DNA of 32,000 nt from Ktedonobacterales bacterium (lineage in GTDB: Bacteria; Chloroflexota; Ktedonobacteria; Ktedonobacterales; JADMIN01). The stretch covers positions 1,320,001 to 1,352,000 of the forward strand of contig CP126532.1 in the NCBI GenBank assembly GCA_030167145.1. The letters run 5' to 3'. This document shows positions 1-32,000 of the stretch, piece by piece (position 1 is the stretch's first letter; every line of letters begins with the position of its first letter). A program made the translations under genes and the position numbers. The notes under the pieces are model-generated. The model was not told the origin of the DNA. It was given only the letters and a program-made list of their open reading frames with translations, and did not search any database.

Positions 1-508
1 GCTTGCCCAACAAGTGTCCCACCTCGTCGGCGGAATAGCCCAGCACACAACGATACAGGACTACGTTCCGCTGCTCCTCGGTCAGCCGGTTGAGCGCCAC
101 CGCGATCTCGCCCCAGCTTTCACGCGCCGTGAGGATATGCAGCGGATCATCGCGTTCGGCGACTGGCTCTAGATGTTCGGGGAATTCGCTAATGGTATCG
201 GGCTGGCCGCGTGCGCGCCGGAAGTGCATCAGAGCCTTATTGCGCGCGATACCGAGCAGCCATGCGGCGAAACCCAGTTCGTCGTTCGCCTGGACGCTGC
301 CAATGGCTTCGAGCATGGCGAAGAACGTATCGGAGGTGACATCTTCCGCCGTGTGGGAGTCGCCGACGCGGGCCAGCGCGTAGCGGTAGACCACGGGCAG
401 GAAGCGCTTGTAGAGCAGCGAGATGGCCTGCCGGTCGAGGGCGCGCGCGCGCGAGAGCACGGCGCTGAACGGCAGCGCCGGTGGCCACGTCAACCTGATC
501 TCGTTCAT
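1..508 (-). CDS. ECF-type RNA polymerase sigma-70 family factor (3' end runs off the window)
   Basis: Absent from the ORF track because no stop codon lies in the window. Reverse translation from ATG 508-506 gives MNEIRLTWPPALPFSAVLSRARALDRQAISLLYKRFLPVVYRYALARVGDSHTAEDVTSDTFFAMLEAIG...LNRLTEEQRNVVLYRCVLGYSADEVGHLLGK. This carries a sigma region-2 signature (VYRYALARVGD..AEDVTSDTF) and a region-4 HTH signature (LTEEQR.VV.L....G.S..EV). Confidence 0.85.
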   Translation of the reverse strand, partial: MNEIRLTWPPALPFSAVLSRARALDRQAISLLYKRFLPVVYRYALARVGDSHTAEDVTSDTFFAMLEAIGSVQANDELGFAAWLLGIARNKALMHFRRARGQPDTISEFPEHLEPVAERDDPLHILTARESWGEIAVALNRLTEEQRNVVLYRCVLGYSADEVGHLLGK

Positions 509-663
509 GCGCGTACACTCAATGGCAGACTCATCCCTCCATGCGCGATCCGCGCCGCACTCGTGTGTTCTCTTGATAAAGGACGGTATCTTCATCGCAG
601 AGTGGTCTACCCACCGTGCGGCGAAGATACCGCCTGGTCATCGTGACCGAGAACCGCGAGCGG

Positions 664-1404
664 CTAGTGGTCCTCAACCGTGGCGGCGGCGAATGTGCCG
701 TCGCTCTGCGCGCTGCCATGCACACTCACGGCGTCGCCGACCTTGAGGTCAGCCAGCTTGTGCGCGCGTCCCGCGAATACGGTCGCCTCGCCCACCGTCA
801 CCGTTTTCGTGCTGCCATCAGACAAGGTGATGACGAAGGAGGTCGCGCCGATGCTGGCGATTGTGCCCTGAAGCTCGGTCTGCTGACCCTGACCCTGACC
901 TTGACCCTGGCCTTGACCCTGACCCTGGCCTTGACCCTGACCCTGGCCTTGACCCTGACCCTGGCCTTGACCCTGACCGGTCGCGCCCTCGACGGTAATC
1001 TTCCAGGCGAGCAGGGTGCCATCAGATTGTTTCGTCGCCTGCACCTGCACCTTATGGCCAACGGCGTTGGTCAAGTCCGCCAGTGTCGTAGCATTTGCGC
1101 CGTTGACTTTGGTGTCGGCATTGACGCTGATTGTGGTGGCTGAGGTGTCACCATTGCCCAGCACGCTGATGGTGTTGGCAGTAGCGTCGTAGCCCTTCAG
1201 CACGCCCTCCATGCCAATCGTGTGCGCGTGGCTGCTCGCATCTGACGTCTTTGTTGCGGCGCTGCCCGCCTGCGCGGATTGCCCAGGCAAGTGGCCGCCC
1301 GTCGCGGCCACCGCGACCGCCGTGCCGCCGCCACCGACGAGGACGACGCCCAGCACAGCAAGCGCAATCTTGCTTTTGACAACGAGAAGTGCTTTGCTCA
1401 ACAT
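664..1404 (-). CDS. Membrane-anchored DUF5666-like protein with internal (Gly-Gln)16 linker
   Basis: Track ORF 664..1470. Preferred start is ATG 1404 (MLSKALLVVKSKIALAVLGVVLVGGGG, an N-terminal hydrophobic anchor), preceded by AAGAAGGGG 6-7 nt upstream. Two beta-rich modules (..GVLKGYDATANTISV..KVQVQATKQSDGTLLAWKITVEG and LQGTIASIGATSFVITLSDGSTKTVTV..VGDAVSVHGSAQSDGTFAAATVED) resemble DUF5666 repeats and flank the GQ run. Confidence 0.7.
   Translation of the reverse strand: MLSKALLVVKSKIALAVLGVVLVGGGGTAVAVAATGGHLPGQSAQAGSAATKTSDASSHAHTIGMEGVLKGYDATANTISVLGNGDTSATTISVNADTKVNGANATTLADLTNAVGHKVQVQATKQSDGTLLAWKITVEGATGQGQGQGQGQGQGQGQGQGQGQGQGQGQGQGQQTELQGTIASIGATSFVITLSDGSTKTVTVGEATVFAGRAHKLADLKVGDAVSVHGSAQSDGTFAAATVEDH
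883..978 (-). repeat. In-frame microsatellite encoding (Gly-Gln)16; the core is an 18-bp unit ctggccttgaccctgacc repeated 4x
   Basis: Read directly: 16 consecutive ctg/ttg + acc/gcc codon pairs on the + strand, which are GGN-CAR on the coding strand. Confidence 0.95.
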
Positions 1405-1612
1405 TTCATACCCCTTCTTTTCACGAGTGAATGAATGTGAGGGGGCGCCAATAGTGCTTTGGAACGCCACGGAGCGGCATTCACCGTGGCTTCGCCATCC
1501 CTCACACTGTAGCGTTGCGTGGGCGAAGGGAAATGTTATGGGCCTTTTGGGTCATGATTATGACAACTTGTTTGGCGAAGGCGATGGCGGCGTTTAGACG
1601 GCCAAACGTGCG

Positions 1613-1638
1613 GGAACCTCGGGCAGGGTACGACCGTC
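1613..1638 (+). promoter_or_regulatory. ECF-sigma-type promoter motif GGAAC-N17-CGTC upstream of the lipoprotein gene
   Basis: GGAAC at 1613-1617, a 17-nt spacer, then CGTC at 1635-1638, about 65 nt upstream of ATG 1703. It matches the generic ECF -35 GGAAC / -10 CGTC pattern and lies next to an ECF sigma gene. Confidence 0.4.
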
Positions 1639-1702
1639 ACATCTGGTGAAATCATTTCAGCGCTGGCTCACCTTGGAGTCAGGCTCAGCCTATGGAGGAA
1701 CA

Positions 1703-2242
1703 ATGATGTTCGCACACGCTCAGTTTCCCGCACGCGGCACCCGCATCCTGCGCCGCTCCGCGCCGCTCGTCGCCGTGGCCCTCGTCGCGTTGCTGTTCGC
1801 GCTCGCGGGCTGTGGTGTCACCAACGCCAGCTCGGGCCGCGTCGCTTCATCGGGGAGTGCGACCGCAACCGTCCAGCAGGGCGTCATCAAGGGAACGACG
1901 GTGCGCCCATGCCCTGGCCCAGCGGGCAGCGCTGGCGATGTGGGCACACCGGCGCTGGTGCTCGGCCCAGGGAAGGTGAACGGATCCGCGCATGTGGGCG
2001 ACCTGATTCAGCTTCAATTGCCAACCACACAGCACTGGATGCCGGGGACCGTATCGGCCAGTCTGGAAACCCTCGAACCGGCTGGCATTCAGGATGACCA
2101 GCACGGCATCTGTGTGTGGAACTATCGCGCCCTTTCAGCGGGAACTGCCAGCATCAATTTCACCGCGACGGCCAGATGCGAGCCACCGCTGATGTGCCCG
2201 CAGTATGTCGCCGAAACGCTCTTCACTGTGCAGATCGGGTAG
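1703..2242 (+). CDS. Putative secreted lipoprotein (lipobox LAGC), function unknown
   Basis: Track ORF 1646..2242. Preferred start is ATG 1703 after TGGAGGAA. The N-terminus MMFAHAQFPARGTRILRRSAPLVAVALVALLFALAGCG is a signal peptide plus lipobox Cys. The C-terminal beta-rich domain has a loose resemblance to small chagasin-like inhibitor folds; this was not verified. Confidence 0.6.
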   Translation: MMFAHAQFPARGTRILRRSAPLVAVALVALLFALAGCGVTNASSGRVASSGSATATVQQGVIKGTTVRPCPGPAGSAGDVGTPALVLGPGKVNGSAHVGDLIQLQLPTTQHWMPGTVSASLETLEPAGIQDDQHGICVWNYRALSAGTASINFTATARCEPPLMCPQYVAETLFTVQIG

Positions 2243-2352
2243 ACCTGCCCCCCGGCCTCTTCCCTCCTCGGAACCCCTCTGAGCGCGCAGCTCCTCTTCG
2301 GAACGGCTCAGAGGGGATGCGTTCCGCTTGCCCTACGAGGGAAGGAGAGAAC
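2243..2352 (+). repeat. Structured intergenic repeat, family A, copy 1 (longer variant)
   Basis: acctgccccccggcctcttccctcctcggaac...ggctcagaggggatgcgttccgcttgccctacgagggaaggagagaac is near-identical to 7544-7626, apart from a 30-bp internal duplication or insertion. Outer stem is cttccctcctcg / cgagggaagg; inner stem is ccctctgagc / gctcagaggg. It starts immediately after the stop at 2242. Confidence 0.85.
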
Positions 2353-2443
2353 GGAGGGACGACTTAGCCTCCGGCCCCAGAGGGCGTCCATCGGACACCC
2401 CTACGAGCGCCGCGCGCGTGCGTGGCCGCTGCTCCATCGCGGC

Positions 2444-2452
2444 TGCTATAAT
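2444..2452 (+). promoter_or_regulatory. Extended -10 promoter element TGcTATAAT
   Basis: TGCTATAAT at 2444-2452, about 110 nt upstream of ATG 2563. Confidence 0.45.
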
Positions 2453-2562
2453 GCGGTAACACCATTGCGGGCCGTCGCGCCAACGCGCGGTACGGGCCAG
2501 CGGTAGAGTATTCGGAAGCAGTTGAGAGTAGCGTGCTGCACGCACGAGAGGATAGGGACAGG

Positions 2563-3381
2563 ATGGGCAAGCTCGTCGAAAAACTACGGCAGGTACACCA
2601 GGCCACAGGGGCTGGCGGCGGATTCGGGTTCCTCGGGGCGCGGGCAGCCGCGCAACAGCCGCGCCCAGCGGCGGTGCTGGTGTCGCTGGGGGTGGGAGAC
2701 GCTGCGGCGGCTGAGGCTGCCGCGAAGAACGGCGCTGACGCGGTGCTGGTGAGCGGCTGGAAAGCGGGCGCGGATCTCGGCAAAATTAGCGAGGCGCTCG
2801 CCCCGGCCAGCGTCCTCTGGGGCGTGGAGCTGGGCAGGGCGGCGACTGCTGATGCGCTGGCCGCCGCGCGTGAGGCGGGCGCGAGCTTCGCGGTGCTCGC
2901 GTCGGGTTTGCCCGCGCGGCTGCTGCTGGAGAAGGGCAATGGTTTCGATCTCGTGGTGGCCATGGAGCCGCCGCACGACGACATGGCATTGATTCTCTTG
3001 CGAGCCGAAAATCTACTACCCGCAGACGCCATGCTCTTTACGGCGGGTTTCACGCCGGATGCGCTGAGCGACATGAGCATCGGCGACTTTGCGCGCATGC
3101 GGCTGGTGTTCGAGTCGGTGCGCTTCCCCGCGCTGGTGACCCTGGACGGCGACCCAGACGAGACCCAGGTGCGGCTGCTGGTGCGCCTGGGCGCGGACGC
3201 ACTGGTGCTGGCGGGCGAGGGCGCGAGCGCGGCAGCGCTGGGCGAGCGCATCAAGACGCTGCGCGAGCGGCTGGAAAAGACGCCCGCCAATGAGGATGAC
3301 CGCTCTTCGGTGGCTATCGGCGGGCTGATGGATACGCGGGCTGCCCCCGCAACGGCTCCACACGATCCGGACGAGGAGTGA
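2563..3381 (+). CDS. Hypothetical protein (Ala-rich, alpha/beta-like; family not recognised)
   Basis: Track ORF 2533..3381. ATG 2563 (MGKLVEKLRQV) is preferred. The GC3-rich codon pattern and normal amino-acid composition contrast with the overlapping antisense 448-aa Ala/Ser/Arg ORF. Recurrent GADAVLV / GADALVL strands hint at a TIM-barrel-like fold; unverified. Confidence 0.55.
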   Translation: MGKLVEKLRQVHQATGAGGGFGFLGARAAAQQPRPAAVLVSLGVGDAAAAEAAAKNGADAVLVSGWKAGADLGKISEALAPASVLWGVELGRAATADALAAAREAGASFAVLASGLPARLLLEKGNGFDLVVAMEPPHDDMALILLRAENLLPADAMLFTAGFTPDALSDMSIGDFARMRLVFESVRFPALVTLDGDPDETQVRLLVRLGADALVLAGEGASAAALGERIKTLRERLEKTPANEDDRSSVAIGGLMDTRAAPATAPHDPDEE

Positions 3382-3702
3382 GGCGGGTGGGCGTTCCTGG
3401 CCCCCAAGGGCTGGAGCACGAACCACTCCCTCGCGGCCCTCAAGGGCCGGAGCACAGAGGCTGGCAGTGAGCAGCCTTCAGAGATGCAACGCCGCGTCAC
3501 CACGAAGCTCAGCGGCACCCAATGGTCATCTTGCCATGACTTTGGGGGACTATTGGGTGCGCTGGATGAGCAAGTGTGGTACACTCGCCCCGGAATGTGT
3601 TGCCTGGCGGGGAGCGAGAGGGTGGTGACGCCCACGCCCATCTGTCGCTGCGGTAAGGATGCGAGACGCGCGACGCCAAGCATGGGAGAGGTGAGTGAGA
3701 TC

Positions 3703-4584
3703 ATGGGCAAGTCGGGCTGGGAAGATGATTCCTTGGAGCGGGGCCGCTCCGCACGTGGCTTGCGCCGCAGCGAAGATGACCGCTCTAGTGACCGCTCCCA
3801 GAACCGTATGGCGCGCGGCTACGACCGCCCGGATCGTGGCGGCTCGCGCGGGGGCTGGGGCGACGACGACGCACGCGGCTCCAGCGGTGGCAGGAACCGT
3901 CCGCGCGGGTATGATGATGACGAGCGCGGCGGTTATGGCTCGCGCTCGCCCCGGCGGCCAGGTGGCGACGGATCTGGCTCGAATGCCTATGGCTCGCGCG
4001 GACGCAGCCCATCGCCCGACCGCTACGGCGGCGCGGATGGGGGTCGCCGCCCGTCCACTCGCGACGATTACGACCGCGCTGGCGACCGTTCGATGCGCGG
4101 CCAGCGCCCGCCCTCCACACGCGACGACTACGACCGCGCACGCATGCGTCCCCCTGGTGGCGCGCCTGGGGCTTCGGCCAGCCGGAATCGCGCGCCGGGC
4201 CAGGGCGGCGGGCTATGGGGTGATGATCCGTCGCAGCGTTCGCGACGGCCTGGCGCACCCGGCATGGGAGGCATGGCTGGGCGCTCTGATGCGCGCATGG
4301 GCGCGCGACCCGGCCAGCCTGGGCTGCGCGGCGCGACCGGCAGAGCTGTTGCCGTCGAGGAAGACGACGAGCCACAGGGCATTGGCTTCGGCAGGGGGTT
4401 CCTCATCGTGTTGCTAATGTTTGTGCTTGGCGCGGGCGGCGCGTTTGGCTATTTCCGTGCGACCACTCCACATGCCCCCGCCATTAGCGCCCCAAGCGCC
4501 CCCACCGCTACGCCCGCTGGCACCGGCACTCCCACCGGCACGGGTACGCCTGCCGCCAGCCCCACTGGCACACCCAAGAGTTAG
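3703..4584 (+). CDS. Arg/Gly/Asp-rich intrinsically disordered protein with a single C-terminal TM helix (tail-anchored)
   Basis: Track ORF 3484..4584. ATG 3703 follows GGGAGAGGTGAGTGAG; the alternative is ATG 3682. About 210 aa of RG/RD/GG low complexity contains the duplicated motif RPSTRDDYDRA (nt 4051-4079 and 4111-4139). Then comes GFLIVLLMFVLGAGGAFGYF (TM) and a Thr/Pro-rich tail. A TACACT -10 lies at 3580-3585. Confidence 0.6.
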   Translation: MGKSGWEDDSLERGRSARGLRRSEDDRSSDRSQNRMARGYDRPDRGGSRGGWGDDDARGSSGGRNRPRGYDDDERGGYGSRSPRRPGGDGSGSNAYGSRGRSPSPDRYGGADGGRRPSTRDDYDRAGDRSMRGQRPPSTRDDYDRARMRPPGGAPGASASRNRAPGQGGGLWGDDPSQRSRRPGAPGMGGMAGRSDARMGARPGQPGLRGATGRAVAVEEDDEPQGIGFGRGFLIVLLMFVLGAGGAFGYFRATTPHAPAISAPSAPTATPAGTGTPTGTGTPAASPTGTPKS

Positions 4585-4606
4585 GAACAAGCAGGGGTGT
4601 ATCGGC

Positions 4607-4702
4607 ACCACGGGCATCCACCGGACCACGGGCATCCACCGAACCACGGGCGTCCACCGGACCACGGGCGTCCACCGGACCACGGGCGTCCACCGGACGC
4701 CC
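4607..4702. repeat. 18-bp tandem repeat x5 (accacgggcRtccaccgR) ending in a perfect 8-bp hairpin
   Basis: Units at 4607, 4625, 4643, 4661 and 4679. The last unit extends to GGGCGTCC-acc-GGACGCCC (4684-4702). The array lies between the stop at 4584 and the pgeF promoter. Confidence 0.95.
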
Positions 4703-4715
4703 CTACGGATGGTCG

Positions 4716-4724
4716 TGCTACAAT
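4716..4724 (+). promoter_or_regulatory. Extended -10 promoter element TGcTACAAT for pgeF
   Basis: TGCTACAAT at 4716-4724, about 60 nt upstream of GTG 4785. Confidence 0.45.
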
Positions 4725-4784
4725 TTTTTGGGGTAATGGGCGTTTGGCGTGTGGGATCTCCACAGGGCACAGAAAGGTGGCGGC

Positions 4785-5636
4785 GTGAGAACACAACAGG
4801 CGGATTTCTGCGAGTACCTTCAGTTCGAGCATCTTGCCGCCGTTCCCGGTCTCACCCACGCCGTCTTTACGCGCCGGGGTGGCTTCAGCGCCGCGCCTTA
4901 TGCCGGCCTGAATCTCAGTGGTGTCACGGGGGATGATCTGGCGACGGTGCGACGCAACCGCGAGACGGTGATCGCCGCGCTGGGCCTGCCGCTGGTGGGC
5001 ACGCTGACAGTCCACGGCGCAGAGGTGGCTGCTGTGGAGCGCGACGCCGATGCCGATGTGGAAACTACGAACGAGGCGGAGTGGCTGGAGCCGCTGCGCG
5101 CGCGCCTGCGCCAGACGCGAGCAGATGCGATGATCGCGGATCAGGCGGGATTCGCGCTGTGCTGGGCGTATGGCGACTGCGCGCCGGTGCTGCTCTTTGA
5201 TCCACGTCATCACGCTTTCGCGATGATTCACGCGGGCTGGCGGGGGACGGCGCGGGCTATCGTGCCGCGCACCATCGCGGCGATGCGCGACCGCTACGGC
5301 ACACGTCCGGGCGAGTTGCTGGCGGGGATTGGTCCGGCGATTGGCGCGTGCTGCTACGAGACGAGCGCCGAGGTGCGCGCGACCTTCGCCGCCGAGCCGC
5401 TGGCGGGGGAATGCGCACATTTCGAGGAGCGCCCGCGCGCCGATGGCCAGGGCATGGCGCTATATCTGGATGTGGCGGCGTCGAATGAGGCGCAACTGCT
5501 GGCGGCGGGGGTCGCGGCAGAACATATCGAGACATCGGGCTATTGCACGGGCTGCCGCACTGATCTGTTCTATTCGCACCGGCGCGAGCCGAAGCCCAGC
5601 GGACGCTTCGCCGTGGCGATTGGGCTGAGAACGTAA
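4785..5636 (+). CDS. pgeF: YfiH/PgeF (YlmD, DUF152) family purine-nucleoside phosphorylase / peptidoglycan editing factor
   Basis: Track ORF 4749..5636. GTG 4785 follows AAAGGTGG. Family motifs seen: [43 protein letters not shown], and a C-terminal CT.C....FYSHRR. Confidence 0.85.
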
Positions 5637-5650
5637 TCTCGGACCTCTGC

Positions 5651-5672
5651 GGGCAGACATTCCTGTCTGCCC
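5651..5672 (+). repeat. Family B palindromic stem-loop GGGCAGACA-ttcc-TGTCTGCCC directly after the pgeF stop
   Basis: A perfect 9-bp stem with no U-tract. It shares the core (C)AGACA-N4-TGTCT(G) with the hairpin at 8046-8065. The flank ctgcgggcagac (5647-5658) recurs inverted at 8089-8100. Confidence 0.8.
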
Positions 5673-5733
5673 CACCGAACATACTGACGGGGATGTCCGC
5701 CCCAGCGATGATACCAGCGGGAGGCAGAATCCG

Positions 5734-6471
5734 ATGGACCCGAAGATGGACCCAGCAGCGAGTCTTGGCGAACGCATCGGCGTGGTGCGGGCGCGGATCG
5801 CCGCTGCGGCGGCGCGAGCCGGGCGCGCGCCTGATGAGGTGACGCTGGTGGCCGTGACCAAGCTGATGCCCGCTGAGCGTGTGCGCGAGGTGTATGCGGC
5901 GGGGCTGCGCATCTTCGGCGAGAACCGCGTGCAGGAGGCGGAAGAGAAGATCGCCGCGCTGGCGGATCTCTCTGGCGTGCGCTGGGAGCTGATCGGCCAT
6001 CTGCAAACCAACAAGGTGGCGACGGCGGTGGGGCTGTTCGCGCGGGTGCAGAGCGTGGATAGCGTGCGGCTGGCGGAGAAGCTGGAGAAGAAGGCGGCGG
6101 AACGCGGGCAGGCGCTGCCGGTGTTGCTGGAGGTGAACGTGGGCGGGGAGGCGAGCAAGCTCGGTCTCGCGCCAGCGGAGACCCTTGACGCCGCCCGCGC
6201 TATCGTCCGGCTGGAACATCTGCGGCCGGAGGGGCTGATGACCGTCGCGCCGATTTCCCAGAGCGGCGACGCCGAGGAGGTGCGCCCAATCTTCCGCCAA
6301 CTGCGCGAGCTGCGCGACCTGCTGCGCCAGGGCGTGCCGCTGGCAGGGGAGCAGGGCGGGTGGGATACGCTCTCGATGGGCATGACCGATGACTTTGAGG
6401 TGGCTATCGAAGAAGGCGCGACGCTGGTGCGGGTGGGGCGAGCAATCTTCGGCTCGCGCCCTGGCGCGTAA
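5734..6471 (+). CDS. yggS: YggS/YlmE family pyridoxal-5'-phosphate homeostasis protein
   Basis: Motifs seen: VTLVAVTK (PLP Lys), [63 protein letters not shown] upstream. Confidence 0.9.
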
Positions 6472-6629
6472 TCTGCTGGGAGCGCGAGCGGGCGGTTGAA
6501 ACCGCGTCTGAATGGCGTGCCGCCGCTCCGCTTCGCTCACAGCCTGCTCCGCTCCCTATGGATCGCTAGCTCCGCCGCAGGCTGGCCCCGCCTGCGCGGG
6601 TTGGAGGAAGCGCGACACATGCGGCATAC

Positions 6630-6658
6630 GTGACAGGCATGAGCGCGCGCGATATACT
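6630..6658 (+). promoter_or_regulatory. Sigma-70-like promoter GTGACA-N17-TATACT
   Basis: -35 at 6630-6635 and -10 at 6653-6658, 20 nt upstream of ATG 6679. Confidence 0.45.
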
Positions 6659-6678
6659 AGGTGAGGAAGGGGGGAGCC

Positions 6679-7179
6679 ATGCAAGCGGGTGATCTGTTGT
6701 TTGGCCGACGCATTCGCCAGAATCATGCGCTGGAGCATGCCACGGTGACGATGCTCGCGCTCATCTCGCCGGATCTGGTGGTGAGCGCACGCTCGAATAC
6801 GCGCGGGTTCGCGATCTACGCGGACCTCGACCCAGATCTGGTACGCCGGGCGGCTGATGAGGCGCTGGACCGTCTGCGCGCGGGTGAGGCGGAACTGGCG
6901 ATCCATCCCAATTGTGGCACGAATCTGGCCGTGGGGATGTCGCTGGCGATGGTTGGATCGCTCTTCGCGCTGACAGCGATGCGCCCGCGCACGCGCATTG
7001 CGTCGGCGATGGCCAGTTCGCTGGCGGGGCTGGCGGTGGCGCGCCCGCTGGGGATGATGGTGCAGCGGCGGCTGACGACGCTGCCCGATCTGCATGATGT
7101 GCGTATCGTCGGGGTGCGGCGCAGGCGACTCCTGGGCAAGAAAATGGTCGAGGTGCTGACCGCCGTAGAAGTGGAATAA
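6679..7179 (+). CDS. Small membrane protein with N-terminal HxxEH motif (uncharacterised family)
   Basis: Track ORF 6661..7179. ATG 6679 follows GAGGAAGGGGGG. Carries RIRQNHALEHATV (HALEH at nt 6724-6738) and IHPNCGTN (from nt 6904), plus two hydrophobic segments (LAVGMSLAMVGSLFALTAM and IASAMASSLAGLAVA). Confidence 0.65.
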   Translation: MQAGDLLFGRRIRQNHALEHATVTMLALISPDLVVSARSNTRGFAIYADLDPDLVRRAADEALDRLRAGEAELAIHPNCGTNLAVGMSLAMVGSLFALTAMRPRTRIASAMASSLAGLAVARPLGMMVQRRLTTLPDLHDVRIVGVRRRRLLGKKMVEVLTAVEVE

Positions 7180-7241
7180 GTACACACGTTGAGTACGGCG
7201 CAAGCCTGGAGATAAAAGGGGATACGAAAGGAGCGGCAGCT

Positions 7242-7529
7242 ATGTCCGGTGGCCCATTGCATGTGATCGTCTTCCTGTTCTTCGGTGCGCTGGTGCTTGC
7301 TCTGATTGTACGGATGATCTTGGGCTGGCTGCCGCTGCCGCAAGGGAATGCGGTAACGCGCTTCTTCACGAATTTGACCGATCCAGTGCTGATGCCGGTG
7401 GCGCGGCGTATTCCGCGCGGATCCGTTGGCTTTCTGGACCTGAGCTACACGATTGCATTCATCTTCACGTGGTGGGTGATCGTGACGCTGCAATTCCTGA
7501 CGCTCAGCGCGTTGCCGCCCGGATGGTGA
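7242..7529 (+). CDS. yggT: YggT/YlmG family membrane protein
   Basis: 95 aa with two TM segments and the family pattern IVRMILGWLP....N....F....TDPVL.P.RR.IP..G..DLS. GAAAGGAG SD upstream. Confidence 0.85.
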   Translation: MSGGPLHVIVFLFFGALVLALIVRMILGWLPLPQGNAVTRFFTNLTDPVLMPVARRIPRGSVGFLDLSYTIAFIFTWWVIVTLQFLTLSALPPGW

Positions 7530-7530
7530 G

Positions 7531-7962
7531 ATGAAACGGACGGACCTAACCCCCGGCCCCTTCCCTCCTCGGAACGACTCGGAGGGGCTGCGCTCCGCTT
7601 GCCCTACGAGGGAAGGGAAGAAGAACGCGCGGCGTGCGGCCCCGGCGCGGGAAGGGGAGCGCGGGGATGGTAACACGACCACTGCGCTGCGCGAGCGCGA
7701 TGGCACATTGTATATTGCGCTGCGAGTGACGCCGCGCGCTGGGCGTGAGTCGCTGGCACTGGCAGAGGATGCGCTGTGCGTGCGGGTGGCGGCGGCGCCG
7801 GTGGCAGGGGCGGCGAATGATGCGGTGATCGCGTTGCTGGCGAAGCGGCTGCGGCTGCCCAAACAGGCCGTGACGCTGGTGCGTGGGGCGAGCGGACGCC
7901 AAAAGCTAGTGGCCATCGCCGGGCTGAGCGCCGCCGAGTTCCGCGCCCGCATGGGGCTATAG
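7531..7962 (+). CDS. yggU: DUF167/YggU family protein (start uncertain; the N-terminal 30-60 codons overlap a repeat element)
   Basis: The C-terminal ~85 aa (LYIALRVTPRAGRESLA....LCVRVAAAPVAGAANDAVIALLAKRLRLPKQAVTLVRGASGRQKLVAI.G) match the YggU pattern. ATG 7531 lies 1 nt after the yggT stop, but codons 5-32 are the family A repeat. TTG 7708 is an alternative start. Confidence 0.7.
   Translation: MKRTDLTPGPFPPRNDSEGLRSACPTREGKKNARRAAPAREGERGDGNTTTALRERDGTLYIALRVTPRAGRESLALAEDALCVRVAAAPVAGAANDAVIALLAKRLRLPKQAVTLVRGASGRQKLVAIAGLSAAEFRARMGL
7544..7626 (+). repeat. Structured repeat, family A, copy 2
   Basis: acctaacccccggccccttccctcctcggaacgactcggaggggctgcgctccgcttgccctacgagggaagggaagaagaac. 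Outer stem is 7559-7571 / 7607-7617; inner stem is cggag..ctccg. Same strand and same position (just after a stop codon) as copy 1. Confidence 0.85.
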
Positions 7963-7974
7963 AATCTACGCTGG

Positions 7975-8065
7975 CAGATAGAAATGCACGCCGACAGACA
8001 GGAATGCACGCCGACAGACAGAGCCGACAGATAGAAATGCACGCCGACAGACAAGAATGTCTGTC
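7975..8065 (+). repeat. Three tandem imperfect copies of (aga)aatgcacgccgacagaca, ending in family B hairpin GACAGACA-agaa-TGTCTGTC
   Basis: Copies end at 8000, 8020 and 8053. The hairpin is at 8046-8065. The array lies between the yggU stop (7962) and the FMN-reductase start (8121). Confidence 0.9.
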
Positions 8066-8120
8066 CTACCGGTGGGGCGGACCTTCCCGTCTGCCCGCAG
8101 TCGCAGTGGAAGGAGTGCTC

Positions 8121-8687
8121 ATGGCGGATGACATGATGCGTGTGCTGGGCATCTCTGGCAGCCTGCGCGAGGGTTCGTATAACACGGCGTTGCTGCGCGC
8201 CGCCGGGGAGATGCTGCCAGCGGGCATGACGCTCGACATCGTCACGGTCGGCGATTTGCCGCTCTTCAACCAGGATTTGCTGATGCCGGAGCCGCCGGAG
8301 CCGGTGCGCCGCTTCAAGGCGCGAGTGGCCGCCGCCGACGCGCTGCTCTTTGCCGCTCCCGAATACAATTACTCGATCAGTGGGGTGCTAAAGAACGCGA
8401 TTGATTGGGGGTCGCGTCCGCTGGCGCAGAATGTGTTTGATGGCAAGCCCGCCGCGTTGATGGGCGCGACCACGGGCCTGATGGGGACGGCGCGCGTCCA
8501 GTTGCACCTGCGGCAGATCGGCGTGTTCGTGAACCTGCTGATTCTGAACCAGCCACAGGTGTTGATTGCGCGGGCGGCGGAGAAATTCGATGACGCGGGC
8601 CGCTTGACCGACGAGCCGACTCGCGAGCACGTGCGCAAGTTGCTGGTGGCGCTGGATGCCTGGGTGCGGCGGCTGAACCCGCGCTAG
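8121..8687 (+). CDS. NAD(P)H-dependent FMN reductase (ChrR/YieF/SsuE-like flavodoxin-fold)
   Basis: Track ORF 8004..8687. ATG 8121 follows GGAAGGAG. Motifs seen: MRVLGISGSLR.GSYN, LLFAAPEYNYSISGVLKNAIDW.SR. Confidence 0.85.
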   Translation: MADDMMRVLGISGSLREGSYNTALLRAAGEMLPAGMTLDIVTVGDLPLFNQDLLMPEPPEPVRRFKARVAAADALLFAAPEYNYSISGVLKNAIDWGSRPLAQNVFDGKPAALMGATTGLMGTARVQLHLRQIGVFVNLLILNQPQVLIARAAEKFDDAGRLTDEPTREHVRKLLVALDAWVRRLNPR

Positions 8688-8725
8688 ATGTAGATGAGCA
8701 GGCACGAGAAGGAAGGTTTGGACAG

Positions 8726-9865
8726 ATGCGTACCACACATACGATGGTGTTGCCGCCACGGCTGGCCCTCGCCGCATCCACGGTCTACGCCGTCCAGGGC
8801 AGTATCTTCGCGCTCAACGCCGCCAGTGGCGCACACCTTCGGCGCTACGACGCTCAGACCATTGATGCGCCCGCTGTGGATGCGGATACCCTCTACTGCA
8901 CCGGTCCAACAATGTCTGGCACAGTGCTGGTGGCGATGCAGATCAGCGATGGTGCGACACGCTGGCGTTTTCCCGACGAGCATCGCATGTATACCGTGCC
9001 TATGCTTGCCGGCGGACTCGTCTACACGACCACTGTTGAGGGCATGATGTACGCATTGCAGACCAGCGACGGCGTAGAGATGTGGGCGTTCGAGGCGGGA
9101 CAGATCATCACCGCATCGCCTACCGTCGCGGATGGCCTCATCTATGTCGCGCCCGCCGTCAATGCCCCGGAACAGCCATACGTCTATGTGCTCGATGCGA
9201 GCACGGGGATATTGCTCTGGAGCGCGCCGGTCCCCGATTCTACGGCGCATCGGCTCACGGTGCATGCTGGCGTGCTCTATATCTCCACCCACCGGGGCTG
9301 CGCCGCGCTCAGCGCAACGACTGGCGCGCTGCTCTGGAGTCGCGATCTGCCGCCGTGGGGGCCATGCTCCGCGCCAGTGGCGATTGGCGATACTGTATGC
9401 CTATCTACCCGCACCATGCCCCGGCCTGTCCGGCGAGAAGATGGCACGATTGAACACGCGCCCGGCGGGGGACAGGTGGTGGCGCTGCGCGCGAGCGACG
9501 GCGCGCACCTCTGGCAGCGCGACCTCGACGGCGCGCACAGCCCCACTGAACTGGCGGCGTTCGATGACGTGCTCTACGTTGGTAGTGACGCCGCCTCATT
9601 CGACGCTGCTGGCAACGCCTCAGTCTATGCGCTGCGCAGCCAGGATGGGGCGATCATCTGGCAGGCTACCACCGCAGGCGAACGCCTTGCTACGCCCGTC
9701 GCTACGAGTGACGCCGTCTACGTGGGCGCAAGCGATGGCTGTGTCTATGCTTTACGCGCCAATGATGGCACGCGCCTGTGGCAGACGTTCACCAGTACCG
9801 CCGTGAGCGTGGCGATGGCAATCTCAGGCGAGTTGACGATTTCTGGTGACAAGCCCTCCGCGTAG
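8726..9865 (+). CDS. PQQ-like (BamB/YVTN-type) beta-propeller repeat protein, no obvious signal peptide
   Basis: Repeated blades of the form G.(V/L)Y(V/I)....G.(V/L)YAL....G...W (for example MYALQTSDGVEMW, VYALRSQDGAIIWQ, VYALRANDGTRLWQ). GAAGGAAGG SD; 38-nt gap after the FMN reductase gene. Confidence 0.75.
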   Translation: MRTTHTMVLPPRLALAASTVYAVQGSIFALNAASGAHLRRYDAQTIDAPAVDADTLYCTGPTMSGTVLVAMQISDGATRWRFPDEHRMYTVPMLAGGLVYTTTVEGMMYALQTSDGVEMWAFEAGQIITASPTVADGLIYVAPAVNAPEQPYVYVLDASTGILLWSAPVPDSTAHRLTVHAGVLYISTHRGCAALSATTGALLWSRDLPPWGPCSAPVAIGDTVCLSTRTMPRPVRREDGTIEHAPGGGQVVALRASDGAHLWQRDLDGAHSPTELAAFDDVLYVGSDAASFDAAGNASVYALRSQDGAIIWQATTAGERLATPVATSDAVYVGASDGCVYALRANDGTRLWQTFTSTAVSVAMAISGELTISGDKPSA

Positions 9866-9938
9866 ACCTCGTAGCGGCATCCGGCAGGCGCTAGCCCGTG
9901 GTGAGGTCGCGGCGACAACCACCCGCCAATATTCCTGG

Positions 9939-9967
9939 TTGTGCGGCGTACTGGCCCATGCTATACT
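9939..9967 (+). promoter_or_regulatory. Promoter TTGTGC-N17-(TGc)TATACT of the four-gene complex-I-like operon
   Basis: -35 at 9939-9944; extended -10 TGCTATACT ends at 9967. It lies in the 110-bp gap after the propeller gene. Confidence 0.5.
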
Positions 9968-9975
9968 CGCCGTAA

Positions 9976-11151
9976 GTGTCCGCGAGCCAGCGCCCACGCA
10001 CGCTGGCCGCCGCGCGTGACGCATGCGATTACGCATCCCGCCTCCAATCCACTGGAAGGAGCGTTCCTACGAGCACCGTCCTCTTCCCGCTGGGGCCGTT
10101 TTCTCCGGCCCTCACCCAGCCGCTTGGGCTGACACTGCGCCTGCGCGGCGAAACCGTCGCCGGCATCGAGCCGGTCATCACGGGCTATTGCCACCGCGGC
10201 GTCTGCGAGTTGGCCGGGGGCGAACCCCTCGAAGACGCGCTGGCCATCGTCGAACGCGCCTGCTCGCTGGCTCATGAATCACATCGCATCGCCGTCTGCA
10301 TGGCCGTCGAAAAGGCCACCGGCGGCAAAGTCGCCAAGCCTGCCGCGCAGACCCGCGTCCTCTTCGCCGAAATCGAACGCATCCATGCGCGTTTCTGGAC
10401 GCTGGCCCACGTCGCCCGCGCCTTTGGCCTGAATGGCCCGATGCAGGACGCTCTAGAACAGCGCGAGAGCCTCTTCGACGCGCTGAAAACGGCCACCGGC
10501 CAGCGCCACTATTGGGGCGTCTCCGTCCCTGGTGGGGTGCGTGGCGGGATGGACCTCGAACCGCTGAGCGCCGCGCTCGCCACGCTCGAACCCGCGCTCG
10601 CGATCTGGCGTCGCATCGTGGGGCCGCAGGGCGCGCTGGGCCGCGCTGGCAAGGGCGTCGGCGTCATCGCGGCTGAGCGCGCCGAAGACCTGGGCCTCAC
10701 CGGCCTGGCCGCACGTGGCTCGCGCGCCGTTGCCGACCTGCGCTTCACCCAGAAATATGGCGCATACGCTGATCTGAGCCGCAAAGACACTGAGCGGAAA
10801 ATTGACCAAAGTGGCGACATCGCCGCGCGACTCGTCTGTGCTGTTGAGGATATTGCAGTCAGCCTCACGCTCGCCCAAACCTGTGCCAGCGCGCTTGCCA
10901 CGTCGAGCGCCACAGCCGCCGGAATCACCCCGGCGGGCAGCCTATCGGGCAGCGCCAGGGTGGAGGGTCCTCACGGGCCAATCGAGGCCACGGTCACCCT
11001 TGCGGGCGGCACACTCGCCTCGCTAGAGCTACACGAGCCAGGGGCCGAAAATCTGGCCGCCCTGCCGGAGCTACTGGAAGGGCAATCGCTCGCGCAGGTT
11101 CCGGCGCTGCTGGCCAGCCTGGACCTCTGTGTCGAGTGCCGCGATCTCTAA
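9976..11151 (+). CDS. NuoD/EchE/HycE-like large subunit (group-4 [NiFe]-hydrogenase / complex I 49-kDa family), metal site partly degenerate
   Basis: LGPFSPALTQPLGLTLRLRGETVAGIEPVITGYCHRGVCEL aligns with GPQHPALKEP...GE.V......GY.HRG.EK. An L1-like motif ERACSLAHESH (nt 10261-10284) replaces R.CG.C...H. The L2-like C-terminus DLCVECRDL-stop (11122-11151) corresponds to DPC..C..R/H. The only canonical in-frame start is GTG 9976. Confidence 0.8.
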   Translation: MSASQRPRTLAAARDACDYASRLQSTGRSVPTSTVLFPLGPFSPALTQPLGLTLRLRGETVAGIEPVITGYCHRGVCELAGGEPLEDALAIVERACSLAHESHRIAVCMAVEKATGGKVAKPAAQTRVLFAEIERIHARFWTLAHVARAFGLNGPMQDALEQRESLFDALKTATGQRHYWGVSVPGGVRGGMDLEPLSAALATLEPALAIWRRIVGPQGALGRAGKGVGVIAAERAEDLGLTGLAARGSRAVADLRFTQKYGAYADLSRKDTERKIDQSGDIAARLVCAVEDIAVSLTLAQTCASALATSSATAAGITPAGSLSGSARVEGPHGPIEATVTLAGGTLASLELHEPGAENLAALPELLEGQSLAQVPALLASLDLCVECRDL

Positions 11152-11169
11152 CGGAAAGGAAGGGCGGTT

Positions 11170-13509
11170 GTGCCACTTTCGACATACATGGAGCTATTGA
11201 CGCTGGCGCCCGGCGTCTTCGCTCTGCTGATCCTGATCGCGGGGCTGCTGAAAAAGCCACTCGCGCCGCTGACGCTGGGGCTGGCCGCACTTGGCGCGCT
11301 CGTGCCGGTAGTCTGCCTGTTGTTGATCGTCTCGGCGCTACATGGGACGACCGTGCCGCTGTGGTTCACGCTCTTTGGCGGCTCGATCAGCGAAACGGCG
11401 TGGTTCTCGGCAGCCTACCGCATTGATCCGCTGGGCATCTACGCTGCCTTTGGCATTACGTGCATCGTTGCGCCGCTGCTGATCTGGATGGCCTGGCAGC
11501 GCGGCAATGAGGTCATCGCCAGCGGCACGGCAGTGGACGCGGAGAGCGATCAGGAGGGCAATCAGGAGAGCGGTGAGGCAGCGACGCAGCCGTTCACACG
11601 GCGGAGCGTCTCGCCCGCCATCTGGGGCGGCCTCGCCCTTGCGCTCGGTGTCGAATCCGCCGCGCTGACGCTGGTCTTCAGCGATAACGCGCTGTGGCTG
11701 GCGCTTTCATGGGTACTGCTCGCCATCATGGGGTGGGGCCTGGGCGAAGTCGGCAGCGACCCCGACACCCTGGATAAGCCAGGGCTGGCGCTGATGGTCG
11801 CTGGGCCACTGCTCTGGGCGCTCTTCTTCCTCTTTCCGGCGTTTGGCGCGCATACCGCGCAGACGGTCTATCCGCGCTTTACGGATATGATGGGCCGTGG
11901 CGGCGTCAGCCCGCTGCAAGCGCTGGCGCTGGCTGTGGCGCTGGCGCTGGCGGGCGGCGCGTATCCGTTCCTGGCGTGGGTGCGCGCCCGCGCGGCGCTG
12001 ATTACGCCCGCTGGCCTTACCGCGCTGGCGCTGGTTGTGCTGCCAGCGGCGATTTTTGTGGGCGCGCGCACCTACAGCGCCGCACAGAACGCGGCGAGCG
12101 CCTGGCAGCAGATCGGGCAGGCGCGGCCACCCGTCACCGGCGGTGTCTTTTTCGCGCTGCTCGGTGCGCTCACCGTCGGCATCTGCGGGCTGCTGGCGCT
12201 CGAACGCCGTGACGGACGCGCGCTGATCGCCTTCCTTGCCGCGTCGCAGGTTGGCTGGGGCTTGCTGGCGATTGGCATCGGCGTGCCTGAAAGCGCGGTC
12301 GGTCTGGTCGCGCTGCTGGGAACCACGGTGTTGGGCCTGGGGGCGATGCTCGCCGCGCAGTATGCCGGCGACACCCTCACCAGCGACATCGAACCCGATG
12401 CCGCCGGGCCACGCCCATTCGGCGCACCGGTGCATCCAGTGCGCCTGGCCGCGTGGATCGCCGGCGCGCTGGCGCTGGTTGGCGCGCCGCTCTGCGCGGG
12501 CTTCGTGCCGCGCCAACTGACGATGGCAGGCGCGATCCATGCGCAGGGTCTGACCATTCCGCTCAGCGGCCTGGCCTGGGCTGGCGATGCTTTGCTGTTC
12601 CTGGCTTTGCTGCGCGCCGTCGCTCCCGCCTTCACCCAGTTCTTCCCCGCCCGCGCCGCCGCGCTGGCCGCGAGTGAGGCCGCCGATGACGAGTCCGCCG
12701 ATGGAGTGGAGGTAGCGGAAGACGCGGGCCAATCAATCGAGGATAAGCGCACCACGTCGCGCGGGCGCGGTGTTTCTTTCACCGTGCGCGATGTGCCTGC
12801 CGCGCTGCTGGGCCTGCTGGTGGTGGTGGTTTCGGTCGCCCCGCAGGCGCTGCTGACGGTGGGCGCGCTCCCCGGCGCGACGGCCCTGCTCCAGGCGAGC
12901 GACGCCGCTATTGCCGCCAATGTCAGCGCGTTGCAATATACGGCTGGCCCCGCGCAGGTTGTCGCCTCCATCGCCTGGATCGCCGCCGCCGTCTTCTTCG
13001 TGCTGCGGGTCTTCCTGATGCCCAGCGGCGACCGCGAAAGCCAGCCGGTCTATCTAGCGGGCCGATCTGGCGCCGATCTGGCGACAGCCGATGGCGACGT
13101 GGCAGTCGAGCTAGCTGGCCTGCCCGCCCCCAGAGATACCTGGCAAGACCTCAAGCCCACCTTTGATTCCGCATGGACGCTCCCCGGCGCTGAGTGGTTG
13201 ATGAATGGCATGGAAGATGAAGCCGAAACCGACGATGAGCTAGAAGGCGCGGAAGACGAAGACATCGGGGCAGAGGATGAAGCGGAGGTAGCGGAGCGCG
13301 ACGCGGACGCGCCAGAAGCTGTGTCAGAAGCAGCGCCCGTTGCGGAAGAGACGGGGGAGAAGGCGGAGGAAGTGCGGGAAGAACCGACCCCACCCACCAG
13401 CGCGGCCCCACCCCCGGAGGCGAAACGCAGCGTGCCTACCGCCGCATCGAGGCAAAGCAGCAGCGCAAAGAATACCCAGAAGCGCGGCAAGACGGGAGGC
13501 CGAGCATGA
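11170..13509 (+). CDS. NuoL/M/N / EchA / Mrp-antiporter-like polytopic membrane subunit with a long acidic C-terminal tail
   Basis: GTG 11170 follows GGAAAGGAAGGG. It has more than 14 hydrophobic segments. PF00361-like blocks seen: YRIDPLGIY, LWLALSWVLLAIMGWGLG, AGGAYPFLAWVRARAALITPAGLTAL, LIAFLAASQVGWGLLAIGIG, ALVGAPLCAGFVPRQL. The tail from ~13200 is EDEAETDDELEGAEDEDIGAEDEAEVAERDADAPE... Confidence 0.7.
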   Translation: MPLSTYMELLTLAPGVFALLILIAGLLKKPLAPLTLGLAALGALVPVVCLLLIVSALHGTTVPLWFTLFGGSISETAWFSAAYRIDPLGIYAAFGITCIVAPLLIWMAWQRGNEVIASGTAVDAESDQEGNQESGEAATQPFTRRSVSPAIWGGLALALGVESAALTLVFSDNALWLALSWVLLAIMGWGLGEVGSDPDTLDKPGLALMVAGPLLWALFFLFPAFGAHTAQTVYPRFTDMMGRGGVSPLQALALAVALALAGGAYPFLAWVRARAALITPAGLTALALVVLPAAIFVGARTYSAAQNAASAWQQIGQARPPVTGGVFFALLGALTVGICGLLALERRDGRALIAFLAASQVGWGLLAIGIGVPESAVGLVALLGTTVLGLGAMLAAQYAGDTLTSDIEPDAAGPRPFGAPVHPVRLAAWIAGALALVGAPLCAGFVPRQLTMAGAIHAQGLTIPLSGLAWAGDALLFLALLRAVAPAFTQFFPARAAALAASEAADDESADGVEVAEDAGQSIEDKRTTSRGRGVSFTVRDVPAALLGLLVVVVSVAPQALLTVGALPGATALLQASDAAIAANVSALQYTAGPAQVVASIAWIAAAVFFVLRVFLMPSGDRESQPVYLAGRSGADLATADGDVAVELAGLPAPRDTWQDLKPTFDSAWTLPGAEWLMNGMEDEAETDDELEGAEDEDIGAEDEAEVAERDADAPEAVSEAAPVAEETGEKAEEVREEPTPPTSAAPPPEAKRSVPTAASRQSSSAKNTQKRGKTGGRA

Positions 13510-13997
13510 GCACATCACCAACACGCCGCCGCACATCCGTTTGGGTGCTGCCGCTGGCGGCGGGCGGTTGTGGCGCCTGCACGCAAAGCATCTACGCGCT
13601 TCAGGCCACGGGCTACGCCGCCGCGCTCAAAGCCGACGGCATTAGCTTCGCGAGCAGTCCGCGCCATGCCGACATCATCCTGCTGAATGGCCCGCTCACC
13701 GAGCAGGCGCATGAAGCGATCCAGCAGGCGCTGGACGCCGTGCCCCTGCCGCGTGCGCTGGTCGCCGTCGGCAATTGCGCGATTGACGGCTGTGTCTTCG
13801 CGGGCGGCGCGGGCATCATCGCCAATGCCGCCGAAACGCTCAACGTCAACATTGATATTCCCGGCTGTCCGCCCGCGCCTGACGCCATTCTGGCCGCGAT
13901 TGGCGAGGCCGCGAATCTGCTGAGCGGCGCGCATGATAGTATCAGCGATACCAGCGACACGGACGATGCGGACGATGCGGGGGAGGACGAGGCATGA
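13506..13997 (+). CDS. NuoB/EchC/HycG-like small subunit (20-kDa [4Fe-4S] subunit family)
   Basis: ATGA overlap with the upstream stop. Motifs seen: LAAGGCGAC (CxxC), SPRHADIILLNGP, VAVGNCAIDG, IPGCPPAPD. Acidic C-terminal tail SDTSDTDDADDAGEDEA. Confidence 0.85.
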   Translation: MSTSPTRRRTSVWVLPLAAGGCGACTQSIYALQATGYAAALKADGISFASSPRHADIILLNGPLTEQAHEAIQQALDAVPLPRALVAVGNCAIDGCVFAGGAGIIANAAETLNVNIDIPGCPPAPDAILAAIGEAANLLSGAHDSISDTSDTDDADDAGEDEA

Positions 13998-14956
13998 ACG
14001 GAGTACTGGCCTTTGCGCTGGCGGTGTTGATCTACCCCGGCGTGGCAGTGGCGCTGGTGGCCGCGTGGGCGCTCTCGTGGGCGCGCCAGTCGGCCCGCGC
14101 CGTCACCGGTGGCAGCGCCATCCCTGGTCCGCTGCGCGACGTAAACGAGCTACGTAGCGAGATCGAGCGCGACACTATCACCCCCCACGGGGTATCAGCT
14201 CGTTTCCTCAATGTGGTGTCGAGTCTGGCCGTTGTTTTTCCCCTGCTGGCGCTGGTGCTGCTGCCTGTTCCCGGCAATCCGCTGGTGAACAGCATCGGCC
14301 TGAAGGGCGACATCGCGCTGGAAGGCGGGCTGCTGCTGGGCGTGCCGGTCATGCGGCTGCTGGTCGCCTGGGCGATCCCCTCGCCCTATACGCGGATCGC
14401 GGCGGATCGCGGGGTGCGGCTGCTCGCGGGGGTGGTGGTCACGATGGTGCTCGCCCTCACCGCGATTGCCGAGCAACTCGCTACGCTCACCCTGAATGTG
14501 GAGCCATCGAAGACGGCGCTACCGACCTTCGCGATCATCACCCGCATCCTGGCGGCACTGGCCTTCATCTTCACGCTGCCCGCGCTGGCGCGAGTGAGCG
14601 CGCTGCGGGCTGGCCATGGCAACCTGGAGGTGTCGGCGGGCGAGCTAAGCGAGGTCAGTGGGCAGGATCTGGCGGGCTTCCGTCTGGCCGAAGCGGTCCA
14701 GTTGGTCGCGGTGGCGGCGGTCTTCGTCGCGGTGTTCGTGGTGCCAATCTTCCCCACCGTCGCGGGCACGGGGCGGGCGCTGGTCTGGATTGTGGGCATC
14801 ATCCTCACGGCGCTGGGCATCGGCGCATGGGAAGGCTACGCCAGCCGCGAAGCCACCTCCGCCGAACGCCCGCCGCTCAACTGGTGGCTGGGCTGGCCGA
14901 TCCTGCTGGCAATGCTGGCGCTGGTCGCTGCCGCGTGGGCCGCGCGCGGGGTGTAA
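13994..14956 (+). CDS. NuoH/EchB/HycD-like membrane subunit
   Basis: ATGA overlap with the upstream stop. About 8 TM segments. WARQSARAVTGGSAIPGPL corresponds to ER+..A..Q.R.GP, and LEVSAGELSEVSGQDLAGFRLAEAV corresponds to AE.ESELV.G...EYSG..FA.F.LAEY. Confidence 0.75.
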   Translation: MNGVLAFALAVLIYPGVAVALVAAWALSWARQSARAVTGGSAIPGPLRDVNELRSEIERDTITPHGVSARFLNVVSSLAVVFPLLALVLLPVPGNPLVNSIGLKGDIALEGGLLLGVPVMRLLVAWAIPSPYTRIAADRGVRLLAGVVVTMVLALTAIAEQLATLTLNVEPSKTALPTFAIITRILAALAFIFTLPALARVSALRAGHGNLEVSAGELSEVSGQDLAGFRLAEAVQLVAVAAVFVAVFVVPIFPTVAGTGRALVWIVGIILTALGIGAWEGYASREATSAERPPLNWWLGWPILLAMLALVAAAWAARGV

Positions 14957-14958
14957 GG

Positions 14959-15759
14959 TCACGCAAGCAGTTCTTCCAGCACGACCGCGACGCCGTCCTC
15001 ATCGTTGCTAGGGGCGATGCGGTCAGCGGCGGCGCGGGTGGCTTCTGCCCCATTCGCCATTGCCACCGCCATCCCCGCCGCGCGCAAGAGCGGAATATCG
15101 TTCTCACCGTCGCCTATCGCCAGCACCGCTTCGCGTGGGATGCTGAGCGATTCGCGCAGGGCCGCCAGCGCCAGTCCTTTGCCCGCCTCCGCGTCGAAGA
15201 ACTCCAAGAAGTCCGGAGTCGTCGTGGTCATGATGATTTCGGGCGGCAGCAGCGGCGCGAGTGCCGCACGGAGCGCGGCCAGGCGCAGTGGTGGCCCCGC
15301 CAGAAGGATTTTCGCGGCGGGTGGCAGTTCGGGCGCGAGTAGGTTCGGCACGATCTCTGGTGGCCCCTCGCCGTATTCGCGAAAGATGCCAATGTCGGGA
15401 TGTGGCGTGTCCATATAGATCATGTCCAGCGCGAAGTGCGACACCAGCAGCGATGGGTCGGCCTGCCGCACCAGCCGGAGCACCAGATAGTGGCCCGCCT
15501 GGGAGAGAGGACGAAAGCGCAGGGTTGCGCCGGTGGCGCTCTCGCGGGTCGCCGCGCCGTTCAGCACGATCTGCGGACCCGATACCCCCATCTCGGCCAG
15601 CAGCGGCAGCACTGACCCCATCAACTTGCCAGTGGCGAGCGCGATAGTAGCGCCAGCATCCTGGGCGGCGCGCACTGCGGCGGCCACACGCGGGCGTAGG
15701 TGGTGCGCCGAATCCAGCAGCGTGCCATCCACATCCAGCGCGATCAAGCGATACTGCAT
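14959..15759 (-). CDS. Cof-type HAD-IIB family hydrolase (sugar-phosphate phosphatase-like)
   Basis: Motifs seen: LIALDVDGTLL (motif I), ATGK (II/III region), AIGDGENDIPLL..AG..VAM.N (motif IV). Convergent with the NuoH-like gene, 2 bp apart. Confidence 0.85.
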   Translation of the reverse strand: MQYRLIALDVDGTLLDSAHHLRPRVAAAVRAAQDAGATIALATGKLMGSVLPLLAEMGVSGPQIVLNGAATRESATGATLRFRPLSQAGHYLVLRLVRQADPSLLVSHFALDMIYMDTPHPDIGIFREYGEGPPEIVPNLLAPELPPAAKILLAGPPLRLAALRAALAPLLPPEIIMTTTTPDFLEFFDAEAGKGLALAALRESLSIPREAVLAIGDGENDIPLLRAAGMAVAMANGAEATRAAADRIAPSNDEDGVAVVLEELLA

Positions 15760-15857
15760 GAATATCTATCCCCGGAGCCATTCGTGATCTCGTTCACGCA
15801 AAGAGGCGCCCAGACCATTTGGCCCAAGCGCCTCTTCAGAGCTATCCGCGTGGCTGA

Positions 15858-16184
15858 CTACCAGCGCGAATTGCTATAGCTACCGCTGTGCGCGCCGCCG
15901 CCCATCTGCTGATAGCAGTTGCTGCAATAGACGGGCTTGTCGCCACGCGGCTGGAACGGCACGCGTGCCTCGCCGCCGCAGGACGAGCAGACAGCGGTAT
16001 ACATCTGGCGTTGCGAGCGATCACCGCCGTAGCCGCCCCCGCCGCTCTTGCGCGCCGCGCGGCACTCCGGGCAGCGCGAGGGCGAATGCGCGAGGCCTTT
16101 GCTCGCATAAAAGTCTTGCTCGCCTGCGGTGAACACGAAGTCACGACCGCAGTCACGACACCGAAGGGTCTGATCGGTGGCCAA
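15858..16184 (-). CDS. Zinc-ribbon protein with two CxxC...CxxC modules
   Basis: TTG start after GAGAGGTTAGG. Carries LRCRDCGRDFVFTAGEQDFYASKGL.H.PSRCPEC and AVCSSCGGEARVPFQPRGDKPVYCSNCY, matching the duplicated probable zinc-binding domain seen in small bacterial proteins. Confidence 0.75.
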   Translation of the reverse strand: MATDQTLRCRDCGRDFVFTAGEQDFYASKGLAHSPSRCPECRAARKSGGGGYGGDRSQRQMYTAVCSSCGGEARVPFQPRGDKPVYCSNCYQQMGGGAHSGSYSNSRW

Positions 16185-16428
16185 AATCCTAACCTCTCTT
16201 CCGGCTAGACCGCTCTCAACACGGTCTAACCAATGCCGCCCCAGCGACGATGCCGGGGCATGATACCCTATCCAGGGACAGAACGCTGTGGGGGAGAACT
16301 GAGAGGGGGTTATCGTCTCGAAACCGAGGCCGACGCTAACCCTGACAGGCCACCGACGAGCGTCTACGTAATCCTACGCGCAATCCCCAGTTGCGCGCCG
16401 ATGGCGAGAAACCGCCTTCGCGGCAACG

Positions 16429-16457
16429 AGTATACCATGACTCCTTTCCTAATACAA
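16429..16457 (-). promoter_or_regulatory. Promoter TTGTAT-N17-(TGg)TATACT for the zinc-ribbon gene, implying a ~235-nt leader
   Basis: On the minus strand, -35 is at 16457-16452 and -10 at 16434-16429, with a TG at the extended -10 position. Confidence 0.45.
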
Positions 16458-16638
16458 CCCTGCTCACAATACTGAAGGATGCGCAGAAATCCGAATATGT
16501 CGTAGTTTGACCATCTCAGCGTCACAGTTCTGATTCCGATGTGGGGTACAATGAGTGGAGACGATGATTAGACTGTACGTGGCGCAGCCGCCCGACAGGC
16601 ATTTCCCGCGAAGCGGCGCATCCGGCGAAAGGTTAGGC

Positions 16639-17448
16639 ATGAGCGAAAATACGCAATTATGGGTTCCGGCGGAGGAAGAAGGCAAGCCGGACCAATCTGA
16701 TGAGGTGGTGTTGTCGAAGGCTGACCTGCATATGCACACGAACCTGGGCGACGGCACCGCCAGTCCGCGCAGAGTGCTGGATGAGGCGCGCCAGCGCGGG
16801 TTGAGCGTCATCGCGGTGACGGATCACGATCACATGGAAGGCGCTAAGCGCGTGCAGGAACTGATTGATCGCGGCGAGGGTGGTGGCATTCAGATGATCT
16901 GGGGCTGCGAGGTGACGACGCGGCAGGGGCACTTCCTCGGCCTGTTCATGAAGCGCCCGGTCAAGTTTCTCAGCCATGTCGAGGGCGCGATTGACGCCAT
17001 CAAGGAGCAGGGCGGCCTCTGCATCATCCCCCATCCGATGGGGCGGCTGGTGCCCAGCCTGAGCTGGCGCAAGATCGAAGAACTGATGAACCGCGATTAC
17101 CAGATTGACGGCATCGAGCTGTACAATCCGTCGCCGGCAAACGCCTCAGCGCGCGAGCGTGTGCGCGAGCTGAACAAGCAGTGGGGATTCGCGGCCACCG
17201 GCAGCAGTGATGCGCATTTCTGGCAGCACATCGGCGCGGGCTATACGCTCTTCCCCGGCACGACGACGGCGGACCTGCGTGCGGCGCTGCTCAACAAGAC
17301 GACGCGCGATGGCGGCCAGGAGCAGAAACCGACGCGCCTGCCGCTCACGTCGTATATCGGCCAGTGCTTCTGGAGCATGGTGCTGGACCCACCGCGCAAG
17401 TTGACGCGCATGGCGATGGGGCATCCGGCGATGGCGCCCGACGCATGA
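16639..17448 (+). CDS. PHP-domain metal-dependent phosphoesterase
   Basis: Track ORF 16555..17448. ATG 16639 follows AAAGGTTAGG and lies downstream of a TACAAT -10 at 16547-16552. Motifs seen: ADLHMHT..GDG, IAVTDHD, GCEV, IIPHP, GSSDAH. Confidence 0.8.
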   Translation: MSENTQLWVPAEEEGKPDQSDEVVLSKADLHMHTNLGDGTASPRRVLDEARQRGLSVIAVTDHDHMEGAKRVQELIDRGEGGGIQMIWGCEVTTRQGHFLGLFMKRPVKFLSHVEGAIDAIKEQGGLCIIPHPMGRLVPSLSWRKIEELMNRDYQIDGIELYNPSPANASARERVRELNKQWGFAATGSSDAHFWQHIGAGYTLFPGTTTADLRAALLNKTTRDGGQEQKPTRLPLTSYIGQCFWSMVLDPPRKLTRMAMGHPAMAPDA

Positions 17449-17484
17449 CGCATAGGGATGTGCGGCGCGAATGGCAGCCGTTGG

Positions 17485-18030
17485 CTAGACGCCGCTGGTG
17501 TTGATGACGATGTCGGTCTGCCCGGCCTGGCTATCGGGGAATACGGTAATGGTGATCCGCGCGCCGCTATGCGTCGCTTGCAATTGGGTGGTGGTGTCAA
17601 TGGTGTTGGTAGTGACATTCTGCCAGCCGGAGGCGGGGAGCTTATTCGCGTAGAAGGCGGCCACCGCGCTGACGCTGTCGGTGGTGCAGAAGCCGTAGAA
17701 TCCAGAGCCGCCTTCGCTCTGGCCGACGCGCAGCTTGGCGTTGGGATAGGCAGGGATGCTGCCGGGTAACTGGGCGGTGATGCTGGCGGGCTGCGAGCAC
17801 AAGGACGAGACGCCTAGCGGTATGCCCGGTGTGCCCTGCGAACTGGCCGTGGCAGTGGGGCTACCATTGATGAGCGGGCCGGTAGGCGTGTTCACACTGC
17901 CGCTCGTGGTGGCGGTCGCCGTCGCGGTTGCGGAGGCGCCGCCACTCGCGCAGCCTAGCAGCAATGTCACCGCCAGCAAGAGCGCGCCCGCTGCCAGCCA
18001 TGGGCCAATCACCCGCCGCCACTCACTCAC
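17485..18030 (-). CDS. Putative lipoprotein (lipobox LLGC), function unknown
   Basis: Track ORF 17485..18078. GTG 18030 follows AAAAGGGTGGG. Carries VSEWRRVIGPWLAAGALLLAVTLLLGCASGG and a Thr/Ala-rich linker. The C-terminal domain contains YANKLPASGWQ. Confidence 0.6.
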   Translation of the reverse strand: MSEWRRVIGPWLAAGALLLAVTLLLGCASGGASATATATATTSGSVNTPTGPLINGSPTATASSQGTPGIPLGVSSLCSQPASITAQLPGSIPAYPNAKLRVGQSEGGSGFYGFCTTDSVSAVAAFYANKLPASGWQNVTTNTIDTTTQLQATHSGARITITVFPDSQAGQTDIVINTSGV

Positions 18031-18334
18031 ATCAGCCCACCCTTTTGTTTGCACAGGCACAGAACCACTACCGCCCACATGTCGAGTATACCCTGGCTGT
18101 CCAGTGCCGCCCGCCAGGGCTACTGCGCGGCAGGGCAGGAATCATGGGAATGCGCCCCGCATTCACTCGCGCCGCGCTTGCATTCGCACGCGGGCACACT
18201 GGTACTTTCGTTGGCCTGGGCTGCCCTTCTCTAATACGAAGCGCTGTCTGCGCCCGCGCGAATGCTGAGCGAAGGCCAGGATGTGGCGCAGGTCATCGCT
18301 AGCTTCACTATCTACTCGTTGTCAGGGTGCGTGC

Positions 18335-19147
18335 TCAAGGACAGCTCGTAAATGAATTGTGCCAATCCCAGTAGGTATTCGGGTTTCCCTCAGGTTGAAA
18401 TGATGTCCTGAATTGTGTGACACCACACGGGATTATCCAGGCAACCTCGACATTCTGTTGATACCCTGCTGGTACAGAGAATGGGCCACGTGGTGAGGCG
18501 GAATACATGTTCCAGCAGGTACCAGACGTATCGCAAAGAGAAAAATCGCTCGCCTGGAAGCCCTGGGTCTCGGATGATTGATTCTCAAATTTGTAATCAA
18601 CCCACTCGAAGTAGTTGCCAGGGGACGCATATTCGTTTCCATAGCTTGGGCCGAAACGAGCCGATGCAGATGTTTTCCAGGTAGGCGGTGTAGGAGTGTC
18701 GGTTGGCGTTGGGGTGTAAATATCAGTAGGAAGGGGGGCATAGTTGAACGATCCACCCGTGTTTTGTGGATGTGATGTCAGCTTGGAAAGTGATGGCGCG
18801 GCGAGGAGCAAACCAATAACAAAGAGCGCGACAGGGAGGCAGCCTGCGGTACGCTTCTTCGCGGGCGCCGCGGTCACAGGCTGCGCGACCGGAGGAACAC
18901 CGGGACTTGCGGAAGTTGGCGCATGGTGATAGTAGGGGACATCTTCTGATGCGGCATTTGGCATCATATAGGGCGAACCTGATGTGGAATTTGGAGCTGG
19001 ATTCGGCGCTGGTGCGAAGGGCGGCGCTTGCCGGGGCTGAGTTGTGTGGCGTCGCGAGAACAACCAACGTATTGTAGTGATAATAGCGCCAAGAATAGTC
19101 ACGATGCTGGCGCCCAAACTCGTCAACACAACGACGTTCGTGTTCAC
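18335..19147 (-). CDS. Membrane protein with Pro-rich linker and C-terminal Cys-containing DUF4352-like beta domain; lies in a low-GC cassette
   Basis: GTG start after AAAGGGG. Two TM segments (VVVLTSLGASIVTILGAIITTI and CLPVALFVIGLLLAAP), TPTPTDTPTPPT linkers, and a C-terminal domain YFEWVDYKFENQS..FSLCDTSGTCW....VEVAWIIPCG. GC is about 45-50% against about 65% in the flanks. Confidence 0.65.
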   Translation of the reverse strand: MNTNVVVLTSLGASIVTILGAIITTIRWLFSRRHTTQPRQAPPFAPAPNPAPNSTSGSPYMMPNAASEDVPYYHHAPTSASPGVPPVAQPVTAAPAKKRTAGCLPVALFVIGLLLAAPSLSKLTSHPQNTGGSFNYAPLPTDIYTPTPTDTPTPPTWKTSASARFGPSYGNEYASPGNYFEWVDYKFENQSSETQGFQASDFSLCDTSGTCWNMYSASPRGPFSVPAGYQQNVEVAWIIPCGVTQFRTSFQPEGNPNTYWDWHNSFTSCP

Positions 19148-19232
19148 TTTTTTTTTGCCCCTTTGTCAGGTATCCCTTATGGACGCTCGTTCTATTTCAT
19201 CTGCGTGGATTCAGCAGAGAACGGACGAGTCA

Positions 19233-19261
19233 ATTTTAAGCAGGTACGGTAGCCATGTCAA
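19233..19261 (-). promoter_or_regulatory. Near-consensus sigma-70 promoter TTGACA-N17-TAAAAT for the cassette gene
   Basis: On the minus strand, TTGACA is at 19261-19256, the spacer is 17 nt, and TAAAAT is at 19238-19233. This is the best promoter match in the window. Confidence 0.65.
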
Positions 19262-19480
19262 TAGAAAATTCAATCGCAATGAGAATTGAGCACTACGACT
19301 AGCAAAATATGGCATGCTCACGGACAGGTTATGTCGCGTTGTGATGGTGTCATCTGCGAATACCAGGCAACATTTGCAGGGAGAGGCAGTGGAACGTCTT
19401 GTACTGGAACATCCACTGGCTGTCCCGCTCGATAGATGAAGGGGATAGCCAGTGGAATCGCTATGCTCGCACGTTCCTGT

Positions 19481-20452
19481 TTATCCGACGTGTGGGATGA
19501 CTTCTTCGGCGAAGCGGTGGAGCATTTCGTGGTCGTAGGCGATGCGCGGCAGGTTGACGTTGATATAGTCCGCGCCGGCCTCGATACGCGCCTGAAGTTG
19601 GGCGATGATCTCATCCGGCGTGCCGACGCGCACCATGTTGCGGAACTCCGCCAGATCGAACCCATAGGGCGCACGGGCTTTTTCGGTCGCTTTTTCTGGG
19701 TCTTCGCCGGGCCGCAGGAGGAACAGCGGCACATTGGTGGATTTGATGATGCTGTCGTAGTCGCGCCCAACCGTGTCGCAGTGCTTGCGGAGGACGGCGA
19801 GTTTCTGGCGGATGTCATCAGGGCTGCCGCCGATATTGCAGGCATCGGCGTACTTCGCCACCAGTTTGAGGGTCACCTGCTCGCCGCTACCGCCGATCCA
19901 GAGCGATGGATGGGGCTTGCGCACGCCTTTTGGCTCGTTGATCGGCTTGTGGATGCTGTGATATTCGCCGGTGAACTCGGGTGCGTCCTCGGTCCACATT
20001 TTGACCATGATCTGGGTGGCCTCACGGAATGCGCGCATACGGTCGCGCGTCTCGGGGAAGCCGTAGCCATAGGCGCGCCACTCGTGCTCGTACCAGCCTG
20101 CGCCGATGCCGCAGTAGAGACGCCCGTGGCTCATTACGTCCACGGTGGAGGCCATCTTCGCCAGCAGCGCGGGGTTGCGGTAGCCGAGGCAGGTCACCAT
20201 CTGGCCGACGTTCACGCGCTGTGTGTCGCGCGCCAGTCCGGCGGTGATCGTCCACGCCTCGAAGGTGGTCTCCATCGTGGGCGAAGGGACGGTGTGGAAG
20301 TGATCGTAGACCCAGATCGAATCGTAGGCGGGTAGCGCATCGGCGGCCTTCGCGACGCGCGTCATCGCTTCGTATTGCTCCACCGGATCGCGAATCTCCA
20401 TCAGGTCCATGCGCCAGCCCTGTGGCACGAATACACCGAATCGTACAGCCAT
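19481..20452 (-). CDS. Luciferase-like monooxygenase (LLM) class oxidoreductase, F420-dependent-type
   Basis: MAVRFGVFVPQG..., SIWVYDHF, GYRNPALLAKMASTVDVMSHGRL..GIGAGW...E...YG..F, LWIGGSGE..TLKLVAKYAD..N. This is the typical LLM TIM-barrel pattern of the F420-dependent subgroup. Confidence 0.8.
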   Translation of the reverse strand: MAVRFGVFVPQGWRMDLMEIRDPVEQYEAMTRVAKAADALPAYDSIWVYDHFHTVPSPTMETTFEAWTITAGLARDTQRVNVGQMVTCLGYRNPALLAKMASTVDVMSHGRLYCGIGAGWYEHEWRAYGYGFPETRDRMRAFREATQIMVKMWTEDAPEFTGEYHSIHKPINEPKGVRKPHPSLWIGGSGEQVTLKLVAKYADACNIGGSPDDIRQKLAVLRKHCDTVGRDYDSIIKSTNVPLFLLRPGEDPEKATEKARAPYGFDLAEFRNMVRVGTPDEIIAQLQARIEAGADYINVNLPRIAYDHEMLHRFAEEVIPHVG

Positions 20453-20608
20453 AGCTATGCTTCTCTCCCGCTTCCGCGCAACGTCATCTAGCAGCGTGCA
20501 GATGTCGTGAAGACGATAGGCTCTGCTCTACACTATGCCCCAAGTGATTGGCATAAATTCAAGGGTGGCATGGTATGGTGGCGCAATCCGCCAACAAACT
20601 TTACATAA

Positions 20609-20695
20609 TCAGGTGTTCACCTGACAGGATATACGGAATATACCTGATGCCCAAAAGTTCCGCCTGGGCGTATGCTCCGTGCAGAGAGTGGACAT
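20609..20695 (-). CDS. Candidate 28-aa small ORF behind an unusually strong SD (speculative)
   Basis: Below the ORF-track size cutoff. GGGAGGGGAGGAGGAGG-ttaggtc-ATG (ATG at 20695-20693) encodes MSTLCTEHTPRRNFWASGIFRISCQVNT-stop. The 3' end overlaps the palindrome CAGGTGTTCACCTG (20610-20623). Confidence 0.2.
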   Translation of the reverse strand: MSTLCTEHTPRRNFWASGIFRISCQVNT

Positions 20696-20721
20696 GACCT
20701 AACCTCCTCCTCCCCTCCCAC

Positions 20722-20758
20722 ACGAAGGTCAGGCTCAAGCGCGGAGTCTGGCCTTCGT
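20722..20758. terminator. Stem-loop in the gap between the pentapeptide-repeat gene and the LLM gene
   Basis: ACGAAGGTCAGG...TCTGGCCTTCGT forms a stem of about 12 bp including wobbles. A T-rich tract (cttgtttgg, duplicated) follows on the + strand only. Confidence 0.4.
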
Positions 20759-20810
20759 GGCGTCTTGTTTGGCGCGGGCGCTTTGTTTGGCGCGTTCTCC
20801 TTGCTTCGCC

Positions 20811-22508
20811 TCACTTGCCGAAGAAGCGTTGGGTGAAGGTGGCGATGAAGCTGATCTCGATGATGAGGCCGAAGAGCGCCTCGACGGCGGCGAGCTTGGT
20901 GATGGGATTTTCGATGTCTATGCCGCCGGGGAAGAAGCCGCGCCCATGGAATGAGGTGAGGCTGAAGACCAGCGCGCCATCGGGCGAGAAATGCGTGCCG
21001 CCCGCGAACTGACCGAGCAGATAGTAGCCAAGCGCAAAGAAAGTGATAGTGAGAAGGTAGGCAGCGAGGCTTCGGCCTGGACGGTAGCCGTACCCGGCGA
21101 GGGCATCCAGGAAGTGCGAGAAGAGCCACGAGCCCGTGCGTCCCTGTCGCCGGAGCACAGCGCGCTGCAAGACCTGGGCGCGGTAGCCGAAGCGCGCGGC
21201 ATCTTCATTCAAGCCTTGCGCCTGGAGCACAAGAGCAAGCTGGCGATTTGCACGCACCGCATCTTCGAACTCCTTGATGCGCGTGGCGCTGCGTTTGAGC
21301 TTGCCATCGGGTGTGCGCCGTTCGCGCGCTTCGCGCTCTTCGCCGAGGATGATGGGCTTACGTCCGGCCCCACCTGACCAGGGCAGCAACGCGAGATTGA
21401 CATCGCCCCAGCGTATGTCGGCCAGCGAGACGTAGCCATGGGTGTCGTCGCCGAGGACAGCGTCTTGCAGCACGGTGCCCGCGTCGAAGAACACCAGCCG
21501 CAGATCGGCGGGCGTCAGCGTCGCGGGGAAGTCGGGCTTCCAGCGGCGGATGCGTTCGAGTTCATCAGGCGCAAGCGTGCGCCCGGCAAAGGATGCGCCC
21601 CCCAGCCCCGCGCCGCCAATATTTGCGCCTTCCAGATGCGCCCGGCGTAGCGCCACGCCTTCGAGTCGTGCGCCTTCTAGCGATGCGCCTTCCATGCGCG
21701 CCCCGTAGAGCTTCGCGCCAGCAAGGTACGCATCGCGCAGGAATGCGCCTTCGAGCCGTGCGCCGCCGAAGCGTGTGGCTTCCAGATGCGCCTGGCTGAG
21801 CGATGCGGCTGGCAGTCGTGTGCCGCTGAAGGTGGCGGCTTCGGCAAAGGCGCCGAAGAGATCGGCTTTCTCCATTTGCGCATTGCGGAAATTGGCGCCC
21901 GAAAAATACACCTTCTGACAGGATGCGCGCGTCAGCCATGCGCGGCTGAACTGCGCTTCTTCGGCATGCGCGTCGTCGAGCCGCGCTTCTTCCAGATGCG
22001 CCCCAGGCAGGTCTGCGCCTTCGAGGTGCGCCATGCGCAGATCCGCGCGCTCTACATGCACCGTAGCGGCCTCGCAATGTTCGGGGTCCGCGCCGGTCAG
22101 GCCGCCGATCATGCGCGCGAGTGGCAGCCGCCGCAGATTCGCACCGCGCAGGTTCGCGCCGCGCAGGTCGAGGCCAGTTCGTTTGCGCTGCGACACATCC
22201 GACCAATCCACGGGACCGCGCCCGCTCTCGTGGGTGACGAGCAACCATTCGAGATCCGCGCGGCTGAGCTGGATATCTTTGAAGGGATAGATGTTTTGCG
22301 ATGCCTTGACCACAATCGTGCGGCGCTCTTCGAGAAATTGCTGGCGTTCGCCGTCAATCTCCGGCTCGGTGCGCCAGGACTGGCCGCGCTCACGCCAGTA
22401 GCGCCGCCAGTTGCCGCGCGTGGCGACCGTGGTAACGGTGCGCGTGATATCCGCTGCCGCTGGCGCATGAAGTCCGGTATGGCTGTCCAGATCCTCATCC
22501 ATCCCCAA
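20811..22508 (-). CDS. Pentapeptide-repeat protein with C-terminal 2-TM channel-like domain
   Basis: GGAGGGAG SD. About 230 aa of A(D/N)LxG-type pentapeptide repeats (LRGANLRGANLRR...AHLEGADLPGAHLEEARL...GARLEGAFLRDAYLAGAKLYGARMEGASLEGARLEG). The C-terminus is TM (AAYLLTITFFALGYYLL), a loop (FSLTSFHGRGFF), then TM (LAAVEALFGLIIEISFIATF). Confidence 0.8.
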   Translation of the reverse strand: MGMDEDLDSHTGLHAPAAADITRTVTTVATRGNWRRYWRERGQSWRTEPEIDGERQQFLEERRTIVVKASQNIYPFKDIQLSRADLEWLLVTHESGRGPVDWSDVSQRKRTGLDLRGANLRGANLRRLPLARMIGGLTGADPEHCEAATVHVERADLRMAHLEGADLPGAHLEEARLDDAHAEEAQFSRAWLTRASCQKVYFSGANFRNAQMEKADLFGAFAEAATFSGTRLPAASLSQAHLEATRFGGARLEGAFLRDAYLAGAKLYGARMEGASLEGARLEGVALRRAHLEGANIGGAGLGGASFAGRTLAPDELERIRRWKPDFPATLTPADLRLVFFDAGTVLQDAVLGDDTHGYVSLADIRWGDVNLALLPWSGGAGRKPIILGEEREARERRTPDGKLKRSATRIKEFEDAVRANRQLALVLQAQGLNEDAARFGYRAQVLQRAVLRRQGRTGSWLFSHFLDALAGYGYRPGRSLAAYLLTITFFALGYYLLGQFAGGTHFSPDGALVFSLTSFHGRGFFPGGIDIENPITKLAAVEALFGLIIEISFIATFTQRFFGK

Positions 22509-22704
22509 TTTCTCCCTCCGATATACCTACTGGCAAGTTCCAGTATACGGAGGGCGGTCAATCGGTATCGTGGACTGCATTGAGGTCGAGGGAACACGAA
22601 GACCTTGTATGCCGTCATCCATTCCAGTCATAGCGATCTGTCGCATACATCGCGCGCCCCACTGTGGTTGGCGCGTGTGAGTCTACCAAGTGGGGGATGG
22701 AAAC

Positions 22705-23646
22705 ATGACAACTCGCGTCAAATCGTCTTCGTGGCAGAAGCCAGCCGCCGCGCTCGTGGGCCTCTGCGCCGTGCTGGCGCTGCTGGCGGGGTGTGGCAGC
22801 GCCGCGACCTCATCGTCAGCCTATTCGCCACAATTTAGCAACAAATCGCTTAGCGGAGCGCCAGCGGCAACCCCAGCCAATGGAAGCGCGGCTAGCCAGG
22901 GCACGGGAACCGCGCAATACAAGGGGCCGAGCTATCTCATCAAGTCGCTTCAGGTCAACCTTCAGGTGAAAGATACCCAGGCGACCGCCAGCGCTCTGCT
23001 GGCCTGGATTACCGCTACTGATCCGCAATCCACAACGACCGGGCAAGATTACTCGCAGGTGGGCACGGGCCTGTATACCATCACGCTCCAGTTTGCGGTG
23101 CAGGCGACACTCTATCCGCAGATCGAGCAATACCTGGTCAGCTATCCGCAGCAGCATGGCGGCAAGCTGCTAAACCTGCACGAGAATGTGCAGGATGTCA
23201 CCAATGACTATATAGACACCCAGGCGCGGCTAACAAATTTGCGCGCTGAACAGCAGCGTCTGCTGACCCTGATGAGCAAGGCCAGCGCGCTGAGTGATGT
23301 CCTTGCGCTTGACCAACAGTTGACCAATGTCGAAGGGCAGATCGAGGATATTGAGGCGCATCAGCAGGCGCTTGCCAGCCAGACGACGTTCTACACGATC
23401 ACGCTGATGCTCCAGCCCGCTGAACTTCCGGTTACGCCCGCGCAACCAAGTGGATTCCACCCCGGCCAGACGCTGCACGATGCGCTAACGGCAGCGCTCG
23501 CCTTTGCCGGATGGCTTGCCTCGGTCCTCATCTGGCTCGTTGTCTTCAGCGTGTTCGTCTTGCCGGTAGTTGTCGTGGTCTTGTTGGTGCGGCGCTGGCG
23601 GCGGCGGCACGCGGCTGGCAGAGTTGCGCCTTCCACCGCATCGTAG
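22705..23646 (+). CDS. DUF4349-like lipoprotein with coiled coil and C-terminal TM anchor
   Basis: Track ORF 22690..23646; ATG 22705. Lipobox LLAGCGS. Carries VQDVTNDYIDTQARLTNLRAEQQRLLTLMSKASALSDVLALDQQLTNVEGQIEDIE, matching the DUF4349 pattern, and a C-terminal TM WLASVLIWLVVFSVFVLPVVVVVLLV. Confidence 0.7.
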   Translation: MTTRVKSSSWQKPAAALVGLCAVLALLAGCGSAATSSSAYSPQFSNKSLSGAPAATPANGSAASQGTGTAQYKGPSYLIKSLQVNLQVKDTQATASALLAWITATDPQSTTTGQDYSQVGTGLYTITLQFAVQATLYPQIEQYLVSYPQQHGGKLLNLHENVQDVTNDYIDTQARLTNLRAEQQRLLTLMSKASALSDVLALDQQLTNVEGQIEDIEAHQQALASQTTFYTITLMLQPAELPVTPAQPSGFHPGQTLHDALTAALAFAGWLASVLIWLVVFSVFVLPVVVVVLLVRRWRRRHAAGRVAPSTAS

Positions 23647-23668
23647 CGCCGCTGGCGAACCGTGCCAG

Positions 23669-23711
23669 CACAGAGGGGCTGCGACTGAGTTGGTGTGTCA
23701 GCCCCGCTGTG
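23669..23711. terminator. 13-bp stem hairpin between the convergent DUF4349 and CoA-ligase genes
   Basis: CACAGAGGGGCTG (23669-23681) pairs with CAGCCCCGCTGTG (23699-23711) with one mismatch. Confidence 0.5.
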
Positions 23712-23726
23712 CATGCTCTCGATGAC

Positions 23727-25358
23727 CTACTGCGTTACAGCGAACGCTTCACGCAGCTTGTAGCGTTGAATCTTGCCGGTCGCGGTCTTGGGCAATTCTG
23801 CGACGAATTCGATCCAACGCGGATACTTGTGCGGGACGAGCGTGGTTTTCACGTGCTGCTTCAGCGCGTCGGCCAGTTCGTCGCTCGGCGTCTCGCCGGG
23901 CTTCAGCACGACGAACGCCTGTGGCTTCACCAGCCCATCGGCATCCTCCCGCCCGACCACCGCTGCCTCCAGCACCGCCGGATACGAGATGAGCGCTGCC
24001 TCTACTTCCACCGGCGAGACCCATTGCCCGCTCACTTTGAGCATGTCGTCGGAGCGCCCACAATACCAGTAGGCGCCCTGCTCATCCTGATAATACTTAT
24101 CGCCGGTCTGAATCCACTGCCCTAGAATCGTCGCTTTGGTGCGCTCGTGCTTGTTCCAATACTGAGAGCAGGTGCTATCGCCCGCGATCAGCAGATTGCC
24201 GATCTCGCCTCGCGGCACTGGCTGACCTTGCTCATCCACAATCGCCGCGTCGTAGCCAGGCACGAGCCGCCCGGAACTGCCAGGCACTATCTGTCCGCGC
24301 ACATTCGAGATGAAGATGTGCAGAATCTCGGTACTGCCGATGCCATCGAGAATCTCCACGCCGAAACGCTCGTGCCAGCGCCGGTAGATGTCCGCTGGCA
24401 GCGCCTCGCCCGCCGAGACACAGAGCCGCAGCGAAGAGGTGTCGTAGTGGTCAGCGGCGCTGGGCATGGCGAGCATCGCCGCGTAGAGCGTTGGCACGCC
24501 AAAGAAGACGGTTGGCCGCTGCTCGGCGATGACCTGGAATGCCGCATCGGGCGTCACGCGCCCAGGGAAATGGACCGCGCTGGCCCCCACGCTCAGCGGA
24601 AAGTATAGCCCGTTGCCCAGGCCATAGGCGAAGAATAGTTTGGCTGCTGAAAAGGTGATATCGTCCGCCGTCAGTTCCAAAATCGGTTTGGCGTAGAGTT
24701 CCGCACAGCAGTGCATATCGTGCTGCAAGTGAACGCAGCCCTTGGGGAAGCCGGTGCTGCCGGAGCTATAGAGCCAGAATGCGGCGTCGTCGCGTGTGGT
24801 CGGCGCGGGGTCTAGCTCTGCCCGCGCGCCATGCAGCAGGGCGGCGAGATCGAGGGTTCCTGGCTCTGCGCTGGCGGCTTCGCCGCCGCGGTGCACCAGC
24901 ACGATATGGCGTAGGAACGGCAGGGTGCGGCGCAGTGGCGCAAGTTGCTGCCAGAGGTCGGCTTCGGCGATGAGCACACGCGCCCGCGAGTCGTTGAGCA
25001 TATATTGATAGTCTTGCGGGCGCAGTTGCGTATTCAGGGGGATGGGCACGGCGCCAATGGCGATTGCGCCATAGAAGGTAGCGGCGAACTCTGGCGAGTC
25101 ATAGAGCAAGAGCGCTACCCGCTGCTCCATCTCCACACCCAGCGCGCGCAGCGCATTCCCAGCCCGATTTGCCTCTGCAGCGAGCCGCGCATACGTCCAG
25201 TTCTCGTGGGCTGTGCGGACGGCGATGCGTTCGCCCCAGCCCGCTGCCAACGCGCCGCCAAGCAGCGCGGTCGCGGCATTGTAGTCGGTTGGCAACGTAC
25301 TTGCTGGATTCACAACGGTCGAGGTGAGTGGATGCGGAGGAAGTTGCGGTGTGGTCAT
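23727..25358 (-). CDS. Benzoate-CoA ligase family (aryl-acid adenylating) AMP-binding enzyme
   Basis: Motifs seen: AFWLYSSGSTGFPKGCVHLQHD (AMP motif), FFAYGLGN, GIGSTE, GDS....YWN..E.T......W..TGDKY, GRSDDMLKVSG.WVSP.EVE, PKT.TGKIQR. Confidence 0.8.
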   Translation of the reverse strand: MTTPQLPPHPLTSTVVNPASTLPTDYNAATALLGGALAAGWGERIAVRTAHENWTYARLAAEANRAGNALRALGVEMEQRVALLLYDSPEFAATFYGAIAIGAVPIPLNTQLRPQDYQYMLNDSRARVLIAEADLWQQLAPLRRTLPFLRHIVLVHRGGEAASAEPGTLDLAALLHGARAELDPAPTTRDDAAFWLYSSGSTGFPKGCVHLQHDMHCCAELYAKPILELTADDITFSAAKLFFAYGLGNGLYFPLSVGASAVHFPGRVTPDAAFQVIAEQRPTVFFGVPTLYAAMLAMPSAADHYDTSSLRLCVSAGEALPADIYRRWHERFGVEILDGIGSTEILHIFISNVRGQIVPGSSGRLVPGYDAAIVDEQGQPVPRGEIGNLLIAGDSTCSQYWNKHERTKATILGQWIQTGDKYYQDEQGAYWYCGRSDDMLKVSGQWVSPVEVEAALISYPAVLEAAVVGREDADGLVKPQAFVVLKPGETPSDELADALKQHVKTTLVPHKYPRWIEFVAELPKTATGKIQRYKLREAFAVTQ

Positions 25359-25582
25359 GCGGCGCCTCCAGAGCCAGTGGGGAGAGCAGCGAAGCCAAGC
25401 CAGCCAGGTACGCGGACGCGGACGACGCGCCCAATCGCGCGGTATGTGCTGGCTGCGTGCTGGCCCACCGGCATGTACACGCAGTATATGCGCGCTTGCG
25501 CCGCCTGGTCAAACGTTGCACGGCCTCAACGTCGCCCTTGCTGAGTGATGGTGGGCCGCGACTTTCAGTCAGACGCTCGGAT

Positions 25583-25612
25583 TTGGTAGCAACCTTACGC
25601 ATGTGCTATAAT
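25583..25612 (+). promoter_or_regulatory. Promoter TTGGTA-N18-(TGc)TATAAT, about 300 nt upstream of the KGG gene
   Basis: -35 at 25583-25588 and extended -10 TGCTATAAT at 25604-25612. Confidence 0.5.
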
Positions 25613-25910
25613 TCCGTTGCTGAGCTTTTGGTGACGCGATATGGCCGATCAGCGCTTTGTTGTTACGTTTTGCCCTTGGCACGAGACTTGATGAGGTCAA
25701 GGGCTGGTACGTACACGCAAGAGCTTGCGTGCCCTTGAAACCGCCGCCACAACCGGGTGGCGCGCGTATGGCGCCGTAGTGCGTAGATTCGGATGTACGT
25801 AAAAGATCAGGTATGAAAAAGCCAGCCCGGTGGCAGCGTCTTTAGCATTGTAGAGTAGACGGAGCCAACCGCCCCTGGCGGCAGACGCAACATGAGGAGG
25901 ATCGTGACAC

Positions 25911-26102
25911 ATGGCAACTGAGACTCGGAAAGGGCGCGGACGCGGATTCGCCTCGATGGATCCGCAGAAACAGCGCGAGATTGCCAGCAAGGGCGGTCGC
26001 GCGGCGCACCTGCAAGGGACAGCCCACGAGTGGAGCAGTGACGAGGCGCGCGAGGCCGGCCGCAAGGGCGGAGCCGCGAGCCGTGGCCACATGCAAGCCT
26101 AA
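25911..26102 (+). CDS. KGG-repeat general stress protein (YciG/con-10-like)
   Basis: 63 aa with GFASMDPQKQREIASKGGRAAH and EAGRKGGAAS KGG motifs. GAGGAGGA SD. Confidence 0.8.
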   Translation: MATETRKGRGRGFASMDPQKQREIASKGGRAAHLQGTAHEWSSDEAREAGRKGGAASRGHMQA

Positions 26103-26195
26103 GCGCACGCATACCCAGGGACGCCGCAACTGGCATCCCGATACTGGCCGACGTGTACAGCCGTCCGGATGGCACGATCTGTCCGACAACACAAA

Positions 26196-26221
26196 GGGCG
26201 AGCTACAGCTCGCCCGTTTCT
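26196..26221. terminator. Bidirectional intrinsic terminator GGGCGAGCT-aca-AGCTCGCCC with T-rich flanks on both strands
   Basis: A perfect 9-bp stem, followed by GTTTCTCATTCT on + and TTTGTGTTG on -. It lies between the convergent KGG and EamA genes. Confidence 0.75.
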
Positions 26222-26258
26222 CATTCTATGGCCCTACTTATTATCAAGTGTGCATACG

Positions 26259-27275
26259 TCACACCTGCGTGGCGGTTTCCGCCTCTTCGACCATTTCGGG
26301 TATCCGCGTGGCGCGTGTGGCTTCGGCAGTTTCGATGGTTTCGGCAGTAGTCGTAGTGGGTCGCGCGGCGCGGAATGTGGTGATAAGCACGACGGAGGCG
26401 AGGATGATCGCGGCGGCGACGAACGTTAATGGCGAAAGCTGCTCGCCAGCCAGCGCCCAACCCAGGAAGACGGCCACCATCGGGTTGACGTAGGCATAGG
26501 TCGAGGCCAGCGAGAGCGCGGTATTACGCAAGAGCCACACGTAGCATGAGAAGCCCACCAGCGAGCCAAAGATGACCAGATAACCCAGCGCCGCCAGCGA
26601 ACGCACGGAAATTGCGTCTGGATGCAACTGCCCCAGTTCACCTGTCGCCAGCGCGATCACCATCAGCAGCGCGCCGCCCGCCAGCATCTCCATTGCCGTG
26701 CCCAGCAGGGGCGACGTGGGGGATGGCGCGTGCTGAGCATAGAGTGAGCCGAGCGCCCAGCTAAACGATGCGGCAACGACCAGTAGCAGTCCACCTATTT
26801 GCAGCGGGCCGCTGCTCTGCGTGCTGCCAGCAGCGACCAACAGCGCCACACCACCCAGCCCCAGCGCCAGTCCGACCGCTACCATGACACGTGGCCGCTG
26901 CCCGCCGGGTCGCAGCCAATCCAGCAGGGCCATCCAGATGGGCGCCATGCTCACCAGCAGCGCCGTCAGGCCAGAGGGTACGAATTGCTCAGCCCAGACC
27001 ACACCGCCATTGCCACCTACCAGCAGTAGTCCACCCAGCACAGCCGCCGTGCGCCAGTGGAGGAGTTTCGGACGTGCGCCACCGCGCAGTCGCACCCAGC
27101 CATAGAGCAGAATGCCCGCCAACAAAAAGCGCACGCCCGCCATCAGGAGTGGTGGCAGCGTTTCGATGGCAAAACGAATTGCCAGATAGGTCGAGCCCCA
27201 AATGATATACACGGCAAGCAACGCGGCAGCTACCTGTATCCCGCGTGATTCGCTCATCTTCTGCCGTATGGCCAT
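26259..27275 (-). CDS. EamA/DMT-superfamily transporter (YedA-like)
   Basis: 10 TM segments. Carries AALLAVYIIWGSTYLAIRFAIETLPPLLMAGVRFLLAG and a second EamA half. AAGAGAGGTG SD. About 35-aa Thr/Glu-rich C-terminal extension. Confidence 0.85.
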   Translation of the reverse strand: MAIRQKMSESRGIQVAAALLAVYIIWGSTYLAIRFAIETLPPLLMAGVRFLLAGILLYGWVRLRGGARPKLLHWRTAAVLGGLLLVGGNGGVVWAEQFVPSGLTALLVSMAPIWMALLDWLRPGGQRPRVMVAVGLALGLGGVALLVAAGSTQSSGPLQIGGLLLVVAASFSWALGSLYAQHAPSPTSPLLGTAMEMLAGGALLMVIALATGELGQLHPDAISVRSLAALGYLVIFGSLVGFSCYVWLLRNTALSLASTYAYVNPMVAVFLGWALAGEQLSPLTFVAAAIILASVVLITTFRAARPTTTTAETIETAEATRATRIPEMVEEAETATQV

Positions 27276-27472
27276 CGTACACCTCTCTTGCGTATGTCAT
27301 ATCCTGAGAGCATAACACGCGGATTCAGCAAATCGTTGCGATGCGTTCCAATTTCTTTTCCAATCTTTTGCGGTGCGTTGCGATTGGCGAACCCTTCCGG
27401 CGGTAGACGGCAGGTATATGGTGTCTGCCCAGGCCATGATATGAAATACGCTGTCTCGTGAGTCCCATTTTC

Positions 27473-27501
27473 TTGACGCATGATGCCTGTCCGGTTAGAA
27501 T
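27473..27501 (+). promoter_or_regulatory. Sigma-70 promoter TTGACG-N17-TAGAAT
   Basis: -35 at 27473-27478 and -10 at 27496-27501, about 160 nt upstream of ATG 27660. Confidence 0.55.
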
Positions 27502-27659
27502 GGGCCGAGAAATAGCGTATCCATCATGCCTACTTGAGCACTTTGCAGGCAATTCAGCGTCATACCGTCGCCGAAGTCAGCAGCCAGGCAAGAGCGGCTT
27601 TCTGTGGGGTCAAGAGATATACGGCACTGAACGTATGGGCTAAAGGTAGGTTTGGACGC

Positions 27660-29366
27660 ATGGAGGTCACTCGAAGGCGCGCTCACCGCGCCCGGCATCT
27701 TCTCGCGGTGGTGCTGCTGGCGCTGGCGGCGTGCGCGTTGCTGATGCTGGGTGGGCAGCTTCGCTCCGCGCCGATTGCCCACGGCCATGCCTTGCAGCCG
27801 CAAGATAGTCCCACCGCGACACCAACTACACCATCGCCAACGGACACCCCCGTGCCTACCAGCACCCCCAACCCAGGGCAGCTTACGCTGGTCAGTCCAT
27901 CGTCTGCCGCTGGACCGGCAGGGGCGCATATCACGCTCTCCGGCAGCGGCTTCTCTGGTTCGTCTGTAGCGGTTTTTGCCTCGAACCAAGCCAATTGCGG
28001 ATCGAATAAGAAGTCGCTGGCGAGCATCGGCCTGAGCGGCGGCGCGTTCACCAATGCGTCGTTTGTCTGGCCGGCGTTCCCAAGCGGAAGATATTATATC
28101 TGCGCGCCAGGTATGTCGAGCGGCGCGCCATCGTACCAGGAGATGACCGATAAGTCGCCGACGCTGTCACTCTCCACCTCGTCTGTTCAACAGGGCAGTC
28201 TGCTCACTATCACGGGCACAAATTTCGTTGGGCTGCCTGGCGGCTCGCAAATCATGCTTCAGGCATCTCAGGGCGCCACGCAGACGGCGCTCTCACCGAA
28301 TGCCGTTGTCGGTGGCGACGGCAGCTTCAGCCTCCCCTGGACAGTCAACATCCCTGCCACAGGGAACATCCTCATCACCGCGATGTCTGCCCCAGAAGGC
28401 ACCGCGCAGCCAGTATTGCAGGCGAGCGTGTCGCTCACCATCGGCGTCGCCGCGACGGCAACCATCACCGTCACGGAATCCCCGACGGTCGCGCCGACCG
28501 CTGCCACGGGGATAGGTGGTCAAACCGACCACACAAAGGGTTCGGGAGGCGGAGCGCTCTTGCTGCTGGTCGCGGTCATCGTCTTTTTGCTGCTAGCGAT
28601 TTTGGGCATCGTGGCGTTCCTGATGCTGCGCGGGCGCAATCCGCAGGATCCACAGCATGGATCTGATCCTGGCTATGGCGGGTATGGTGGCTATGGCGGC
28701 AGCGGTCCCTACGGAGCGATGCCAACAGGGCGCTATAGCGCACCGGGCCAGGCGGCACAATATGGGCAGACGGGTTTTTATGGTGCGCCTGATCCCTATG
28801 CGGGCGCGTCTGTCGGCGCGGTCAGTCAGTGGGATTCCACCCAGGAGCAGCCTGGCCCAGACTGGCAGCCTCGACCGATGACAGGCTATCAGCAGCCCTA
28901 TGACCAGCCCGGTTATGGTCCGCCGGACTATCAACAGCCCGGCTGGGATGCGACGGGAGCTTATACTGGCGCATATCCACCGGCGGATCCCTGGGCTAAT
29001 CCACAAGCTGGCTATACGGGGCAGCAAGGCTATGCAGATCCACAAGCTGGCTATACGGGGCAGCAAGGCTACGCCGACTATAACGGCTACGGTGGTCAGC
29101 CTGGCTATGGGGATCCGAGCGCATATGGTGCGCAGCAGGGGTATGGCGCGCCTCAGGCGTATCCGCCATCCTATGATGACGGTGGTGGCACAACCAATGC
29201 GGCGGGCTGGTCTGGCTATCCACCGGCAGGCAATCCGGGGCAGCCCGGCGGCCAGCGCGACCAGCATCCGCGTGGCGCGGGCGGCCAGCAAGGCGGCAAT
29301 CCCGATGAATTCGGGCCGTGGCCCGACCTGAACGACGGCTCGACCCGTGGCGCGGGCGAGTGGTAA
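27660..29366 (+). CDS. Bitopic membrane protein: signal anchor, two IPT/TIG-like Ig domains, TM, Gly/Tyr/Gln/Pro-rich cytoplasmic tail
   Basis: Track ORF 27534..29366. ATG 27660 (MEVTRRRAHRARHLLAVVLLALAACALLML). Carries LTLVSPSSAAGPAGAHITLSGSGFSG and LSLSTSSVQQGSLLTITGTNFVG. TM is LLLLVAVIVFLLLAILGIVAFLML. The tail is about 240 aa of GYGG / QQGY / PQAGYTGQQGYAD repeats. Confidence 0.65.
   Translation: MEVTRRRAHRARHLLAVVLLALAACALLMLGGQLRSAPIAHGHALQPQDSPTATPTTPSPTDTPVPTSTPNPGQLTLVSPSSAAGPAGAHITLSGSGFSGSSVAVFASNQANCGSNKKSLASIGLSGGAFTNASFVWPAFPSGRYYICAPGMSSGAPSYQEMTDKSPTLSLSTSSVQQGSLLTITGTNFVGLPGGSQIMLQASQGATQTALSPNAVVGGDGSFSLPWTVNIPATGNILITAMSAPEGTAQPVLQASVSLTIGVAATATITVTESPTVAPTAATGIGGQTDHTKGSGGGALLLLVAVIVFLLLAILGIVAFLMLRGRNPQDPQHGSDPGYGGYGGYGGSGPYGAMPTGRYSAPGQAAQYGQTGFYGAPDPYAGASVGAVSQWDSTQEQPGPDWQPRPMTGYQQPYDQPGYGPPDYQQPGWDATGAYTGAYPPADPWANPQAGYTGQQGYADPQAGYTGQQGYADYNGYGGQPGYGDPSAYGAQQGYGAPQAYPPSYDDGGGTTNAAGWSGYPPAGNPGQPGGQRDQHPRGAGGQQGGNPDEFGPWPDLNDGSTRGAGEW
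29001..29078 (+). repeat. 39-bp tandem duplication inside the low-complexity tail (PQAGYTGQQGYAD x2)
   Basis: 29001-29039 and 29040-29078 differ at only a few positions near the unit ends. Confidence 0.9.
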
Positions 29367-30483
29367 TGCTCTTGCGACTAGAGAATGGACGTTAGTTTTG
29401 GCAGCTTCAGATGCCGCAGAGGGCGTAGGCGATGCACGCCTGCTCACCATCAGTGCGGAACCCTACAACGCCGAAACATTGCTCGTCAATCATCGTGATG
29501 TGGTCACGCCGCGTGCGTCGTTCTACAAGCGCAACCACTTCGCGATACCGCACATCGCCGCTGACGACTGGCGGTTGCAGATCACCGGGAATGTCGCGCG
29601 GCCCGCTGAACTGACCCTTGACGCGGTGCGCGCGCTGCCCAGCCGCACGCTGCTGGTGACACTGGAATGCGCTGGCAACGGGCGGGCCTACATGGAGCGC
29701 GAGGCTGAGGGCGAGCCGTGGCAGTATGGCGCCGTCAGCACAGCGGAGTGGACGGGGACGCCACTGCACGAGGCGCTGGCCGCTGTCGGCGTGGGCGATG
29801 GCACACGTGAGATGCTCTTCACGGGGGCTGATGCGGGCCACGTGGCGGCGGCGGGCACATCGCTGTCCTTCGTGCGTTCCTTACCGCTTGAACAGGCGCT
29901 ACATCCCGATACGCTGCTGGCGTATGCGATGAACGGCGAAGCGTTGTCCGCCGAGCACGGATTTCCGCTACGGCTGATCGTGCCGGGTTGGTATGGCATG
30001 GCGGCGGTGAAATGGCTGACACGCATCGAATCGATCACAGAGCCATTTCGCGGCTTCTATCAAGCGGACCGCTATATTATGGCGCACCCGGAGCGCGGCG
30101 AGACGACTACGACGCCACTGACGACGATGCTGGCGCGCTCGCTGGTGACGTATCCAGCGGAGGACGCGCGGCTGCCAGCGGGCGAGCATATCGTGCGCGG
30201 GCTGGCGTGGTCGGGTGCGGCGACGGTGTCGCGCGTGGAGATTGCCATCGGCGACGGCACCGACGAAGAAGGCGCGTGGCAGCCTGCGGAGTTCACTAGC
30301 GGAGCAGAGCACTATGCCTGGCGGCAGTGGGAATATCGCTGGCAGGCGCAGGCGCGCGGACCATTCACGCTGCGGTGTCGCGCCTTTGACGCGCTGGGCA
30401 ACACACAGCCAGTGACGGCGGATTGGAACCGCCTGGGCTACGCCAATAACGCTATCCAGCACGTGCGGGTAGAGGTGGTCTAG
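29347..30483 (+). CDS. Sulfite-oxidase-family molybdopterin oxidoreductase (Mo domain plus dimerisation domain), no Tat or signal peptide seen
   Basis: Motifs seen: FYKRNHF..P, LVTLECAGNGR (Mo-ligand Cys), STAEWTGTPL, HGFPLRLIVPGWYG...VKWL..I, and a C-terminal Ig-like dimerisation block GLAWSG...VSRVEI. GTG 29347 overlaps the upstream gene by 20 nt; TTG 29398 is the alternative. Confidence 0.8.
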   Translation: MARASGNALATREWTLVLAASDAAEGVGDARLLTISAEPYNAETLLVNHRDVVTPRASFYKRNHFAIPHIAADDWRLQITGNVARPAELTLDAVRALPSRTLLVTLECAGNGRAYMEREAEGEPWQYGAVSTAEWTGTPLHEALAAVGVGDGTREMLFTGADAGHVAAAGTSLSFVRSLPLEQALHPDTLLAYAMNGEALSAEHGFPLRLIVPGWYGMAAVKWLTRIESITEPFRGFYQADRYIMAHPERGETTTTPLTTMLARSLVTYPAEDARLPAGEHIVRGLAWSGAATVSRVEIAIGDGTDEEGAWQPAEFTSGAEHYAWRQWEYRWQAQARGPFTLRCRAFDALGNTQPVTADWNRLGYANNAIQHVRVEVV

Positions 30484-30564
30484 TTCGCGTAGTTCGCGGC
30501 GCTGGGCGGATCTGATGATGCGCTATTCCACCAGTTCAGGGCAATCCGGTATAACATGGGCTGG

Positions 30565-30810
30565 CTAATGGGTTGTGGCTTTTGCGTTACGCTGATGTGC
30601 TAGCAGCACCATGCCCAACTCCTGTTCGAGCGCCTGAATCCGTTGCAGCTGCTCTTCCGAGAGGTTGGCCAGCGGATAGTTTGGCTCCAATGCCACGATA
30701 TAGACGCCAAGCTCATCTTCCAGTGCGCGCACCCGCGAGATGCCCGAATCATCAAGCCGCGCGATCTTCATCTGTGCTTCGGCCATGGTGTGCCCCCATT
30801 CGTTCGCCAC
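30565..30810 (-). CDS. Small hypothetical protein made of two homologous ~26-aa helical repeats
   Basis: ARLDDSGISRVRALEDELGVYIVALE versus ANLSEEQLQRIQALEQELGMVLLAHQ. The start is ambiguous (GTG 30810, ATG 30786 or ATG 30771). A TATACT -10 lies on the minus strand at 30866-30861. Confidence 0.5.
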   Translation of the reverse strand: MANEWGHTMAEAQMKIARLDDSGISRVRALEDELGVYIVALEPNYPLANLSEEQLQRIQALEQELGMVLLAHQRNAKATTH

Positions 30811-30879
30811 AATGCGCCGTCTACAGACGGCTGAGCGTTCACACGATGCGTCCTGTCGCCAGTATACCGCTGTTTCGTG

Positions 30880-31236
30880 CTATGCGGTCGCCGCAAAGGT
30901 GAGCAGCGGATTGCCCGTATCATCGCGTAATTCGAGCCTATCGCCCTGGCGCTCCCAGGAGCGGACCATCTCAAGCGCGTGAAGATAAGCGTCTTCGATC
31001 TCCATCAGCGGCGGGGGACACATCATGCGCGTGCTGGCCATGCCCGAAAAAGTGGCTGTCGTCGCGTCGAGCGCAACCTGCCCCATATAGCGGTTGCAGC
31101 CACTTTTGCCAGCGACGCGCATGCCATCGAAGGTCAGCGTCACTTCGATCTCATCAGGCACAACATGCGGCGCGTCGTCATCTACGCGATAGGCGATGAG
31201 CCGCCAGGAAGTCGCGTCCAGCGGATGGGGTGCCAT
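30880..31236 (-). CDS. META-domain (HslJ-like, DUF306) protein
   Basis: W.L......D.......EVTLTFDG.RVAGKSGCNRY.G........ATF.GMASTRMMCPPPLMEIE.AYL.AL......ER.GD.L.L.D. This is the classic GCNRY / T.M.C pattern. Confidence 0.8.
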   Translation of the reverse strand: MAPHPLDATSWRLIAYRVDDDAPHVVPDEIEVTLTFDGMRVAGKSGCNRYMGQVALDATTATFSGMASTRMMCPPPLMEIEDAYLHALEMVRSWERQGDRLELRDDTGNPLLTFAATA

Positions 31237-31275
31237 GGGGTGTCTCCTACCTCGCTCATACGAGTGTCATTGGCG

Positions 31276-32000
31276 CTATTTCGCCGTCAGCCGTTGCGCG
31301 AGCTTGTTGGCCAGGGCGACACTGTAGTTCTGGCCGCGATCCTGGGGGTAGACCTGGAACATGTTGGCCATGTAGAAGTTAGGCAGCGGCGTCTCGTGCG
31401 GGGGGATGTGGTCTTTGTAGTCGGTGGTGACGATGGGCTGGGCGAAAGGCGCGGCAAAGCGCCACTTTTCGCGAATCCAATCGGGCGAGAAATCGGGATT
31501 GAGCCGCGCGAGATGCGGCAGATACGCCGCCAGCGCCTCGTCCGCCGAGTAGCGCATGCGCGGGTCATCCATCGGCAGGTAATTGCCGAGGTAGAGCAGG
31601 TGTCGCCCGCCATATTCGGCGGCGGGGATGTAGTTGGTGTGTTCGACAGCGGCCAGGAACGGATACGTTGGGTCGGTGATGCTGAGCCAGTAAACATCGC
31701 GCAGCAGCGGGCGGTCTAGCGCCAGGATCAGGCAGTGCGCGCCATAGGCCGTGCCCCAGTCGTAGCGTTCGCGGAAGTCCGCGGGCAGGTCGGGGACGAG
31801 GCGAAAGGTAAGCCGGGGGGCCAGCGTCGAGACGACGCGCGCATAGGTTTCGTCGCCCGCGCTGGAGACGACACGCAGCCCGCCCTCCGCGCCGCGCGTG
31901 ACCGAGCGCACATCCGTTCCCAGGCGCAACTCGCCACCATGGGCGACGATGGCTGCCGCGAGCGCTTCATAGATCTGCTGGAAGCCGCCGCGCAGGTAGC
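31276..32000 (-). CDS. FAD-dependent oxidoreductase of the phytoene-desaturase / amine-oxidase family (5' end outside the window)
   Basis: The reading frame stays open to the window edge (..YLRGGFQQIYEALAAAIVAHGGELRLGTDV..), so the track's TTG start at 31929 is internal. The C-terminal part (F.AP.AQP......Y...P.H.TP..N.Y.AN..Q.YP.DRG.N.S) is typical of this family. Confidence 0.7.
   Translation of the reverse strand, partial: YLRGGFQQIYEALAAAIVAHGGELRLGTDVRSVTRGAEGGLRVVSSAGDETYARVVSTLAPRLTFRLVPDLPADFRERYDWGTAYGAHCLILALDRPLLRDVYWLSITDPTYPFLAAVEHTNYIPAAEYGGRHLLYLGNYLPMDDPRMRYSADEALAAYLPHLARLNPDFSPDWIREKWRFAAPFAQPIVTTDYKDHIPPHETPLPNFYMANMFQVYPQDRGQNYSVALANKLAQRLTAK

Follow-up and report, generated by a model that had tools for sequence, protein, structure and literature searches.

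A conserved four-gene operon of Ktedonobacterales predicted to encode a minimal member of the complex I/group-4 hydrogenase superfamily

The 32-kb stretch of DNA analysed here (the window; GCA_030167145.1, contig CP126532.1, 1,320,001-1,352,000, forward strand, from a soil Ktedonobacterales bacterium) carries four co-oriented, translationally coupled genes at positions 9976-14956, which we call D, L, B and H. The four genes are conserved as a single unit on which purifying selection acts, and they encode only the four subunits that complex I and membrane-bound hydrogenases share. With a probability of about one half, we propose that the operon encodes a functional stand-alone four-subunit complex, a former group-4 (MBH/Ech-type) [NiFe]-hydrogenase stripped to the subunits that the superfamily has in common.

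Gene layout and expression signals

The features of the locus, in window coordinates, are as follows.
9939..9944, + strand: -35-like hexamer TTGTGC; TTGT-C columns kept in an alignment of ~18 orthologous loci
9959..9967, + strand: extended -10 element TGcTATACT; conserved in the alignment of orthologous loci
9968..10068, + strand: probable 5' leader, from 9976 annotated as D codons 1-31; variable in length and sequence between loci
10054..10061, + strand: Shine-Dalgarno sequence GGAAGGAG, 7 nt ahead of the ACG; GA-AGGAGCG consensus kept in the window's clade
10069..11151, + strand: D gene, NuoD/[NiFe]-hydrogenase large-subunit-like, 360 aa from the probable ACG start (annotated ORF 9976-11151)
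11152..11169, + strand: intergenic gap of 18 nt, cggaaaggaagggcggtt, after D and before L, with the Shine-Dalgarno sequence aaggaaggg within
11170..13509, + strand: L gene, NuoL/MrpA-type antiporter-like (PF00361), 779 aa
13506..13997, + strand: B gene, NuoB/hydrogenase small-subunit-like (PF01058), 163 aa
13994..14956, + strand: H gene, NuoH/MbsM-like membrane anchor (PF00146), 320 aa
14959..15759, - strand: convergent Cof-type HAD hydrolase (PF08282, TIGR00099), 3' boundary of the operon

The open reading frames (D with 391 aa as annotated) lie exactly where a first-pass annotation had placed them, and the junctions described there can all be read in the DNA. The D stop TAA (11149-11151) is followed by the 18-nt gap and the L start, GTG at 11170; ATGA overlaps join L to B (13506-13509) and B to H (13994-13997), both with a GGAGG-type Shine-Dalgarno sequence ahead; and 2 bp separate the H stop (14954-14956) from that of the HAD gene (reverse complement, from 14959). 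The HAD hydrolase (157.6 bits to PF08282 and 139.6 bits to TIGR00099 in profile searches) lies outside the complex and marks the 3' boundary of the operon. A convergent HAD gene occurs in ~10 loci of the window's clade and is missing from others. Furthermore, the same annotation had listed NuoC-, NuoI-, NuoA/J/K-, NuoEFG- and hyp-like genes as missing from the operon, and neither these nor ferredoxin-like genes were found anywhere across the 32-kb window.

The operon had also been credited with a promoter of its own at 9939-9967. This candidate matches 8 of 12 consensus positions, and a generic sigma-70 scan returned 0 sites there because the -35 hexamer matches at only 3 of 6. Nevertheless, the pattern TTGTNC-N13-15-TGNTATACT, taken exactly, has a single match in the window against 0.00 expected (TGNTATACT alone: two occurrences in 32 kb, 0.13 expected) and is present once upstream of D in 22 of the 29 loci fetched, which bears out the proposal and points to a conserved extended -10 promoter-like element. 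Of the coordinates given for the first gene, 9976-11151, the reading frame stands, but the start is probably wrong: D most likely begins at a conserved ACG (10069), 93 nt downstream of the annotated GTG at 9976. Annotated codons 1-31 show a dN/dS of 0.85-1.26 over few sites, residues 1-30 reach an AF2 pLDDT of only 41-55, and the leader 9968-10068 matches no Rfam family. A conserved ACG start behind a strong Shine-Dalgarno sequence would suggest deliberately low or regulated synthesis of D.

Family, conservation and descent

All four proteins pass Pfam gathering scores: D with 86.1 bits to PF00346 (Complex1_49kDa), L weakly with 29.8 bits to PF00361 (Proton_antipo_M, cut-off 21.5), B with 75.9 bits to PF01058 (Oxidored_q6) and H with 44.8 bits to PF00146 (NADHdh). 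The PDB profile matches agree, the best being MbhL for D (171 bits), MbsH for L (39.7 bits), MbhJ for B (125.7 bits, ahead of HycG with 99 and PSST with 86) and MbsM for H (44.2 bits, then NuoH with 38.7 and MbhM with 35.6), so that the four family assignments made at first reading hold. As all four score far below every NCBIfam equivalog cut-off (for instance NuoD 153 against 360 and NuoH 35 against 305), they are divergent proteins. The AF2 model of D (pLDDT 87.9) shows a NuoD/large-subunit fold, with a TM-score of ~0.8 to NuoD, HycE and MbhL, and that of L (pLDDT 79), with broken TM7 and TM12 and Foldseek matches to NuoL, MrpA and MrpD, shows that a NuoL/MrpA antiporter fold is predicted to be kept.

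The D-L-B-H set recurs, between unrelated flanks, in more than 30 loci of three clades (annotated contexts L025-L028, L030 and L031, besides the closely related L034/L035), in the same order wherever a locus is long enough to show gene order. In none of these loci does a NuoC- or NuoI-like gene adjoin it, nor did any conserved partner gene turn up next to the operon. The neighbourhood check suggested by the first-pass annotation thus finds the reduced set to be the rule, and a local or recent deletion, or a pseudogenised remnant, is ruled out by this recurrence. Moreover, dN/dS values of 0.15-0.19 for D and of 0.15 or lower for L indicate purifying selection, each of the four proteins has dozens of invariant columns, and operon and promoter persist in lineages that share only 35-60 % identity. 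The searchable literature, whose coverage leaves Marreiros 2013 and Batista 2013 outside, yielded no characterised enzyme with this architecture.

One may ask whether the operon encodes only a core, with NuoI/EchF-like, NuoC-like or formate/CO dehydrogenase-like subunits encoded elsewhere docking on B and D, which would make a conventional Ech-, FHL- or Ehr-type complex. A 2x[4Fe-4S] wire is present in all characterised relatives and is fused to the small subunit in the classical Ehr locus, other Ehr complexes are proposed to partner with FDH (PMC6349859, PMC7894505), the acidic tails of B and L could recruit partners, and nuoJKL-like genes lie 2.5 kb downstream of the operon in one clade-B locus. 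However, no such gene is adjacent in the more than 30 loci with their differing flanks, no candidate lies within the window, and the conserved promoter and tight translational coupling also speak against a mere core. An obligate partner kept unlinked for so long across three clades would be possible and yet unusual for this superfamily, and we regard the arrangement as conceivable but rather unlikely.

The D family comprises 138 proteins, which fall into ~23 clusters at a 50 % identity threshold in a set of 1.84 billion representatives, and is almost confined to Ktedonobacterales MAGs. In an exhaustive search, nearly all of its nearest non-family representatives carried the E + CGIC..H + CxxC..R signature, which marks the closest outgroups as genuine group-4 [NiFe]-hydrogenases. 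These outgroup motifs, the MbhL and MbhJ scores and the 25 of 138 family members that keep all four Ni-Fe cysteines, always together with the proton-relay Glu, indicate that the operon descends from a group-4 hydrogenase.

Predicted cofactor sites and a model of the complex

Three cysteines of D, C96, C385 and C388 (numbering of the annotated ORF), are kept in 135 of the 138 family members. The second Cys of the L1 CxxC bridges Ni and Fe in [NiFe] sites. This Cys, the proton-relay Glu and the C-terminal Arg are jointly lost across the whole of the window's clade, the window's D reading Q48, C96-S-L-A99 and, at its C-terminus, ...CVECRDL (Ala, Gln and Leu, respectively); the motif tables thereby confirm the altered catalytic residues noted before. 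That the complex is still a true [NiFe]-hydrogenase of minimal size, with hyp genes elsewhere providing its maturation, might be argued from the three invariant cysteines, from the nearest outgroups, which are true hydrogenases, from the sister clade, whose D retains the complete signature (four cysteines, Glu and Arg), and from the JGI auto-annotation of D as 'ech hydrogenase subunit E'; group 1h hydrogenases are also reported in Ktedonobacteria (bioRxiv 10.1101/2021.08.23.457424), so that hyp genes may exist in the genome. Given the three substitutions, their co-occurrence throughout the clade and the fact that a HydDB-type classification rejects sequences of this sort as Ehr or Nuo, we consider this highly improbable. 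The C96/C385/C388 cluster could still bind Ni or another metal and allow unexpected chemistry, some reactivity with H2 included.

Four cysteines of B (C22, C25, C91 and C121, in the pattern CxxC...C...CPP) are placed for one [4Fe-4S] cluster and are predicted to be those of the proximal cluster; they are retained throughout the window's clade. Their CxxC is of the hydrogenase type and not the tandem CC of NuoB. B has no ferredoxin (Fer4) domain or further cluster domain, and it ends in an acidic C-terminal tail. H, with ~8 TM segments, retains the acidic residues that NuoH-like subunits typically have in their TM5-6 loop, the invariant positions of this region being E217, E220, R230, E233 and Q236.

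These loop residues, together with a B cluster at the N2-equivalent position and a D fold structurally as close to NuoD as to hydrogenases, would suit a minimal complex-I-like quinone reductase in which a soluble donor feeds the B cluster and menaquinone is reduced in the D/B/H cavity, without wire or pumps; having lost the NiFe site, MBS and complex I likewise act on hydrophobic substrates with the proximal cluster (PMC7684303). Against this, the equivalents of the Nqo4 quinone ligands His38 and Tyr87 are Thr47 and Ser97 in D, with no His or Tyr at these positions in the family consensus, B has the CxxC instead of the tandem CC, and three NiFe-site cysteines still fill the pocket. We therefore hold such a quinone reductase to be doubtful.

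L has ~16 TM segments, acidic inserts and an acidic, Pro-rich C-terminal tail. Across the whole family, L was found to have neither the canonical Glu of TM5 nor the Lys/His of TM7 nor the Lys of TM12, as the earlier remark on altered pumping residues had it; the residues were mapped by a weak alignment to the profile (39.7 bits), and column inspection showed the corresponding helices to be entirely free of Lys, Glu and His. About a dozen invariant Arg, Asp and Glu residues could form a non-canonical ion path.

Following from these features, we picture the stand-alone complex as a redox module of the Ehr/MBS kind that is anchored in the membrane and has a single cluster. The B-D heterodimer would be seated on H, an arrangement known from MBH, MBS and complex I, and L would pack beside H, where its TM15-16 hairpin may supply the third 'coupling loop', like MbsH' in MBS. 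Because there is no NuoI-type wire, an external one-electron carrier would dock directly on B, from whose cluster electrons would pass to a substrate bound in the chamber that D, B and H form together; the three invariant cysteines of D may mark a remodelled metal or thiol site in this chamber, and H2 would no longer be made or consumed. L, unable to conduct protons by the known route, would be mainly an anchor and scaffold, and any ion coupling would hence be confined to H.

A more radical possibility is that the complex has no catalytic redox role and is a repurposed scaffold, sensor, assembly device or decaying relic, with its cluster and cysteines merely structural. In its favour are the loss of the catalytic Glu, of one Ni-Fe Cys, of the C-terminal Arg and of every pump residue, the missing electron-input subunit, the low abundance implied by the weak ACG start, and the fact that MBS does not need its two residual NiFe-site cysteines for catalysis (PMC7684303). 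However, the purifying selection on D and L, the retention of the D cysteines and B ligands, the invariant columns in all four proteins and the conservation of operon and promoter across distant lineages rule out decay; a sensor or scaffold is still compatible with them. On balance, a non-catalytic role seems improbable.

Comparison with known systems

MBH of Pyrococcus furiosus (PDB 6CFW) provides the best profile matches for D and B and shares the hydrogenase-type CxxC of the small subunit and the C-terminal CxxC of the large one. However, it has 14 subunits, including MbhK (NuoC-like), MbhN (NuoI-like) and small Mrp-like subunits, and MbhL possesses four cysteines, E21 and the C-terminal Arg (PMC7684303 and our alignment), of which D lacks one Cys, the Glu and the Arg. 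MBS of the same organism (PDB 6U8Y) is also hydrogenase-derived with a partly lost NiFe site, and performs catalysis at its proximal cluster; its Loop 1, a coupling loop, is contributed by TM15-16 of the NuoL/MrpA-type subunit (PMC7684303). Like D, it has no equivalent of E21 or of Nqo4 H38/Y87, its residual NiFe-site cysteines adjoin the proximal cluster, and its MbsH and MbsM give the top PDB scores with L and H. In contrast to the window's system, MBS is archaeal and sulfur-respiring, is built of 13 subunits, among them MbsN (NuoI-like), with Mrp modules that are functional, keeps two of the four NiFe cysteines where D has three, and binds its proximal cluster by only three Cys ligands where B offers four.

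The smallest characterised relatives are the six-subunit Ech enzymes (EchABCDEF), which contain a single antiporter-like subunit (EchA), the NuoH-like EchB, the small subunit EchC and the large subunit EchE, and no NuoA/J/K-like subunits. Unlike the present operon, Ech also has EchD (NuoC-like), EchF (2x[4Fe-4S]) and a complete NiFe site, and its gene order is different. Complex I/NDH-1 shares the four subunit families, the D fold (TM-score ~0.8) and a NiFe site that is not intact, whereas our system lacks NuoA, C, I, J, K, M, N and EFG as well as the quinone-ligand His/Tyr, has CxxC for CC in B and no pump residues in L, and scores far below cut-off for all NCBIfam Nuo equivalogs.

The Ehr (energy-converting/Ech-hydrogenase-related) complexes, such as Geobacter sulfurreducens GSU0739-45 (PMC6349859, PMC7894505, PMC10284858, PMC10432482), likewise encode group-4 large- and small-subunit homologues with NuoH-like and antiporter-like subunits, without a complete [NiFe] motif set in the large subunit and without a separate NuoC or NuoI gene. 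By these features the window's operon fits the operational label "Ehr", yet it differs from the classical six-gene locus in order, composition and sequence. The latter (L033) runs antiporter-like, NuoH-like, 200-aa protein, antiporter-like, large, small, and the Geobacter cluster has seven loci, against four genes here in the order large, antiporter-like, small, NuoH-like. Furthermore, none of the NiFe positions of the classical large subunit is a Cys (AGDS...SG), whereas three are invariant Cys in D, the classical small subunit carries a fused N-terminal 2x CxxCxxCxxxCP ferredoxin domain that B lacks, and mutual scores between the two families reach only ~86-89 bits. With the second antiporter, the 200-aa protein and the fused ferredoxin of L033 all missing, the first-pass description 'Ehr-like, further reduced' is apt.

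Lastly, the 'universal adaptor' that Batista, Marreiros and Pereira are said to have defined in 2013 (Biol Chem 394:659, cited in PMC5938582 and PMC10432482), reportedly a module found in complex I, group-4 hydrogenases and related complexes alike and made up of one subunit each of NuoB-, NuoD-, NuoH- and antiporter-like type, matches the gene content of D-L-B-H exactly. However, that adaptor was abstracted from larger complexes, whereas here the set exists as a stand-alone conserved operon, which would make it a natural minimal version of the complex I/hydrogenase energy-converting machine.

A conserved four-gene operon and its surroundings

Four genes had been predicted in the first-pass annotation, and all four ORFs lie at exactly the predicted coordinates, each scoring above the Pfam gathering threshold of the family to which it had been assigned. 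They are named here D (like NuoD and the [NiFe] large subunit), L (like NuoL and MrpA), B (like NuoB and the small subunit) and H (like NuoH):

9976-11151, + strand: D, Pfam Complex1_49kDa, 86.1 bits, with a sub-threshold NiFeSe_Hases match over residues 74-138
11170-13509, + strand: L, Pfam Proton_antipo_M, 29.8 bits
13506-13997, + strand: B, Pfam Oxidored_q6, 75.9 bits
13994-14956, + strand: H, Pfam NADHdh, 44.8 bits

The 18-nt SD-containing gap upstream of L, the ATGA overlaps at 13506 and 13994 (each with a GGAGG-type SD upstream) and the convergent HAD gene that closes the unit 2 bp after H, which is of Cof type, were likewise recovered as described. All four proteins fall far under every curated Nuo, Fpo and hydrogenase equivalog cut-off of NCBIfam, which explains why NCBI names OJF49_001220-1223 (D, L, B, H) hypothetical proteins; JGI calls them Ech/FHL (hydrogenase) subunits. 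Given this divergent naming, soil-metagenome surveys counting "group 4 hydrogenases" may misclassify D-L-B-H genes.

The family proved to be narrow. A word-indexed search returned 101 D homologues at no less than 207 bits before scores fell to 114 bits, and a second search, with the most divergent member as query, added about 45. Exhaustive HMMER over 1.84 billion cluster representatives recovered only about 23 family clusters (at least 162 bits, 37-60% identity), beyond which no score exceeded 142 bits. Every member with a name comes from a Ktedonobacterales or Chloroflexota MAG, save one labelled Proteobacteria that is probably mis-binned, and none has a UniRef source tag. The order D-L-B-H is kept wherever a locus is long enough for it to be seen, as well as in six Pfam-annotated contexts with unrelated flanks (L025-L028, L030, L031).

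A NuoC- or NuoI-like gene (the latter encoding a 2x[4Fe-4S] ferredoxin-like protein) was found neither in the operon, nor in the window, nor adjacent to the unit at any orthologous locus, of which more than 30 were compared. It had been suggested that such genes in relatives would make the operon a remnant; the neighbourhood comparison was run, and no such gene was adjacent anywhere. The pseudogene or relic reading is furthermore ruled out by dN/dS and by invariant columns, and the operon would be functional, because dN/dS is 0.15-0.19. That the four proteins form part of a larger complex, with partners encoded at unlinked sites, is unlikely; the unit recurs as the same four genes in otherwise unrelated surroundings. 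In the 32-kb window, no nuo, hyp or ferredoxin-like genes occur elsewhere, the absence of hyp maturation genes being that from 32 kb of a 5.07-Mb genome.

Several neighbours were considered as partners and rejected. The FMN reductase and PQQ-like beta-propeller genes (8004-9865) lie on the same strand directly upstream of the operon and are kept only in 92-93% identical relatives (L034, L035), so they are probably not functionally linked to it. The HAD gene is convergent and missing at distant loci. Extra subunits in the D-L gaps of two orthologous loci were ruled out as well, both gaps being mobile-element insertions in otherwise intact operons: L004 carries a TnpB/IS605-OrfB-like ORF (11130-12014, - strand) and L010 a 453-aa HNH-containing, IscB-like ORF (9572-10933, + strand). 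In L030, a clade-B four-gene unit is followed, after 2.5 kb and two opposite-strand genes, by nuoJ-, nuoK- and nuoL-like genes (17515-20282; Oxidored_q3, Oxidored_q2, Proton_antipo_N/M), which are probably part of the canonical complex I.

The window otherwise holds genes of PgeF, YggS, YGGT and DUF167 type and genes for a zinc-ribbon protein, a PHP protein, a luciferase-like monooxygenase, a pentapeptide protein, an acyl-AMP ligase, an EamA transporter and a Mo-co oxidoreductase. GC drops to 0.56 between 18001 and 20000, versus about 0.65 elsewhere, and a 270-aa ORF located there (18335-19147, - strand) shows flat codon-position GC and no Pfam match; this segment may be foreign or non-coding DNA. 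Among the orthologous loci, L006 and L007 (both from MAG MFD02579.bin.2.12) are operon copies on two contigs, 96-97% identical, of which L007 is frameshifted in H; strain co-binning, recent duplication or long-read error could account for the pair. In L017, an internal stop interrupts L; in the near-identical L016, B reads GGDGAS where GGCGAC is expected.

Promoter and start of D

The promoter proposed at 9939-9967 agrees with the consensus at 8 of 12 positions and was missed by a generic sigma-70 scan of 9700-15900, which detected none. We do not read this as absence, because the alignment of loci shows a column-conserved element upstream of D, composed of TTGTGC, a 14-nt spacer and TGcTATACT. 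The pattern TTGTNC-N13-15-TGNTATACT matches once in the window (0.00 expected), and 22 of 29 loci have a single match upstream of D. Since TGNTATACT also precedes the zinc-ribbon gene, both in the window and in the orthologous locus L014, the idea of an operon-specific operator is weakened, and the element is read instead as a lineage-typical extended -10. In the window, the extended -10 motif TGGTATACT (16429-16437, - strand) lies ahead of the zf_Tbcl zinc-ribbon gene (15858-16184, - strand); in L014, the motif with TTGTAC 14 nt upstream (14743-14771, - strand) again stands ahead of a zf_Tbcl gene, which suggests a lineage-typical strong promoter form. No Rfam family matched anywhere in the window, and therefore no known riboswitch resides in the D leader.

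The ORF 9976-11151 exists as annotated, but translation of D most likely starts not at its GTG but at ACG 10069, judging from the comparison of loci, and would yield a product of 360 aa. Upstream of D, a variable-length leader is followed by a conserved GA-AGGAGCG and, 4-5 nt on, by ACG AGC ACC GT (window 10054-10071; L002-L027), the ACG standing 6-7 nt behind a strong SD. Six loci have an in-frame TGA directly ahead of this SD, and in three further loci an upstream stop occurs and none of ATG, GTG and TTG precedes the conserved FPLGP strand. L016 has ATG exactly where the others have ACG, and the sister clade starts with ATG a few codons further on. Furthermore, the stretch of 31 residues that the annotated GTG (9976) adds ahead of the ACG is unconserved, has a pLDDT of 41-55 and evolves at a dN/dS of about 0.85-1.3, against 0.15-0.19 in the remainder of D. 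ACG initiation is, to our knowledge, very rare in bacteria, and our literature search on it found nothing useful.

Annotated starts vary among the homologues: many (P0008, P0028, P0042, P0049, P0068 and others) begin with "MLYS...", the peptide that results when the promoter sequence cATGcTATACTCG (window 9958-9969) is translated, so gene callers seem to choose an ATG inside the -10 region. In other homologues the annotated start is shifted downstream, truncating the N-terminus.

A proposed hydrogenase-derived complex with remodelled subunits

The D family profile finds its best PDB match in MbhL (171 bits), followed by HycE (161) and NuoD (about 160), and the B profile clearly prefers MbhJ (125.7 bits) over HycG (99) and PSST (86); the best matches of H and L are MBS subunits and are weak (44 and 39.7 bits). 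The complete group-4 signature (Glu, CG[IK]C...H and CxxC...R) is present in nearly all of the closest representatives outside the family. Thus, descent of the family from a true group-4 hydrogenase is well supported by these sequence comparisons. In a rough NJ tree, 4-Cys and Glu-retaining lineages separate the window's clade from the outgroup hydrogenases, and an Ehr-like group without Cys (P0161, P0162, P0105, P0106) is placed outside the family; comparison with the outgroups makes four Cys the ancestral state.

The D protein of the window departs from the group-4 signature (L1 RxCGxCxxxH, L2 DPCxxCxx(H/R), four Cys) in the way the first-pass annotation had noticed for its catalytic residues. 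Its motifs read ERACSLAHESH, with Ala in place of the second Cys, and DLCVECRDL, leaving three of the four Cys (C96, C385 and C388 in the numbering of the annotated ORF). The proton-relay Glu of the beta1-beta2 loop (HPxxxEP), whose role is known from MbhL E21 (PMC7684303), is replaced by Gln48; across the family this position is Q45 / E44 / L15. The three remaining Cys are kept in 135 of 138 D proteins, and all four, always together with the Glu, in 25; the second L1 Cys is Ala in 86, Ser in 18, Gly in 5 and Asp in 3. Both CxxC motifs are complete in the sister clade (P0100, L022, L023), and D of this 4-Cys clade ends in ...CIACIDR-stop, a mature-type C-terminus, versus ...CxECxD[L/Q] in the window's clade. 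That the window's complex is still an active hydrogenase is very improbable, with three ligands nearly invariant on one side and the fourth Cys and the relay Glu replaced on the other. Individual members deviate further: D of L019 has an intact L1 CGTC and has lost the last L2 Cys (DLCVADIDR), and a few others (P0131, P0133) have lost several Cys. The Cys site thus appears to be eroding independently in several twigs.

A minimal quinone reductase, which would fit the complex I-like subunit types, is quite unlikely. The residues aligned with the quinone head-group ligands Nqo4 His38 and Tyr87 are Thr47 and Ser97 in the window, and the family consensus has neither His nor Tyr at these positions; MBS likewise is without equivalents of E21, His38 and Tyr87 (PMC7684303).

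B retains the four Cys for a proximal [4Fe-4S] cluster (CxxC...C...CPP) as C22, C25, C91 and C121, and its 163 aa hold this hydrogenase-type ligand set alone, with no Fer4 domain. The family would thus truly be without any electron wire, and therefore an external carrier would have to exchange electrons directly with the B cluster. In B of L019, L021, L022, L023, L025 and L030 (e.g. L025 5265-5855), GNPP or GDPP stands instead of GCPP, and the fourth ligand is therefore not Cys; this is seen in the 4-Cys-D clade and, within the window's clade, in L021. MBS offers a parallel with its three-Cys catalytic cluster, although the Cys missing there is a different one. A Tat signal in B (N-terminal RRR) was rejected from the sequence, as the cluster-binding CxxC follows within about 12 residues and there is no h-region.

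In H, E217, E220, R230, E233 and Q236 are invariant, in a stretch that aligns with the TEYSG...AEY region of NuoH. The AF2 model of L, computed with database homologues (pLDDT 79), has the 14-TM antiporter fold with discontinuous TM7 and TM12 (broken helices 248-262/268-277 and 423-437/445-458) and two further C-terminal helices beyond it, and Foldseek aligns it to MrpD, NuoL and MrpA with TM up to 0.78. The channel residues (TM5 Glu, TM7 Lys/His, TM12 Lys/Glu), reported as altered in the window, are replaced in every L, the aligned positions being Val/Leu, Ala, Leu and a variable one (R/S/T/Q/F/E); none of 19 family members has Lys, Glu or His in those helices. The TM7 break reads WVRRRA in place of WLPDA, and about a dozen other Arg, Asp and Glu are invariant. 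A non-catalytic scaffold or sensor is improbable; the lost channel residues are what such a role would allow, and beside them stand the nearly invariant Cys of D and the invariant charges of L and H. L and B also bear long, variable Asp/Glu-rich low-complexity tails (13230-13509 and 13923-13997), the last 93 residues of L counting 25 D+E and 9 Pro, and L has acidic low-complexity inserts at 11497-11619 and 12640-12790; such tails and inserts, of other lengths, are found in homologues of both proteins.

We propose that the operon encodes a functional, autonomous, four-subunit, hydrogenase-derived complex of the Ehr/MBS kind, which would have abandoned both canonical pumping and the chemistry of H2. 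In an arrangement modelled on MBH, MBS and complex I, B-D would sit on H, with L beside H, and the TM15-16 hairpin of L may supply a third coupling loop, as that of MbsH' does in MBS (PMC7684303). The D/B/H chamber would hold the substrate that the B cluster serves, and the three invariant Cys there would mark a remodelled site. The statements on identity and evolution of the operon are well supported; electron donor, substrate and coupling, as we infer them here, are uncertain.

A bolder reading, which taken as a whole we consider rather doubtful, is that the family represents an independent bacterial replay of the hydrogenase-to-complex-I transition, caught in living intermediates. The 4-Cys clade would then be a bona fide four-subunit [NiFe]-hydrogenase without a ferredoxin-like wire and, if so, smaller than any membrane-bound hydrogenase known so far. 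On this view, neofunctionalisation would have given the window's 3-Cys clade an enzyme whose catalytic site is a new tri-cysteine metal/thiol centre with a single [4Fe-4S] feed, and H together with the charge-remodelled L (Arg-rich TM7 break) would couple differently from the canonical Lys/Glu relay.

Comparison with known systems

How redox chemistry is coupled to ion movement in the large machines complex I, MBH, MBS, FHL and Ech is a matter of continuing debate. A four-subunit operon gives cryo-EM, reconstitution and mutagenesis a much smaller object to work on, and the family offers natural intermediates within one four-subunit frame, namely members with four Cys and Glu and members with three Cys and no Glu. 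The roles of a [4Fe-4S] cluster lacking an electron wire and of an antiporter-like subunit without channel residues, as well as the replacement for Ni-Fe in the pocket, become directly testable. The finding overturns nothing; its value lies in an unusually small conserved natural core and in the living 4-Cys/3-Cys intermediates.

The operon had been called Ehr-like and further reduced, and both descriptions hold. Operationally it is Ehr, hydrogenase-related with an incomplete NiFe motif set (PMC6349859, PMC10284858, PMC10432482): one CxxC is broken, and the small, NuoH-like and antiporter-like subunits are encoded adjacent to the large one. It differs from classical Geobacter-type Ehr, which has at least two antiporter-like subunits, a HyfE-like subunit and a small subunit with extra Fe-S motifs (PMC7894505). 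The window's operon has four genes instead of six or seven, in a different order, with one antiporter-like gene, no HyfE-like gene and a B without a ferredoxin domain; its D keeps three Cys, whereas the classical large subunit keeps none. The classical Ehr locus L033, for comparison, has six genes and a small subunit with an N-terminal 2x CxxCxxCxxxCP (Fer4) domain, and only about 86-89 bits connect the two groups. A 2021 preprint announces Ehr in Chloroflexi "for the first time", and its main text gives no architecture. In the literature searched, we found no description of a four-gene D-L-B-H unit; an earlier depiction is possible, for instance in Marreiros 2013.

With four genes only, the operon is equally distinct from complex I, whose core counts no fewer than 11 subunits (NuoA, C, I, J, K, M and N among them). 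It contains exactly one each of the NuoB-, NuoD-, NuoH- and NuoL-type antiporter-like subunits, and this gene content reportedly equals the "universal adaptor" of Batista/Marreiros. That four-subunit adaptor (NuoB, D, H and one antiporter-like subunit) has so far been an abstraction; here it stands alone as a selected, conserved operon. To the Cys series of MBH (4), MBS (2) and complex I (0) (PMC7684303), the family adds a "3-Cys" step, in aerobic soil bacteria and not in hyperthermophilic archaea.

Follow-up and report, generated by a model that had tools for sequence, protein, structure and literature searches.

This study provided evidence, drawn from sequence comparison, that a large subunit encoded in the genome of a Ktedonobacterales bacterium carries an old, stably selected, and Hyp-independent remodelled site in an Ehr-like minimal complex. 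The gene lies in a window (the whole stretch of DNA analysed, 32,000 nucleotides, CP126532.1:1320001-1352000 of GCA_030167145.1), and its product retains 3/4 of the four-Cys ligand set of a group 4 hydrogenase. The old active site has probably acquired another use. The best explanation as a whole, which we put forward tentatively as a possibility somewhat short of an even chance, is a Cys3(+His333) mononuclear metal site within a module that would not be a hydrogenase. The four genes of the module are as follows:

9976-11151, plus strand: large subunit (NuoD/EchE/MbhL-like), 391 aa; PF00346 at 2.7e-24, PF00374 weak.
11170-13509, plus strand: antiporter-like membrane subunit, 779 aa, very divergent; PF00361 at 4.5e-7.
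13506-13997, plus strand: NuoB/EchC-like small subunit, 163 aa; PF01058 at 3e-21.
13994-14956, plus strand: NuoH/EchB-like membrane anchor, 320 aa; PF00146 at 1.4e-11.

Concerning the identity of the 391-aa product, the match to PF00346 (Complex1_49kDa) was accompanied by a weak match to PF00374 (NiFeSe_Hases), confined to the N-terminal part of that family, and the protein fell far under every cut-off of the NCBIfam NuoD, FpoD, and hydrogenase models (for NuoD, NF004739 gives 153 bits vs a cut-off of 360). The closest solved relative by sequence is MbhL (6cfw_L), found at E 2e-25 by phmmer with the single sequence and at E 1e-47 with the family profile; the profile score for MbsL was lower than that for MbhL (129 vs 166 bits). 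The AlphaFold (AF2) model, built from 69 sequences, reached a pLDDT of 89.8, with residues 1-28 below 50 and disordered, and its top Foldseek matches were the complex I 49-kDa subunit, HycE, and MbhL, with TM of about 0.8. The ORF has a single canonical start, GTG 9976. Conservation sets in at about residue 30, and the homologues and the model start at about residues 28-32. The true start is uncertain and may lie downstream of this GTG. A strong GGAAGGAG is located at 10054-10061, 7 nt upstream of an ACG codon (10069).

The positions of the former metal site were placed by two alignments to MbhL, by phmmer and by the family profile, which agree on all ligand positions:

10093-10122, plus strand: beta1-beta2 loop, G40-P-F-S-P-A-L-T-Q-P49 (MbhL alignments).
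10261-10263, plus strand: Cys96, the first Cys of MbhL ERMCGIC, retained (phmmer and profile alignment).
10270-10272, plus strand: Ala99, at the second N-terminal ligand Cys position, lost (same two alignments).
10282-10287, plus strand: His103-Arg104; His103 (10282-10284) is the His trailing the N-terminal motif, and Arg104 is family-specific.
10972-10974, plus strand: His333 in E-G-P-H-G, at the catalytic Arg position (E-A-P-R-G in hydrogenases; Lys in complex I).
11122-11151, plus strand: C-terminus D383-L-C385-V-E387-C388-R-D-L and stop; C385 and C388 fall on MbhL DPCLSC.

The first-pass annotation of this DNA had read the N-terminal motif ERACSLAHESH as retaining its first Cys and its trailing His and as having Ala in place of the second Cys, and had counted three of the four [NiFe]-ligand cysteines as kept. 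Both readings were borne out by the alignments: the translation of 9976-11151 gives E93-R-A-C96-S-L-A99-H-E-S-H103, and C96, C385, and C388 align to the ligands of MbhL. The large subunit stops three residues past C388, so the absence of a C-terminal extension, also pointed out in that annotation, is real; it is no sign of decay, since the nearest four-Cys Ech/Coo-type relatives likewise lack the extension. The accompanying dichotomy, in which NuoD proteins have none of the four Cys and hydrogenases have all of them, does not hold, because partial states are known: MbsL keeps 2 of the 4 (C85 and C385; PMC7684303), and an FpoD retains the positions of C96 and C385. In the literature searched, we found no description of a three-Cys group 4 variant or family.

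The G40-P49 loop stands where complex I has GPQHP..H and MbhL has GPIHPGLEEP. The quinone His of complex I is missing from the loop, and Q48 occupies the position of the proton-relay Glu (MbhL E21). A change in this loop (GPFSPALTQP) had been pointed out earlier; it is real and in part specific to this gene, as Ser43 is a minority state against the family consensus PLGPYHPAL.QP, whereas most core-family members share the loss of the relay Glu. In the family, position 48 is Gln in 45, Leu in 15, and Glu in 3 sequences, and it is Glu in nearly all four-Cys relatives; the relay Glu is kept in the outer subclades, and most of the core family has Gln or Leu. A carboxylate tends to be present at only one of positions 48 and 387, as Q/L48 with E387 in the core family and as E48 with A/S387 in the outer subclades, with exceptions in P0110, P0004, and P0074 (both carboxylates) and P0111 (neither). 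Given these exceptions, a "carboxylate swap" between E48 and E387 was rejected as a rule; it is only a tendency and may reflect one or few events.

The conservation of the three cysteines was evaluated in about 100 clusters (40-93% identity) obtained by a homologue search of 5.8 billion proteins; the few clusters bearing organism names were Ktedonobacterales. In the aligned homologues, C96 was Cys in 99/99, and C385 and C388 were Cys in 101/101. Random drift of the C-S-L-A and C-V-E-C cysteines, which had been named as the alternative outcome of such an orthologue check, is thus not what the family displays. The adjacent E387 is family-typical (Glu in 99/101), position 99 is occupied by Ala (79), Ser (16), Gly (3), or Cys (1), position 103 by His (79) or Tyr (14), and R104 is present in 99/99. 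In a 64-sequence alignment with a mean column identity of 44%, C96, C385, and C388 were among just 23 invariant columns, and no substitution of the three was seen, at identities as low as 35%, in the roughly 100 clusters or in about 30 orthologues from genomes, apart from exceptions in one family-level group (f3). In the genomic DNA of 31 distinct orthologous genes, the TGC/TGT codons were distributed as 25/5 at C96, 21/10 at C385, and 19/12 at C388; since both codons are in use at each Cys, the residue has been held while the DNA varies.

Position 333 was His in 27/27 core-family rows vs Arg in 98/98 four-Cys relatives, with Gln in its place in the group designated f2. The same comparison of 27 core-family rows with 98 four-Cys relatives revealed W141, W180, and W211 as further family-specific positions, and R104 occurs in 96% of the family vs 2% of true hydrogenases. 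The conservation pattern indicates strong purifying selection on the three cysteines and, in the core family, on His333.

Concerning the origin of the family, a profile search of 1.84 billion representatives retrieved about 22 family clusters and then directly ordinary hydrogenases. The full Glu/Cys/Cys/Arg/Cys/Cys signature was found in 107 of about 165 aligned group 4 relatives, and the named members of the nearest clusters were a "carbon monoxide-induced hydrogenase" (CooH type) and 360-aa Ech-like proteins of Oscillospiraceae. The family forms a clade with 98-99% support nested in four-Cys hydrogenases, in FastTree and IQ-TREE analyses with agreeing topologies. Within it, f2 (Cys-Ala, Gln333) branches first, followed by a mixed f3 that is sister to a uniform f1, the window's own group, represented on the trees by 24-27 rows (about 100 clusters at 90% identity). 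By this phylogeny, the module is placed as a descendant of Ech/Coo-type group 4 [NiFe] hydrogenases in an uncultured Ktedonobacteria lineage. Separate losses of Cys99 in f1 and f2, suggested by both trees, were not retained as a conclusion, as a single loss is not rejected by the AU test (p 0.445).

Two metagenome proteins that are sister to the clade likewise combine three Cys with one His at the former [NiFe] positions, in differing slots: P0224 has C96/H99/C385/C388 with Ala333, and P0200 has Ser96 and C99/H333/C385/C388. A third candidate, P0141, was dismissed as an independent three-Cys form, as it carries CxC and hence four Cys. The f3 group is heterogeneous, with some members having four Cys and His333 and another having Asp99. 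In the f3 genome G006 (L042, G006:C58:2300-17047, and L030), the large subunit is intact at the four Cys, at the catalytic Arg, and at the relay Glu, and all four [4Fe-4S] Cys of the small subunit are gone (GSGDGS, GDAF, PGSPP); this pattern of decay is the reverse of the window's, and the genome has HypD and a separate true hydrogenase. In another f3 genome, G010 (L043/L034, G010:C73), the N-terminal CxxC is intact, C388 is replaced by Asp, and one cluster Cys of the small subunit is lost (CPP to NPP), which looks like genuine decay of that orthologue.

The capacity of the genome to mature a [NiFe] center was evaluated in the closed, one-contig genome of 5.07 Mb. The search for hypA-F, recommended earlier, found none of HypA, HypB, HypC, HypD, HypE, and HypF above cut-off, and no second PF00374 or hydrogenase large subunit was detected in the 5.07-Mb genome. 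By its gene content, the window's organism would thus be unable to build the [NiFe] cofactor. Elsewhere, the genome encodes two ordinary NuoD proteins of 413 and 380 aa that are Cys-free, at G000:C1:4050633-4051445 and 4407934-4408674; therefore, two complex-I-type operons are probably present besides the module.

In a survey of 169 genomes of the class, the module was found in 30/44 genomes of f1, where HypD was found in 1/44, in 5/5 of f2 (HypD 3/5), in 6/7 of f3 (HypD 1/7), and in 0/112 of f4 (HypD 82/112); these group counts leave out the window's own genome, which belongs to f1. The f4 tally takes in three unpublished genomes (G075, G114, and G122), on which the conclusions do not depend, and, as the surveyed genomes are mutually related, the counts describe distribution and are no statistical test. 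With the window's genome counted, HypD was absent from 37/42 carriers, and the other five carriers all encode, separately from the module, a true [NiFe] large subunit of full length. The named loci come from Ktedonobacterales, Ktedonobacteria, or Chloroflexota MAGs, with one exception labelled Proteobacteria.

The gene order of the module, namely large subunit, antiporter-like, NuoB-like, and NuoH-like, was conserved in 12/12 and 18/18 loci, and the NuoH-like gene adjoins the small-subunit gene in 17/18 loci. From the ATGA overlaps between the antiporter-like and small-subunit genes and between the small-subunit and NuoH-like genes, the module is predicted to be translationally coupled. In the small subunit, Cys22, Cys25, Cys91, and Cys121 match the hydrogenase-type CxxC...C...CPP motif for a predicted [4Fe-4S] cluster, and all four are retained in f1 and f2 orthologues. 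The last 25 residues of this subunit form a strongly acidic tail (a Ser/Thr/Asp/Glu run), which might dock a basic redox partner. The best solved match of the antiporter-like subunit is MbsH (6u8y_X); its TM7 Lys is replaced by Ala and its TM12 Lys by Arg, no conserved Lys or Glu was found across 30 orthologues, and the conserved charges of the NuoH-like subunit are also few. The charges conserved in the antiporter-like subunit are D239, R272, R300, D348, and D406. Since canonical pump residues are missing from the membrane subunits, energy coupling is doubtful.

No ferredoxin-like or NuoC-like subunit was found in the module, and no other conserved neighbor genes, redox partners included, were found across 18 loci. 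An FMN reductase and a PQQ-like beta-propeller encoded upstream on the same strand (8004-9865) were considered as an electron input and rejected, as they stand beside the module in 0/18 loci; they are probably unrelated neighbors. Regarding regulatory elements, no fluoride riboswitch was detected in the window at the gathering score or at E<=1 in 9300-10300, no Rfam family, fluoride riboswitch included, was found at the module here or in 8 orthologous loci, and the promoter scan found no sigma-70 consensus in 9700-15400. In one f2 genome, a HEARO RNA (RF02033, 113.7 bits) is located at L045:11102-11310 on the minus strand, about 1.3 kb from the module, and points to a neighboring element of the IS200/IS605 type.

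Several known systems invite comparison with this module. [quoted passage not shown] 2013), and their large subunits are described as being without CxxC motifs (PMC10284858); a survey of Chloroflexi mentions Ehr complexes in the supergroup, in general terms only (10.1101/2021.08.23.457424). Like Ehr, the module would form a group-4-derived membrane complex with antiporter-like, NuoB-like, and NuoH-like partners in one operon, and its large subunit is not classable as a [NiFe] hydrogenase. Unlike Ehr as described, the window's family has an intact C-terminal CxxC together with the first Cys of the N-terminal pair, and the operon has four genes without NuoI-, NuoC-, NuoJ-, or NuoK-like subunits. 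Based on published descriptions, the module would be filed with the loosely defined Ehr complexes, its nearest neighbors in the trees being four-Cys hydrogenases.

The comparison with MBS is similarly mixed. In both, the large subunit derives from a hydrogenase and keeps part of the former [NiFe] site beside the proximal cluster, and the antiporter-like subunit here matches MbsH best. However, MbsL has 2/4 Cys vs three and a fixed His in the window's core family, and MBS is made of 13 subunits with three [4Fe-4S] clusters, of which the proximal one has three Cys, whereas the module here has four conserved genes and a single predicted cluster with a full Cys4 motif. The Mrp-like multi-subunit context and the 2x[4Fe-4S] subunit of MBS are absent from the four conserved genes here. 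The Ech/Coo-type enzymes (groups 4e/4c; EchE and CooH) are the nearest relatives in sequence, with large subunits about 360 aa long that likewise lack a C-terminal extension and a small subunit with a CxxC-type motif; unlike in the module, the large subunit is complete in its four Cys, catalytic Arg, and relay Glu, there are six subunits, among them a 2x[4Fe-4S] protein, and HypA-F are required. Complex I NuoD/Nqo4/49-kDa has the same fold (TM 0.8) and the same partners (NuoB, NuoH, and antiporter-like), but NuoD has none of the four Cys, and its quinone-binding His and Tyr correspond to T47 and S97 here.

One N-terminal ligand Cys is gone, the catalytic Arg is replaced by His and the relay Glu by Gln, and no Hyp genes are present; on these grounds, the module is predicted not to be a hydrogenase. 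That it still is one, with a [NiFe] or other H2-activating center assembled on three Cys by an undescribed route, could be argued from the three remaining ligand positions, the cluster motif of the small subunit, and the true hydrogenases as nearest relatives. Substitutions at the catalytic Arg and the relay Glu cripple standard [NiFe] enzymes. With these substitutions, the missing ligand Cys, a closed genome without Hyp genes, and 37/42 carriers without HypD, we consider this reading very improbable. The Ni-Fe(CN)2CO cofactor would no longer be made or bound. A recently inactivated hydrogenase drifting to loss, as had been proposed earlier, would be a pseudo-enzyme in decay, of which the f3 relatives G010 (C388 and one small-subunit Cys lost) and G006 (all small-subunit cluster Cys lost) look like examples; yet the three-Cys state is shared by three groups of family rank within a single order, at identities as low as 35%, is uniform and old in f1, and is accompanied by intact ORFs, a translationally coupled operon, and synonymous turnover of the Cys codons. 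The proposal is thus highly unlikely to apply to the window's gene.

We prefer the explanation that the pocket is not decayed, and that three thiolates (C96, C385, and C388) and His333 are held beside the retained proximal [4Fe-4S] cluster. In this explanation, the Cys3(+His333) pocket would hold a simple mononuclear metal ion (Fe, Zn, or Ni) that needs no chaperone, with His333 as a candidate ligand; the ion would tie the C-terminus to the N-terminal helix and may serve as a terminal site for redox chemistry or sensing, supplied by the [4Fe-4S] cluster. The suggestion of a different metal or cofactor in the first-pass annotation is therefore compatible with our data and is preferred, given the selection on the three Cys and His333, the lack of Hyp, and the [4Fe-4S] motif; it faces a serious rival in a structural vestige. 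The recurrence of "three Cys plus one His", otherwise arranged, in P0224 and P0200 also speaks for a metal ion. Against it, the side chain of His is shorter than that of Arg and may fall short of the metal position, f2 has Gln333, the module is without a ferredoxin-like or NuoC-like subunit, and its membrane subunits are without canonical pump residues. Moreover, the retained Cys of MBS are conserved yet dispensable (PMC7684303), and therefore conservation alone is no proof of a metal or catalytic role.

The structural alternative holds that the three Cys (and His333) are metal-free and serve, through packing or hydrogen bonds, to fasten the C-terminus against the N-terminal helix where the large subunit meets the small one. 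The same role was proposed for the two retained Cys of MbsL, C85 and C385 of MBS being conserved while the C85A/C385A enzyme is active (PMC7684303, PMC8165549); the FpoD with Cys at the positions of C96 and C385 and the degenerate look of the rest of the module, with its missing pump residues, point the same way. However, position 99, one turn away, accepts Ala or Ser, and with such tolerance packing residues seldom remain 100% Cys across a range of 35-93% identity. The replacement of Arg by His is fixed and not variable, and relatives rebuild "three Cys plus His" at other positions, which fits ligand counting better than packing. We regard this alternative as serious, if rather unlikely. A thiol redox site is distinctly unlikely in our judgment: C385-x-x-C388, possibly with C96, would cycle between dithiol and disulfide or persulfide and be reduced by the adjacent [4Fe-4S] cluster, with chemistry of the ferredoxin:thioredoxin reductase or heterodisulfide reductase type acting in the former active-site cavity on a small substrate, either a disulfide or a sulfane. 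The CxxC pair does adjoin the retained cluster motif, and a carboxylate is usually near the Cys (E48, or E387 when E48 is lost), which suits proton delivery to a thiol; but P0111 has neither carboxylate and P0110, P0004, and P0074 have both, the operon has no partner of sulfur or thiol metabolism, and a comparable mechanism has been tested for MBS and discarded (PMC7684303).

Beyond the preferred mononuclear metal site, a bolder proposal may be made, which we regard as unlikely: the Cys3-His pocket would be a chaperone-independent mononuclear Fe or Ni center, coupled electronically to the single [4Fe-4S] cluster and performing a new redox or sensing reaction in the smallest known module of the complex-I/hydrogenase type, a bare four-subunit "universal adaptor". 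If true, such a center would be a living and tractable intermediate between the [NiFe] site and the pocket that in MBS and complex I is free of cofactor.

Homologues of the large subunit are publicly labelled "Ni,Fe-hydrogenase III large subunit" or "nickel-dependent hydrogenase large subunit", and such labels would wrongly assign H2 metabolism to these Ktedonobacteria. In the accepted path from membrane hydrogenase to complex I, the [NiFe] cysteines were lost stepwise, with four in MBH, two in MBS, and none in complex I. To this path, the present family adds a state with three Cys that is stable and is accompanied by a fixed replacement of Arg by His; the genome here would be unable to mature [NiFe] centers, and the site sits in a module cut down to the four subunits common to the whole superfamily. 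A three-Cys site in a four-subunit module would therefore make testable both the role of a vacated [NiFe] pocket and the ability of the four-subunit core to function unaided.
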